Source: Bacteroidales bacterium (lineage in GTDB: Bacteria > Bacteroidota > Bacteroidia > Bacteroidales > P3). From it: 57,127 nucleotides of DNA. The position numbers and the translations under genes were made by a program. Below the pieces are notes generated by a model. That model was not told where the DNA came from. It searched no databases and saw only the letters and a list, made by a program, of their open reading frames with translations. The stretch covers positions 1 through 57,127 of the forward strand of contig JAGDCN010000107.1 in the NCBI GenBank assembly GCA_017958525.1. The letters run 5' to 3'. Of this stretch, positions 1 to 57,127 are shown in pieces (the first letter of the stretch is position 1; the number at the start of each line of letters is the position of its first letter).

Positions 1-681
1 AGCAATATCGTTCATCATTTCGCCAACAGTTTTGTTGCCATTGAATCGATAGCCCCAAGCCAAAGCTGTGTCAGGCCAGTTGACAGCAAGAACGACCTGA
101 TTCTGGCCTTCGCCAACCCAGTAAAGAATATCGCTGGCAGCAATAGTGGCTTCTTCAGGAATGTCAGAACCGTTTGGGTTGCTGGCAGCGGTTGCCGATG
201 TCAACGCGAACATACAACTGCTGCTTATCTCCATTAAATCTCCATTGCTCACAGGTTGATTTCCGTAAGCATTGAGTGCCCACGACCCATTCAGATAGTA
301 ACACCATCCGTTTGTTGAGCTCCCTGACACAAGAGAACCGTCATTGTATGAAACATATTGCATCAGGGAACTGGAATAAGAATAACTTAAGCGACTGTCG
401 TGAGTGGCAATCGAATCAATAAGGCCGAGAGCCGTTGTGCTGCCATTCCAACGAACACCCCAAGCCAAAGCAAAATTGCCATTAGGATTGTCATCCCATC
501 CGACAACAACGACAGCGGAATTACTACCGCTTCCAACCCAAAATTGAACATCAGAAGCCTGGAAAACCACACTCTTTGCTCGAACATTTTTCTTTGTATG
601 TCCTGCATTGTTGCCCTCTTGGGCAGACACGATAGTAGTCATCATCAGACTCAACGATAAAATTAATAGTTTTTTTAGCAT
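1..681 (-). CDS. Secreted tandem-repeat protein, N-terminal 227 codons only (runs off the window start); candidate corrinoid-related surface protein
   Basis: Absent from the ORF track because the window edge truncates it. My translation from ATG 681-679 gives MLKKLLILSLSLMMTTIVSAQEGNN (signal peptide). The frame stays open for all 227 codons to position 1. Two copies of a module are visible: D[VI]x[FY]WVGxGxN..V..V.W.D....ALAWG.R.NG. It lies directly downstream of a cobalamin riboswitch on the same strand. Confidence 0.8.
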   Translation of the reverse strand, partial: MLKKLLILSLSLMMTTIVSAQEGNNAGHTKKNVRAKSVVFQASDVQFWVGSGSNSAVVVVGWDDNPNGNFALAWGVRWNGSTTALGLIDSIATHDSRLSYSYSSSLMQYVSYNDGSLVSGSSTNGWCYYLNGSWALNAYGNQPVSNGDLMEISSSCMFALTSATAASNPNGSDIPEEATIAASDILYWVGEGQNQVVLAVNWPDTALAWGYRFNGNKTVGEMMNDIA

Positions 682-767
682 AATCGATACTATTTAAAAT
701 GTTAATATACAATTGTCCAAACTCAGTATCGGTGGCCAACAAAGGAAAAAAGGAAACGACAATCCGG

Positions 768-1008
768 AAAAAACGCGGCAATACACACCGCAAACTCCAG
801 TTTACCGGACACTTTTTCCTCGAAAGCGAACCGAATTTTCAGATTTGGCAGGTCTTCTGACTCGTTCTATGCCCATCAGCCTTCCCATATATCTATGACG
901 ATATACAGTGGCTATTCCATTGATTGGCATACTACTGAACTCACAGCAGCGGGACTGTCCAGGATTCTCACCTGGTTCCCTTTTGACACCCTTTCGGGCG
1001 ACCAAATC
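768..1008 (-). promoter_or_regulatory. Cobalamin (B12) riboswitch: aptamer 842-1008 plus putative terminator-type expression platform 768-791
   Basis: Minus-strand RNA reads GAUUUGG (P1 5' arm), AAAGGGAACCAGGUGAGAAUCCUGGACAGUCCCGCUGCUGUGAG, AGCCACUGUAUAU, UGGGAAGGCUGAUGG, then GAGUCAGAAGACCUGCCAAAUC (B12 box plus P1 3' arm). The conserved core, the GCCACUG element and the B12 box are all present. A GCGGU-N7-GCCGC hairpin with a U6 run follows. Confidence 0.9.
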
Positions 1009-1013
1009 AATTG

Positions 1014-1021
1014 CAAAAATA
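1014..1021 (-). promoter_or_regulatory. -7 promoter box (TATTTTTG) for the riboswitch transcript
   Basis: Exact match to the Bacteroidetes sigma-A -7 consensus TAnnTTTG, 6 nt upstream of the riboswitch P1 stem. Confidence 0.6.
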
Positions 1022-1124
1022 CATAATATTTTTTATAAACTGTAAAAAATTTTGACAAATTCTTTTTTTTACAATATTTAGTCTTGTTACCCGTTTTAAA
1101 TACACTTGATTTATTGATACAATA

Positions 1125-2783
1125 ATGAAAAAATACCGTTTTTTTCTATATATCCCACTTTGCGCATTTATATCCCTGTTGTCGGCTTGTCATCACAGCA
1201 GCGAAGGTGACGATAAAACCATTTTCCGATACAATGAATCGGCTGGAATTACAACCCTCGATCCCGCTTTTGCAAAAGATCAAGCTCTTATATGGGCCAC
1301 ATCACAGTTGTTCAACGGACTCGTGCGTCTCGATAGCAACCTTAATGTGGAACCCTGCATAGCAAAACATTGGGCAATTAGTCCCAATGGACTTACATAT
1401 ACTTTTACTTTAAGGGATGATGTGTTTTTTCATAAGAATCCACTGTTTAAAACTAGCGATTCAACTCGAAAAGTAACAGCATCAGACTTTCTTTATTCTT
1501 TTAACAGAATTCTTGATCCCAACGTTGCCTCACCAGGCTTGTGGATTTTCTCCAATGTTGCCGAAAATGGCTTCTCTGCACCTAACGACACAACGTTTGT
1601 CGTTAAGTTGAGAGAACCCTTTGCGCCAATGCTGTCACTTCTTTCTATGCCATATTGCAGCGTTGTTCCTCGCGAAGTCGTTGAACACTATGGCACAGAC
1701 TTCCGCAATCACCCTGTAGGTACAGGTCCTTTCCAATTCCAATACTGGAAAGAGGGTGTAAAACTTGTTATGCGTCGCAACAGTAACTATTTTGAACGCG
1801 ACAACGAGGGGCATACCCTCCCCTATCTAGATGCTGTTGCCATTACTTTTATAATTGACAAACAGACTGCTTTTCTAGAATTTATAAAAGGAAATCTAGA
1901 CTTTATGAATTCACTGGATGCCTCATATAAAGACGAAATACTAACCAAAACAGGACAATTGAAAGGCAAATACACCGACCGTATTGATATGATCTCTATT
2001 CCCTTTCTGAACACTGAGTATCTGGGATTCAATATGGAAATATTCCAGGATGAGTTGACCGATGCAACGGGCCAAAAAATCGATGCCCAAAAAACAAAAC
2101 TAATAAGACAAGCCATCAATTACGGATTCGACCGTGTAAAAATGATGAAATATATGCGAAACAATGTTGGCAGACCAGGTGTTAATGGAATGATTCCTTG
2201 TGGATTGCCTACATACGACAGTTCGGCGACATACGGTTATGATTACAATCTTGAACATGCCCGTAAACTGCTGGCCGATGCTGGTTTTCCTAATGGCAAA
2301 GGATTGCCAACCATTAAGTTGGCTACAACAAGTAGCTACCTTGACCTTTGCAAGTATATACAGCAGCAGCTTTCGCTTGTTGGAATTAATATAAAGCTTG
2401 ATGTAAATCCACCGGCAGCCTTACGCGAACAAATGGCACAAGGTAAATGCCCCTGGTTCCGCGGCTCGTGGATTGCAGACTATCCCGATGCAGAAAACTA
2501 TATGGCACTGTTTTACAGTCATAACCACTCTCCTTCCGGACCAAATTACACCCACTTCACCTCAATAAAGGTCGATCAACTCTATCGTATAGCCATCAAG
2601 GAAACTGACAATATGAAGCGACTTTCAATGTACCGCCAGATGGATTCGCTTGTGATGGACGAAGCACCGGTGATTGTACTTTATTACGACCAAATACTTC
2701 ATTTTACGCACAAAAACATCAGCGGTATGCGAACCAATGCAATGAACGCTCTTGACTTAAGATATACAATAAAAAAACTTTAG
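1125..2783 (+). CDS. ABC-transporter family-5 (OppA/DppA-like) substrate-binding lipoprotein, orphan
   Basis: 552 aa. Lipobox (LLSAC). N-terminal ITTLDPAFAKDQALIWATSQLFNGLVRLD and HWAISPNGLTYTFTLRDDVFFH are typical of SBP family 5. No permease or ATPase genes are adjacent. Confidence 0.8.
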   Translation: MKKYRFFLYIPLCAFISLLSACHHSSEGDDKTIFRYNESAGITTLDPAFAKDQALIWATSQLFNGLVRLDSNLNVEPCIAKHWAISPNGLTYTFTLRDDVFFHKNPLFKTSDSTRKVTASDFLYSFNRILDPNVASPGLWIFSNVAENGFSAPNDTTFVVKLREPFAPMLSLLSMPYCSVVPREVVEHYGTDFRNHPVGTGPFQFQYWKEGVKLVMRRNSNYFERDNEGHTLPYLDAVAITFIIDKQTAFLEFIKGNLDFMNSLDASYKDEILTKTGQLKGKYTDRIDMISIPFLNTEYLGFNMEIFQDELTDATGQKIDAQKTKLIRQAINYGFDRVKMMKYMRNNVGRPGVNGMIPCGLPTYDSSATYGYDYNLEHARKLLADAGFPNGKGLPTIKLATTSSYLDLCKYIQQQLSLVGINIKLDVNPPAALREQMAQGKCPWFRGSWIADYPDAENYMALFYSHNHSPSGPNYTHFTSIKVDQLYRIAIKETDNMKRLSMYRQMDSLVMDEAPVIVLYYDQILHFTHKNISGMRTNAMNALDLRYTIKKL

Positions 2784-2789
2784 TGCTTT

Positions 2790-3257
2790 TCAACTTCTCC
2801 TCCAAAAACGCGAAGTGATATCCTGCATCTTACCATTGGTTATCTTGTACATACGCTGGTTCGTGTGCCTGCTGCGCAACGAACCCAAATGTGCCAGATA
2901 TGGTCCTAATTTGATATAGTCGAAATTGTTGATATTCAATGATGGAGAGAGCTGCGAACGTCCACTATACCAGGCTGTGCGCAGTTTGGTATAGCGTTGA
3001 CGCAGGTTATGCATAAGTCTGTCAACTTCGGCGGCACAGGCATCTCCCCCCATCACGGCAACGCAGGTAATCTGGTTACGATAAGGCTCAATTAGCTTGT
3101 CCAAAGCCTCGTCAGTCAGCGGCTCTCCGACATCATTCCACAGATACTTCGAATGGCACCCAGGACAATGACACGGACATCCAGTGATGTTGATAGCCAA
3201 CGAAACCTCGTCTGGAATTTCTTGAAAGACAATATCGCTATTTAGGTATTTAAGCAC
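2790..3257 (-). CDS. nrdG: Anaerobic ribonucleoside-triphosphate reductase activating protein (radical SAM)
   Basis: 155 aa with the CPCHCPGCHS Cys cluster, immediately downstream of nrdD. The start codon is GTG. Confidence 0.9.
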   Translation of the reverse strand: MLKYLNSDIVFQEIPDEVSLAINITGCPCHCPGCHSKYLWNDVGEPLTDEALDKLIEPYRNQITCVAVMGGDACAAEVDRLMHNLRQRYTKLRTAWYSGRSQLSPSLNINNFDYIKLGPYLAHLGSLRSRHTNQRMYKITNGKMQDITSRFWRRS

Positions 3258-3280
3258 AGCCTAACTACAAATTACTAGTT

Positions 3281-5392
3281 TCAATTTTCAACCATCTGAT
3301 TAGGTGTGGCATAGTGACGACGAGCAGCCTCTTCTTGACGTGGCATCGAGAAATTGCTTACACGTTTTAGGTAGCCGATAATGCGTGTCATATAGTCAAC
3401 ATTTGTAGAATGGCAGTGCGGACATTCCTTCAGGTAGCGTTTGTCTATATGGCCGCAGTCGTTGCAAATAGTATTGGGAATATTGAATGTAAAGTAGTTA
3501 CAACCCTCTTTTGCAGCCACGTGCAACAATTGCAAATACTGTTCCTGCGAGAGATGTTCCTCAAGGTTACAGTGAAGAGCACTGCCACCGGTCAGATGCT
3601 CAATATATGGCGTACCGTGCAAACGGAACTTTTCGAGAATAGAAATTGATTGGTCTTCAACAATATAAAAATAGCTATTATAGCAGTCGCGTGGAACAAA
3701 ATAACCATCCTCGCGGTCCCATTTAGCGTGTTTAACACCCACGTTTTCAGCTGGAATCATCTCGCAATTGAACATCACCTCCTTTGTGCGGTATTCTTTA
3801 TTTTTCTTCTCAACAAGTCCCAATACGGTTTGTACGAAGTTTCTGTAGTTTGGATTATCGTTGATTGTCAAGCCCATAAATTCAGCAGCCTCAACCAGTC
3901 CATTAACACCAATTGTCAGATATTGACGCGCGATATTTATATATCCGGCATCGAAGAGCGGCAACATACCGTGGGATGCCAGATCTTTAAGATTTTCGTT
4001 GTAAGCCAGCTGCACTTTGTGGCAAAGATCGATAATGTCGGTCAGAAACTCCTTGTAATCCATCTTGTTATTGATGGCATACTGTATGCTGCGGTTCAGA
4101 TTGATGGTCAGCACGCTCTTCGAGCCTGTCGATACGCCACCGGCACCGAGTGTATAGCTAAATCCATTGTCTGTAATCTCATTGCGCAGTCGGCAGCAGC
4201 TGCTCAGTGAGTCAGCATTGTCGCTCATATAGGTGAAGAAACTATGACCTTCAGCATACATCTCTGCAGTGAACCCGGCCATATCGGGATCTACCATTTC
4301 TCCATCTTTGCTCAGCAGCGCCATAGTTTCTACAGGGAAAGTAAGCACTGCCTTGGTCCGCTCCTTGTTGAACCAGCGCATAAAACGTTTCTGTAACCAC
4401 TTCAAGCTCTCCCAATCTGGTGCCGAACCATCGGGGAAGCGGAACTCTCCGAAAAGACTCTCAAAGTACGGTTTGTCGTAATATGCTATATTCCAGAATA
4501 CGGCCTGATAGTTGCGCGCACCTGTGGGTTGGTTAAGGGTATAAACAATTTGCTCAAAACAGTCGGTGATAATCTTGTCCAGTGTGCGCTTGCGCAGACT
4601 CAAATCAACCACCTCGTCAGCACGCTTATAATAGTCCTGACCGTAGTCTTTACCAATGAAATAGTTAAGATACATCAAAAATTCAGGCGTTGCGCAAGCA
4701 CCACTCAACATACTGCTTACCATAAAGACCATATTCACAAAACCTCCACAAAAGGACTTGAGATTGGTCGGTGCCGTAGAATTGCCACCAATTGACGCCG
4801 TGCCACTTAACAGCCAAGGATACATTGTGATACTAGCACAATAATTTGCCAACGATGTTTCATCATTCTTATAGATAAAATGATGTGTTAATAGATCAAT
4901 ATATCTGTCAGCCAACTCTTTACCATACATTGTCTTTATTCTATCTGTTAACAGACGACGGTTTAAACGAATAAAGTTTGACTTTGGCAGCTCACCTATA
5001 AGCGTTGCAATATTCTTGTGCTCCACATTGGCGTTTGCGTCATATTTTGAGCCTGTTGCAGCGTTCGCAGCTTCACAGTATTCTGACAAAAACTTCATTT
5101 TTTCCATTGTCTCACGGTCTTCCGTGTGACGCTGGCGATACAGCATAAAACTCTTGGCTACATCATAGAACTCCTCTTTCATCAATGCCACCTCAACCTG
5201 ATTCTGGATCTCTTCGACGGTAATACCGTTGTGGATATCAAGATGCGAAAGAATTTTCGACAGAGCACCCAAATCAACAGGACGATCTATGGAATTGAAT
5301 GCCTTTATGATGGCATTCATTATTTTGTCAAGCGAAAAACGATCGGCACTACCATCGCGTTTTGTGATTGTCAGAATATTACTGTTTTCCAT
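3281..5392 (-). CDS. nrdD: Anaerobic ribonucleoside-triphosphate reductase (class III)
   Basis: 703 aa. N-terminal ATP-cone (ITKRDGSADRFSLDKIMNAI). C-terminal CNDCGH..CPHC zinc site and glycyl-radical motif TRIIGYLKRV. Confidence 0.95.
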   Translation of the reverse strand: MENSNILTITKRDGSADRFSLDKIMNAIIKAFNSIDRPVDLGALSKILSHLDIHNGITVEEIQNQVEVALMKEEFYDVAKSFMLYRQRHTEDRETMEKMKFLSEYCEAANAATGSKYDANANVEHKNIATLIGELPKSNFIRLNRRLLTDRIKTMYGKELADRYIDLLTHHFIYKNDETSLANYCASITMYPWLLSGTASIGGNSTAPTNLKSFCGGFVNMVFMVSSMLSGACATPEFLMYLNYFIGKDYGQDYYKRADEVVDLSLRKRTLDKIITDCFEQIVYTLNQPTGARNYQAVFWNIAYYDKPYFESLFGEFRFPDGSAPDWESLKWLQKRFMRWFNKERTKAVLTFPVETMALLSKDGEMVDPDMAGFTAEMYAEGHSFFTYMSDNADSLSSCCRLRNEITDNGFSYTLGAGGVSTGSKSVLTINLNRSIQYAINNKMDYKEFLTDIIDLCHKVQLAYNENLKDLASHGMLPLFDAGYINIARQYLTIGVNGLVEAAEFMGLTINDNPNYRNFVQTVLGLVEKKNKEYRTKEVMFNCEMIPAENVGVKHAKWDREDGYFVPRDCYNSYFYIVEDQSISILEKFRLHGTPYIEHLTGGSALHCNLEEHLSQEQYLQLLHVAAKEGCNYFTFNIPNTICNDCGHIDKRYLKECPHCHSTNVDYMTRIIGYLKRVSNFSMPRQEEAARRHYATPNQMVEN

Positions 5393-5501
5393 TATATTGA
5401 TGTATTTTTATTCGTGCAATTCTTGTTTATTTTTTATTGTCCCCGCTTAGTGAACGGACTGCTTCTCTTGCAAATTGTTTCGGCAGTCTGCTCACAAAAT
5501 A

Positions 5502-5524
5502 TCATATTAACACATTTAATATGA
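5502..5524. repeat. Perfect inverted repeat TCATATTAA-N5-TTAATATGA in the nrdD leader
   Basis: Read directly from the sequence: 9-bp arms and a 5-bp spacer, between the putative nrdD promoter and the start codon. Confidence 0.7.
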
Positions 5525-5572
5525 ACTGTCAGCAGCGAAAAAAAAAACATTATTTGTCATTTTTTGGCGATA

Positions 5573-5580
5573 CAAAATTA
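5573..5580 (-). promoter_or_regulatory. -7 promoter box (TAATTTTG) for nrdDG
   Basis: Exact TAnnTTTG match on the minus strand, about 180 nt upstream of the nrdD ATG. This implies a long 5' leader. Confidence 0.45.
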
Positions 5581-5681
5581 CTACAAAAACAGTATGCTGA
5601 AGAAAGAAAACTTATAAAGTTCTCAACAACACCTGTTGATTTAATTTAGGAACACAGGCGCCACGTTGGTATTGGAGTATT

Positions 5682-7499
5682 TTACTCCTCACTGACTTCT
5701 GACACAAAGCGGCGGTATGCCGAGAAAGTATTGGCACGCGAAAGAAAACCCAAATAATAATCTTCATCGTCAATGACGATAAGGTTGTAGCGGTTACCGA
5801 CTTTAAATTTGTTGACCACCTCGGCTGGTGGGTCGCTGATGCGAACAATGTCACCCTCCGATAACGGGTGCATCAAGTCCAAAACCGCAGTGTTGTCATA
5901 ACGTTCAGGCTGGAACATAATATGCCGCACATCATCGAGCAGTATTACACCCAAGAACTTGTCGTCGTTACTCAACACAGGAAACACGTTACGCCGAGAA
6001 TATTTGATGGCCTCAACCAGGTCTCGCAGCTTGTCTTCCTCACGTACAACAACAAAGTTTGTCTCGATCAGTTTGCGCATATCCATCAACTGCCAAGCCG
6101 AACGGTCCTTGTCGTGTGTCATTAGGTTACCTTGCTCAGCAAGTTTTCGTGCATAAATAGAATGACGCTCAAATGGCGACACACAGAGGTATGTTACTGA
6201 CGACGTCACCAGCAGCGGTACCATAAGTGCATATCCACCAGTGATCTCAGCAATGAGGAAGATGGCCATAAAAGGCGCGTGCATCACGCCCGTCATAACC
6301 GCCGCCATACCTACAAGAGCGAAATTGGCAGTGCTCTGTTCGGGCAGACCCAGCTGATTGTAAAGCATACAGACAAAATATCCGGCCAAACCGCCTATAA
6401 TCAGCGACGGGCCAAATGTGCCGCCAACACCGCCGCAACCAATCGTCGTCGCTGTAGCAATAGCTTTTGTTAAAATCAGCACAAACAAATATGCAAGCAC
6501 AATCCAGTGGTTGTTATGCAACGAAGCAAAAACACTGTGTTCAAATAGCAATTCGTCACTGCCGTTCAGCAGTTCAGTCAAAAACGTATAGCCCTCACCA
6601 AACAGTGGTGGGAAAAGGAATATCATCAAACCTAGTGCAATAGATCCAATGACAGCACGTGACACAGTGCTTTTTCTTCGTGCATACCACTCCTCTACCC
6701 TATCGGTTACACGCAGAAAATAGAGTGATACAGCCGCGCAGACCCCCCCCAATACAATATAATATGGAATTTGAGACAATCCCGACTGACCCACAACAGT
6801 GAAAGCAAACTGCAAATCATTGCCCATCAAGAAGTAAGCTACAGTCGATGCACTTACGGCCGACAGCATCAGTGGCAAGATAGCCGTTGCCGTCATATCA
6901 AACATAAAGACTTCAATCACAAAAAGTACACCTGCAATCGGAGCCTTAAAGATACCAGCAATGGCACCAGCAGCTCCGCATCCCAATAGCATCTTCACAT
7001 CGTGTGCACTCAGGCGGAAGAAACGGCCTATGTTTGAACCAATTGCACTACCTGTAGAAGCTATTGGTGCCTCAAGACCCACACTGCCACCGAAAGCCAC
7101 CGTCAGAGTCGATGCTACAACCGACGAGTACATATTCCGCGCTGGAAGCACTCCACCGCCGCGTGACAGCGACAACAGCACTGTTGGCAATCCGTGACCG
7201 ATGTCGCCCTTCACAACATATCGCACAAACAATATCGTCAGCAATATTCCGATGGCGGGATAAAGTAGAATCAGCAAGTTGCCACCAACAAATGTCGGAA
7301 TATTGAATTGTAGCAGCCAACGATTAGTGATGTGAACCAGCGTTTTCAGCAATACAGCCGCCAAACCCGACAAAAGACCAACCAACACGCTAAGTGTCAG
7401 CAGAAAGACCCTATCGCTAACGTGACGCTTGCGCCACACTATAAAACGCTTGTATATACTCCTCGATAATTCGATACTCTTTTTTTTATTATTAATCAT
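5682..7499 (-). CDS. ClC-family voltage-gated chloride channel / H+-Cl- antiporter with C-terminal CBS pair
   Basis: ClC selectivity motifs are present: GHGLP, GLEAPI and GTFGPSL. There are many TM segments and a C-terminal CBS-like region. The track start (7505) is TTG; I prefer ATG at 7499 (MINNKKK). Confidence 0.85.
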   Translation of the reverse strand: MINNKKKSIELSRSIYKRFIVWRKRHVSDRVFLLTLSVLVGLLSGLAAVLLKTLVHITNRWLLQFNIPTFVGGNLLILLYPAIGILLTILFVRYVVKGDIGHGLPTVLLSLSRGGGVLPARNMYSSVVASTLTVAFGGSVGLEAPIASTGSAIGSNIGRFFRLSAHDVKMLLGCGAAGAIAGIFKAPIAGVLFVIEVFMFDMTATAILPLMLSAVSASTVAYFLMGNDLQFAFTVVGQSGLSQIPYYIVLGGVCAAVSLYFLRVTDRVEEWYARRKSTVSRAVIGSIALGLMIFLFPPLFGEGYTFLTELLNGSDELLFEHSVFASLHNNHWIVLAYLFVLILTKAIATATTIGCGGVGGTFGPSLIIGGLAGYFVCMLYNQLGLPEQSTANFALVGMAAVMTGVMHAPFMAIFLIAEITGGYALMVPLLVTSSVTYLCVSPFERHSIYARKLAEQGNLMTHDKDRSAWQLMDMRKLIETNFVVVREEDKLRDLVEAIKYSRRNVFPVLSNDDKFLGVILLDDVRHIMFQPERYDNTAVLDLMHPLSEGDIVRISDPPAEVVNKFKVGNRYNLIVIDDEDYYLGFLSRANTFSAYRRFVSEVSEE

Positions 7500-7619
7500 T
7501 GACAATAACCTCTTTATTCGTTAAATCCCCGTTTTGTCTGCAAAACAATTACCTTATAATCAACAATTCTATTTGTTAAATAATTGCAGTAAGTGAACCT
7601 TATTTTATTTTTAGAGGTT

Positions 7620-7627
7620 TACTTTTG
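7620..7627 (+). promoter_or_regulatory. -7 promoter box (TACTTTTG) for the OmpA-family gene
   Basis: Exact TAnnTTTG match, 141 nt upstream of ATG 7769. Confidence 0.4.
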
Positions 7628-7648
7628 TTTTAAGTTCAAAAGAAGTTG

Positions 7649-7656
7649 CAAAAATA
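7649..7656 (-). promoter_or_regulatory. -7 promoter box (TATTTTTG) for the ClC gene
   Basis: Exact TAnnTTTG match on the minus strand, about 150 nt upstream of ATG 7499. Confidence 0.4.
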
Positions 7657-7768
7657 CACAACTTCTCACAATCAGCCAAATTTTTTTTACACACACAAAC
7701 TAAATAAACACATCATTCGTTATATAAAAAAGAATTTAATAATAAATTGTAAATATATTATTTCCACT

Positions 7769-8761
7769 ATGAAACTAAACGCTATCCACCTTGGTCTCGC
7801 CGCACTGCTGTTTAGCTCGTGCGTCACACTTGGCAAATACGAAGCTCTTGAATCAAAAAACGCACAACTTAGACGAGAATTCAACACTTCGCAAAGCGAA
7901 CTCAACGATCTTCGTGACGAGAACGCCAACTTGCAGCGACAAAACCAGTCGCTAAGTGCAGAAATCACAGAGTTGAGTGACATTCGCAACAGCCAGAATG
8001 ACAGTATTTTGTCACTACGTCGTGCCCTTGAAAACCAGAAACTTGGTTTTGATACAGTTATCGAGAATTATTTGCAACGTCTGACAGGTCAAAGCCAGGA
8101 TCTGAACCGTGCCAACAACCTACTTGCAGCACGTACCAAAGAGTTGAGCGACAAGGAGGCTGCTTTCAGCGCTAAGGAACAGGCTTTTAAGGAGCAGGAA
8201 AACCAGCTGCGCATCAAACAAGCAGAACTAGAGAAGAAGGAATCGGACGCACGCAATGCGCTGGCTGCCAAGGAGCGCGAACTTGAGCAGCTGCGTTCAT
8301 CAATCAACAATGCGCTGGTTGGTTTTGCAGACAAGGGGCTAAATGTTGAAACCCGTGACGGCAAGGTATATGTCTCAATGGAGAGCAAGTTGCTTTTCCC
8401 GTCAGCCAGTTGGACTGTGTCGAAGGAGGGTGTAGATGCCATCAAAACACTTGCAAAGGTACTCGAACAAAACACAGACCTAAACATTTTGGTGGAAGGC
8501 CACACTGACAACGCTGCATACAAGGGCAGCACTGCTGTAAAGGACAACTGGGACCTTAGTGTGATGCGAGCAACATCGATAGTGAAACTACTGTTGCAGC
8601 ACGGTCCTAGCATCGACCCGGCTCGCATTGAAGCCTGCGGACACGGTGAATTTGCTCCAAAGGTACCCAACGATTCTCCGGCCAACAAGGCCCTTAACCG
8701 TCGCACAGAAATCATCCTCACTCCCAAGATGAGCGAAATTCTCAATTTAATTGGGGAGTGA
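7769..8761 (+). CDS. OmpA-family lipoprotein with long coiled-coil linker
   Basis: Start trimmed to the ATG giving MKLNAIHLGLAALLFSSC (lipobox). The central region is Q/E/L-rich heptad-like. The C-terminal OmpA domain shows LVEGHTDN, NWDLSVMRA and NRRTEI. Confidence 0.85.
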   Translation: MKLNAIHLGLAALLFSSCVTLGKYEALESKNAQLRREFNTSQSELNDLRDENANLQRQNQSLSAEITELSDIRNSQNDSILSLRRALENQKLGFDTVIENYLQRLTGQSQDLNRANNLLAARTKELSDKEAAFSAKEQAFKEQENQLRIKQAELEKKESDARNALAAKERELEQLRSSINNALVGFADKGLNVETRDGKVYVSMESKLLFPSASWTVSKEGVDAIKTLAKVLEQNTDLNILVEGHTDNAAYKGSTAVKDNWDLSVMRATSIVKLLLQHGPSIDPARIEACGHGEFAPKVPNDSPANKALNRRTEIILTPKMSEILNLIGE

Positions 8762-8815
8762 TATTAAACCTTATCTGGTACTGGTAAACTAAAAGAGTTA
8801 TATGTTACTTTATTT

Positions 8816-8847
8816 GGTACGTAGGCGAGAGACTGCGTACCATTTTT
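8816..8847 (+). terminator. Intrinsic terminator after the OmpA-family gene
   Basis: GGTACGTAG-N8-CTGCGTACC hairpin (9 bp including one G-U pair) followed by ATTTTTA. It abuts the convergent NlpC/P60 stop codon. Confidence 0.6.
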
Positions 8848-9451
8848 ACATATTGCTGGCAAACGGAATCTGTGGTGTGATGAGATGTGTGTCACTAAAA
8901 ATGCCTCTACGATATACTGGGATGTTAGCACGTGCGGCAGAGTCATTGGCGGGCAAGTTTGAGGTAACACGGTCTGTGATTCGGCAGGCGCCAATGTAAC
9001 GTTTTTTGTAATATGGTTCGGTGGAATGTGATATAGTGATGCCTGATGAGGTTGCGCTGTGGATAAAATAGAAGCCTTTTTCATCGACAGCTGTAACGAT
9101 ACCAACGTGTCCTATGGATTTGGAGCCTGAACGTCCGCCATAAAAAACAAGGTCGCCTTTGCAGATTTCATCGTTTTTCAATTTGGAACCTGCTTTGTAT
9201 TGCGGAGCAGCAGAGGGTGCCAGTTCTACACCGAACTTGTTGTAGATATACCGTGTGAATCCAGCACAATCAAATCCCTTCGGACTTTTGCCGCCCCAGC
9301 GGTAGGGTATGCCAATGTATTTCATTGCCTCGTCAATGACCATATCGGCTACTGTTGTTGCCGACGAGCGGTAGAGCTGCTGCTGTGCCAGAAATGTTGA
9401 GGGCATTGCAAGCAATAGTATAAGAGTCAATATTTTAGATGCTCTATGCAT
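8846..9451 (-). CDS. NlpC/P60 (C40) family cell-wall peptidase
   Basis: Signal peptide, then YRWGGKSPKGFDCAGFTRYIY (catalytic Cys) and IGHVGI (His). Confidence 0.85.
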   Translation of the reverse strand: MHRASKILTLILLLAMPSTFLAQQQLYRSSATTVADMVIDEAMKYIGIPYRWGGKSPKGFDCAGFTRYIYNKFGVELAPSAAPQYKAGSKLKNDEICKGDLVFYGGRSGSKSIGHVGIVTAVDEKGFYFIHSATSSGITISHSTEPYYKKRYIGACRITDRVTSNLPANDSAARANIPVYRRGIFSDTHLITPQIPFASNM

Positions 9452-9516
9452 TGATTAAAGGCGACAAGGTTAAAGTTTGAAATGTTTTATTCAGATAAGA
9501 TTTATTTTTAAAAATG

Positions 9517-9524
9517 CAAAAATA
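9517..9524 (-). promoter_or_regulatory. -7 promoter box (TATTTTTG) for the NlpC/P60 gene
   Basis: Exact TAnnTTTG match, 66 nt upstream of ATG 9451. Confidence 0.5.
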
Positions 9525-9572
9525 CAAAAAAGAATCCACCCAGTCATCATTCTATGGTGGTTTTAGTTTTTT

Positions 9573-11066
9573 TTAAGAAAGGCTTTGTGTTTCTTCGTGA
9601 TGATTCTCAGTTTTTTCACTCTTTTTCTCCGCGAATACATCGAGGGCTACCACGGCTGCCGTAAAAGCCCAAAACGGCACTGATAATTTATCGGTATCCA
9701 GAAAATTATTGAAGATACCGTGAATATAATAGGTCAGCAGGCTGAGCGTGAAGGCCAGTGCCAAACGAGCTGTTTCGGGGTGCACCGCTTTGCGATAGAC
9801 ATGGACACCGGTGGCAAAAGTAGCAAGGAATATGCTGAGTATCAGTAGTGCACCAGGCACACCCTGTTCGGTGAGGGGACCTATGTATTCACTGTGGGCG
9901 TTGCCACGGTTGCCTGAATTGGTGCTGATTACTGATAACTGATAACTACGTTGATAACTGGCGTAGAGGAACTGATAGGTGCCTGGTCCGCAGCCGAAAA
10001 CTGGGCGTTCCTTGAACATTCGCATCGCTGAAGCCCAGCGGTTTAGTCGTTCCAGATTCGAGGCGTCAGTAGAAATGTTTGATATCGACTTCACTTGTCC
10101 AGAAAGGTCGTAAGAGGAGTCCTGCTTGTTTTTGCCCAGTTTATAAAGCACATCCGACTGATAGACAAAGAAAAGTGAAGTTCCGAGCGCAAAAAGCAGA
10201 ACCATCCAGCGCACCTTCATTCCCATACGGATGGCCAAATAGACACCAATGGCACCTATAACGCTGATCCACGCTGCACGCGAGTAAGAGAAAAAGAGAC
10301 CAATTAGCAGCAACACCATTGCGGAGACAAGCACCGGACGCAGCCACATACTACCTTTGCCAGTATTTTTATCAGGCTTGTCCCCTGCCCTAAGCATATA
10401 GTGGAAAGCTATGGGAGTGAAAAGTGCAATGACACAGCCGTAGGCAGTATGGTCGTTATAGAATGGACGCATCACGCGATGAAGAGTCTGCAGATCGTGA
10501 AAGTTGCCAAGGGTTTTAACGGTGGAAATGATGATGACGACCGCGAGTGAGAGTCCGTAACAGAATACAAGTTGTCGGATACGCTGTGTATTTTGGAAGA
10601 AATGGACGGCAGCGAAGAAAAAGGGGATGACGAACCAGAGTCGTGCTGCGAAATATTTGAAGGAAATTGCAGGCAATTGTGAGGTGGCAGAAGTGACGAC
10701 CATCCAGGCCAACATTGCGAATATGGCGATGGTGACAGGATGACGCAGGATACGACGGTCGTAGCCTGACTCGACAAGTACGCGGAAAATGAACATTAAC
10801 GAGAACAGTATCATCATTGGCTCTACAGGCATTGAGAGTTCCATTCCCGGCATAAGTGCAAAATCAACTGCAAAAGGGGTCAAAAGAGCTGTTACAAGGA
10901 GTCCCGTTTCAAACTTGAGGATGAAGAGTGCCATTACTAATCCCGTCAACGGAAGGAGAAATAGCCAATAAACATCGCGCGAAAGCATAAAGAAATTTAG
11001 CACAAGAAAGGCTGCAGTGACCAACACTGCAACAATAATTGTACTATGTTTCTTTATCTGGAACAA
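9573..11066 (-). CDS. O-antigen ligase / Wzy_C-like polytopic membrane protein
   Basis: 497 aa with at least 10 TM segments and FSYSRAAW followed by a large loop, typical of Wzy_C/O-antigen-ligase proteins. The annotated start is TTG, so the start is uncertain. Confidence 0.65.
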   Translation of the reverse strand: MFQIKKHSTIIVAVLVTAAFLVLNFFMLSRDVYWLFLLPLTGLVMALFILKFETGLLVTALLTPFAVDFALMPGMELSMPVEPMMILFSLMFIFRVLVESGYDRRILRHPVTIAIFAMLAWMVVTSATSQLPAISFKYFAARLWFVIPFFFAAVHFFQNTQRIRQLVFCYGLSLAVVIIISTVKTLGNFHDLQTLHRVMRPFYNDHTAYGCVIALFTPIAFHYMLRAGDKPDKNTGKGSMWLRPVLVSAMVLLLIGLFFSYSRAAWISVIGAIGVYLAIRMGMKVRWMVLLFALGTSLFFVYQSDVLYKLGKNKQDSSYDLSGQVKSISNISTDASNLERLNRWASAMRMFKERPVFGCGPGTYQFLYASYQRSYQLSVISTNSGNRGNAHSEYIGPLTEQGVPGALLILSIFLATFATGVHVYRKAVHPETARLALAFTLSLLTYYIHGIFNNFLDTDKLSVPFWAFTAAVVALDVFAEKKSEKTENHHEETQSLS

Positions 11067-11085
11067 TTTATAATAAGTTGAATTG

Positions 11086-11976
11086 TCAATGCTTATTGTT
11101 CGGTAATTCGTTATTGTCTTTGTCTGTTTTTGCTATGTCGGCAATCAATAGAATGAGAATGCAGAGTGCTAAAGCTCCGAAGGTGCCGAGCAGTACAATG
11201 ACGGCACGTTTGGGATAAGCTTTCTTGTCGGCGGGGGTGGCCTTGTCTAGCCAGAACTTGTAACTTACCGGGCGTGCCATATCGACCTTAGTTTGCGACA
11301 TACGGGTCTGTATTTCGGCTAGTTCTTGGGTTTTATTACTGATAAGTTCAGAAACGCCGAAGCGGCTTTTGTCTTTGCGCAGTGTGTCTTCAAGCGACCG
11401 GATGTCAGCTTCGAGTTCAGCACAAACATCTTCCATAATCAAGTATGCGTCGCGTGAGCGGTCCTGCTGGATGCGGCTGGTAAGAGTGTCATAGTTCGAT
11501 GCCATAAAGTTGGCTATGTCGGCAGCCCACTGCGGATCGACATCAAGTACTGATATTTCGACACCGAGGAATTCTGTGCGTTTGACACTGACGTTACTAC
11601 GATAGGCTTCGTGCAGTTTAAACAGTTTCTGTGGGTCGTTTGGGCTGATGCCGTAGTGTTCCATCATATTGAAGCGACTACAAACATCGTCCTCCATTGA
11701 CTGTGAAATGAGAATTTGAATTGCATATTCACAGTCTCGTTCAATACCGTAGTCCATATAGTCTAGACTGTAGCGATCGGCTAAGATGGCTTTCGATAGG
11801 CGGTTAGAACTAGTCGGAAACAGTATTGCCGACGATTTGAAACGTGGAGTAACCAGAAGTGATGCAACCACCGAAACGGCTGCAGCTATAACAAAGACAA
11901 TGGTAAGCAGTTTCCAGTGCCGTTTAAAAAAATTCATTGTGTTCTTGAATTCGTAATTGTTGCCTAATTCGTTCAT
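11086..11976 (-). CDS. Wzz-like polysaccharide chain-length determinant (PCP) protein
   Basis: 296 aa. N-terminal TM followed by PRFKSSAILFP, a coiled central region and a C-terminal TM give classic PCP topology. Confidence 0.6.
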   Translation of the reverse strand: MNELGNNYEFKNTMNFFKRHWKLLTIVFVIAAAVSVVASLLVTPRFKSSAILFPTSSNRLSKAILADRYSLDYMDYGIERDCEYAIQILISQSMEDDVCSRFNMMEHYGISPNDPQKLFKLHEAYRSNVSVKRTEFLGVEISVLDVDPQWAADIANFMASNYDTLTSRIQQDRSRDAYLIMEDVCAELEADIRSLEDTLRKDKSRFGVSELISNKTQELAEIQTRMSQTKVDMARPVSYKFWLDKATPADKKAYPKRAVIVLLGTFGALALCILILLIADIAKTDKDNNELPNNKH

Positions 11977-12100
11977 ATTGTGTAATTTTATTAATTCATT
12001 TATTTAAGAAACCTCTGACGGAGTATTATTTTATGGTAAAGAATGTTTAATTATTTAAAAGACAACTCCTTCGGGGTATTTTCGAGGGCATCTTTTACTT

Positions 12101-13342
12101 TCACCATCTCATCGGTTCTGTTTCAGTTTTGTATTCAAGCCCTTTTTCGGGACGTGAGCAGTTGCTTATATTGTTTTGAATGCTGTCGATTTGAGCCTGT
12201 GTCATCGGGATACCGTCATCATCAATGAATCTTTTTTTCCAGTAAGGGAAGGCAGATGCAAGGTCGCCAGAATAGTAGAAGTCGAAGCCAATGGCTCCAA
12301 ATGTATAGAGTTGGCCGTTGACGCTGATGTGTGAACCTCCGCATCGTGGTGCATCGTGGGGATGCGACTGCGAGAAGCCTACATTGAAGAGGGTACAGAG
12401 AATATCAGGTCTGTCAGAGATGTCAAACCCAGCACGCCGCCATTGTAGCATAGTTTGATGAAGGATGCATCCGGTATATATATAGGAATAAAGGTGGTTG
12501 CGGTAATCCACCAATCGGTTGTAGCGTTCCATCTCAGGATTGTCGGTCTTGAAATCAAGCAGGTTTTCGTAGTGTTTGCCCATATAAAATTCAGAGGATG
12601 TATCTTTCAGATGGGTTTCAACGGCTTTGGCAGTATGCTCTTTGATGCCATTGACGCCATAGGAAAACTGAGACTGTACGGAAAGCATTTTTACAGGTCC
12701 CAGGTATTTCTTAACCATCTCGCGATTACTATTAAAGAGACGGATTTGTTCACCTACCAGACAAGCAACTATCAGACGTGGCTCTACACCAGTCAAGCGC
12801 CCAGCTTCTATCAGCAATGCACTGTCTTTCAGTATCGATGGTTTCAGCATTTCCCATTCGGTCGTGGCCATCCAGGGTATTAGTGTTGGTGACTGCATTG
12901 CCTGACGGCTGTCATAGACTTGCTTCAACTGCTTGAGGAACTGGTTGTAAGCATCACTGCTGTCGGTATATAGCGATGCGGCCGAAATCATTCTATCAAC
13001 TACCAGCGGGTTGTTGCTCTGTTCTGCCGCTTCGAGCATTAAATGGGCATTTTCAGGATAAAATTTACCAAAGGCAGCCAATTTTAAATATTGTTCCAGC
13101 CAAATTGCGTTGCGTTGCTGAGGTGTCAATTCAGCATCTTCAAGCTCTTCTAGTTCAGCAACGCTCATCAAGTAGCGATAGTTCTCATCCACCCCACCCT
13201 TGTTGTTGGTTAGTCCCAGTTTGAATATTACCCACGCTGCTATGATGCCGAAGCCAGCAAGGGCAAAAACATAGACAACAACGTTGAATATACGCCGACC
13301 AAGTGGGGGCTTTATGGTTTGTTTGGCTTTAGGGTTCTGCAT
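12101..13342 (-). CDS. Hypothetical N-terminally membrane-anchored protein
   Basis: 413 aa with one N-terminal TM (FNVVVYVFALAGFGIIAAWVIF). I recognised no family. It is co-oriented and tightly spaced with the Wzz-like and Wzy_C-like genes. Confidence 0.6.
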   Translation of the reverse strand: MQNPKAKQTIKPPLGRRIFNVVVYVFALAGFGIIAAWVIFKLGLTNNKGGVDENYRYLMSVAELEELEDAELTPQQRNAIWLEQYLKLAAFGKFYPENAHLMLEAAEQSNNPLVVDRMISAASLYTDSSDAYNQFLKQLKQVYDSRQAMQSPTLIPWMATTEWEMLKPSILKDSALLIEAGRLTGVEPRLIVACLVGEQIRLFNSNREMVKKYLGPVKMLSVQSQFSYGVNGIKEHTAKAVETHLKDTSSEFYMGKHYENLLDFKTDNPEMERYNRLVDYRNHLYSYIYTGCILHQTMLQWRRAGFDISDRPDILCTLFNVGFSQSHPHDAPRCGGSHISVNGQLYTFGAIGFDFYYSGDLASAFPYWKKRFIDDDGIPMTQAQIDSIQNNISNCSRPEKGLEYKTETEPMRW

Positions 13343-13372
13343 TTCAGTTGTTTCGCAGAATTGAATTGTAGT

Positions 13373-14776
13373 TTAACAATAGTATTTCAGAGGATTGGCA
13401 CCGGGAAAATACGCCAAATTACGGAGGAACTCAACCTTCTCGAAAAGAGTAACATCCATAATAACAAAAACGATGGCACCAGCTATATAGCCGATAAAGG
13501 CGAGAAGTGTGATTTTCTTGAGATACCATATGAAATCTATTTTCTCCATTCCCATCACGGCAACACCTGCAGCCGATCCGATGATGAGCAGGCTTCCGCC
13601 AGTACCGGCACAATATGCCAAGAACTCCCAAAATGGATGATTGACGGCAAAGATAACCTCCTCACCGGAAATGGGATACATACCTTGAACGGCGGCTACC
13701 AACGGCACGTTATCGACAATGGATGAGAGTACGCCGATAATAAGATCGATCAGGAAGAATCCAACCACCTCGTCGCCAATATGCATATTGAGGAAGGTAT
13801 CATTTAGACCCTGGGCCACATTGCCAAGGATGCCGGCAACCTTCAAACAGGCTACGGCCATCAATATACCAAGAAAGAACAGAATAGTAGGTACATCGAC
13901 GTGTTCTAAAGTGCTGACAGCGGTAGGTAATTTTGCATTATCCTTGGAGTATTTACGGCTTAATATCTCAGTGGTGATCCAAAGCACCGACAGGCCTAGC
14001 AGCATACCCAGATATGGAGGAAGATGTGTGATTGTCTTGAAGATAGGAACGAAGACCAGTGCACATACACCCATAATCAGCACTATCATACGGAAGCGCT
14101 GTGGTACCTGGAAGCCCTCGTTACTGCTTTCGGGACGCTCTATGTCGCCTTTTAGCGTATAACCAATCAACCAAACCGGTACAGCCATACAGGCCAAGCT
14201 AGCCAAGAGGGTTTTGACAATGATGTTGACCGTTGTCACTTCGCCCTTGATCCAGAGCATAATGGTCGTAACATCGCCAATGGGGCTCCATGCGCCGCCA
14301 GCGTTGGCGGCCAGGATAACCATACCGGCAAAAAGCCAGCGCTCTTTCTGGTCAGCAATCAGCTTGCGTAACAGTGCCACCATAACGATAGCAGTTGTCA
14401 TATTGTCAAGCAATGCCGACAGGAAGAATGTTAGTATCGAAATGATCCACAGCAATTTCTTCTTGTTAGTTGTCTTGATTTTGTCTGTGATAATGGTGAA
14501 ACCTTGATAATCTTCAATCAAAGTCACGATCGTCATAGCACCAAGTAGGAAGAAGACGATTTCAGCCGTTTCGCCAAGGTTTTCAATCAGATTGGAACTG
14601 ACGAACTGGCGGTAAGTTTCTAAATCCACACCGGATGCCAGATTAAACGCATTGTATATGGCCCACGTCAGCACGCCGAGCAGCAATGCCGTTGCCGTTT
14701 TATTGACTTTAAGCGGATGTTCGAGCGCAATGCAGGCGTATCCGATGATAAATACTGTTACAAGTGTTACAACCAT
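13373..14776 (-). CDS. NhaD/ArsB-superfamily Na+/H+ antiporter
   Basis: 467 aa polytopic protein. The N-terminus IGYACIALEHPLKVNKTATALLLGVLTW is typical of NhaD. Confidence 0.75.
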   Translation of the reverse strand: MVVTLVTVFIIGYACIALEHPLKVNKTATALLLGVLTWAIYNAFNLASGVDLETYRQFVSSNLIENLGETAEIVFFLLGAMTIVTLIEDYQGFTIITDKIKTTNKKKLLWIISILTFFLSALLDNMTTAIVMVALLRKLIADQKERWLFAGMVILAANAGGAWSPIGDVTTIMLWIKGEVTTVNIIVKTLLASLACMAVPVWLIGYTLKGDIERPESSNEGFQVPQRFRMIVLIMGVCALVFVPIFKTITHLPPYLGMLLGLSVLWITTEILSRKYSKDNAKLPTAVSTLEHVDVPTILFFLGILMAVACLKVAGILGNVAQGLNDTFLNMHIGDEVVGFFLIDLIIGVLSSIVDNVPLVAAVQGMYPISGEEVIFAVNHPFWEFLAYCAGTGGSLLIIGSAAGVAVMGMEKIDFIWYLKKITLLAFIGYIAGAIVFVIMDVTLFEKVEFLRNLAYFPGANPLKYYC

Positions 14777-14862
14777 TTTATATTATTGTTTTATAGTTTT
14801 ATTTTTCAATGTTTAGTGACTGATGCGTCAGCAAACTAATACTATTTTTGCTAATTAACAAA

Positions 14863-16866
14863 TTATCTGCGTTGTTTCTGCATTTCCTCGCTCATTCGCT
14901 GCATTTCTTCCAAACGTTGTTGAAACTTTGATTTTTTCTGTGGTTTGCCTTTGCCGGCAGCCTCAGCTCTTGCCATCTTGGCACGCACCTTATCTTCAGT
15001 CATTATAGCACGGATACCAAACATCTGGGCCATAGAGAGCAACAGGTTGAAGAAGTAATAAATATTCAATGCTGCTGACTGGCTGTTGAATATAAAGAGC
15101 ATCATAAATGGCATAAAGTACATCATAAACTTCATACCTGGCATAGACGCTTGGCCCTGCTGCTGTTTCATTGTATATATTGTGTAAAGGAACTGCATAG
15201 CAAACATCAGCAGACAGAATAAGCTGATATGATCGCCATATAGCGGTATGTTGAACGGCAGGTCAAGGATGGAATCGTAGCTTGAAAGGTCGTTGCACCA
15301 TAGGAAAGGCTGCTGACGCAACTCAATCGATGCGGGATAGAAGCGGAACATTGCATAAATGATAGGCAACTGGAGCAAAAGAGGCAGACAGCCCGCCATC
15401 GGGTTGATACCAGCCTTACGCTGCAACTGGCTCATTGCTTGCTGTTTCTGCATAGCCTGTTCCTGCTTGGGGAATTTCTTGTTGATGGCATCCATCTCTG
15501 GTTTCAAGTGGCGCATCACGGCACCTGTCTTGTAACTGTTCCACGTCAACGGCGATATGACAATCTTCAAGAGCAGAGTCAAAACAATGATAATAATACC
15601 GTAGTTCCAGCCAAAACCCTCTAGAAAGTTGAACACGGGGATGATGGCGAAACGGCTTACCCACTGCGTCAAGAAGAATCCCCAACCCAATGGTAGAATG
15701 CGCTCAAATCCACGGTCCATATCCCTTAAAAGACGATATTTGTTGGGACCGTAGTACATACGCATATCGATTGAGTAGTTGTCGCTTATTGCGTCATAGT
15801 CAACACCCAGCGAACTGCTCATATCGCACAGGTAGCTGTCGCTGTCGTTGCCACGGTCGGTGCTGACTTGCAGTTTCTGTGCATTGCGGAAACCATTCTC
15901 CGACATCAGTATGGCACAGAAAAACTGCTGTTTGTATGCCACCCAGTCGATAGGCGTGGTTATTTGTTTCTCATCATCGCGACCATCTTTCAGACAGTCA
16001 GGATTGTCGCCACTATTCTTGTAGTATAGAGTGGTGTAGAAACGCTCGCTGTCCTTGTTGCGATTTGCATTTCGTCCTTTCTGACTGCGATCGAACTGCT
16101 CTTGGCGATTCAGCGAATTCTGCCAGTTAAGCGTCAAATTTGGCGTAACGCTCACATAATCCTTTATGTTATGGAAATTGACATCGAAATCGACCTCATA
16201 GCTGTCGTCGTAAAAAACATAGCGGAACTCCAAGTAGGCTTCCACGTTAACAGCCATTGAATCAGAAGGACTGACAAAAGCCCTAAAACTCAGTGTTAAA
16301 GAATCGTCCTCTGGTACAGTCAATTCAGTACTTCCTGTTAGACGCTCACCGTTAACATAAGCGGCGAAAGGTATCATCTTGGTGTTAATCACATCATTGT
16401 GCGAGTCAACAAAAACCATGTCAAGGTTATTGGCGTTTGGAGTAACGATTTCCAGAGGACCGTCGCCAAACGTTTTGTATTCACTCAACACAACTTTTTG
16501 AACCGATGCACCCAGACTCTTCAAGTCCGTAGTCATCTTCTTGTTGGTAACCTTCACCGTCATCCGCTGGTTTCCGTTGTTGGGTTCGAATTGACCCAAG
16601 TTGATCTTCATTGCGGAAGCAAGGGCTGCACCGGTACTGTCGTTAATTGACGTATCTGTCATAGCCAGCTGATATAGCGAGTCTTGCAAATACTTCTGTT
16701 CAGCTTCGGCACGTGCCAGCGAGTCGGCGCGCATACGTTCCACATACATTAATGAATCCTGATGTCTGCGGGCGGCAATTTCTTCGTCGCTGGGTTTAAT
16801 CCAGAACATATAGCCCAGGAAAATCAGGAAAATCAGTACCAGTCCAACTATTGATTTTTTGTCCAT
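14863..16866 (-). CDS. yidC: Membrane protein insertase YidC (long Bacteroidetes form)
   Basis: 667 aa. N-terminal TM, large periplasmic domain, conserved C-terminal core (NPMAGCLPLLLQLPI) and a basic tail. Confidence 0.9.
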   Translation of the reverse strand: MDKKSIVGLVLIFLIFLGYMFWIKPSDEEIAARRHQDSLMYVERMRADSLARAEAEQKYLQDSLYQLAMTDTSINDSTGAALASAMKINLGQFEPNNGNQRMTVKVTNKKMTTDLKSLGASVQKVVLSEYKTFGDGPLEIVTPNANNLDMVFVDSHNDVINTKMIPFAAYVNGERLTGSTELTVPEDDSLTLSFRAFVSPSDSMAVNVEAYLEFRYVFYDDSYEVDFDVNFHNIKDYVSVTPNLTLNWQNSLNRQEQFDRSQKGRNANRNKDSERFYTTLYYKNSGDNPDCLKDGRDDEKQITTPIDWVAYKQQFFCAILMSENGFRNAQKLQVSTDRGNDSDSYLCDMSSSLGVDYDAISDNYSIDMRMYYGPNKYRLLRDMDRGFERILPLGWGFFLTQWVSRFAIIPVFNFLEGFGWNYGIIIIVLTLLLKIVISPLTWNSYKTGAVMRHLKPEMDAINKKFPKQEQAMQKQQAMSQLQRKAGINPMAGCLPLLLQLPIIYAMFRFYPASIELRQQPFLWCNDLSSYDSILDLPFNIPLYGDHISLFCLLMFAMQFLYTIYTMKQQQGQASMPGMKFMMYFMPFMMLFIFNSQSAALNIYYFFNLLLSMAQMFGIRAIMTEDKVRAKMARAEAAGKGKPQKKSKFQQRLEEMQRMSEEMQKQRR

Positions 16867-16929
16867 ATATGGTTTAATATATTAAAATTCTGCTTATTAA
16901 ATAATAATTACAACTTGTTTTTAAAATTA

Positions 16930-16937
16930 CAAATTTA
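16930..16937 (-). promoter_or_regulatory. -7 promoter box (TAAATTTG) for yidC
   Basis: Exact TAnnTTTG match, 64 nt upstream of ATG 16866. Confidence 0.5.
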
Positions 16938-17118
16938 CACAATTTTATTGATAAATATAAAAATAAAACAAACAATGTAAAAAAGTTCAAAATAATGAAT
17001 GTTTAGTTCTTTTTTGTGTTATGTCGAATGGCAAAAAGTGGTGACAGTCGTTTTGTGGGGTTACGGAAGATAAAAACATATATACAAAACAAAAAGACTA
17101 TCAACAAGTTGATCCTGC

Positions 17119-17149
17119 AAAAAAAACTGGTAATTGTATGAGATTACCA
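17119..17149 (-). terminator. Intrinsic terminator (minus strand)
   Basis: TGGTAAT-N8-ATTACCA hairpin followed by a U8 run on the minus strand. Confidence 0.65.
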
Positions 17150-17206
17150 AGCGTGACATTAAGACAAGTCGCTATGGGTTCAAAGTTCAGGAATTTCTGT
17201 AATAAC

Positions 17207-17232
17207 AAAAGGGGGTACACAATGGTATCCCC
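17207..17232 (-). terminator. Intrinsic terminator-like hairpin (minus strand)
   Basis: Minus strand reads GGGG(A)UAC-N6-GUACCCC followed by CUUUUGUUAUU. Confidence 0.5.
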
Positions 17233-17290
17233 TTATTGTTGAGCAACGGACTGATACCGCAATTCCGCTCGGTGGAATGACTTCCGATTG

Positions 17291-17298
17291 CAAAAGTA
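17291..17298 (-). promoter_or_regulatory. -7 promoter box (TACTTTTG) in a non-coding interval
   Basis: Exact TAnnTTTG match on the minus strand, with no CDS downstream before the two terminators. Confidence 0.3.
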
Positions 17299-17390
17299 CA
17301 ACTTAATTTCGTTCTACCAAAATGCTTTTTCGTTTTGTTTATAATCTATTACAGAACAACCTTTTAAAGTATCGAATTTATAAAGTATAA

Positions 17391-17804
17391 CTATAATCCT
17401 GTCGAAAAATATTGTATCTGTTCGGCAATTTTGTCTAGTGCAGGACGAAGTTTTGGTTTAAGCATCATTGTCATCATCGGATTGCCGCCTTCAATTTCAG
17501 CACGAACAACCACATCGCATTCATTGTCGCTCATTGGAGTGATGCACATCACAAAACGGAAAGGCAGCGGCGAGGAGCTTCCTGACGCCGGCGAAATGGC
17601 AACGGTTGTATAAGGGTTGCGCTCGGCATACTGAAGGGTCAGCTGCACAAAGCCGCCCACTATGAACGAGCAAGTGTTGCCGTCAGTTTGGAAGTCTTCA
17701 ACCTGAGGCGGAAGCATTCTTTGAAAATTGCGGAAGTCACAAGCAAAATTATAAAGTTTTTCCGCACTGCACTGTGCCGTAACTTTCTTTGATTCGGTAG
17801 TCAT
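17391..17804 (-). CDS. SRPBCC-superfamily (CoxG/polyketide-cyclase-like) small protein
   Basis: 137 aa. The size and the N-terminal pattern (VTAQCSAEKLYNFACDFRNFQRMLP) resemble SRPBCC ligand-binding domains. This is a weak call. Confidence 0.45.
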   Translation of the reverse strand: MTTESKKVTAQCSAEKLYNFACDFRNFQRMLPPQVEDFQTDGNTCSFIVGGFVQLTLQYAERNPYTTVAISPASGSSSPLPFRFVMCITPMSDNECDVVVRAEIEGGNPMMTMMLKPKLRPALDKIAEQIQYFSTGL

Positions 17805-17853
17805 ATAATAACGTTGAAGGTTGAACTTTTAAACAACAATTTGTTTTCACGTT

Positions 17854-18498
17854 TCACCCCATATGCTGTTCCGACCACAGTTCGGGATTCTCGCGCCAAG
17901 TCTTGAGCGATTCAAGATCCTTCTCCATAATATACTCTTGCTCACAGGCTACTTTGATTAGAGCATCATAGTTAGTCAGCGTGTGCAATTCGACATTGGC
18001 ATCGGCAAAATTCTTTTCTGCAACAGCAAGTCCATAGGTGAAAATGGCCACCATACCCTTCACTTTGCATCCTTTGTCACGCAAGGCGTGGACAGCAATC
18101 AGCGAACTCTTGCCAGTCGAAACAAGATCCTCGACAACAACAACGGTCTGTCCGCTATGTATTTCACCCTCAATCTGATTTGTAAGACCGTGCTTCTTCT
18201 CTTCAGAACGGACATAAACAAATGGCTTGCCAAGCTCCTGCGCCACGAGCGCGCCCTGGGCAATGCCACCGGTTGCAACACCGGCAATGACATCGACATC
18301 CCCAAAACATTCGTTAATGATATCAACGAAACGCTGACGAATAAATGTTCTGATTTCAGGATATGATAATGTTACGCGGTTGTCGCAATAAATTGGCGAT
18401 TTGCGTCCCGATGCCCAGGTAAAAGGGTTGTCATTGTTCAATTTTACAGCTTTCACTTGAAGCAGGAAAGTACTTGTTTGTTCAGCAATTTCGTTCAT
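17854..18498 (-). CDS. pyrE: Orotate phosphoribosyltransferase
   Basis: 214 aa with the PRPP-binding motif VVVVEDLVSTGKSS and GVATGGIAQGALVA. Confidence 0.9.
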   Translation of the reverse strand: MNEIAEQTSTFLLQVKAVKLNNDNPFTWASGRKSPIYCDNRVTLSYPEIRTFIRQRFVDIINECFGDVDVIAGVATGGIAQGALVAQELGKPFVYVRSEEKKHGLTNQIEGEIHSGQTVVVVEDLVSTGKSSLIAVHALRDKGCKVKGMVAIFTYGLAVAEKNFADANVELHTLTNYDALIKVACEQEYIMEKDLESLKTWRENPELWSEQHMG

Positions 18499-18532
18499 TT
18501 TCTCGCTTGTTCTATGTTATAAATTTAAAACG

Positions 18533-18540
18533 CAAAAATA
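18533..18540 (-). promoter_or_regulatory. -7 promoter box (TATTTTTG) for pyrE
   Basis: Exact TAnnTTTG match, 35 nt upstream of ATG 18498. Confidence 0.5.
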
Positions 18541-18582
18541 CAACTTTTTATCGTTTAAGAGACATTTTTTTTGCACTTTTTA

Positions 18583-19191
18583 TCAACCATTATTTTTAAA
18601 AAACGAAATATCAGGTACTTGCGAATTGATTACGCGCATTGTTGCATAACTCCTTTCAAGGTGCTCTTTCCACTGGCCAACCGGCATCCATCTTAAGTCT
18701 GAAATACCTTCGTCGGTTTGCGGGACAAGGCGCTCATTGGAAGATGCTTTCACAGCATACCACGTTGTCTGTTTGAAATGCCATCCGCCATAAAGGTTAT
18801 ATATATGGTAGGTCTTCAGCAACAAGGGTCCAAGTTCCAAATTAACGAGACCCGTCTCCTCACTTGTTTCACGCAGTGCCGCTATCGCCAGCGTCTCGCC
18901 ATCCTCCACTTTACCTTTAGGCAGGTCGAACCGATCATTACGTACCATCAGAAGACGCCTTCCGTCAGCATCTTCTAAAATACCACCAGCCGCTTTTACA
19001 TTTATATAATTTTTGTGTAGATAGTTTAACAGTTGTCGCCAGTCGCCACATCGAACAATTATATCGCTGTCACCTTCTGTCAATTGCCTGAAAACCAACA
19101 GCCAATCTTCTATATTATATATTGTTCTATTTATCATCCCGCTGTCAGGATCCAAAATTGTTAATTTTTTGTATTGATAATTGATTATCAT
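18583..19191 (-). CDS. NUDIX hydrolase
   Basis: 202 aa with the Nudix box GKVEDGETLAIAALRETSEETGL. Confidence 0.85.
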   Translation of the reverse strand: MIINYQYKKLTILDPDSGMINRTIYNIEDWLLVFRQLTEGDSDIIVRCGDWRQLLNYLHKNYINVKAAGGILEDADGRRLLMVRNDRFDLPKGKVEDGETLAIAALRETSEETGLVNLELGPLLLKTYHIYNLYGGWHFKQTTWYAVKASSNERLVPQTDEGISDLRWMPVGQWKEHLERSYATMRVINSQVPDISFFKNNG

Positions 19192-19367
19192 TGTTATATA
19201 ATTAATCGTGTTATATCTTCATTTCCATTAATAAGCGCGACTTATATGGATAAAAAGCATAGCGCAAAGCACTTTTTCATCAAACGGAGAAAAAAATACC
19301 CTTCGTAATTGTATATCTAATGTTGCGCATTCTTCCCCAAAATGCACGAATGGGACAACAAAATCAA

Positions 19368-19590
19368 ATGCAAAGATACACAATATCTATGATACTGAAA
19401 TAAAAAAAAAGCATAGCTCAATTGCCGATGCGACAGATATCAGCAAATCAACTATTTCGCGCGAACTGAAGCGTAACTGTACCGACAGAGTATCACATTG
19501 TGCGACGGCCCGGAGGCTGTGTGAAACCAAGAAAAAAAAAGCTGCGGGAACTGCACAAGTTCAACAGCGAAATCAAGAACCGCACAGAAC
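19368..19590 (+). pseudogene. IS30-family transposase remnant (N-terminal HTH region only, frameshifted)
   Basis: One frame reads MQRYTISMILK then a stop inside an A9 run. The next frame continues KKKHSSIADATDISKSTISRELKRNC, the typical IS30 HTH. A third frame gives KKKLRELHKFNSEIKNRTE. No DDE catalytic domain follows. Confidence 0.6.
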
Positions 19591-19635
19591 TGCCCCCTCC
19601 CTTTGCATACCTTCTGCCAGTACCTGGTCTGGGAC

Positions 19636-19679
19636 TTCAACGATACTTCGACCATACATCAACGATACTTCGACCATAT
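19636..19679 (+). repeat. 22-bp tandem direct repeat x2 ((T/A)TCAACGATACTTCGACCATA), with a third TTCAAC at 19680
   Basis: Read directly: ttcaacgatacttcgaccatac / atcaacgatacttcgaccatat / ttcaacc. Confidence 0.8.
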
Positions 19680-19707
19680 TTCAACCATTATATATAGTTA
19701 AACGATT

Positions 19708-19735
19708 GTTGAACAATAGTTGAAGTAACGTTGAA
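19708..19735 (+). repeat. Three GTTGAA hexamers phased at 11 bp
   Basis: GTTGAAcaataGTTGAAgtaacGTTGAA. The hexamer is the reverse complement of the TTCAAC hexamers at 19636-19685. The first copy sits in the 13-nt palindrome ATTGTTGAACAAT. Confidence 0.75.
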
Positions 19736-19880
19736 CAGCAGGTGAAAGTACCTGTGTGATTTAATGATTCAGGTTGTCACTTTTGGTTCTCGCGGCTTGA
19801 TTTGCTTATGCATTTACATTTTGAACCTAAGGATTAAATCATTTTTTCATTGTAATAGTATGAATTTTGTGAAAAATGTG

Positions 19881-19888
19881 TAAATTTG
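19881..19888 (+). promoter_or_regulatory. -7 promoter box (TAAATTTG) for dprA
   Basis: Exact TAnnTTTG match, 56 nt upstream of ATG 19944. Confidence 0.5.
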
Positions 19889-19943
19889 CATTTTACAAAT
19901 ATTGAGTTGCTGTTTTAGAAAACACTTGTAAACAGTCACATAG

Positions 19944-21047
19944 ATGCACAATAAATACTACGAAATAGCCCTTACGATGTTGCCGGGTTTAGGATGCCGG
20001 TCGGCACGTCAACTGCTCGAAATTGTGGAGTCGGCAGATGCGTTGTTTCATATGTCCACGGCCGAGCTAAGACATATTTTTGGTAAACGTAACGACATAA
20101 TCAATGCTATAAGAAATCGAACAGTTTTTGCCGATGTTGACAAAGAACTGGCATTCATTGATAAAAATAATATCCGCGTACTGTTTTATAAGGACCCAGA
20201 CTTTCCGCAGCGGCTCAATTTGCCGGGATGCGTGGATTCACCTGTAATCATTTATGTGCTTGGCAATGCCGATCTTAACCCACAGCGGGCAGTAAGTGTT
20301 GTGGGCACCCGCAAAGCCACAGCGCAAGGAATCGAACTGACGAAACAACTTGTTGATGGTTTCCGTGGCGAAGGCATCACTGTTGTAAGTGGACTGGCCA
20401 TTGGCATAGATGCAGCCTCGCATCAGGCTGCTCTTGACAACTCCCTGCCCACAATCGGTGTGCTGGCTCACGGTCTCAACCGCCTCTACCCTCCCCAAAA
20501 CCGTGGCCTGGCCAAACGAATGATTTCAGAAGGCGGCGCATTGGTAACCGAAATCCGGACCGACACACCCATAACGCCAAGTATGTTTCCGGCCCGTAAC
20601 CGTATTATCGCTGGACTAACCGACGCCACTATTGTTGTAGAAGCGTCAAAAACCGGCGGAGCCTTAATAACTGCAAACATTGCAAACAGTTACAATCGCG
20701 ACCTCTTTGCTTTTCCGGGACGCATCGGCGACAAAAACTCAGAAGGCTGCAATGCAATCATCGCTGCCTGCAAGGCAATGTTGATTCGTAATGCCGACGA
20801 TCTTTTTGTCAATATGGCTTGGGAACGCACGGTCAAACCAGAAGGTACACAAATATCTATGTTTCCGAAACTTAAAGGTGACGAACAAGCCGTATATGAC
20901 ATACTGTCAAGTCATCAGGGCATATCGGTTGATGAAATACACATTTTTTGCGACCTTCCATTACCGAAAATTGCCGCAGCACTGCTAAGTTTGGAGCTGA
21001 AAAACTTGTGTCGATGTCTGCCTGGCAAGATATATAAAACATTATGA
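19944..21047 (+). CDS. dprA: DNA-processing protein DprA (Smf)
   Basis: 367 aa. The Rossmann-like core VSGLAIGIDAASHQAAL, ALVTE and FPARNRIIAGL is typical of DprA. Confidence 0.9.
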   Translation: MHNKYYEIALTMLPGLGCRSARQLLEIVESADALFHMSTAELRHIFGKRNDIINAIRNRTVFADVDKELAFIDKNNIRVLFYKDPDFPQRLNLPGCVDSPVIIYVLGNADLNPQRAVSVVGTRKATAQGIELTKQLVDGFRGEGITVVSGLAIGIDAASHQAALDNSLPTIGVLAHGLNRLYPPQNRGLAKRMISEGGALVTEIRTDTPITPSMFPARNRIIAGLTDATIVVEASKTGGALITANIANSYNRDLFAFPGRIGDKNSEGCNAIIAACKAMLIRNADDLFVNMAWERTVKPEGTQISMFPKLKGDEQAVYDILSSHQGISVDEIHIFCDLPLPKIAAALLSLELKNLCRCLPGKIYKTL

Positions 21048-21083
21048 TTCAACAACGAAAAACACTTTTTTATTTTTTTTTAG

Positions 21084-22718
<1,635 letters not shown>

Positions 22719-22781
22719 AACGGATGAAAATGTTAATGCGTTAATCAATCAAACAATGACGCAACAAAACATTTATAATTT

Positions 22782-23018
22782 ATGAATGTTAGAATTATAA
22801 AACCCGATGCAACCCTTTATGATGGCCCGGCAACTTTGATTCAGTTGCCTGGAACGGGTGGACTATTTGAAATCCTTGAAAACCACGCTCCCATCATCTC
22901 AAGCCTTACAGAAGGCAGAATACGTCTGCAGGCAGAAGGTGAAGAGGAAAAGGTGTTCGACATCAGAGGTGGTATCCTGAAAGGACAGAAAAACGAAATT
23001 CTTATATTGGTACAATGA
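22782..23018 (+). CDS. atpC: F1 ATP synthase epsilon subunit (short form)
   Basis: 78 aa immediately after atpD, with the beta-sandwich pattern (ATLIQLPGTGGLFEILENHAPIIS). Confidence 0.85.
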   Translation: MNVRIIKPDATLYDGPATLIQLPGTGGLFEILENHAPIISSLTEGRIRLQAEGEEEKVFDIRGGILKGQKNEILILVQ

Positions 23019-23028
23019 ATATAAGGCG

Positions 23029-23056
23029 AGAAGGCTCCGAATAAACGGAGCCTTCT
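23029..23056 (+). terminator. Intrinsic terminator after atpC
   Basis: GAAGGCTCCG-aataaa-CGGAGCCTTC, a perfect 10-bp stem followed by TTCAATTC. Confidence 0.7.
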
Positions 23057-23110
23057 TCAATTCAAATGTTCGAAGAATAAATATAATAATAAACTAAACA
23101 TCAACAATTT

Positions 23111-25519
23111 ATGAAGAAATTATTTGCAACACTGGCTGCTCTCGCTCTGCCGGCATTAACTTTTGCCAGCGAGGCAGACCTAATGATGCCTGAAGGCTTC
23201 AGCTCTAATCCTGACACCAAGATTCTTTACTGGGGTTTTCTTATAGTGGCCCTAGGTCTGCTGTTCGGATTCTGGCAATTCAGCAAAGTCCGCAATCTCA
23301 AGGCTCACAAGTCAATGCTCGAAATTGGCAACGTGATTTTCAAGACCTGCTCGACCTATCTGAAGCAGCAGGGCAAATTTCTCATCATCCTCTTCCTTTT
23401 CATCGGTGCCGCCATTGCTCTTTATTTTGGCGTGCTTAGCGATATGAAGATAGGAGGTGTTGTTCTCGTTCTTGCTTGGACAATTGTCGGTATCCTTGGC
23501 AGCTACGGGGTGGCTTGGTTTGGTGTACGTATGAACACCTTGGCCAATGCTCGTATGGCGTTTGCCTCGCTGCGTCGTCGCCCGCTTGACCTTCTAAACA
23601 TACCCCTGCGTGCTGGTATGAGCATCGGTATCGTGCTAATCTGTGTCGAGCTGGTTCTGATGCTTGTCATTCTGCTTTGTATGCCTGAAAACCTCGCCGG
23701 CAGCTGTTTTATGGGCTTTGCTATCGGTGAATCGCTTGGTGCTTCAGCTCTCCGTATTGCCGGCGGTATTTTCACTAAGATTGCCGACATTGGAAGCGAC
23801 CTTATGAAGGTTGTTTTCAAAATCGGTGAAGACGACCCGCGCAATCCCGGTGTCATTGCCGACTGTACCGGTGACAATGCAGGAGACAGCATTGGACCCA
23901 CAGCCGATGGTTTTGAAACCTACGGCGTTACCGGTGTTGCCCTCGTAAGCTTTATCCTCCTTGCCGTCGCCGATCCTGCCATCCAGGTCAAACTGCTCGT
24001 CTGGATCTTTGTTATGCGTATCCTCGGTATTGTTGCCTCTGTCCTGGCCTACTACATTAATGGTGCTATAGCCAAAGCCCGCTACAGCAAAGCCGACGAC
24101 ATTAACTTCGAAAAGCCCCTCACCTCGCTGGTGTGGATTACTTCCATTCTCTCCATCTGCGGTACCTTTTTGGCCAGCTACTTCATCCTCAAGGATGTAA
24201 CCATCGTCAACAACCTCTGGTTAGCACTCTCCATCATCATCAGCTGCGGAACCCTCGGTGCTGCTCTTATCCCAGAATTCACAAAGATATTTACCTCGCC
24301 CACGTCGAAACACGTCGGTGAAGTTGTTGAGGCTTCCAAACAGGGTGGCGCATCGCTCAATATTCTCAGCGGCATTGTGGCTGGCAATATGGGTGCTTTT
24401 TGGACCGGTATCGTCTTCTTCGTGTTGATGCTCATCGCCTATATGGCTGCCACTGGTTTTGGTCTCGCGCCTGTTTTTGGCCCCTTCTTCACAATCTTCG
24501 CCTTTGGCCTTGTAGCTTTCGGTATGCTGGGTATGGGTCCTGTCACCATCGCTGTTGACAGCTATGGTCCTGTAACAGACAATGCCCAGTCGGTATATGA
24601 ACTTTCTCTCATCGAGGACGATATAGAAAAGACAACCAAGGATGTAGAAAGCGAATTCGGTTTCACTCCCGATTTCGAGAAAGCTAAATACTACCTAGAA
24701 GCAAACGACGGTGCCGGCAATACTTTCAAAGCCACAGCTAAACCCGTCCTTATTGGTACTGCTGTTGTGGGTGCCACCACGATGATTTTCTCGCTTATTC
24801 TGATGATTCAGAAGGCTCTCGGCATCGAACCTGCCAGCATTCTCAACCTGCTCAACCCATATAGTATTCTCGGATTCATTCTTGGCGGCTGCGTCATCTA
24901 CTGGTTCACCGGCGCATCAATGCAGGCTGTCACCACTGGTGCCAACCGTGCTGTCGAGTTCATTAAGAACAACATCAAGCTCGACCCAAATGCTCCAAAG
25001 AAAGCCGACACAGAGAAGAGTCAGGAAGTTGTCAAGATTTGCACCAATTACGCTCAGAAGGGTATGATCAATATTTTCATTGCCATTTTCTGCTTTGCGC
25101 TTGGATTTGCCTGCATCAGTTCGCCAGCCAGTATTGGTGGCCAGAACGCAGTATGTCTCTTCGTAAGCTACCTCATTTCCATCGCCGTCTTCGGCCTCTT
25201 CCAAGCAGTATATATGGCTAATGCCGGCGGCGCTTGGGACAACGCCAAGAAGGTTGTGGAAGTCGATCTAAAGGCAAAAGGAACCCCGCTGCACGATGCC
25301 AGCGTCGTTGGTGACACCGTTGGCGATCCCTTCAAGGATACCAGTTCTGTGGCTCTCAACCCAATCATCAAGTTCACCACCCTTTTTGGAGTGCTTGCTA
25401 TGGAAATTGCCATCGCCGACAAATTTCAGGCCGTTGCTCCGTGGCTCGGAGTGGTGTTCATCGTTATCGCTCTCTATTTCGTCTATCGCTCTTTCTACAA
25501 AATGAGAATCAACAGCTAA
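23111..25519 (+). CDS. hppA: Membrane-bound pyrophosphate-energised cation pump (M-PPase), divergent long form
   Basis: 802 aa. Motifs are GGIFTKIADIGSDL, EDDPRNPGVIADCTGDNAGDSIGPTADGFETY, GNTFKATAKP and GDTVGDPFKDTSSVALNPIIKF. The N-terminus looks like a signal peptide. Confidence 0.85.
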   Translation: MKKLFATLAALALPALTFASEADLMMPEGFSSNPDTKILYWGFLIVALGLLFGFWQFSKVRNLKAHKSMLEIGNVIFKTCSTYLKQQGKFLIILFLFIGAAIALYFGVLSDMKIGGVVLVLAWTIVGILGSYGVAWFGVRMNTLANARMAFASLRRRPLDLLNIPLRAGMSIGIVLICVELVLMLVILLCMPENLAGSCFMGFAIGESLGASALRIAGGIFTKIADIGSDLMKVVFKIGEDDPRNPGVIADCTGDNAGDSIGPTADGFETYGVTGVALVSFILLAVADPAIQVKLLVWIFVMRILGIVASVLAYYINGAIAKARYSKADDINFEKPLTSLVWITSILSICGTFLASYFILKDVTIVNNLWLALSIIISCGTLGAALIPEFTKIFTSPTSKHVGEVVEASKQGGASLNILSGIVAGNMGAFWTGIVFFVLMLIAYMAATGFGLAPVFGPFFTIFAFGLVAFGMLGMGPVTIAVDSYGPVTDNAQSVYELSLIEDDIEKTTKDVESEFGFTPDFEKAKYYLEANDGAGNTFKATAKPVLIGTAVVGATTMIFSLILMIQKALGIEPASILNLLNPYSILGFILGGCVIYWFTGASMQAVTTGANRAVEFIKNNIKLDPNAPKKADTEKSQEVVKICTNYAQKGMINIFIAIFCFALGFACISSPASIGGQNAVCLFVSYLISIAVFGLFQAVYMANAGGAWDNAKKVVEVDLKAKGTPLHDASVVGDTVGDPFKDTSSVALNPIIKFTTLFGVLAMEIAIADKFQAVAPWLGVVFIVIALYFVYRSFYKMRINS

Positions 25520-25542
25520 TAATAGACGACATAAGCAAACAA

Positions 25543-25568
25543 AATGGGCTGGCAATTGCCAGCCCATT
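25543..25568. terminator. Bidirectional terminator: perfect 26-nt palindrome
   Basis: AATGGGCTGGCAATTGCCAGCCCATT lies between the convergent hppA and gamma-CA-like genes. Confidence 0.7.
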
Positions 25569-25589
25569 CTATTATATTTCAGTTAATAA

Positions 25590-26099
25590 TCACTTTTCAT
25601 TTTTTAAATATTCACGAGAATAGGCCACATAATGGGCGGCATTGTCCATCTGACCCGGACGCGCGGGTTTTAGGAACTTGGCTGGCACCCCACCCCATAT
25701 CTCGTATGGCGGAATCTTTGTGTTTTGCAGCACCAATGCACCGGCGGCAACGATGGCACCCTCGCCCACCTCGCAGCCGTCAAGCAGCGTGCTACCCATT
25801 CCGACAAGGGCTTTATCGCAAATGGTGCAGGCGTGAACCGTAACGTTATGACCAATAGTCACATCGCTACCAATATGCGTCGGACCAGTCTCGAAGGTCA
25901 CGTGTACACAACTGCCGTCCTGAATGTTCGTGCGGTCGCCGATTGTGATGGGAGCCACATCGCCTCTCACCACAGCATTGAACCACACCGAGCACTCGTC
26001 GCCCATCGTCACATCGCCCACAATTGTGGCGTTTTCGCTAAAATAACAGTCTCTACCCCATCGCGGTACAAGACCTTTATAACTCTTAATCAATGCCAT
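25590..26099 (-). CDS. Gamma-carbonic-anhydrase-like / left-handed beta-helix (hexapeptide) protein
   Basis: 169 aa with hexapeptide repeats and the [30 protein letters not shown] pattern. Confidence 0.8.
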
Positions 26100-26119
26100 A
26101 TAAAAAACAAATTATAATG

Positions 26120-26127
26120 CAAAAATA
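26120..26127 (-). promoter_or_regulatory. -7 promoter box (TATTTTTG) for the gamma-CA-like gene
   Basis: Exact TAnnTTTG match, 21 nt upstream of ATG 26099. Confidence 0.45.
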
Positions 26128-26459
26128 AGTATTTTTTTTATTTCATCAGAAATTCATAGAATCTAAATTAAGAAAAAAGCCAATGGCTTTATTGTATTGC
26201 ATTTGCTTGACGTGTGCATGTTAACTTGTTATTCTGAGTACAGACTTTTTGTCTATTCATATACCATTTACGCATTGTGACAAAATCAAGATTAATAATC
26301 TAACAAACAGGAAATTATTTTCACGCAACATCAAACATCAAGTGCTTCGAATTACTACTAAGAGACATAAGCTTGTTTTATTCTTATTACTGTTTAAAAT
26401 ATGTTTATTACTGCAATAATAAAAAAGACATTTTTACGTTTCAAAGCAAAACATTACAG

Positions 26460-28286
26460 ATGTCAGATATAATCAACATATTGCCCGACAGCGTAGCCAA
26501 CCAGATTGCCGCTGGAGAAGTGGTGGATCGTCCTGCGTCGGCAGTCAAAGAGTTACTAGAGAACGCCCTCGACGCTGGTGCGACCGAGATACAGCTTATT
26601 GTTAAGGATGCGGGGCGCACTTTGATTCAGGTGATTGATAATGGCTGTGGGATGTCGGATATTGATGCCCGGTTGTGTTTCGAGCGTCACGCAACGTCGA
26701 AAATACATCGTGCTGATGATCTTTTTGCAATCCACACAATGGGTTTTCGCGGAGAAGCACTTGCCTCGATTGCCGCTGTGGCTCAGGTGGAATTAAAAAG
26801 TCGCCAGATAGATAGCGAGTTGGGTACACAGATTGTCATTGAGGGTTCGGATGTGAAAGATCAGTCGCCCTGTAACTGCAATGTAGGTACTTCAATATCT
26901 GTCAAGAATCTGTTTTATAATATTCCGGCGCGTCGCAACTTCCTGAAAAAAGACAGCATTGAAATGTCACATATTGAAGAGGTGTTTCGCCGTGTTGCAT
27001 TGCCGAACCATACAGTTTCCTTCAGCCTCCACCACAATGGTCGTCTGCTTTATGACTTAAAAAGCGGCAATTTTGCGCAGCGTATTGCAGGTGTGTTTGG
27101 TAAAAACTGCAGCGAACGACTATACCATATTCAAGAACAGACCGAGCCTGTCAATATATATGGATATGTTGGCAAAACAGAGTATGTCAAGCGTGTGCGT
27201 GGCGAACAGTATTTGTTTGTAAACGGTCGTTTCATTAAGCATCCGGCATTATCGACAGCCATTGAACGAGCTTATAATGAGTTGATCCCCGAACGTACAT
27301 ACCCTTCCTATTTCGTTTTACTAGAAGTTGATCCCTGTCGTTTGGATGTTAATATTCATCCAACCAAAACAGAGGTGCGTTTTCTGGACGAGAATATTAT
27401 TTTCTCCATTCTACGAGCAGCGACAAAGAAAGCATTGGGTCAGTTCTCATTAGCTACAGAATTGGAATTCAACCCCTCAACAGAGATAGACTTCACTCCT
27501 GTTTCTAAAGACTACCATCCAGAAGAACCCAAAGTTACATATAATCCGAACTATAACCCATTCAGAAGTACTGGTCACGGTCCAGTTGCACGACGTAGCG
27601 ATTTTGAACATTTCTTTGATAAAGAAGGCTTTTCACCAAAAACCGAAAGCGAATTACATGCAGACAGTATGCTCGACCGCCTACCTATTGATGATGAACC
27701 CGCATTACAATCTCCAGTAATCGCAAACACAACAACACCAATAAGTTACCAAAATAAATATATAATCACGACGATGAAGTCTGGCATTGTGATTATCGAC
27801 CAACAACGGGCTCACGAGCGAATACTATACGAGCGTTTGCTGGCTAGGCGTGAATCTGAAATTGCATCACAACAACTGCTGTTTCCTGTCAATGTGCGAC
27901 TAAACGCTTCTGACAGTGAGTTGTTGAATGAACTGATGCCAGAACTGGAACGGCTTGGTTTTGTTATTTCGACGCTTGGACAGAACACATTTGTAGTAAG
28001 TGCAACTCCATCAGATGTTTCGGACAATGATTTACAGAACTTTATCGAGCAAACAATCAACGATTACAAGAGTTCGATGCTTCAAAAGTTCAGCGATCGC
28101 GATAAAAGCATATGTCTAAGCCTCGCACGCCAGATGGCTGTAAAATCAGGCACAGTTCTGAAAGCCGAGGAGATGCAAAGTCTTATTGCCGATCTGTTTA
28201 GCTGTCAAGCACCCAATATATCGCCTTCCGGCAAAAAAACAATGTTTATATTTGGCGAAACAGAATTAAACGACAAAATGAAATAA
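26460..28286 (+). CDS. mutL: DNA mismatch repair protein MutL
   Basis: Start trimmed to MSDIINILPDSVANQIAAGEVVDRPASAVKELLENALDAG (GHKL ATPase). DNGCGM and GFRGEALASI are also present. Confidence 0.95.
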   Translation: MSDIINILPDSVANQIAAGEVVDRPASAVKELLENALDAGATEIQLIVKDAGRTLIQVIDNGCGMSDIDARLCFERHATSKIHRADDLFAIHTMGFRGEALASIAAVAQVELKSRQIDSELGTQIVIEGSDVKDQSPCNCNVGTSISVKNLFYNIPARRNFLKKDSIEMSHIEEVFRRVALPNHTVSFSLHHNGRLLYDLKSGNFAQRIAGVFGKNCSERLYHIQEQTEPVNIYGYVGKTEYVKRVRGEQYLFVNGRFIKHPALSTAIERAYNELIPERTYPSYFVLLEVDPCRLDVNIHPTKTEVRFLDENIIFSILRAATKKALGQFSLATELEFNPSTEIDFTPVSKDYHPEEPKVTYNPNYNPFRSTGHGPVARRSDFEHFFDKEGFSPKTESELHADSMLDRLPIDDEPALQSPVIANTTTPISYQNKYIITTMKSGIVIIDQQRAHERILYERLLARRESEIASQQLLFPVNVRLNASDSELLNELMPELERLGFVISTLGQNTFVVSATPSDVSDNDLQNFIEQTINDYKSSMLQKFSDRDKSICLSLARQMAVKSGTVLKAEEMQSLIADLFSCQAPNISPSGKKTMFIFGETELNDKMK

Positions 28287-28301
28287 ATAATATTTGAAAA
28301 T

Positions 28302-29138
28302 ATGTCCCAACAATATTCTCCACAAGGATTCAGAATGCTTCCAAACGGCGTGAAGCACTTGCTAATTATCAATGTGCTTTTCTATTTGGCAGCTATTGTT
28401 TTCCGCAGTTCGACGAAAATTGATCTAGACAATTATCTTGCACTCTACTACCCAGGTAGCGATATGTTTCGCCCGTGGCAGTACATCACCTATATGTTTA
28501 TGCACGGCAGTTTCGAACATATCTTCTTTAATATGTTTGCATTGTGGATGTTTGGCTACATTTTGGAAAACCTATGGGGAACGAGACGTTTCCTTGTCTT
28601 TTACCTGTTGTGCGGCATCGGTGCAGGACTTTTCCACACTGCAGTTACAGGTCTTATGTCTATGCCTGTGCTTAATGCCATCAACTCTTATGCCGCCGAC
28701 CCATCACCCGATGCGCTAATTCAGATATACAACGACCATTTCCAGAAAATAATAAACCAACGATGGGTTTTGGAGGTGACCAATGCTTGGCGTAGTGGTG
28801 CAACTGGCAATTTCGGATATGAAACTACTAACGCTTTGATGCAGATATACAACGAACATATCATTGGCATACCCACCGTGGGCGCCTCTGGTGCTATATA
28901 TGGCATTCTTTTGGCATTCGGTATGACATTCCCCGAAGAAAGGATATACCTCTATTTTTTGGTTCCCATCAAAGCCAAATGGTTTGTTATAGGTTATGCT
29001 GCTATCGAACTGGTGACTGGCATATTGGGCACTAACGATGGCATAGCCCACTTTGCACACCTGGGCGGAATGCTTGTGGGACTGATACTTATATTACTAT
29101 GGCGCAAGAACGAGCGCAACAAATACTGGAACAGATAA
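28302..29138 (+). CDS. Rhomboid-family intramembrane serine protease
   Basis: 278 aa with catalytic GASGAIYG and HFAHLGG motifs in a polytopic protein. Confidence 0.85.
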   Translation: MSQQYSPQGFRMLPNGVKHLLIINVLFYLAAIVFRSSTKIDLDNYLALYYPGSDMFRPWQYITYMFMHGSFEHIFFNMFALWMFGYILENLWGTRRFLVFYLLCGIGAGLFHTAVTGLMSMPVLNAINSYAADPSPDALIQIYNDHFQKIINQRWVLEVTNAWRSGATGNFGYETTNALMQIYNEHIIGIPTVGASGAIYGILLAFGMTFPEERIYLYFLVPIKAKWFVIGYAAIELVTGILGTNDGIAHFAHLGGMLVGLILILLWRKNERNKYWNR

Positions 29139-29144
29139 GGCACT

Positions 29145-30047
29145 ATGGGCGAGGATAGGAAAGGCCTAGTTTACGGTTTTTTATGTTACTTCATTTGGGG
29201 TTTGTTCCCACTCTACTGGCGGATGCTGGAAGAGGTTGATAGTTTCGAAATTCTGGCACACCGGATGCTGTGGTCAGGTATTTTTATGGTGTCTCTATTT
29301 GTTGGAATACGACGTGTACGTCTGCGTGACCATATCAAGTGTCCACAGCAATACTTGATGCTGCTGGTGACAAGTGTGCTAATCAGTTTCAACTGGGGAC
29401 TATACATATGGGCTATTAATCACGGCTACATTTTACAAAGTAGTTTGGGCTATTATATCAACCCGTTAGTCAATGTGTTATTAGGCTATCTTTTTTTGCA
29501 CGAGCGACTGAACCGAGCGCAGACCATAGCATTGTTGTTGGCGCTTGCCGGAGTACTATATTTCACCATCAACTATGGTCATTTCCCACTTATTTCCATT
29601 GGATTGGCATTCAGTTTTGGCATTTATGGACTTCTCAAAAAGAAGATGGGATTGAATGCGACACCTGCACTCACAGTTGAGACTATCTGGATGATGCCGG
29701 TGGCGATAGTATATATCACATTCCTATACGCCAATGGCCAGTCGGCAATGAACAGTTTCGAACCTATGACGTGGTTGCTGCTCCTGCTGGCAGGGGCCGT
29801 AACTGCCATACCCCTACTGCTATACGGTAAGGCTGCCGAACGCATAACACTGACAACGTTGGGCTTTCTACAGTATGTTTCGCCGACAGGCCAGTTTCTA
29901 ATAGGTATATTGATCTATAAAGAGACCTTCACGACGGCCCACATCGTTTGTTTCAGCAGTATCTGGCTGGGATTAATTATTTTCACCTTTGATATGCTGA
30001 AAAGAATGCAACCGAAAGGCAATGCTAAAGAGCCAGCGAAGAAATAA
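29145..30047 (+). CDS. rarD: EamA/RarD-family transporter
   Basis: 300 aa with 10 TM segments. The N-terminus GLVYGFLCYFIWGLFPLYWRML is typical of RarD. Confidence 0.75.
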   Translation: MGEDRKGLVYGFLCYFIWGLFPLYWRMLEEVDSFEILAHRMLWSGIFMVSLFVGIRRVRLRDHIKCPQQYLMLLVTSVLISFNWGLYIWAINHGYILQSSLGYYINPLVNVLLGYLFLHERLNRAQTIALLLALAGVLYFTINYGHFPLISIGLAFSFGIYGLLKKKMGLNATPALTVETIWMMPVAIVYITFLYANGQSAMNSFEPMTWLLLLLAGAVTAIPLLLYGKAAERITLTTLGFLQYVSPTGQFLIGILIYKETFTTAHIVCFSSIWLGLIIFTFDMLKRMQPKGNAKEPAKK

Positions 30048-31329
30048 GGGTTACGTAGTTGATGTAGTTTTCCAGTCCACAACGGTCGCAAGTGTCATCA
30101 GGGTCGTGATATCCGCCGTAGCGTTGTCCCATTGAAAGCAAGAAAACGGCCGGCATATGCTTGGAGAAATACCAGTGGTCGCTGTTGGGGCGGTTGGCGC
30201 GGGGACGGATTTCTGGTGCAATTTCAAGAGCATCGTTCAATGTCTTGAGCCGCTCATAATAAGGCTTTGTCTCTGGGGTTTCGGCATTAAAGACCATTAT
30301 GCCCTCATTCCCACCACAAAACATATCTATATTAATAAGCAAACGCACCTTGTTAAATTCAAAAACCGGATGGTCTGCAGCATATTTTGAGCCTTTCAAT
30401 CCAGCTTCTTCACCACTAAAAAAACAGAAAACGTGCGTATAATGAGGCTTTTCAGATACTGTGATACGTGCAATATCAAGTACGGTGGCTACACCACTAG
30501 CATTGTCGTGGGCACCGTAAAACACAATACTGTCACCCATAGTCCCAAGGTGGTCGTAGTGGGCTGTATAGACAATCATAGTGTCCACTTCGCCAGGAAT
30601 GTATCCATAAACATTCTGTGTCTGATAGTCAGGATTAAACTGTGTAAAAATGCCGCAGTTAATCTTTTTCACCTTGGCAGGCATCTCCGAAGCAAGAACT
30701 TCTATATAGGAATATCCGTGCTCATAGTCGGTCAAAGCCGGCGAATAGGTGCTGAGTTCGTACATTCCGACGATGATGCCACGGGAATTAAAAGGATTGC
30801 GCACCCGCAACTTATTTACTTCTTTCATAATATCCAATGCCACCCCAAGGCTGGACAGACACCATTTGCTGGCATCGATATAAACAAAAACGTCTTGCAG
30901 CAGGTCGTTGTTTTTTTTCAAGAACTTTTGCATTGCAACAGTATCAATCAAAACTTCAGCAGAGACAGAGATAACTTTGTAGTCACCCCACGAAGACTTG
31001 GACCAAGCAGGTACGCGGAATTGTTTATACGGTTCAAGTTTTTTCCCGTCAACCTTGAAATATAGTGGACCTTCCATAGAATGGGTGCTGAAAGTGTAGG
31101 ACTGGAAATAGTTGTCAATCAACGGTGCGACGTGCAAACGACGCAGCTCACCACGAATATATTCTGCAGCAATGCTGTCGCCCCTAAACGAATAACCACG
31201 TCCGTGAAACTGTTCGGAGGTTAACTTACGGAGCACCTGACGCATATAGTTAGTGTCCTGTGCTTTTAAATCAACACATTGGAGCCCGAGGAAAGAAAAA
31301 AATGCAGCGACTAATAATACTCTTTTCAT
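30025..31329 (-). CDS. M28-family metallopeptidase (aminopeptidase)
   Basis: Signal peptide. Metal-ligand motifs are HYDHLG, GAHDNASGVA and FFSGEEAGLKGS. Confidence 0.85.
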   Translation of the reverse strand: MKRVLLVAAFFSFLGLQCVDLKAQDTNYMRQVLRKLTSEQFHGRGYSFRGDSIAAEYIRGELRRLHVAPLIDNYFQSYTFSTHSMEGPLYFKVDGKKLEPYKQFRVPAWSKSSWGDYKVISVSAEVLIDTVAMQKFLKKNNDLLQDVFVYIDASKWCLSSLGVALDIMKEVNKLRVRNPFNSRGIIVGMYELSTYSPALTDYEHGYSYIEVLASEMPAKVKKINCGIFTQFNPDYQTQNVYGYIPGEVDTMIVYTAHYDHLGTMGDSIVFYGAHDNASGVATVLDIARITVSEKPHYTHVFCFFSGEEAGLKGSKYAADHPVFEFNKVRLLINIDMFCGGNEGIMVFNAETPETKPYYERLKTLNDALEIAPEIRPRANRPNSDHWYFSKHMPAVFLLSMGQRYGGYHDPDDTCDRCGLENYINYVTLISSLAL

Positions 31330-31348
31330 TGCGACTAAAGAATTGACA

Positions 31349-32959
31349 TTAGAAACCGGGGAACTGTATGAACAATGTCGGCAGAATCAAAAAGAAACCG
31401 ACAACAATGAGGAAAAGAATGAACTTCCACACCCATTTGAACCAAGTGGCATAGGGTATTTTAGCGATACCGAGACAACCAATAAGCACACCCGACGTTG
31501 GTGTGAGCATATTGGTGAAACCGTCGCCGAACTGGAAAGCCAGCACAACAGCCTGCCTTGATATATTGGTGAGGTCGGCAAATTGAGTCATAATAGGCAT
31601 CGTAAGTGCCGCTTTTGCCGATCCAGATGGCATAATTACGTTAAGCATTGTCTGGAAGGCATACATCGCCCCCATAGAAGTCACCTCACCAGCTTTTGCC
31701 AAAGAACGTGTAAGACCATACAAGATTGTATCTATCACCTTGCCGTCTCGGAGAATGAAGATGATGCCACTGGCGAGACCTACAACCAAAGCCGCAGACA
31801 GGATGTCCTTGCAGCCGGCAAGAAAAAGTTTGGCAAGTTCGTCGGCCCGCTGGTTGTCAGCAATGCCGGCAAGCAGACCCATAGCAAGGAAAAGCGCAGA
31901 TATTTCCATTACATACCAGTCGTAACCAAGCACTCCAACAATGAGATAAAAAATGGTAAAGACCAAAATGTCGAGGATGAAGAAGTGGACCGACTTACGA
32001 AGGGCGAAAAAACCTGTCAATAGGAAAAGTCCTGCAAAGACTGGCATCAGGCATATCTGCGAACTACCGTTGCCTACAGCTATTGTAGTTAAAGGAAAAC
32101 GAACTGCGCACCAAACCAGGACAGCGCCCAACAGGACATAGACTATCCAAGCCACACGCGGTGTGTGATAGACCACCTGCGACTCGGTCTGTTGCTGTGA
32201 ACGGTCGCGCCAGTAGGCATCCAGTTTATAGACAGGTGATTTTTCCGGTTTATTCTTAACACGTTTTGCATAAAGAAGAACAAAAGCAATACCAATGATT
32301 GTCAACACTATCCAGCAGAAGAAGCGATATTCAAGTCCAGAAAAGAGCGGCAGTCCGGCAATACCCTGCGCTATGCCTATTGTGAAAGGGTTTAGCATAG
32401 CACCGGCAAAACCGATGTGAGCTGCCATATAACACATACAAACACCAACGATGGAGTCATAACCCATCGATATGGCCAATGGAACAAAAACGACAACAAA
32501 GGCTATTGTCTCTTCGCTCATTCCAAAAACAGCTCCAAACAGGCTGAACATTATCATTATAAGCGAAATGATAACATTCTCCACTCCTATTTTCTGAAAA
32601 AAACGATAGCGGTTTAGCCGCTGCACCTTGCGCAGAAATGACATAACACCGATATCTATGGCGTGACTGTTGTTGAGTATCCAAAAGGCACCCCCCACCA
32701 TCAGGATAAAAATGATGATGTCCGCTTTGTCGCAGAAACCAGAGAATAGCGAAGAGAAAACCTGCCACGTCTGCGGCTGGCGATCAACATAGTGGAACGA
32801 GTCGTTCTGAACAACTTCACGTGACGTCACACTACCGTCAGCATTCTCTACATTGACGGTTTGCCTGACAAATTCGCCGCCCGGTATAATCCAAGTTAGC
32901 AGGGCGGCGAAAAGTATTAGAAAGAAAACTATAGAAAATGTATGTGGAATACGCTTCAT
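31349..32959 (-). CDS. yfcC: YfcC-family (DcuC-like) membrane transporter
   Basis: 536 aa polytopic protein. The N-terminus [30 protein letters not shown] is characteristic of YfcC. Confidence 0.75.
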
Positions 32960-33903
32960 AACTTGGCTAGACAGTCAATCACATTCTTTTCAATTCGAGT
33001 TTTGATATCGGTGCAGTCATCGGCTTTGACAAATTTCTCACCAGTAATATGTTCATAAAGCTCAATATAGCGATCTGTGATTGAATTAACAATTTCGTCA
33101 GTCATTTCGGGTACCTTTTGTCCCTCTTTGCCTTGAAACCCGTTTTCCATAAGCCATTCACGCACAAACTCTTTGCTGAGTTGACGCTGATGTTCTCCCT
33201 TTGCCAAGCGCTCCTCATAGCCTTCTGCATAAAAATAGCGCGACGAATCGGGAGTGTGGATCTCATCAATTAGATAGATTTTACCATCACGTTTGCCGAA
33301 CTCATATTTGGTATCAACAAGGATTAGCCCTTTTTGTGCAGCGATTTCAGTACCTCGCTGAAATAGTTGAAGTGAGTATTTCTCCAATTGGTCGTAATCC
33401 TCTTTCGAAACAAGACCAGTGCGAATAATCTCTTCGCGCGAAATATTTTCATCGTGACCTTCGTCAGCTTTGGTGGTTGGAGTGACTATTGGTGTGGGAA
33501 ATTTCTGATTTTCTACCATTCCATCAGGCAGTTGGATACCACAAAGAACGCGATTGCCAGCCTTGTATTCACGCCAGGCCGAGCCGGCCAGATAGCCACG
33601 GACAATCATCTCAACCTTGAAACCTTCGCATTTAAGACCGACTGTAACCATCGGGTCGGGAGTGGCAAGTTTCCAGTTAGGAACTATGTCGGCTGTTGCA
33701 TCAAGGAATTTGGCTGCTATTTGATTGAGTACTTGTCCTTTGAAAGGAATTCCTTTGGGAAGAACAACATCAAATGCCGAAATTCGATCGCTGACAACCA
33801 TTGCCATATATTTATCGTCAATATTATAGACATCGCGTACTTTGCCCACATACAGACTTTTTTGTTTAGGAAAATTGAAGTTTGTTTTTACTATTGCTTG
33901 CAT
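32956..33903 (-). CDS. purC: Phosphoribosylaminoimidazole-succinocarboxamide synthase (SAICAR synthetase, long form)
   Basis: 315 aa with [18 protein letters not shown] and TPDSSRY motifs. Confidence 0.9.
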
Positions 33904-33940
33904 AATCTAATTAGTTAATTCGAAATGATTTATAAAATTG

Positions 33941-34501
33941 TTAATCGTCGTTCTTATCTTTGTCCAATTTCATTGTAAACAGCGTGAAATTGACTTTGCC
34001 ATAGTTCCGATGCTGCCAGAAATGCGGGTGGTCTTCAAACGAGAATTCCTTAGGATGCTCAAGAATAAAGATACCGTCAGGGTTCAGAACGTCACTTTGT
34101 AAAACCAGATCGGGTATTTTCGACAAGTCTTGTAACGCATAAGGAGGGTCGGCAAAAATAATGTCGAATTTCTTGTAAGCTCGTTTTAACAAGTCGAAAA
34201 CATCGGCACGGACAACGTGTATGTTGTTAATATTAAACTGCTTTATAGCCGTTTTTATATAATCCGTGCAACTGCTGTTTATGTCTATGGCTGTCACGTT
34301 CTTTGCTCCACGTGATACAAATTCGATACTTACAGCTCCAGTTCCAGCAAAAAGGTCCATCACTGCGCAATCCTCATAGTCAACATAATTGTTTAGAATA
34401 TTAAACAATGCTTCACGCGCCATATCTGTCGTTGGACGGACTGGTAAGTTGGCTGGCGGATTCAATCGACGCCCCTTGAGGTTTCCGGCAATGATACGCA
34501 T
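33941..34501 (-). CDS. rsmD: 16S rRNA (guanine966-N2)-methyltransferase
   Basis: 186 aa with MRIIAGNLKGRRL, RPTTDMAREALFNIL and the DPPY motif (FADPPYA). Confidence 0.85.
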   Translation of the reverse strand: MRIIAGNLKGRRLNPPANLPVRPTTDMAREALFNILNNYVDYEDCAVMDLFAGTGAVSIEFVSRGAKNVTAIDINSSCTDYIKTAIKQFNINNIHVVRADVFDLLKRAYKKFDIIFADPPYALQDLSKIPDLVLQSDVLNPDGIFILEHPKEFSFEDHPHFWQHRNYGKVNFTLFTMKLDKDKNDD

Positions 34502-34507
34502 ATCAGA

Positions 34508-35335
34508 TTACGAAATTACTAATGCATACTGATAAGTGTGTATGTGCTGCATTTCAGGCACTGTGAGCGTTAGCGGGCGACCTGTATAAAGTACAACGGA
34601 ATCAAAATAATGTCTGAATGTGCTAAAAACATCGCGATCCACATCGCCACAAAGTGCCACCATCATACGCGAATCTTCGAGATGTAACTGTTTAGTTAGA
34701 CTCAAAGCATAGAAGATTGTCTCGTCAATGTTTGCGCAGTCATAAGTATTTGAAAGCAATAACTTTTTGTTACAAACAACAGTGAAATCGCTCTCTTTGC
34801 CGCGCATTTCTATAAGTATCATCGATTTTTGGTCGCTGTTTTCGAGGACAATGCTGTTGACCATTTTGCTATGCTGGCAACGTATCTTTATTCCCGGCAA
34901 CACAATCTTGAAAGCCGATACTATATTATTATCAGCACTGAAAACAATATTAGCTTTGATGTCTTTGTTGTAGTCTGTGTGAATGCTATATGTCGGTTGT
35001 ATCTTGCACAAGGTTTCAAGATAGGTACGCTGCATACTGTCATCATACAAATGTTGCGGAATCCATACGAATTGGTTACTTATTGTAATAAGTTCTGTCT
35101 CCTTTAATCCATATGGGTATATTTGTGCCTCGCCGAGAACGCCTTTGATGTCGGCCATCAATTCTGCTATCGGGGCTTGAAGGTTGCACTCTGCTTGACC
35201 TATTACAAGCAATTGGTCGAGAATGTCGGAGACGGAAAAAGAAAATCCATTTGGCGTAAGGCAAATGGATAATCTTTTTTCATATTGTGCAACATCTTTG
35301 TCAGATTGTACAAGGGTGTTGATTTTGTATGACAT
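34508..35335 (-). CDS. Hypothetical protein (DUF3822-like, commonly upstream of rsmD in Bacteroidetes)
   Basis: 275 aa soluble protein. The family assignment rests on remembered synteny and size, not on a motif. Confidence 0.5.
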   Translation of the reverse strand: MSYKINTLVQSDKDVAQYEKRLSICLTPNGFSFSVSDILDQLLVIGQAECNLQAPIAELMADIKGVLGEAQIYPYGLKETELITISNQFVWIPQHLYDDSMQRTYLETLCKIQPTYSIHTDYNKDIKANIVFSADNNIVSAFKIVLPGIKIRCQHSKMVNSIVLENSDQKSMILIEMRGKESDFTVVCNKKLLLSNTYDCANIDETIFYALSLTKQLHLEDSRMMVALCGDVDRDVFSTFRHYFDSVVLYTGRPLTLTVPEMQHIHTYQYALVIS

Positions 35336-35354
35336 TATTCAAAATTATTAAAAT

Positions 35355-35401
35355 AAAAAATTAAGAATTAAGTCAGCTTGCGCCGCACAGTTAATTCTTA
35401 A
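35355..35401 (-). terminator. Intrinsic terminator after the 241-aa membrane-anchored protein gene
   Basis: 11-bp inverted repeat TTAAGAATTAA/TTAATTCTTAA with a GC-rich 19-nt loop, followed on the minus strand by TTTTTTATTTT. Confidence 0.5.
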
Positions 35402-35420
35402 TTTTTAATAAATAAGTTGA

Positions 35421-36146
35421 TTATTCGAAGTTGCCTTCAGTGACAGGAGCAGTAATGTCACCGACTTTCCATCCCAGGAATTTGTTTTTATCCTTAAGGT
35501 CAGCTTTCTTGTTTATGAGCCACTGAGCGTCGCTGCCAGTAAACAGCTCGACAAATTTGTGGAATCCACCTTTGTTCTCAGCATTGGTATAGTCGGCATA
35601 AAGGTCATCAAGGGTTACATATGCTTCAAATGTAGGCAGTTTATCACCAGCACCAGAAAGCGAAGCAGCAACAGAATCGGCCTTGATGGTAAACTTTGTC
35701 TGCTTGTGAGTGTAGGGAACATATATGACATCGGCCAGCTGTTCATCAGTGAGGTTCAGTTTGCCGTCTTCACGCAATTTATCAAGTGGCACTACAAATA
35801 CTTCTTTCTGAACAATCCAGCCCTTACGGATGGCTTCCAATTCGGGCATATCATATACCGAGTCGGGTGCATTTTCGGCTTTTTCTTTCTTCATCACACG
35901 CTGTTCTTGTTTGTTAAGGTTAATCAGCAGAGTATCGAAATCGCCACAATATGTACCATAAGCTTGTTTATGAGCCTCTTCAAGGGTGCGAATAACTTTA
36001 AGTTTTTCGCCGCAGGCATCACGGCGTGTGAAGAACTCGGACTCGCGCTGCTGTGGGCGGTCAATGCAAAGGAAAATCATAATGATGAGGAACACGATCA
36101 AAAGACCGAGTGCGCTCTTAAGAATAATTGATCCAGTCTTGCTCAT
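35421..36146 (-). CDS. Hypothetical N-terminally membrane-anchored protein
   Basis: 241 aa with a single TM (LGLLIVFLIIMIFLCI). I recognised no family. It is bracketed by its own -7 box and terminator. Confidence 0.6.
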   Translation of the reverse strand: MSKTGSIILKSALGLLIVFLIIMIFLCIDRPQQRESEFFTRRDACGEKLKVIRTLEEAHKQAYGTYCGDFDTLLINLNKQEQRVMKKEKAENAPDSVYDMPELEAIRKGWIVQKEVFVVPLDKLREDGKLNLTDEQLADVIYVPYTHKQTKFTIKADSVAASLSGAGDKLPTFEAYVTLDDLYADYTNAENKGGFHKFVELFTGSDAQWLINKKADLKDKNKFLGWKVGDITAPVTEGNFE

Positions 36147-36190
36147 TTTTGTTGATATTTTATGTTTTTATTTTGCTTTATTTGAATTTG

Positions 36191-36198
36191 CAAATATA
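36191..36198 (-). promoter_or_regulatory. -7 promoter box (TATATTTG) for the 241-aa protein gene
   Basis: Exact TAnnTTTG match, 45 nt upstream of ATG 36146. Confidence 0.5.
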
Positions 36199-36347
36199 CG
36201 AATATTTATTGATTCAAAAAGTGTGTGACCCGAAAAAAAATATTACTCATTTTCAAAAAATTCATTAACAATTTTTTACAATATCAACAATGAGGTTTTA
36301 ATGCTCTGCTGATTACTGATTGATGAGTTTTTTTTATGTCACTTTCA

Positions 36348-37757
36348 TCAACTTTCGACTTTTGTCAGCCTGCTTTGCTCAAGGTGATGCAGAGAAACCT
36401 GACAGTCGAAATTATCGCGAATGTATCGGGCAATCTGTTCAGCACAATAGACCGAACGGTGACGTCCACCTGTGCATCCGAAATTAATCATCAGACGGGT
36501 GTATTTCTTTGCTATATAGCTTTTTATAGACTGTCCCACGATGTCGCGGACTGCATTCAAGTATTCAGCTGTCTCAGGGTGCTGCGTAAAAAAATCCTGT
36601 ACTTCCTTGTCGCGTCCATTAAGAAGGCGATATTCGTCATAAAGGCCAGGATTGGGCAACGCACGGCAGTCGAATACATACCCTCCCCCATTCCCATTTT
36701 TATCAAAAGGAATGCCATTACGGTATGAAAAACTAAAAATACTGACCAACAATTTTTCATCCTTATCGGCAAAGTCAGTCATTTCACCGATTGACTTCCA
36801 AACCGCTTCCAAATGTGGTATATTTATAGGCAGTTTAATACTTTCCAAAATATTGCGCATATTACGAACTGCGTAAGGGATGCTTTTAACAAAGTGCTCT
36901 TTTTTTTCTATAATACCACGATAGCCATAGGCACCCATTGCCTGCATCATTCGGACAAGCACATAGGCATAAAATTTCTGGACGTATGAATACTGGTTTG
37001 TATTCTTATCATAACGCTTATTGATATAATAATCAAGTAGTTGATGTCTAATTATGTCTGATATGTCTGCTTTTGAACTATAGAGCAGCGAAGCCAGATC
37101 GTATTCGGCAGCACCTTTACGTGCTCCTTGAAAGTCAATTATATAAAGATTATCATCATTAATCATTATGTTCCGCGACTGAAAATCGCGGTGCACAAAG
37201 CAATTTGTGTCGCCTTCCAATAGATATTGTATAAAAATCTGGAAATCGTTTTCAAGAGCTTGTTCATCGAAATGGATGTGGAAAAGCTGCAAAAAATAGT
37301 ATTTGAAATAGTTTAAATCCCACTGGATGGCTTGATGGTCGAAATTGGGACGAGGATATGCCATCGAGAAATCAATATCGCTGCAGGTGTCCTGCAAATT
37401 AATTAATTGGTCGATAGCCTGCTGATATAATTTTATGGTTGGTTGTGTTATGTCTATGCCGCTAGTTTTGCGTGAACTCAAGTATGTATAGATGGTTACA
37501 TTTCCCAAATCTTGCTGCAGATAGGTGGTCTGGTCCTCACTAATGGCATAAACCTCAGGCACATTGATATTTCTGTTTTTTAGCTGTTCGGCAAAATGAA
37601 AGAAAGCCTGGTTCTCACGAACATTGGCGTTAAAGGCTCCTATGCAATGTTTTGTTTCTCCTTCCAGTCTGTAATATAAACGATTGCTTCCATTGGCAGT
37701 AATCTGTATTTTATTCATGCAAGGTTCACCAGCCCATTGTTCAAATAGTTTTTCCAT
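36348..37757 (-). CDS. Fusion protein: AmgK/APH-type (sugar) kinase domain plus RapZ C-terminal domain
   Basis: 469 aa. The N-terminal part has HRDFQSRNIMI and IIDFQGARKGAAEYDLASLL (APH/ChoK fold, AmgK-like). The C-terminal ~130 aa has YVFDCRALPNPG and INFGCTGGRHRSVYCAEQIA, the RapZ/YhbJ C-terminal signature. Confidence 0.75.
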   Translation of the reverse strand: MEKLFEQWAGEPCMNKIQITANGSNRLYYRLEGETKHCIGAFNANVRENQAFFHFAEQLKNRNINVPEVYAISEDQTTYLQQDLGNVTIYTYLSSRKTSGIDITQPTIKLYQQAIDQLINLQDTCSDIDFSMAYPRPNFDHQAIQWDLNYFKYYFLQLFHIHFDEQALENDFQIFIQYLLEGDTNCFVHRDFQSRNIMINDDNLYIIDFQGARKGAAEYDLASLLYSSKADISDIIRHQLLDYYINKRYDKNTNQYSYVQKFYAYVLVRMMQAMGAYGYRGIIEKKEHFVKSIPYAVRNMRNILESIKLPINIPHLEAVWKSIGEMTDFADKDEKLLVSIFSFSYRNGIPFDKNGNGGGYVFDCRALPNPGLYDEYRLLNGRDKEVQDFFTQHPETAEYLNAVRDIVGQSIKSYIAKKYTRLMINFGCTGGRHRSVYCAEQIARYIRDNFDCQVSLHHLEQSRLTKVES

Positions 37758-37824
37758 TATAAATGTGGTTTCAAAGTTTTTTATAAAAATATGAATATAT
37801 GAATAATAGAAATAAAGGTTGTCC

Positions 37825-38007
37825 TTATTTCAACGCCCTCACCATCCTAATTAACGCCACAGTTAACCCTAGTGCAGCAAAAAGTATTGTTAAAAGAGGG
37901 AAATTGGCACCACGACGGCGGTCAATAGCGACACCACCCCATACAGCGGCGCCTATAATGACTGCCATTTCAATTCCAAGTGATGAATATCTAACCCAGT
38001 CTTTCAT
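37825..38007 (-). CDS. AtpZ/AtpI-like small membrane protein
   Basis: 60 aa with two TM helices and the pattern YSSLGIEMAVIIGAAVWGGVAIDRR. Confidence 0.55.
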   Translation of the reverse strand: MKDWVRYSSLGIEMAVIIGAAVWGGVAIDRRRGANFPLLTILFAALGLTVALIRMVRALK

Positions 38008-38023
38008 TCAAACAACAAGACCA

Positions 38024-38395
38024 TTATGCGTTGGTCTCTTCGTTCTCCTTGCGCACCTCGTCGAGCATACGGCACGAGCCTGAAAACGTAGCACCAGGTT
38101 CGATGCTAAGGCGGTTGATCAAGATGTCGCCCTTCACATTAGCGGTATTGTTCAACGAGAGCAACTCCTTGACCGAAATGTTGCCGTCAACGCGTCCGAT
38201 TATATTGGCGTTCTGGCACACAACATTTCCTTTAATAAACCCTGATTCACCGACAACTAATTTTCCGTTAAGTGTTATGTTACCTTCCAGTGTACCGTCT
38301 AAACGGAAGTCTCCGACAGCACTTATCGTGCCTTTGATTGTTGTGCCTTTAGCAATTGTGTTGATAGTGTTTTCCATTTCTGCAAATTTTGCCAT
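38024..38395 (-). CDS. Bactofilin-family cytoskeletal protein
   Basis: 123 aa with repetitive beta-helix pattern (IKGTISAVGDFRLDGTLEGNITLNGKLVVGESGFIKGNV). Confidence 0.85.
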   Translation of the reverse strand: MAKFAEMENTINTIAKGTTIKGTISAVGDFRLDGTLEGNITLNGKLVVGESGFIKGNVVCQNANIIGRVDGNISVKELLSLNNTANVKGDILINRLSIEPGATFSGSCRMLDEVRKENEETNA

Positions 38396-38459
38396 TGAGA
38401 TTATGTGTTAATTATTGATTTAATTCTTTGATAACCATTTGCTATTTGTCACTCATCTT

Positions 38460-41207
38460 TCATTTGTAGTAATATTCATAAAAACGCCTATAGGCCTCTA
38501 CGTTTTTCTGATTGTAAAATGTGTTGTAGTTTTGTGTTGATATGCTGAAAACCATATAGTCGCGATGATCATATTTCGAAAGTGGACCACCGTCGAGCAG
38601 CAGATGTGTGCGATAGTCTTCTGCTTCCTGTGCGTTTTTGAAACGGTGTATAGTCAGCATTTGCACCGTGTCGGTGAACAGCAAAGGGCTGGCCCTGTAG
38701 CCACTGTTAGAATAGTTCTGCATATTGAAATCGGCTATTGCGTATTGCAACTGTGTGGCCACAATTTTGCGGTCGTCAACAAGGACAGCCACATAGTGCT
38801 GCATATTTTCTTTGTAACGGTACATCAGACTCTCTTTTGGCAGTTCGTTTTCTCCCTCACCTGTCTGCTTGGTTGTCTGTGGATTGGCAACATCCAAAAC
38901 GTTTTCGTTGTACCGTTTGCGACCTTTGGCCTCGTCTTCCGATGAAATATTTTCTGCTGATGAAAGAAAATAACCTGTACGTAGATACGCCAACTGTTCG
39001 CGAGCCAGTTCAACAATGCGGCTCGTATCGGCATAGTCGGCAATTATAGCTTCGAAGATGGCAGTGGCCGTTGATGTATCTCCCATTTGAGCCGATGCCA
39101 GACCTTTCCAATATTTAAATTTGCCCATAAGTGGCTGTTCGTTGTAAAGTTCAAGGGCTTTATCGACGTGCGATACAACATCTGTGTATTTCTTCCGACG
39201 ATAAAGATTAAACACCGTATAATATTCATTCTGAGCCACTTCACTGCGCTTTATTATTTCCAGATAATACTGGTCGTCACGAATCATATTGGCATAGTCA
39301 CAGTCGGGAAAGCCCATCAAAACCATATCTTTATAGTAGTTTGCCTGCGGAGTGTTACCCTGCTTAGAGTAAATGCGCCACAGTTGGTAGAAAGCCTGCA
39401 CAATCTCGTCAGCGTCTGGATAGTCCTTTGCCAAGCGGTGGTAGCACTCTAGTGCTCTGTCGGTATTCTCAATGCCGTCATAATAAATATATCCGGCATT
39501 CAGCAAACAACGCGCAATCTCCATATGCATTGTGTCGCGTTGTCCTTGTGTTTTAGGAAGGTCTTTTAAATAATAAGCCACATTGTGCGGGTCATCGGGA
39601 TTGTCGCGAGGCGACACAACGGTGGTGCTGTCGGCAGATGTACTGTCGCTATCGTCACCCATATCATCGCTCGTCATCTCCATACCGGGAATCATTGAAC
39701 CCATTGCAAAACTATTGCGATTGTTCAAAAACCAGTAGTCGTCCAACGTTCTTAATCCCCACCGTTGCCGGAATGTCTGTTTGCCTTTGCTTACGTTGTT
39801 GTGGTTATAGAAATACCAGTCACCCTGTAGAGTATTCTGCTGTGCCAGCGCCTCTTGATTCATTTCTGCAATCAATTGTCGTTCGGCCTCTTCTTTCTCT
39901 CTTTGTCTTAGATCGGCAATTTTTTTTTCGATTAATTTTGTTCGCTTGCCAGGATCCATATCAGCCCACAGCAAAAGGCTGTCGTTGCGATAGATTAATC
40001 GTGTGTTTTCAACCAATGCTGTAAGTGTATTGTATCTTGAGCGTATTTCATCAAAATGCGGATAGCCAGCCTTGATGATATGCATCGCCGTGTCGTAGTA
40101 TAGCTGCGCTTCGTCATAGTTTTCGTACATTTCGTAGAGTACGTCGGCCAGACGTAAAGCCGATTTGGCTTTCTGCGATGGATTACCTGCAGCGGCAGAC
40201 ACCGACTCCTTGAAACTGTCACAAGCCTTTTGGGCATCTTTCATACCCAGATACATCTCACCCTTAGCATAATAAATCTGGTCTTTGAATTCGGCGTTCT
40301 TTTTGTCTTTCAGCATCTTGTCGAGGCTCTTTTCCACATCGGACAGATTGGTATGCTCTTCATTTGCACACGAAGCAATATTGATTCTTGCATTAAACTC
40401 CATCACATAATCTGGACGGCACTTCAACACTTTCTCATAGTATTTCGTTGCCGTCGGACGTTTCTCCAACTTCTGATAAATTTGTGCCATAATGAAATAC
40501 AGACGAGCTTTCGTGCGACGGTCAGTGGTTTCGTCAAGAACCAAGCGAATATACTGCACACTTTTTTTGTATTTTTCTTGCGGCAAAACGCACTCAATCA
40601 TAGCCATATAAAGTTTATCGGCCAGTTTTGGAGAAAAATTGTCCTTTGCCTGATCGTTTACCAGTAGATCCAAAGACGATTCAGCATCAGCATATTGTTT
40701 TTCCTGTGTCAGGCAGCGTGCCAGCAGTATGCGAGCTTCATCGGCCTCAATGCTTCCGTTGTATTGCGACATAATAAGGCGGCAAGTATTAGCCGTTGCC
40801 GCATAGTCCTGTTTATAAAATGTAGCGTAGGCTGTCAACAGGTAACAGTTCTTCACATATTTTACATATTCACGACCTTGGACGTAAATGCTATGTTTTT
40901 TTATGCCTTTGATACCTTTTTCTATGGCTTTGTCCATCTGAGGGTATATGCCCATAGCTTTCTCTTTGCTGCCTATTTGATAGACTGGTAGTATCTGCGT
41001 GTAGTCATCGTTGAAGGTATGCCCAAGTTTCTTCAAGCCATCCTTGTAACTCTCGTTGCCGTTCCACCACGTGTTGTAATGGCACGTAGTGTTGTGAAAC
41101 GTTATGTTGGCCCATTTTGCCTTCTGTGTCGAACAGCCACAAACGGCAGCAAGCACTGACAATGCCAGCACTACCAAAACCAACCTGTCGCTTACATACC
41201 GTTTCAC
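38460..41207 (-). CDS. Large TPR-repeat lipoprotein, PorW/SprE-like (type IX secretion-associated) candidate
   Basis: 915 aa with a GTG start and lipobox (AAVCGCS). CSTQKAKWANITFHNTTCHYNTWWNG resembles the SprE/PorW N-terminus. TPR-like helices run throughout. The PorW assignment is from memory. Confidence 0.45.
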   Translation of the reverse strand: MKRYVSDRLVLVVLALSVLAAVCGCSTQKAKWANITFHNTTCHYNTWWNGNESYKDGLKKLGHTFNDDYTQILPVYQIGSKEKAMGIYPQMDKAIEKGIKGIKKHSIYVQGREYVKYVKNCYLLTAYATFYKQDYAATANTCRLIMSQYNGSIEADEARILLARCLTQEKQYADAESSLDLLVNDQAKDNFSPKLADKLYMAMIECVLPQEKYKKSVQYIRLVLDETTDRRTKARLYFIMAQIYQKLEKRPTATKYYEKVLKCRPDYVMEFNARINIASCANEEHTNLSDVEKSLDKMLKDKKNAEFKDQIYYAKGEMYLGMKDAQKACDSFKESVSAAAGNPSQKAKSALRLADVLYEMYENYDEAQLYYDTAMHIIKAGYPHFDEIRSRYNTLTALVENTRLIYRNDSLLLWADMDPGKRTKLIEKKIADLRQREKEEAERQLIAEMNQEALAQQNTLQGDWYFYNHNNVSKGKQTFRQRWGLRTLDDYWFLNNRNSFAMGSMIPGMEMTSDDMGDDSDSTSADSTTVVSPRDNPDDPHNVAYYLKDLPKTQGQRDTMHMEIARCLLNAGYIYYDGIENTDRALECYHRLAKDYPDADEIVQAFYQLWRIYSKQGNTPQANYYKDMVLMGFPDCDYANMIRDDQYYLEIIKRSEVAQNEYYTVFNLYRRKKYTDVVSHVDKALELYNEQPLMGKFKYWKGLASAQMGDTSTATAIFEAIIADYADTSRIVELAREQLAYLRTGYFLSSAENISSEDEAKGRKRYNENVLDVANPQTTKQTGEGENELPKESLMYRYKENMQHYVAVLVDDRKIVATQLQYAIADFNMQNYSNSGYRASPLLFTDTVQMLTIHRFKNAQEAEDYRTHLLLDGGPLSKYDHRDYMVFSISTQNYNTFYNQKNVEAYRRFYEYYYK

Positions 41208-41282
41208 ATTATTTCAATTTTGAATTAACAATACTAAACTTTATAAAATACAATCACTAAACGCATTAACATAAAAAAATCC

Positions 41283-42383
41283 TTAAACATTAAACCTGAA
41301 ATGCATAATGTCACCATCTTGCACCACATAATCCTTACCCTCGACAGCTATCTTACCAGCTTCGCGACACTTAGCTTCGCTGCCCAGAGCCACATAGTCC
41401 TCATACTTTATTACTTCAGCACGAATAAATCCACGCTCAAAGTCACTATGAATAATTCCTGCTGTTTGAGGGGCTTTCATTCCTTTGCGGAATGTCCACG
41501 CACGGCATTCCTTCGGGCCAGCTGTCAGGAAAGTCTGTAGGTTCAGAAGGCGATAGGCGGCCTTGATAAGACGATTCACACCGCTCTCCTTCAAACCCAG
41601 GTCTTCAAGGAACATCTGCTTTTCTTCATAGCTCTCCAATTCAGCAATATCGGCCTCGATACCGGCACCTATCACAAGAACCTCTGCATCTTCGTCTTTC
41701 ACAGCCTCACGCACCATATCTACATATTTGTTTCCCTTTACCACCGAAGCCTCATCAACATTGCATACATACAAAATTGGCTTGGCTGTCAGCAGCATCA
41801 GTTCTTTTGCAGCCTCCTGTTGACTCTCGTCCAATTTAACCGTACGTGCACTTCTGCCAGCCAACAGGGCTTCTTGGTACAGTTTCATTACCTCCACCAA
41901 CTTTTTGGCTTTTGCATCACCGCCGGTTTTAGCTTTTTTCTCTTCTTTTGCCAATCGGTTATCTATGGTTTCCAAATCCTTGAACTGCAATTCAAGGTCT
42001 AAAGTCATCTTGTCGCGAACAGGATCAACAGATCCATCAACGTGTGTCACATTATCATCATCAAAACAACGTAGAACGTGAATAATAGCATCAGTAGTCC
42101 TTATGTCGCCAAGAAACTTGTTACCCAATCCCTCCCCTTTCGAGGCCCCCTTAACAAGACCAGCAATATCGACAATCTCAACTGTAGCAGGTACGACGCT
42201 AGCTGGATGCTCGATTTCAACTAGTTTTGACAGTCTCTCGTCGGGTACGGTTATAACGCCCACATTGGGTTCTATGGTGCAGAAAGGAAAGTTGGCAGCC
42301 TGTGCTTTGGCGTTACTCAGGCAGTTGAAAAGAGTTGATTTGCCTACATTCGGCAAACCCACGATACCACATTGCAATGACAT
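41283..42383 (-). CDS. ychF: Ribosome-binding ATPase YchF
   Basis: 366 aa with [15 protein letters not shown], the TGS domain and the C-terminal DGDIMHFRFNV. Confidence 0.95.
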   Translation of the reverse strand: MSLQCGIVGLPNVGKSTLFNCLSNAKAQAANFPFCTIEPNVGVITVPDERLSKLVEIEHPASVVPATVEIVDIAGLVKGASKGEGLGNKFLGDIRTTDAIIHVLRCFDDDNVTHVDGSVDPVRDKMTLDLELQFKDLETIDNRLAKEEKKAKTGGDAKAKKLVEVMKLYQEALLAGRSARTVKLDESQQEAAKELMLLTAKPILYVCNVDEASVVKGNKYVDMVREAVKDEDAEVLVIGAGIEADIAELESYEEKQMFLEDLGLKESGVNRLIKAAYRLLNLQTFLTAGPKECRAWTFRKGMKAPQTAGIIHSDFERGFIRAEVIKYEDYVALGSEAKCREAGKIAVEGKDYVVQDGDIMHFRFNV

Positions 42384-42536
42384 ATTTTAAATCAGTTATT
42401 TCGTTTGTTGATATGTTGTTTTTTAGGAGTTATTGATACGCAAGTGTTCTCGCCGGCGCAACTTGATAATCTCAATTATTAAATAACTGCTGTCGAGCAA
42501 AAAAATTGTGCCATCAGGCGAAAAAAACGTTTTTTG

Positions 42537-43625
42537 CTATCGTTCAAACTGTTCGAGCGATATTCGTTCGCGCTCCGTCAGACCACCTGGCTCCGTTCTG
42601 AAATCTCTTTTATTCGTTGGTGCTTCGTTTGCTTTTTTTCGTTCTTGCTTCACTGCACTTTGTTTCGTGCTCTCCTTGACACGCGAATGTCTAGCCTTTA
42701 GTATTTCATTTTCCGATTTCAGTTTTTTGCTTTCCTTCTTAATAGTCAGGTAGTCCGGCGAACCAGGATTGACATAACTGCGTGTCTCGCTTGCCGCGTC
42801 ACCCTCGTATTGTGTAGTGCGCAACGTTATGTGGAAACAGGATCCTCGTTCGTATTTCACATAACAAAGTCCTTCGTAGCGAAGTTCATACAAAGCCAAT
42901 GCCAGCATCTGCTTGCAGGCATCGACCACAGTGTCGTGTCCGCTGGCTACGTGCAGGTAGCGTTGTGCCGACAGGTCAAACGTAGTACCATAAATATGGC
43001 ACGATGTGTCGGTGGCATTACGGTTCACGCGTCGCAAGCGTCGTTCACTCTGTTCAGTTCGCAATGCGCTGGTCACTATTACGCTGTGTTCACCCAACGA
43101 GGGGTAGTGTTCCTCCATCAGACTTTTGAAGCGGTGAGCAATATAGTCTATCAATAGCACCGTTTCGGGCAACAGGTAAGGCACCGAATGATGCATCGTA
43201 TCAACGCTGTATAAGGCAGTACTGAAAATAGGCACAAAAGCGGCGTTTTGCGCAGGGTCACCTACTGTTGCAGGGTCGATACCGCCCGCCCGTGCGGCGG
43301 CCAGTTGCACATAGTTTGAATCGTTGAAAAGCTCACGGTATCTTATATTGTTATAATTGATCGCAGGTATCGCGCTACGCTTTATGCGGCGACGATAGAC
43401 ACGGTGGATGTCGTCTTTTGCTTTGGATTCCTCCACCACAGCATCGTCCTCGCTCAAAATACGTTCCACACGCGAACTCTCCGTGCTATGGATAGCGCGC
43501 ATTGACACGAACACCACAGTAACAGCGGCGACGACCAGCAGCAGACACTTCCGACCCATAATGCTGATATGTCGTTTGCGCGTTTTTTTGCACAAATCAG
43601 CCTCGCTATGGTGACGATACATCAT
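42537..43625 (-). CDS. Membrane-anchored LAS/VanY-like (peptidase M15 fold) protein with basic C-terminal tail
   Basis: 362 aa. N-terminal TM (LLLVVAAVTVVFV). VTSALRTEQSERRL and SCHIYGTTFDL fit the S.R..Q...H..G.A.D pattern of LAS metallopeptidases. The K/R/E-rich tail is about 70 aa. Confidence 0.5.
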   Translation of the reverse strand: MMYRHHSEADLCKKTRKRHISIMGRKCLLLVVAAVTVVFVSMRAIHSTESSRVERILSEDDAVVEESKAKDDIHRVYRRRIKRSAIPAINYNNIRYRELFNDSNYVQLAAARAGGIDPATVGDPAQNAAFVPIFSTALYSVDTMHHSVPYLLPETVLLIDYIAHRFKSLMEEHYPSLGEHSVIVTSALRTEQSERRLRRVNRNATDTSCHIYGTTFDLSAQRYLHVASGHDTVVDACKQMLALALYELRYEGLCYVKYERGSCFHITLRTTQYEGDAASETRSYVNPGSPDYLTIKKESKKLKSENEILKARHSRVKESTKQSAVKQERKKANEAPTNKRDFRTEPGGLTERERISLEQFER

Positions 43626-43649
43626 TTTGTATGTCCAATTATTAAGTGT

Positions 43650-44180
43650 TTATTTTTTAATGGCTTTTGCAAAGCTAATCAAATCCGGATAGCAGCGATC
43701 TACCAAATGTGGCTTGCGTCGCGCCAAATCCGTCTCGTCGCCCACCAGTACTGTCTGCATTCCAGCACGACGACCAAAGAGCATATCACTCTCCGTGTCG
43801 CCAACCATCACCGAATGACGCAAAACGACACAGGGAAAATCCTTACGCGCACGTATCGCCATACCTATCGACGGTTTACGCATAAACGAATGATCTGATT
43901 TCAAATTAGGACAATGATAAATACGATCTATCCTTCCGCCAGCCTCCTCTACCCTGTCAAACAGGCACTGGTGGATAGCCTTAAGGTCAGCCTCAGTCAT
44001 CAGCCCCTTACCGATACCCTGCTGGTTAGTGACCACGAAGATATGGTCGAAACACTTGGCTAAGATGGCAAAAGCCTCCGGCACACCGTCAATCAAGACA
44101 AAATCCTCAGGACGCGTGACATAGCCATCAACTATGCGACGATTGATGACACCGTCGCGGTCCAAGAACAACGCACCCAT
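43650..44180 (-). CDS. HAD-IIIA family phosphatase, GmhB-like
   Basis: 176 aa with LFLDRDGVIN (catalytic DxD) and VVTNQQGIGKG. Confidence 0.75.
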   Translation of the reverse strand: MGALFLDRDGVINRRIVDGYVTRPEDFVLIDGVPEAFAILAKCFDHIFVVTNQQGIGKGLMTEADLKAIHQCLFDRVEEAGGRIDRIYHCPNLKSDHSFMRKPSIGMAIRARKDFPCVVLRHSVMVGDTESDMLFGRRAGMQTVLVGDETDLARRKPHLVDRCYPDLISFAKAIKK

Positions 44181-45115
44181 CAGACTAGTTCTTTTTCAAT
44201 CAAATAGTTGTTTCGCGTACTTGAATTGCGGCATATCAGCTCTCCAAGGAAACCTGCAAGAAACAGCATAGCCCCCAGCACCAGAAACAGCATCGAAAGA
44301 TAGAACCACACACTATTGGTAAGAGCGATACGACCGCAAAGGCGCAACGTGCACACCACAACCAGGGCAATGAAACCTAGTAGAAACGACACTGAACCCA
44401 CCAAGCCAAAGAAATGCATCGGCTGCTTGCCAAACTTCGACATAAACATAATTGACATCAGGTCCAGATATCCATTCACAAAGCGATTCAAGCCAAACTT
44501 CGTCACACCAAACTCACGTTTGCGATGCTGAACCACCTTCTCACCAATCTTACCGAATCCTGCCCACTTTGCGATAACAGGTATGTAGCGGTGCATCTCG
44601 CCATACACCTCAATGCTTTTCACCACGTCACGCCGATATGCCTTCAGGCCACAATTGAAATCGTGCAACTTGATGCCGGACATCTTGCGCGTTGTCCAGT
44701 TAAAGAACTTCGACGGTATATTCTTCGCCAGCTTCGAGTCATAACGTTTCTTCTTCCAGCCCGACACCAGATCGTAGCCTTCATCCTTAATCATCTTGTA
44801 TAGTTCGGGTACCTCGTCGGGACTGTCCTGCAAGTCAGCGTCCATCGTGATAACCACGTCACCCTGCACGTGGCTGAAACCAACATTCAGAGCCGCCGAC
44901 TTGCCATAGTTACGGCGAAACTTCACACCCTTGTATGCCGGGTTCTTTGCACGCAGTTCCTCGATGACCTTCCACGAATTGTCGCGACTACCGTCATCAA
45001 CCATAATAACTTCATATTCAAAACCGTTTACCGACATCACCCTGTCAATCCATTCTGCCAGGTGCGGCAACGACTCTTCTTCATTATAAAGCGGTACAAC
45101 AATGCTTATATCCAT
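44180..45115 (-). CDS. Family-2 glycosyltransferase, polyprenyl-phosphate glycosyltransferase type (GtrB/ArnC/DPM1-like)
   Basis: 311 aa with IVVPLYNEEESL, VDDGSRD and DADLQD motifs plus two C-terminal TM helices. Confidence 0.85.
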   Translation of the reverse strand: MDISIVVPLYNEEESLPHLAEWIDRVMSVNGFEYEVIMVDDGSRDNSWKVIEELRAKNPAYKGVKFRRNYGKSAALNVGFSHVQGDVVITMDADLQDSPDEVPELYKMIKDEGYDLVSGWKKKRYDSKLAKNIPSKFFNWTTRKMSGIKLHDFNCGLKAYRRDVVKSIEVYGEMHRYIPVIAKWAGFGKIGEKVVQHRKREFGVTKFGLNRFVNGYLDLMSIMFMSKFGKQPMHFFGLVGSVSFLLGFIALVVVCTLRLCGRIALTNSVWFYLSMLFLVLGAMLFLAGFLGELICRNSSTRNNYLIEKELV

Positions 45116-45150
45116 ACTGTCTTATATTGTGTTGATTACCGAAACTTGAG

Positions 45151-45702
45151 TTATTTATTTTTAATTTTCACCTTGTTCTTCTCCGTTCTGAAAACCAGTG
45201 CTGCTACAAACGCCGTCATTATCGACATCACCGCCGTGCGGAAAGCACCGATAAAAGCCCAAGTATGAAGGCGATAGGTGCGCATCACTACTATTGTTGC
45301 TGCTTTCTCCTCGTCGGTGCCTGCTCCGCGCTGCTCGCCAACAATGAAATGTTCAAGACAGCGGGTCGCAAACTCCTTGTCAATCACACTTCCATAAAGC
45401 AGCAGGAAAAGTCCGTATATCATCGCCGCTATCACACCCAACCACAAGCCATAGAGCATTAATTCTTTGAACGTCACACGACCATCAGGCAGACTGCCGC
45501 GGTAGCGTCGGGCAAAAAACAGTGTTGAAACAAGTAGCGCAATGTCGGTCACATAGTTTTCGGGAGCGTATATGGGATAATAAATCAGCTTGCAGAACAG
45601 CACAGCAAACGATATGAACGCACCAGCAATTGCGCCATTGCGAAGTCCCACAATGCGATAATTGCCATAAATCTCTGATTGATATTGTCTTATAAATTTC
45701 AT
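45151..45702 (-). CDS. Small 4-TM membrane protein (DUF4199-like)
   Basis: 183 aa with four predicted TM helices. It lies directly upstream of the GT2 gene, as I recall for DUF4199 genes in Bacteroidetes. Confidence 0.5.
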   Translation of the reverse strand: MKFIRQYQSEIYGNYRIVGLRNGAIAGAFISFAVLFCKLIYYPIYAPENYVTDIALLVSTLFFARRYRGSLPDGRVTFKELMLYGLWLGVIAAMIYGLFLLLYGSVIDKEFATRCLEHFIVGEQRGAGTDEEKAATIVVMRTYRLHTWAFIGAFRTAVMSIMTAFVAALVFRTEKNKVKIKNK

Positions 45703-45721
45703 TATATATCATTTGCCATTG

Positions 45722-45729
45722 CAAAGATA
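45722..45729 (-). promoter_or_regulatory. -7 promoter box (TATCTTTG) for the DUF4199-GT2-HAD-LAS gene string
   Basis: Exact TAnnTTTG match, 20 nt upstream of ATG 45702. Confidence 0.45.
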
Positions 45730-46102
45730 AAATCTTTTTTTCATTCGCCGACAATACCAAATAATAAATATTTATTAACCATATTATTAACCATCAACCT
45801 CTGCATTTGACACTCGTAATGTCGTCTTGGGGCCCGAAAAAAAAAGGACAGTCAGTTTCAAACTTATACTGCATTGTAATGTTCTGTCAAAATAATAACA
45901 AAAGTAGGAGAAACTCCATTGCAATGATTGTTTTTGTTTTTTAATGGTATAAAATGACGATATAAAAAAAAATCAACTCTACATCATAATTTTAAAAACA
46001 AACAACTGCAAATCAAATACTTTATTATATGAAAAATCTATTATCTGTTGATTAAAAACTATTTTTAATTGAAATAACAAACCGTGTATCATTATTTTTT
46101 AG

Positions 46103-46110
46103 TATCTTTG
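46103..46110 (+). promoter_or_regulatory. -7 promoter box (TATCTTTG) for the three-gene envelope operon
   Basis: Exact TAnnTTTG match, 67 nt upstream of ATG 46177. Confidence 0.5.
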
Positions 46111-46176
46111 CAAAATATTATAAACTGTTAACAAAACAAATCACAATCAATAATTTACTGACAAATAACAAAAAAG

Positions 46177-47493
46177 ATGAAAAAGACTGCATTTCTTTTT
46201 GTGCTCGGCAGCCTCTTGATGACATCCTGTCTCAAGGATGGTTTCAAGGATTTTGAGGCTCTGCAGCACGGAATGACCATCAGCGGTACTGTGAGCCCGG
46301 TTCTCGGTGTACCTATTGGCGAGGGTTCTGCCACAATCTATGATATGCTGAAAATGGTCCAGATTTCTTATGCCACAATGGAAGTTGATAGCCGTGGTAT
46401 TATTACGCTGGCCTACGACACAAATATGCAATGGCACGTGGATTTACAGGACGGCAAGGGCAGCGGTCCCAATCCCAAGGATAATGAAATTGTATATGTT
46501 TCACGAAACAGCATTTCAGGCAATGTCGCCATCGATTTATTCAACAATATGCAAATTCTCAACGAGGCTGATATAGAGGTCGATAGTCTTCTGGTATATC
46601 TGCGCACCTACATCAAGGCGCAGGCCAACCCCAACACACTGCAAGCTATGGAGACCTATCACGTGCACGTATATTATGACCAGTTGACAATCAGCGTTGT
46701 TGGTCAGGACAATGTTGTTTATCCTGTTTATCCTGCTCCGGGGACTGCTTCCGACTCGATACCGATCGACAACCTCGTGGCTGGAGAGTATATCACAATT
46801 TTCAACAATACTGATATCAGCTCGGCCATCAACAAAAGGCCCAAGGAAATCCAATACAGTGCGCGTATGAACATTGCTTTCGAAGCTGCTTTCTTCGCCA
46901 CGGCTGGCATCTCGGAGAACCAATTTGTGGCCGACTCAATTGGGATGCAATCTGTTGATATTGACGGTGACATCAAAGTAAAGTTCCCTGTTTCGGCATA
47001 CCTGAACAACCTGAACTACCAGACAGACATCAGTTTCACACCTTCGTTCCATCTGAACGATCTGGTGGTTGACTCGTCAATGCTGTATCTCGACTGTCAA
47101 AACGGTTTGCCATTGTCGCTGCTGATCAGAGCCCAGTTTGTCGATGAAAATGATCAAGTACTCTGCGACATTCTGAATCCTGTTCAGACCGAGGTGACCG
47201 GTGCCGATGTGGCACTGAACCCCGAAACAAACCTTTACACTGCAACAACTCCTAAACAGACACTGATAGAAATTCCCGTGACAAGAGATGTGTTTGAGGA
47301 CTTACTTGAAACCAGAAAAATTCGCATCAGTGCGGAAATGAGCACTTCGCCTACCAACGACCCTGTGCGCAACCGTGTTTCAATTCAGGCCACAGACCGC
47401 TTGCAGCTTCGTGTATGGGCAAAGTTGCGTCCAACATACAATCTAAACTTCGAACTAGGTTCAAACGGCAATGAGGAAGGAGGTGAGAAATGA
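46177..47493 (+). CDS. Hypothetical lipoprotein
   Basis: 438 aa with lipobox MKKTAFLFVLGSLLMTSC. I recognised no family. Its stop overlaps the next start (ATGA). Confidence 0.7.
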   Translation: MKKTAFLFVLGSLLMTSCLKDGFKDFEALQHGMTISGTVSPVLGVPIGEGSATIYDMLKMVQISYATMEVDSRGIITLAYDTNMQWHVDLQDGKGSGPNPKDNEIVYVSRNSISGNVAIDLFNNMQILNEADIEVDSLLVYLRTYIKAQANPNTLQAMETYHVHVYYDQLTISVVGQDNVVYPVYPAPGTASDSIPIDNLVAGEYITIFNNTDISSAINKRPKEIQYSARMNIAFEAAFFATAGISENQFVADSIGMQSVDIDGDIKVKFPVSAYLNNLNYQTDISFTPSFHLNDLVVDSSMLYLDCQNGLPLSLLIRAQFVDENDQVLCDILNPVQTEVTGADVALNPETNLYTATTPKQTLIEIPVTRDVFEDLLETRKIRISAEMSTSPTNDPVRNRVSIQATDRLQLRVWAKLRPTYNLNFELGSNGNEEGGEK

Positions 47494-48914
47494 AACGCTT
47501 TATCCGCATACTTTCCTGCACGCTTGCTTTGGTTGCCATAGCAATGACGAACAATGCTAATGCACAGAGCAACATTATGTATGGCTCATCGCGCAACCCG
47601 CTGATGAACTCGGCCAATCCCGCATTCTTCCCCAGCCACGCTCGTGCATACCTTGCCCTGCCTAATGTCAACTTCAACCTGTCGAGTCCATTGGCATACT
47701 CGAGCATTTTCAACTATGACTCTGTCGAACAACGCACTTTTATCAATGCCAACAAGATCCTCGACAGTCTCTCGAACGGCGAGCAGATGCGTCTCGGAAC
47801 CAATATCCACGCTTTGGGATTGGGTATTGACTTCGGTAAGTTCTTCCTCACACTCTCCGCACAGGCGAAAGTGGATTTCGGCTTCGGTATGCCTAAAGGA
47901 CTTGTCACTTTCATCAATGATGGTAACTATAACCACACAGGCGACGATGTCATTGAACTGCTGGACGGCAACCTGATTGGTGCTCGCGTCTATGGAGAAG
48001 GAGCCCTTGGATTCGGCATTCGCCTGAACGATTACCTGACTGTTGGCGCACGTGTCAAAATGCTGCTTGGCTATTTGGACCTCTCAAATGCTGGTTCGTC
48101 GCTGACGATGACAACAGCTCCAGACTATTCGTCGTTGAGAGCGGATATGAACCTGAATATGAACTACACTTCGGCTATAGATATCACCACCGACACAAAT
48201 ACAAACCAGACTTCGGCCACTGTGCGCACATATATGCCCAAAAACCTTGGAATTAATTTCGACCTTGGTGCTCGCTATGCAACCGACCTGTTCGAGGTAT
48301 CGGCCAGCATTGTCGATCTCGGTCCTGGCATCCATTGGACTGACGGCATTAAACGTATTGTATCGGCTCGCGACGACAACTCGTTCACTTTCACCGGTGT
48401 TAATGTGAGCAATATAATGCAGGGCGGTACGCTCGACTCAAGCTACACGCAGGTACTTATCGACTCACTGACTGCTTTGGCAGAATACAAAACCATAGAC
48501 GGCGGCGATGCCTACTGGACAGCAATTCCCACCAAGGTGAATCTGGGTGGTATGCTCCACATTACCCCGGGCGTCAGTGCAGGACTGCTTTTCCACGGCG
48601 AATTCGACCGCGGATTAGTAAAAGTCGGCGATGTGTTCAAAACCAAAACCGTTGGTTTCTATAGCCGCACATCAGCGATAGCACGAGTCAACATCCACGA
48701 ATGGGTAGAGGTTGTGGCTTCGGCCTCGGTGCTAACCAACAATGGACACTGGAACTGGTTCAATCCTGGCATTGGTTTCACACTCACACCTTTCCGCGCA
48801 TTCCAGATTTATGCATTCCTTGACTATATTTCGAATTTCTACGTCATCGACGCAAAAGAGGTTAACCTCTCCGTTGGTCTCAACCTATTCTTTGGCAGCG
48901 GTTCGACTTATTAA
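47490..48914 (+). CDS. Putative outer-membrane beta-barrel protein (PorP/SprF- or TraF-like N-terminus)
   Basis: 474 aa. Signal peptide ending ANAQ, then SNIMYGSSRNPLMNSANPAFF (compare the QY..N....NPAY start of PorP/SprF). Alternating hydrophobic beta-strand patterns and an aromatic C-terminus (GSGSTY). Confidence 0.6.
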   Translation: MKRFIRILSCTLALVAIAMTNNANAQSNIMYGSSRNPLMNSANPAFFPSHARAYLALPNVNFNLSSPLAYSSIFNYDSVEQRTFINANKILDSLSNGEQMRLGTNIHALGLGIDFGKFFLTLSAQAKVDFGFGMPKGLVTFINDGNYNHTGDDVIELLDGNLIGARVYGEGALGFGIRLNDYLTVGARVKMLLGYLDLSNAGSSLTMTTAPDYSSLRADMNLNMNYTSAIDITTDTNTNQTSATVRTYMPKNLGINFDLGARYATDLFEVSASIVDLGPGIHWTDGIKRIVSARDDNSFTFTGVNVSNIMQGGTLDSSYTQVLIDSLTALAEYKTIDGGDAYWTAIPTKVNLGGMLHITPGVSAGLLFHGEFDRGLVKVGDVFKTKTVGFYSRTSAIARVNIHEWVEVVASASVLTNNGHWNWFNPGIGFTLTPFRAFQIYAFLDYISNFYVIDAKEVNLSVGLNLFFGSGSTY

Positions 48915-48964
48915 TGATTCCGAAATAAAGGATTTTAGGGTTTAAAAGTATAAATGCTAAAGAT

Positions 48965-49336
48965 ATGAATAGGACTGTTGCGCTTGCCATTATGGCGATT
49001 GTTGCATTGTGCGGTGCTTGCAACCGCGATATCGACGAGTTCCATTTTACTGGAACAGTTGTTGATGGCGAGCTCTGCTCGTCATCGCAGATTGGATACG
49101 TCATTGACATTCATACGCCAGACAGCATCGGCAATCCTTTTACCTCTTCGGGCATTAGCTGCCAAAACGCTGTGATGGCATACCGTGCCCCGCAAATCCT
49201 GCACTATGGTGACACCATCGAGGGGGTGGCATACCTTACTGAAAGTTATGCTGCCCTTAACTGCTTTGGTGTCATCGACAATGACCTGCCCGAAATAATA
49301 TTGCTTTCCATTGATAAGATTCACAGTAGCAATTAA
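48965..49336 (+). CDS. Small Cys-containing lipoprotein, hypothetical
   Basis: 123 aa with lipobox LCGAC and three further Cys. I recognised no family. Confidence 0.55.
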   Translation: MNRTVALAIMAIVALCGACNRDIDEFHFTGTVVDGELCSSSQIGYVIDIHTPDSIGNPFTSSGISCQNAVMAYRAPQILHYGDTIEGVAYLTESYAALNCFGVIDNDLPEIILLSIDKIHSSN

Positions 49337-49340
49337 TTAT

Positions 49341-49348
49341 TAGTTTTG
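49341..49348 (+). promoter_or_regulatory. -7 promoter box (TAGTTTTG) for der
   Basis: Exact TAnnTTTG match, 26 nt upstream of GTG 49374. Confidence 0.45.
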
Positions 49349-49373
49349 AATTTTAATCTTTCATTTTTTATAA

Positions 49374-50681
49374 GTGTCTAACATAGTAGCTATAGTGGGA
49401 CGCCCAAATGTGGGCAAATCAACTCTCTTCAACCGACTTATCGAAGAACGTAAAGCCATTGTCGATGAAACTTCGGGCGTGACGCGCGACCGCCAATACG
49501 GCCATTCCGACTGGAACGGCAAACATTTTTCTGTTATCGACACCGGCGGATATGTAATGGGTGGCGATGACGAATTTGAAATAGAAATCCGCAAACAAGT
49601 AGCCCTTGCAATTGACGAGGCCGATGTAATTCTCTTTCTGGTCGATGCCAAGGAAGGGTTGACCCCGATGGACGAAGATGTCGCTGATATGTTGCGACGC
49701 TGCAAGAAAAAAGTGATGCTGGTCGTCAACAAATGCGACACTCCAGCACGTCAGGAGACTATCGGCGAATTCTATGCCCTCGGTCTCGGCGAAATATATC
49801 CAATTGCCGGCATCACTGGAAGCGGCACAGGCGATTTGCTGGATGCTGTCGTCGCCGACTTTGAAGAAGGCGAAGAAGAGAACGACGACCACCTGCCGCG
49901 CATCGCCGTGGTGGGCCGCCCAAATGTTGGCAAGTCATCGTTTATCAACGCCATTACAGGTCAAGAGCGTAACATAGTGACTCCCATCGCCGGAACGACG
50001 CGCGATTCTATCCTGACACACTACAATCTTTTCGGATTTGACTTCAATTTTGTAGATACTGCCGGACTTCGCAAAAAACAAAAAGTCAGTGAAGATCTTG
50101 AATTCTACTCAGTGTTGCGCTCGGTGCGTGCTATCGAAGCCTGCGACGTATGTATTCTGATGCTCGACGCATCACAAGGTATCGAACAGCAGGATCTCAA
50201 CATATTCGGACTTATCCAGCGCAACCACAAGGGTGTCGTTGTTGTGGTGAACAAATGGGATCTTGTCGAAAAGGACAACAATACGCACAAAGACTTTGAA
50301 AATCTTATCCGCGAGCGCATTGCACCCTTCGACGACGTGCCTATCATATTCACTTCTGTCATCAATAAGCAGCGCATTTATAAAGTACTTGAAACCGCTC
50401 GTCAGGTATATGCGGCTCGCAGCCGCAAGATCAGCACCTCGGAACTGAATGACACTATGCTTCCCATCGTAAAGGAACAGAATCCTCCACCCAGCGTCAA
50501 AGGCAAATGGATAAAAATCAAATATATCACCCAGTTGCCTACCCCCTACCCACAATTTGTGTTTTTCTGCAACCTGCCTCAATACGTCCGCGACCCCTAC
50601 CGTCGCTATGTTGAAAACCGTATGCGCGAACTTTGGGACTTCCACGGTGTACCGATAAACATCTACTTCCGAGCCAAATAA
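49374..50681 (+). CDS. der: Ribosome-biogenesis GTPase Der (EngA)
   Basis: 435 aa with two tandem G domains ([12 protein letters not shown] and [12 protein letters not shown]) and a KH-like C-terminus. The start codon is GTG. Confidence 0.95.
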
Positions 50682-50738
50682 TTGTTTTGGAACCCCTCAT
50701 CTGTCTATTCAAACTTCACTTGTCACAATTCACAAACA

Positions 50739-51113
50739 ATGAACGATATCCGCATCGACAAATACCTGTGGGCCGTTCGCCTTTTCAAGACCCGCAGCAT
50801 CGCTACCGATGCCTGCCGTTCGGGACGTGTCAAAATGAACGGAACACCAGTCAAGGCGTCGCACGAAATCAGTGTTGGTGAAATATACGAACTCAATATT
50901 GACCAAACACATCGCACTGTGCAGGTCAAAGAAATGCTAGGTAACCGCGTAGGTGCCAAGTTGGTGGAAAACTATTTGACCGACCTCACCCCCCCTGAAG
51001 AATACGAGCGCATACAGATGGTACGCCAATATGGTTTCGAAAAACGCGACCGCGGTAGCGGCCGACCGACCAAACGCGACCGCCGCGAAATAGAGGAGTT
51101 TAAATACAAATAA
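50739..51113 (+). CDS. Hsp15-like S4-domain RNA-binding protein
   Basis: Start trimmed to MNDIRIDKYLWAVRLFKTRSIATDACRSGRVKMNG (S4 domain). The C-terminal tail is basic. Confidence 0.8.
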   Translation: MNDIRIDKYLWAVRLFKTRSIATDACRSGRVKMNGTPVKASHEISVGEIYELNIDQTHRTVQVKEMLGNRVGAKLVENYLTDLTPPEEYERIQMVRQYGFEKRDRGSGRPTKRDRREIEEFKYK

Positions 51114-51221
51114 CAACTGCTACACCAGGATTGTTTTTGTGTCGGATTTGTTACCCGCATAAAAAGTATAGATACAAAAACTAAGGGCATACTACTTGCA
51201 TATAACAGCAATAAAAACAAT

Positions 51222-51250
51222 AAAACAACCGTAGAATCTACGGTTGTTTT
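51222..51250. terminator. Bidirectional intrinsic terminator
   Basis: AAAACAACCGTAG-aat-CTACGGTTGTTTT, with an A-run before and a T-run after. It lies between convergent genes. Confidence 0.8.
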
Positions 51251-51265
51251 ATTGTTGTGCATAAA

Positions 51266-51895
51266 TTAGAATTTCAGACGTATGCTTGCAGCCGGAACAA
51301 ATGAAATACCACGCCCGATCAAGGGTTCTGTTTGGATTGTTGGAATAATTTCAGGAGAAATGTTAAGCGTCAAATCATCTGTGATTTGGAAATCATACAG
51401 GTGTCCAAATACATAAGCATCAAGCAGATTTAAACCGTAAATTGCTGTTGCAATGATAATTGAGAGCTGGAAAGTTTTGTTGTAGTCTTCGTAAAGGTTG
51501 TATATATTTGATCTGGTATTATTAGCTATATCTGGATCGTCAGGATGTAAAGTCGCGTCGTTGTTATTCACACGGTACAGATATTCCTCTTTGTACAGTT
51601 TCATCTGCGTATAGTTGTTGTAGGTGTAGTAGGCCACACCACCCAATCCTACATAGATAATAGGGATTTTCCACGCCTGACCGTTATAAACCTGTCCTGC
51701 GCCAGGCAGAACAGCCGAAAGAATAAGAGCTTTTTTGGCACTGTGCGGCTTTTCCATTTCCATTTTGTGTACCGTAGCCTCCAGTTTGCCCTGCTGTACG
51801 GACAATAGGCTGTCGCTCTGCGCTTTGATAGCATTAAAAGAGGAAACACAAAAAAGAGTAAGGAACAAAAGCCCTACTCTTTTTATTTTATTCAT
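51266..51895 (-). CDS. DUF5683-like signal-peptide/membrane protein downstream of parB
   Basis: I prefer the ATG giving MNKIKRVGLLFLTLFCVSSFNAIKAQ. LSAVLPGAGQVYNGQAWKIPIIY matches my recollection of DUF5683, which typically follows parB in Bacteroidetes. Confidence 0.6.
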   Translation of the reverse strand: MNKIKRVGLLFLTLFCVSSFNAIKAQSDSLLSVQQGKLEATVHKMEMEKPHSAKKALILSAVLPGAGQVYNGQAWKIPIIYVGLGGVAYYTYNNYTQMKLYKEEYLYRVNNNDATLHPDDPDIANNTRSNIYNLYEDYNKTFQLSIIIATAIYGLNLLDAYVFGHLYDFQITDDLTLNISPEIIPTIQTEPLIGRGISFVPAASIRLKF

Positions 51896-51919
51896 ATTTA
51901 AATAGTAGCTAATCACTGT

Positions 51920-52804
51920 TTACTTCTCGATCAGCTTGATGATACGCTCGAAATCCTTGTCGCTGTTGAAATGTATTGTCAGTGTGCCCTTGCCGCGACG
52001 ACTGCGTTTGATATCTACTTCCGACTGAAGGTACTGCTTCAATGCCGATCTCGAGGCAGCGTGTATCTCAGGAAGGTCTTCCTTGCGTCGGGGCAATACA
52101 ACTGGTTTTGGCTTGGCCATTTCCTTAACCATCTGCTCCGTTTGGCGCACCGATAGCTGTTTGTTGATGATATCGTGCAGCATAGCCAGATGAGTTTCAG
52201 TGTCTTCAACGTTCACCAGACAGCGTGCGTGGGCCATACTGATTTGGTCGGTGCTCAACGCCAACTGTGTTTCGGACGGAAGGCTCAACAAACGCAGATA
52301 GTTGGTGATGGTCGAGCGGTTCTTGCCAACTTTTTCGCTCAGCTGCTCGTGTGTCAGTTGGCACTCTTCGATAAGTGCTTTATAGGAGAAAGCAATTTCC
52401 ATTGCGTTAAGGTTCTCGCGCTGAATATTTTCCACAAGAGCCATCTCCATCATCTGCGTGTCGGTGGCGATGCGGATATAGGCTGGTATCTCTTTTAGTC
52501 CGGCCTGCTGCGACGCTCTGAAGCGGCGTTCGCCAGCAATGAGCTGGTATTTGCCGTCGGGCATCTGTCGCACCGTTATGGGTGTTATAACCCCCTGCTG
52601 ACAGATGGATTGCGCAAGCTCATCAAGGGCTTCCTGGTCGAAATCCTTGCGTGGCTGAAAGGGATTGGCTTCTATTTGGCTGAGAGGAATGGTTGTAATG
52701 GCAGTGGTAAGGTTGCTCTTGCCCATCGCCGCATCAATATCGACATCGGGCAGTATGGAACCAAGTCCGCGTCCCAGTCCTGAAGTTTTTTTCTTGGTAG
52801 TCAT
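51920..52804 (-). CDS. parB: Chromosome partitioning protein ParB/Spo0J
   Basis: GLGRGLGSIL, NPFQPRKDFD, ITPITVR and GERRFRAS motifs plus an HTH. The start could instead be GTG at 52828, which overlaps the parA stop. Confidence 0.9.
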   Translation of the reverse strand: MTTKKKTSGLGRGLGSILPDVDIDAAMGKSNLTTAITTIPLSQIEANPFQPRKDFDQEALDELAQSICQQGVITPITVRQMPDGKYQLIAGERRFRASQQAGLKEIPAYIRIATDTQMMEMALVENIQRENLNAMEIAFSYKALIEECQLTHEQLSEKVGKNRSTITNYLRLLSLPSETQLALSTDQISMAHARCLVNVEDTETHLAMLHDIINKQLSVRQTEQMVKEMAKPKPVVLPRRKEDLPEIHAASRSALKQYLQSEVDIKRSRRGKGTLTIHFNSDKDFERIIKLIEK

Positions 52805-52824
52805 AACGTTGTCTCTTTCTTTTC

Positions 52825-53613
52825 TCACTTGTGTCTTCTGGTTTTTTCCATTCCGTTACGGCGCAGTATCTCGTTGGCCAGGTTCAAGTAGTTGATAGCT
52901 CCCGAGCAAGTGGCGTCGTGCATAATAATCGAGCGACCATAGCTTGGTGCTTCTGCCAACTTGGTATTGCGATAGATGAGTGTATCGAAGACCATCTGTT
53001 TGAAATGGCTGCGCACATCCTCAACCACCTGGCGAGCCAGACGCAGACGCGAGTCATACATAGTAATCAGCAGACCTTCGATTGATAGTTTGGGGTTGAG
53101 TCGTGTCTGGACAATGCGAATAGTGTTCAAGAGTTTGCCCAAACCCTCAAGGGCAAAATACTCACTTTGTATCGGAATAATGACCGAATCCGACGCTGTG
53201 AGGGCGTTGATAGTGATGAGACCAAGTGAGGGCGAGCAGTCGATGATGATAAAATCGTAGTCATTGCGAATAGGTTCCAATGCTTTGGAAATGTAGAATT
53301 CACGTTGCTTTTCGTTCACCAGGTCTATTTCGGCGCCCACCAGGTCGATACGGGTTGGCAGCAAAAAAAGGTTGGGCGTTTCAGTCTCAACGATACAGTC
53401 TTTGGTCGCAACCTGTCCCAAGAAGCATTCGTATGCACTTTGCTCTACAGTTTCGGGGTTTATACCGAGTCCCGATGTAGCATTAGCCTGTGGGTCGGCA
53501 TCAATCAGCAGCACCTTGTATTCCAGCACAGCCAACGACGCAGAAAGATTGGTGGCAGTGGTAGTTTTGCCCACCCCACCCTTTTGGTTGGCTATCGAAA
53601 TGATTTTACCCAT
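52825..53613 (-). CDS. parA: Chromosome partitioning ATPase ParA/Soj
   Basis: 262 aa with the deviant Walker A NQKGGVGKTTTA. Confidence 0.95.
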   Translation of the reverse strand: MGKIISIANQKGGVGKTTTATNLSASLAVLEYKVLLIDADPQANATSGLGINPETVEQSAYECFLGQVATKDCIVETETPNLFLLPTRIDLVGAEIDLVNEKQREFYISKALEPIRNDYDFIIIDCSPSLGLITINALTASDSVIIPIQSEYFALEGLGKLLNTIRIVQTRLNPKLSIEGLLITMYDSRLRLARQVVEDVRSHFKQMVFDTLIYRNTKLAEAPSYGRSIIMHDATCSGAINYLNLANEILRRNGMEKTRRHK

Positions 53614-53656
53614 AGTTATGGATGTTCCTTTAGATGTTTGTCAGACCTTTAGGTCT

Positions 53657-53995
53657 TTAAATTTTGAAAATATCCTCGATTTCATCGTTGGCAGAACCTG
53701 TAGTGCTTTCTACAGAATCAGCATCGTCTTCAGGTATGATTCCTGTTTCGATGAAAGAAATGGCATTATTAAGGCCTTTCTGGAACTTTTCGAAATCCTC
53801 CTTGTAGAGGAACATCTTGTTTTTCTCAAAATAGAAATTTCCGGTGTTATTGTCAAAAAGCTTGCGGCTTTCAGCAATAACGATGAATTTGTCGCCACCG
53901 CGTGTTTCCTTCACGTCAAAGAAATACTTACGCTTGCCCGCACTAATGGACTGTGAATACAACTCTTCTTTCGTTCTGTTACTGTTAGAATCCAT
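53657..53995 (-). CDS. PUR-alpha-like nucleic-acid-binding protein (DUF3276-like)
   Basis: 112 aa. LYSQSISAGKRKYFFDVKETRGGDKFIVIAESRK is the PUR-repeat pattern of DUF3276. Confidence 0.7.
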   Translation of the reverse strand: MDSNSNRTKEELYSQSISAGKRKYFFDVKETRGGDKFIVIAESRKLFDNNTGNFYFEKNKMFLYKEDFEKFQKGLNNAISFIETGIIPEDDADSVESTTGSANDEIEDIFKI

Positions 53996-54021
53996 ATCTT
54001 TATTTATTAAATTTGAATTGG

Positions 54022-54029
54022 CAAAATTA
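54022..54029 (-). promoter_or_regulatory. -7 promoter box (TAATTTTG) for the PUR-like gene (and possibly parAB)
   Basis: Exact TAnnTTTG match, 27 nt upstream of ATG 53995. Confidence 0.5.
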
Positions 54030-54080
54030 CAGTTTTTTTTTGGAATACTTTCTTTAGGCCCAAAATTTTTATCAACAAGT

Positions 54081-55358
54081 CTAGTTTTGCTTATGCGTCA
54101 TAATATCAAGCACAATGTCGTCAGTCTGGTCCATTCCCTCGTTGCCCAATCGACCCAAATTGCGAATAGAGAAGTCGATATCCTTTTCCGAAAGGCCATC
54201 GCAGGCATCCACAACCTTGTCGTGCAAAGCAAGCTCGGCGCTGACAAACGCGCTGTAAAGTCCCGTGGACATCTTTAGCGCACACGACGGTTTGGCGCCA
54301 TCGCAGACCATACCTGCCAACGTGTTGATCATATTCTTGATTGCATAACACACCTGATCGTAATTACCACCGTGCAAGTAGGTTATGCCCGAAGAAACAC
54401 CTATCGATGCGTTGACAATGCCGCACAAAGCCGACAACCTTCCAATGCCTCGCTTGATGTAGATGGAAGTAAGATGGCTGAGTATCAATGCCCTTGTCAC
54501 CTGTTCTTCACTCGATCCTTTTGCGCGACCATATTCATAGACGGGCAACGTGCAGGCAATACCCTGATTACCGCTGCCGCTGTTGCTATAGACAGGCAGG
54601 GTGCATCCGTCCATACGGGCATCCGATGCAGCGACAGTACGGGCAATAACCGTATGTACAATGTCACCGTCGGCGTTTTCCATCAGTATTCGTCCCGTGT
54701 TAAGGCCATACCCCTTCAACCCCTCGTTGGCAGCGGCGGTGTTCAACTCAACCGTTTCGCGAATAAACTGAAGTTCTTCAATGGGTGCCGTGGTAGCATA
54801 ATCATAAACGATGCGTTCAGACAGACAGGGGTCGCTGCAACAGTCGTTTTCGCCATTGGCGACACACTTCTCGTTGTCAAGCAACACCTTGTCGTTCTTT
54901 GCAATATAGATAAAATTTGTGTGCCGCTTGGAAATGATTGCCGTTGCAGTGTCACTGCCCTTCGAACAAATGCATTCGATATATAGTTTGTCCTCACACC
55001 GCTCTTTCAAACCTATTTTGATGCTTCCGCCATTGTTGGCAAGCCACACCTTGGCCGTCTCGACATCGTTGGCAGGCACCGTAAGCACCTCAAGTTGGCG
55101 ATTCGATTCGCCCGCAGTCAAAGCAATGGCAACAGCGATAGGCAATCCAATCATTCCTGTACCGGGAATACCCACGCCCATAGCGTTTTTAAAGACGTTC
55201 TTGCTGAGCAACAGCTCAGTACGGTCGGGCATAAAGCCCAGCGTTTCACGTGCTTTGGCAACAGCAAGAGCGACAGCACCGGGTTCGGTACATCCTGTCG
55301 CCACAACTACCTCGCGCTGAATCAATTCGCGAATTTGCTTACGGATACATTCGTCCAT
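54081..55358 (-). CDS. UPF0597 / L-cysteine-desulfidase-like (serine dehydratase alpha-like) protein
   Basis: Start trimmed to MDECIRKQIRELIQREVVVATGCTEPGAVALAVAKA. The track extension up to 55424 would run through the upstream terminator hairpin. Confidence 0.75.
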   Translation of the reverse strand: MDECIRKQIRELIQREVVVATGCTEPGAVALAVAKARETLGFMPDRTELLLSKNVFKNAMGVGIPGTGMIGLPIAVAIALTAGESNRQLEVLTVPANDVETAKVWLANNGGSIKIGLKERCEDKLYIECICSKGSDTATAIISKRHTNFIYIAKNDKVLLDNEKCVANGENDCCSDPCLSERIVYDYATTAPIEELQFIRETVELNTAAANEGLKGYGLNTGRILMENADGDIVHTVIARTVAASDARMDGCTLPVYSNSGSGNQGIACTLPVYEYGRAKGSSEEQVTRALILSHLTSIYIKRGIGRLSALCGIVNASIGVSSGITYLHGGNYDQVCYAIKNMINTLAGMVCDGAKPSCALKMSTGLYSAFVSAELALHDKVVDACDGLSEKDIDFSIRNLGRLGNEGMDQTDDIVLDIMTHKQN

Positions 55359-55400
55359 AAAGGTGTATTTGAAAAGTAAAAACTGATAATTGACAGTCAA

Positions 55401-55430
55401 TGACCGGTGGCAACAATGTGCCACCGGTCA
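55401..55430 (-). terminator. Terminator hairpin after the deoxyhypusine-synthase-like gene
   Basis: TGACCGGTGGCA-N6-TGCCACCGGTCA, a perfect 12-bp GC-rich stem 11 nt after the stop codon. The U tract is weak. Confidence 0.6.
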
Positions 55431-55440
55431 TCAATCATAA

Positions 55441-56478
55441 TTATTTTTCGAAAAGACGCTGCCAGTTCTTGTACTCGCGTTCACGCCAGGGACCATTATG
55501 ATAAACATACGAAGCTATCATCGGGATAACTGTAGTACCTTCGGCATAAACCATTTGCTGCAGTTCTTCGCTCACCTTTCCCCAGCTGCCGGCTTCGAGC
55601 AATGTCGATGACGAGCAGGCGCCGTCACGCACGTCGGCAACGGTGATCTGGATTGCATACTTATGCATCGGGACCTCGTGACCGAGGATTTCAGCGCAAA
55701 CGACGGTGTCTTGTGCAAAATTCTTCGGAGTGCCGCCACCGACCATAAAGAGACCAGTTTCGGGACAAGACATCTTGATCTTTGTCAGTTCGATGAAATC
55801 GCACACCGAATCGATGCTGAGATAAGGTTTACCTTCATTGGCACGCATCCACTGGTGTTTGCCGATGCCGAAACCTGCCGAGCAGTCGGAGAAAGCGGGA
55901 CAGAAAATAGGCACGCCACACTCGTAGCAAGTCTGGATGAGACTGTCTTTTTTCACAGCGCGACCGTTGTGCAGCCATTTGCCAAGTTCATAGATAAACT
56001 CGCGCGAGCTGTAGGGGCGAGCCTCAAGCATATTTGCCAATTCATAGGTGGCATTGTCGCAAGCCTGCAGTTCCTCTTCGTCGATAAAAGTGTCATATAT
56101 GCGGTCAATGTAGAGTTCACGCAGTTTTGTGTCGGGGATGACATTCTCTTTTGTTCCGATATAGTGCTTGAAACCGAGGGCTTCAAAGAGGTCCATATCG
56201 ATAATCGAAGCTCCGGTCGAGACAACAACATCTACCATTTTGTTTTTAACCATATCGACATAAACCTGCATACATCCGGCTGCCGAAGTGGAACCGGCAA
56301 TGGTGAGGATGTTGGTGCATTCCTTTTCGGCGCACATTTTCATCAATATGTCGGCAGCGCGGGCAGTATCACGGCTCGTGAACGACATATGACGCATTGC
56401 ATCAATCAGTTCTGTCGAGTTGTATTTCTTAATGTCAATGTGTTGAACGGTTTCTTTAAGAAGGTCCTTCTTTTCCAT
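55441..56478 (-). CDS. Deoxyhypusine synthase-like protein
   Basis: 345 aa. The overall pattern (ILTIAGSTSAAGCMQ, VVVSTGASIIDMD, MVGGGTPKNF) matches the DHS/homospermidine-synthase fold. Confidence 0.8.
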   Translation of the reverse strand: MEKKDLLKETVQHIDIKKYNSTELIDAMRHMSFTSRDTARAADILMKMCAEKECTNILTIAGSTSAAGCMQVYVDMVKNKMVDVVVSTGASIIDMDLFEALGFKHYIGTKENVIPDTKLRELYIDRIYDTFIDEEELQACDNATYELANMLEARPYSSREFIYELGKWLHNGRAVKKDSLIQTCYECGVPIFCPAFSDCSAGFGIGKHQWMRANEGKPYLSIDSVCDFIELTKIKMSCPETGLFMVGGGTPKNFAQDTVVCAEILGHEVPMHKYAIQITVADVRDGACSSSTLLEAGSWGKVSEELQQMVYAEGTTVIPMIASYVYHNGPWREREYKNWQRLFEK

Positions 56479-56563
56479 TTTGTGATAAATTAAATATGTA
56501 TTAATTATATTATATATTGAAATTCAAAAAATTGTCATTCCATCGGACAAATTGGAATAAATG

Positions 56564-56571
56564 CAAATTTA
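56564..56571 (-). promoter_or_regulatory. -7 promoter box (TAAATTTG) for the DHS-like gene
   Basis: Exact TAnnTTTG match, 86 nt upstream of ATG 56478. Confidence 0.5.
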
Positions 56572-56656
56572 CACATTTTTGTTGAATCGGCAAAATAAAA
56601 TTACACAATCTTGTTTTGAAAGATTCCAAACCGAAACCAAAACAAATCCTCAACTC

Positions 56657-56680
56657 AAAAAAAAGGGAAACAGCCTTCCC
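56657..56680 (-). terminator. Terminator-like hairpin with U8 (minus strand)
   Basis: Minus strand reads GGGAA-N6-TTCCC followed by T8. This suggests a minus-strand transcript coming from the right-hand edge region. Confidence 0.35.
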
Positions 56681-56750
56681 CGCCGGAGTAACGACACCTA
56701 AATTTATAACAAAAAAATGTTAAAATTTTAATTATATACTACAGAAGTAA

Positions 56751-56794
56751 AATTTGGGTAGAATTTAGTAAGAATTTGGGTAGAATTTGATAAG
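56751..56794 (+). repeat. 22-bp tandem duplication (AATTTGGGTAGAATTTAGTAAG / AATTTGGGTAGAATTTGATAAG)
   Basis: Read directly from the sequence; 20 of 22 positions are identical. Confidence 0.85.
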
Positions 56795-57000
56795 AAGATG
56801 GTGTGGAGAATCAGCAAGTTAGAAATGAGCCAAAAAGGGGCTTTTGCGAGATTTTGAAAATATTTTTTCAAATCGTCACAAAAGATTGGTTGTCAAATAA
56901 TAAGGAGCAAAAAAGTGTTAAAAACAAAAGAAAACCCGATATGTCGTGAAAACGGATTTTTACGGACAATCAAGTCAAAATTTTAACATTTCTGATTTAA

Positions 57001-57114
57001 CCTGGTTATCTTTTCCAAGAGGGAATCGGGTTATAGTTATCCAAGAGGGACCGGGTTATATTTATCCAAGAGGGACCGGGTTATCTTTTTCTATGAGAAT
57101 CGGGGCCTGCTTTT
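57001..57114 (+). repeat. Array of 25-26-bp tandem repeats (CCAAGAGGGA[A]YCGGGTTATnnTTAT), three good units with degenerate flanks
   Basis: Units at 57015-57040, 57041-65 and 57066-90, with partial units on both sides. Unit lengths are not multiples of 3. Each junction contains TTATCCAAG or TTTTCCAAG. Confidence 0.85.
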
Positions 57115-57127
57115 AAAACATATTCTC

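Follow-up and report, generated by a model that had tools for sequence, protein, structure and literature searches.

The 57,127-nt contig of a Bacteroidales bacterium analysed here (the whole stretch is called the window) carries at its left end, on the minus strand, the 5' part of a gene that lies behind a cobalamin riboswitch. The product of this gene is likely a B12-repressed, multivalent corrinoid-capture protein exported through the type IX secretion system (T9SS), and probably represents an uncharacterised type of B12 scavenger made by bacteria. An earlier, sequence-only reading had suggested an undescribed multi-domain corrinoid-binding surface protein. This suggestion has gained from the finding of an uncharacterised extracellular multi-module family with a transcobalamin-beta/DUF4430-like fold, linked to a riboswitch in 72 of 79 loci and, in some, with BtuG homologues among its neighbours. 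That the modules themselves bind corrinoids is something we infer from context, namely the riboswitch linkage and the BtuG/BtuB neighbours. No published description of the family was found in the literature searched.

How well gut Bacteroidota compete for B12 matters greatly for their fitness, and since 2018 more and more of their surface binders (BtuG, BtuH, BtuJ, BtuK) have come to light. To our knowledge, all known surface binders of the BtuG/H/J/K set are lipoproteins studied in human-gut Bacteroides.

The cobalamin riboswitch

Positions 830-1021 of the minus strand are a genuine full-length cobalamin riboswitch. In cmscan, RF00174 reached 110 bits (gathering score 31.5) with E 1e-26, and the match spans model positions 1-189 of 189 without truncation. 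The aptamer had been called complete from a list of its elements, each of which is indeed present, including the core GGGAACCAGGTGAGAATCCTGG (GGGAAC...GGTG) and GCCACTG. The aptamer and promoter features are the following.

830..1021, minus strand: complete cobalamin riboswitch aptamer (RF00174), from cmscan
1008-1002 and 848-842, minus strand: aptamer P1, 5' strand GATTTGG and 3' strand CCAAATC, from the sequence
862-847, minus strand: B12 box AGTCAGAAGACCTGCC, from the sequence
1014..1021, minus strand: Bacteroidetes-type -7 box TATTTTTG (TAnnTTTG), from the sequence and conserved in alignment A2

A home-built covariance model, R1, gives the window riboswitch 205.8 bits, which is a match by construction because the window is among the four sequences on which R1 was trained. 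The -7 box is present at 1021-1014 as proposed, but it is separated from the P1 strand by 5 nt and not by 6. The motif TAnnTTTG adjoins 80 of the 86 related riboswitches, compared with 1.5% of random 65-nt windows. The aptamer is canonical, as in the classical cobalamin riboswitch regulons (btuB, cob/cbi, metE, nrdDG), and repression of an acquisition-type gene would be expected here too. Unlike in those regulons, the first and here probably sole regulated gene encodes neither a transporter nor an enzyme.

The regulated gene

The distance from the aptamer end to the ATG at 681 is 149 nt, and aptamer and gene are on the same strand. The reading frame 681-1 is free of stop codons over 227 amino acids and is ended by the contig edge, in keeping with the truncated first gene that had been proposed at 1-681.

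1..681, minus strand: regulated gene, 5' part (227 codons), cut by the contig end, ATG at 681-679, from translation
622..681, minus strand: signal peptide MLKKLLILSLSLMMTTIVSA, likely cleaved before Q21, by inspection
193..564, minus strand: module 1 (aa 40-163), predicted transcobalamin-beta/DUF4430-like beta-grasp, from the module profile (E 9.6e-43), AlphaFold and Foldseek
1..147, minus strand: module 2, N-terminal part alone (aa 179-227), from the module profile (E 2.6e-25)

By inspection, the N-terminus (MLKKLLILSLSLMMTTIVSA followed by QEG) is of the signal-peptidase-I type and lacks a lipobox cysteine, which agrees with the signal peptide noted before. The ending A-x-A before Q also occurs in relatives, and neither the signal peptide nor the sequence after it shows a cysteine in the window protein or in the relatives inspected. 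The claim of at least two module copies holds for one complete copy (~125 aa) plus the opening ~50 aa of the next, so that the visible copies amount to 1.4. The complete protein probably has four modules. Its closest full-length relatives are 941 aa long and 73% identical to the window fragment. JGI metagenome contigs were scanned for an extension of the contig, and none was more than 75% identical to the fragment, whose sequence cluster consists of this contig alone.

Leader architecture and the switch

Between the aptamer and the start codon the leader contains the following elements.

829..835, minus strand: segment (a), UUCGGUU, proposed anti-sequestrator strand, from the minimum-free-energy leader fold and spacer comparison
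812..827, minus strand: conserved element GCUUUCGAGGAAAAAG of the leader, immediately 3' of segment (a), from comparison of related loci
768..792, minus strand: terminator-like hairpin UGCGGUG-UGUAU-UGCCGCG (792-774) with U6 (773-768), from a consensus scan
724..733, minus strand: segment (b) ACCGAUACUG, proposed switching strand, whose 5' part pairs with (a) and whose 3' part, GAUACUG, pairs with (c)
685..692, minus strand: segment (c) UAGUAUCG, proposed sequestered strand, 3-11 nt upstream of the AUG, from helix covariation

In the minimum-free-energy fold, segment (b) and the GAGUUUGG after it can form pairs with segment (a) plus the P1 3' strand. Among 27 distinct related spacers, the pairing UCGGX:YCCGA is found in 23 and U/U in 4, and two further spacers have matching 1-nt insertions on both sides. 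From the fold and the spacer comparison, segment (a) is a candidate anti-sequestrator. The element GCUUUCGAGGAAAAAG is invariant in the five closest loci and occurs in most of the related spacers listed. About half of the related leaders (37 of 74) are without both switch motifs of the (a)/(b) analysis and use other sequences.

The helix close to the start codon, GAUA(C/U)UG:CA(G/A)UAUC, has 7 bp. One of its pairs covaries across 29 distinct leaders (C-G in 16, U-A in 13, unpaired in 0), although this is a single variable pair and may reflect just two clades. In the alignment, 88.8% of cells of this sequestrator helix are paired, versus 15-50% when the partner is slid. In 36 of 72 leaders the 18 nt nearest the start show unusually high complementarity to the spacer.

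These elements suggest the following switch. Transcription would start just past the Bacteroidetes -7 box, and the leader would fold as an adenosylcobalamin-type riboswitch. When intracellular corrinoid runs low, the 3' strand of P1 and the adjacent UCGGU would pair with the downstream ACCGAU...GAGUUUGG, so that the A-rich stretch ahead of the AUG stays free and the protein can be made. When corrinoid is bound, P1 would close, and the freed GAUACUG would pair with UAGUAUC, 3-10 nt before the AUG, and block initiation. B12 would in this way repress the gene, a direction of switching that we infer.

It is unlikely that the riboswitch works chiefly by ending transcription at the hairpin with U6 and not by masking the start codon. 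The short hairpin that had been noted is present at 792-768, where the scan detects a terminator-like site, and weaker versions of hairpin and U-run are seen in L053 and L061. L051 and L056 lack it, and it shows no conservation in relatives; a strict terminator scan returned sites in only 2 of the 74 related leaders, and because of this termination was dropped as a general mechanism. The start-proximal helix, by contrast, is conserved and covarying. The two modes are not mutually exclusive, and in the window leader the hairpin with U6 may contribute some termination besides start masking.

The module fold

At the level of sequence profiles, the resemblance to DUF4430 reported for the second half of the module is real, but for the window fragment it is weak: PF14478 matches aa 99-148 with E 0.013, scoring 16.4 bits where the cut-off is 23.8. 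The scores for P0014 (21.9 bits) and the L053 protein (22.2 bits) are also under this cut-off. Among 37 relatives, 20 match PF14478 at E <= 0.01, the best at 4.2e-10. The window fragment is below threshold and these 20 relatives match, and the family is therefore best read as a divergent one that the model covers in part. The resemblance also extends further than had been thought, as the whole ~125-aa module, and not its second half alone, is predicted to form one beta-grasp domain; the N-terminal half supplies the first hairpin and the helix in the AlphaFold model.

The AlphaFold model of window module 1 (pLDDT 91.5, pTM 0.89) runs in the order hairpin, helix (50-60), hairpin (64-79) and further strands, and the models are all-beta with one helix per module. 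A Foldseek search of the PDB with the window module gave 19 matches at probability 0.98-1.0, all of them either 3U7Z (DUF4430) or the beta-domains of transcobalamin, intrinsic factor or haptocorrin, and below these the probability falls to <0.6. The E-values are modest (2e-3 to 7e-2) and the TM-scores are 0.45-0.59. The top set includes 5NP4, the isolated human beta-domain with cyanocobalamin bound. A single-module model was required for this result: the 398-aa full-length model gave multi-domain noise, with 3U7Z at rank 37. When the module profile was compared with PDB sequences, 3U7Z was reached at E 0.13, which is not significant. By predicted fold, then, the module is a divergent transcobalamin-beta/DUF4430 beta-grasp.

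The transcobalamin, intrinsic factor and haptocorrin beta-domains and DUF4430 have this predicted fold in common with the window family, including the hairpin after the helix, and the signature W.Y..NG....GD is also common to DUF4430/transcobalamin beta and the family. Both the clade of transcobalamin-like domains and the family are extracellular. The predicted hairpin after the helix is the defining feature of the transcobalamin-like SLBB clade (PMC1796856), for whose bacterial members extracellular B12 scavenging was predicted (Burroughs et al. 2007, PMC1796856). The window family differs in having 1-7 copies of the module, an added N-terminal signature (WVG.G.N ... AWG.R), and a T9SS sorting domain as its anchor instead of an LPXTG or cell-wall anchor. 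Its phylum, Bacteroidota, is missing from the 2007 list for the clade (PMC1796856).

Unlike transcobalamin and intrinsic factor, the window family has no alpha/alpha-toroid domain: PF01122 (Cobalamin_bind, alpha6/alpha6 toroid) matched neither the window fragment nor any of the 37 relatives. Tight binding of B12 by transcobalamin requires the alpha-domain. The lack of this domain would fit a B12-regulated protein that binds something other than corrinoids, such as a surface adhesin or a binder of another soluble ligand, needed only when B12 is scarce, although we consider this reading rather improbable. An adhesin could, for example, fasten the cell to neighbours that make B12, or to material of the plant or host, with modules that bind glycans or proteins as other SLBB domains do. 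SLBB/beta-grasp domains do take many ligands, polysaccharide included (PMC1796856), and giant paralogues in the family carry added fn3 domains, which are typical of adhesins. The structural matches, however, are to the transcobalamin-like clade and DUF4430 and not to SLBB domains of the Wza, ComEA or Nqo1 type; Pfam SLBB matched neither the window fragment nor the 37 relatives; and the transcobalamin beta-domain alone can hold cyanocobalamin (5NP4).

Family distribution and type IX secretion

The window protein has 86 homologues, and 383 relatives were found among GTDB species representatives. All 79 loci kept come from uncultured Bacteroidales or Bacteroidetes MAGs (one is titled just 'bacterium P3'), most of them from ruminants as judged by isolate name.

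Full-length relatives consist of 1-7 modules and a C-terminal T9SS sorting domain. The C-terminal domain PF18962/TIGR04183 is found in 31 of 37 relatives; in the 941-aa protein of L053 the E-values are 1.2e-11 (PF18962) and 8.3e-11 (TIGR04183). T9SS sorting domains were the sole matches of the full-length profile in the PDB, and the C-terminal domain of a modelled relative matches the sorting-domain structures of mirolase and NucA in Foldseek. NCBIfam names the sorting domain and nothing else on the relatives, and none of its models matches the window fragment. The window ORF ends before the C-terminus, and the sorting domain is known from the relatives alone. Judged by sequence, the family is type IX secretion cargo, and the window protein would be so by homology to its 73%-identical relatives. 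The cargo status of the family was unforeseen in the sequence-only reading.

In the 57-kb window, a family-derived sorting-domain profile found no T9SS component and no other sorting-domain protein. PF18962 is often present in genes beside family members in the related loci. Apart from the sorting domain, no Pfam or PDB sequence matched either the extra domain (~230 aa) of the 941-aa relatives or a conserved partner protein of 326-331 aa.

With known type-A cargo (gingipains, mirolase, NucA) the family shares the C-terminal PF18962/TIGR04183 domain, which in relatives superposes on solved sorting domains, and an N-terminal Sec signal followed by Gln. Unlike known type-A cargo, its passenger domains are without an enzymatic signature and resemble vitamin-binding domains. 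No paper was found that ties T9SS cargo to cobamide capture.

Comparison with known Bacteroides B12 binders

Neither the fragment nor the family profiles had a Pfam or PDB match to BtuG (DUF5074), BtuH, BtuJ (DUF4465) or BtuK (PKD + propeller). Structures of BtuG and BtuK were present in the PDB set searched, where a neighbouring gene matched BtuG and BtuK1. By sequence comparison the family is distinct from these lipoproteins. The logic is common to both, namely extracellular accessory corrinoid binders (predicted, for the window family) of Bacteroidota with cobalamin riboswitches. The folds are unrelated: BtuG is a beta-propeller, BtuJ a jelly-roll, and BtuK a PKD domain plus propeller, and that of BtuH is likewise unrelated. 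The window family uses a signal-peptidase-I signal and T9SS, whereas BtuG/H/J/K have a lipobox and a surface export signal. It is also built of tandem repeats, unlike the four lipoproteins, and is found in uncultured ruminant Bacteroidales rather than in human-gut Bacteroides.

Genomic context of the family

A same-strand cobalamin riboswitch lies upstream of the family gene in 72 of 79 loci, usually 100-200 nt before it, and independent metagenome loci likewise have one. It was not seen in 7 of the 79, three of which (L033, L059, L080) have <800 nt of upstream sequence. The DUF5074 protein encoded beside some family members is homologous to BtuG (8BLW chain B, E 7.8e-86; 8BMX, BtuG2-CNCbl, E 4.6e-28), and such a homologue shares the operon of the family gene in 10 loci. 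In L030 the order is riboswitch, TonB-dependent receptor, BtuG-like gene and family gene, i.e. a btuB-btuG operon; this was the one TonB-dependent receptor among the operons examined. L002-L004 have an additional BtuF-like Peripla_BP_2 protein. Downstream ORFs of ~696 aa were considered as BtuB and rejected, as they are NrdD, UvrB or a GH2-like protein.

Most family operons have no transporter gene, which would also suit an adhesin or other non-corrinoid binder. So would the fact that cobalamin riboswitches control non-transporters too: nrdDG, the B12-independent reductase, comes after the family gene in six loci, where no second riboswitch was detected (its identity is Pfam-confirmed in L046 and based on ORF size in the other five). 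The co-occurrence with BtuG homologues and the btuB-btuG arrangement of L030 argue against that reading and favour corrinoid capture.

The closest relatives of the window locus are L053, L056, L051, L085, L087, L088, L089 and L114. The first three have the divergent SBP_bac_5 neighbour of the window at 77-81% identity. In the closest relatives the family gene encodes 941-1048 aa (777 aa in L114) and is followed directly by a convergent gene of ~970 aa with GH3 and beta-lactamase Pfam domains (checked in L053); the family gene is therefore monocistronic there. The idea that the window gene leads a B12 locus continuing past the contig edge was not borne out, since these nearest relatives, with 73% identity and synteny, are monocistronic. 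What the window contains would then be the 5' end of a B12-repressed unit that consists of a single gene.

A corrinoid binder without an adjacent transporter might chiefly sequester or store B12, denying it to competitors or the host, and not be an obligatory step of uptake. The nearest relatives are consistent with this in being monocistronic, and architectures of 1-7 modules suggest capacity over relay; a precedent is BtuJ1 of Bacteroides, which was proposed as an extracellular reservoir (bioRxiv 10.1101/2025.07.01.662609). We nevertheless regard such a role as unlikely to be the chief one. Repression by intracellular B12 suits acquisition under need, and in some genomes the family gene lies within BtuG/BtuB operons. 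Sequestration is a variant of the capture reading, and the evidence here does not separate the two.

Proposed function and significance

Under the favoured reading, that of a capture protein for corrinoids, the protein would leave the cytoplasm by the Sec route with cleavage by signal peptidase I, cross the outer membrane by means of its T9SS sorting domain, and then stay attached to the surface or be released. Each beta-grasp module would bind a corrinoid, and the string of modules would make a multivalent extracellular B12 trap. The trap would feed importers of the BtuG/BtuB type encoded elsewhere in the genome, to which corrinoids would presumably be handed off.

A more far-reaching proposal, possible but one towards which we do not lean, is that the family is the first T9SS cargo for vitamin acquisition. 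It would be a 'corrinophore' made of transcobalamin beta-domain homologues only, forming a high-capacity and possibly lower-ligand-selective B12 trap on or around rumen Bacteroidales. The modules would perhaps be paired to clamp one corrinoid in place of the alpha-domain, and the cargo passed to BtuG/BtuB.

The ~125-aa module is small, well-folding and easily tested. The leader is a Bacteroidales riboswitch expression platform that apparently acts on translation initiation, with covariation support. The family would add a structurally unrelated class of B12 binder, homologous to the beta-domain of the mammalian carrier and different in its T9SS export route and its variable-length repeat build. 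It would also extend the 2007 prediction of bacterial transcobalamin-like B12 scavenging to a new phylum. The family is centred on the rumen, and the B12 supply of the host is set there by the corrinoids that microbes make and by the formation of analogues. If the corrinophore proposal is true, a family this widespread in ruminant gut genomes could measurably shape the supply of true B12 versus analogues to both other microbes and the animal.

A cobalamin riboswitch with a putative promoter of its own

The only Rfam match across the 57-kb window is a complete cobalamin riboswitch on the minus strand at 830-1021 (RF00174, 110 bits against a gathering score of 31.5, E 1e-26), which spans model positions 1-189 of 189. 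Every aptamer element named in the sequence-only reading was found in the sequence, including the GGGAAC...GGTG core and GCCACTG. The -7 box that it had noted upstream is also present, but 5 nt, not 6, separate it from P1. The motif TAnnTTTG lies beside 80 of 86 related riboswitches, compared with 1.5% of random 65-nt windows, and since TATTTTTG fits this consensus, the window riboswitch is predicted to have its own promoter.

Features of the window around the family gene (the riboswitch-controlled open reading frame and its homologues)
1021-1014, minus strand: -7 box TATTTTTG, fits the Bacteroidetes -7 consensus TAnnTTTG
1008-1002, minus strand: P1 5' strand, GATTTGG, read in the sequence
862-847, minus strand: B12 box, read in the sequence
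848-842, minus strand: P1 3' strand, CCAAATC, read in the sequence
812-827, minus strand: 16-nt leader element GCUUUCGAGGAAAAAG
792-768, minus strand: hairpin with U6, from the terminator scan
681-1, minus strand: family gene; the module profile finds module 1 complete at residues 40-163 and module 2 at 179-227 (its first ~50 residues)
3281-5392, minus strand: nrdD, ~2 kb upstream of the family gene
2790-3257, minus strand: nrdG, ~2 kb upstream of the family gene

The module resembles transcobalamin beta-domains

As had been proposed, the reading frame 681-1 is truncated: it runs for 227 codons without a stop and is open at the contig end. By inspection only, its N-terminus is a signal-peptidase-I-type signal peptide (A-x-A followed by Q) without cysteine. 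Of the suggested two or more module copies, one (~125 aa) is complete and the second is visible for its first ~50 residues only. For the leftward extension that had been envisaged, a scan of metagenome contigs found none more than 75% identical to the fragment.

The Pfam scan of the fragment placed DUF4430 at residues 99-148 below the cut-off (E 0.013, 16.4 bits against 23.8), and the NCBIfam scan gave no match. An AlphaFold model of the module, built from 34 aligned modules, reached pLDDT 91.5 and pTM 0.89. When it was compared with the PDB using Foldseek, the first 19 matches had probabilities of 0.98-1.0 and every later match was below 0.6. These 19 are 3U7Z, a DUF4430 structure from Ruminococcus gnavus, or the beta-domains of transcobalamin, intrinsic factor and haptocorrin, and nothing else. 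The matches include the isolated human beta-domain, both apo (5NO0) and cyanocobalamin-bound (5NP4), with a TM-score of 0.58 on the target. Because the alignments cover ~105-115 columns, the entire 125-aa module appears to be one beta-grasp domain; the likeness to DUF4430 thus stands, but not its restriction to the second half of the module. Its secondary-structure elements are predicted to run hairpin, helix, hairpin, three strands, and the model contains the post-helix hairpin which defines the transcobalamin-like SLBB clade and touches the B12 base in transcobalamin (PMC1796856). The Foldseek E-values are modest (2e-3 to 7e-2), and the module profile had no significant match among PDB chain sequences (3U7Z, E 0.13). 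On its predicted fold, the module is a remote homologue of DUF4430/transcobalamin beta-domains and not a close member.

Most scanned relatives carry a T9SS sorting domain

Among 5.8 billion proteins searched, 86 are relatives of the window protein, those of full length typically ~390-400 aa. Among the 37 scanned, 31 contain a T9SS C-terminal sorting domain (PF18962; TIGR04183 in NCBIfam) and 20 match PF14478 at E <= 0.01 (best 4.2e-10). In a modelled full-length relative the C-terminal domain superposes on mirolase 8QB1 (TM 0.70) and NucA 8GLK (TM 0.79); the pTM of this model is 0.47, and inter-module packing is therefore not confident. The module profile matched 1269 of 1.84 billion representative proteins at E <= 1e-3, of which 168 reach E <= 1e-30; they have 1-7 modules in 180-2300 aa.

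Scanning one genome per GTDB species uncovered 383 coding stretches related to the family. The 79 loci kept are all from uncultured Bacteroidales/Bacteroidetes MAGs (one titled only 'bacterium P3'), and by isolate name most are ruminant (cattle, goat, sheep, yak, buffalo, deer, reindeer). Combined ORF and profile maps, where M is a module and C the sorting domain, show MMC (~400 aa), MMMC (540-800 aa), MMMMC (700-940 aa) and giants reaching 2300 aa; both giants checked contain fn3 domains.

Several genomes contain two tandem family paralogues, each with its own cobalamin riboswitch (loci L042:1725-10181, L048:470-9200, L031, L024 and L015). In L042 and L048 a ~440-aa form (two modules and the sorting domain) adjoins a 2000-2300-aa giant with fn3 domains. 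At L005:1627-4023 (protein P0011) the family gene appears split into a 243-aa product with an out-of-family tail and further module-containing ORFs, pointing to a frameshift in this contig or an error in its assembly. Distantly related versions of the N-terminal half of the module are found in P0085 and P0086, dockerin-containing proteins of ~325 aa. The C-terminus of P0085, the one of the two inspected, is a PEP-CTERM-like tail. Use of the module thus extends beyond Bacteroidales and to other anchoring systems.

Riboswitch linkage and gene neighbourhood

In the first four loci examined RF00174 lies just upstream of the family gene (4/4, 109-111 bits). These riboswitches served to build a covariance model and a profile for nhmmer, which detected a same-strand riboswitch upstream in 72 of the 79 GTDB loci, its 3' end usually 100-200 nt before the start codon. 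In three of the seven loci without one (L033, L059, L080), less than 800 nt precede the match. The linkage recurs in independent metagenome contigs. At L096:4488-11108 and L099:1682-11111 a 1035-aa family protein is encoded behind 685-aa and 328-aa genes with no riboswitch detected within 8 kb upstream, and these two loci may be regulated otherwise or by a divergent riboswitch.

The nearest relatives (L053, L061, L056, L051) are 64-73% identical over 227 aa, and the divergent SBP_bac_5 neighbour is retained in three of them, L053, L056 and L051 (77-81% identity). The family gene encodes 941-1048 aa in these three and in metagenome loci L085, L087, L088 and L089; in a further metagenome locus, L114, it encodes 777 aa and three modules. 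The 941-aa form comprises a signal peptide, four modules, a ~230-aa domain and the T9SS sorting domain. This ~230-aa domain (L053:7491-10316, residues ~640-870, between the fourth module and the sorting domain) has no Pfam or PDB sequence match. A convergent ~970-aa gene, with GH3 and beta-lactamase domains in L053, directly follows the family gene in L053, L056, L051, L085, L087, L088, L089 and L114. The riboswitch therefore controls a single gene in this clade, which lends no support to the proposal that the window gene leads a larger B12 locus.

At 10 loci the family gene is co-operonic with BtuG-homologous DUF5074 proteins (PDB matches 8BLW chain B, BtuG1, E 7.8e-86, and 8BMX, BtuG2-CNCbl, E 4.6e-28); a BtuF-like Peripla_BP_2 protein is also among the co-operonic genes. 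Only L030:4641-9617, from the MAG 'bacterium P3', was seen with the full series of riboswitch, TonB-dependent receptor (702 aa), BtuG-like protein (353 aa) and family protein (538 aa, three modules).

Genes for the B12-independent ribonucleotide reductase, nrdD and nrdG, directly follow the family gene in six loci (L046:10873-13426, L052, L055, L067, L074, L077), identified by Pfam in L046 and by ORF size in the other five, and no second riboswitch was detected before them. Genes for B12-independent isozymes are among the classical targets of cobalamin riboswitches. In the window, nrdD and nrdG (2790-5392, minus strand) have no riboswitch of their own, and an opposite-strand SBP_bac_5 gene lies between them and the family gene. 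Either a recurrent B12-limitation neighbourhood or plain synteny could account for the association.

A 326-331-aa protein very often follows the family gene (L001:4393-5385, L002:11191-12168 and many others), and the stop and start codons of the two genes often overlap. This protein has no recognisable domain other than a T9SS sorting domain; it is a candidate partner or second binder. Just downstream of the family operon a ~290-330-aa coiled-coil protein without a specific Pfam family recurs (L001:5551-6441, L021:10432-11304, L011:10845-11834 and others); its gene precedes unrelated housekeeping genes (uvrB, asparaginase) and may lie outside the operon.

A proposed leader switch with conserved segments

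The terminator scan recovered the short hairpin with U6 reported after the aptamer. Under a strict scan such a site occurs in only 2 of 74 related leaders, and it is absent from those of L051 and L056; it is not conserved among relatives. Three other segments are conserved across related leaders.

Conserved leader segments
(a) AUCGGU: 7 nt 3' of the P1 3' strand
(b) RCCGAUA(C/U)UG: about 95 nt after (a)
(c) CA(G/A)UAUC: 3-10 nt upstream of AUG

Segments (b) and (c) can form a 7-bp helix. In 29 distinct leaders, picked by motif on each side independently so that complementarity played no part in the choice, 88.8% of cells are paired, compared with 15-50% when the partner is slid, and one pair covaries (C-G in 16, U-A in 13, unpaired in 0). 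The 18 nt around the start beat 95% of shuffles in complementarity to their own spacer in 36 of 72 leaders. The partner of segment (a) is the 5' half of (b): at the variable position of (a), C is opposite G in 4/4 cases, U is opposite G or A in 19 and opposite U in 4, and two leaders have matching 1-nt insertions on both sides. In the minimum-free-energy fold of the window leader, (b) and the GAGUUUGG after it, a mimic of the P1 5' strand, are base-paired to the P1 3' strand and (a). Other platform sequences occur in roughly half of the related leaders.

In the ligand-free leader, (b) would be engaged by the P1 3' strand and (a), and the start region would stay open; with ligand bound, P1 would close, releasing (b) to mask the start region. 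We infer both this direction and any share of termination.

Immediately 3' of the aptamer comes the element GCUUUCGAGGAAAAAG, which does not vary among the five closest loci and is found in most related leaders. A tertiary contact, a platform part and a protein or ribosome site are candidate roles.

A predicted corrinoid-capture protein

The family protein is probably a corrinoid-capture protein. It would be made under B12 limitation and exported by Sec and then the T9SS. Type-A T9SS cargo ends up surface-anchored or released in Porphyromonas and Flavobacterium, and the family protein would do likewise. Its several transcobalamin-beta-like modules, acting singly or in clamping pairs, would capture corrinoids and pass them to BtuG/BtuB systems encoded elsewhere, or adjacent in some genomes. 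Since the isolated human beta-domain holds cyanocobalamin (5NP4), corrinoid binding by a module without an alpha-domain is plausible by analogy. As the sequence-only reading proposed, the window protein is likely to be an undescribed type of surface protein that binds corrinoids; a lead role in a larger locus is not supported.

The known extracellular binders of Bacteroidota, BtuG, BtuH, BtuJ and BtuK, are lipoproteins with propeller, novel globular, jelly-roll and PKD-plus-propeller folds; they do not resemble the family, and none uses the T9SS. Bacterial transcobalamin-like SLBB proteins were predicted to be B12 scavengers (Burroughs et al. 2007, PMC1796856). The groups that study names are Gram-positive bacteria, planctomycetes and some archaea, where the proteins come with cell-wall anchors and transporters of the ECF/Cbi type. 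Subscription-only papers aside, full-text searches on DUF4430, transcobalamin-like proteins and the T9SS with B12 or cobamides turned up no account of the family. The family protein would be an extracellular B12 binder under riboswitch control whose B12-binding fold is known and whose architecture, export route and host group are new.
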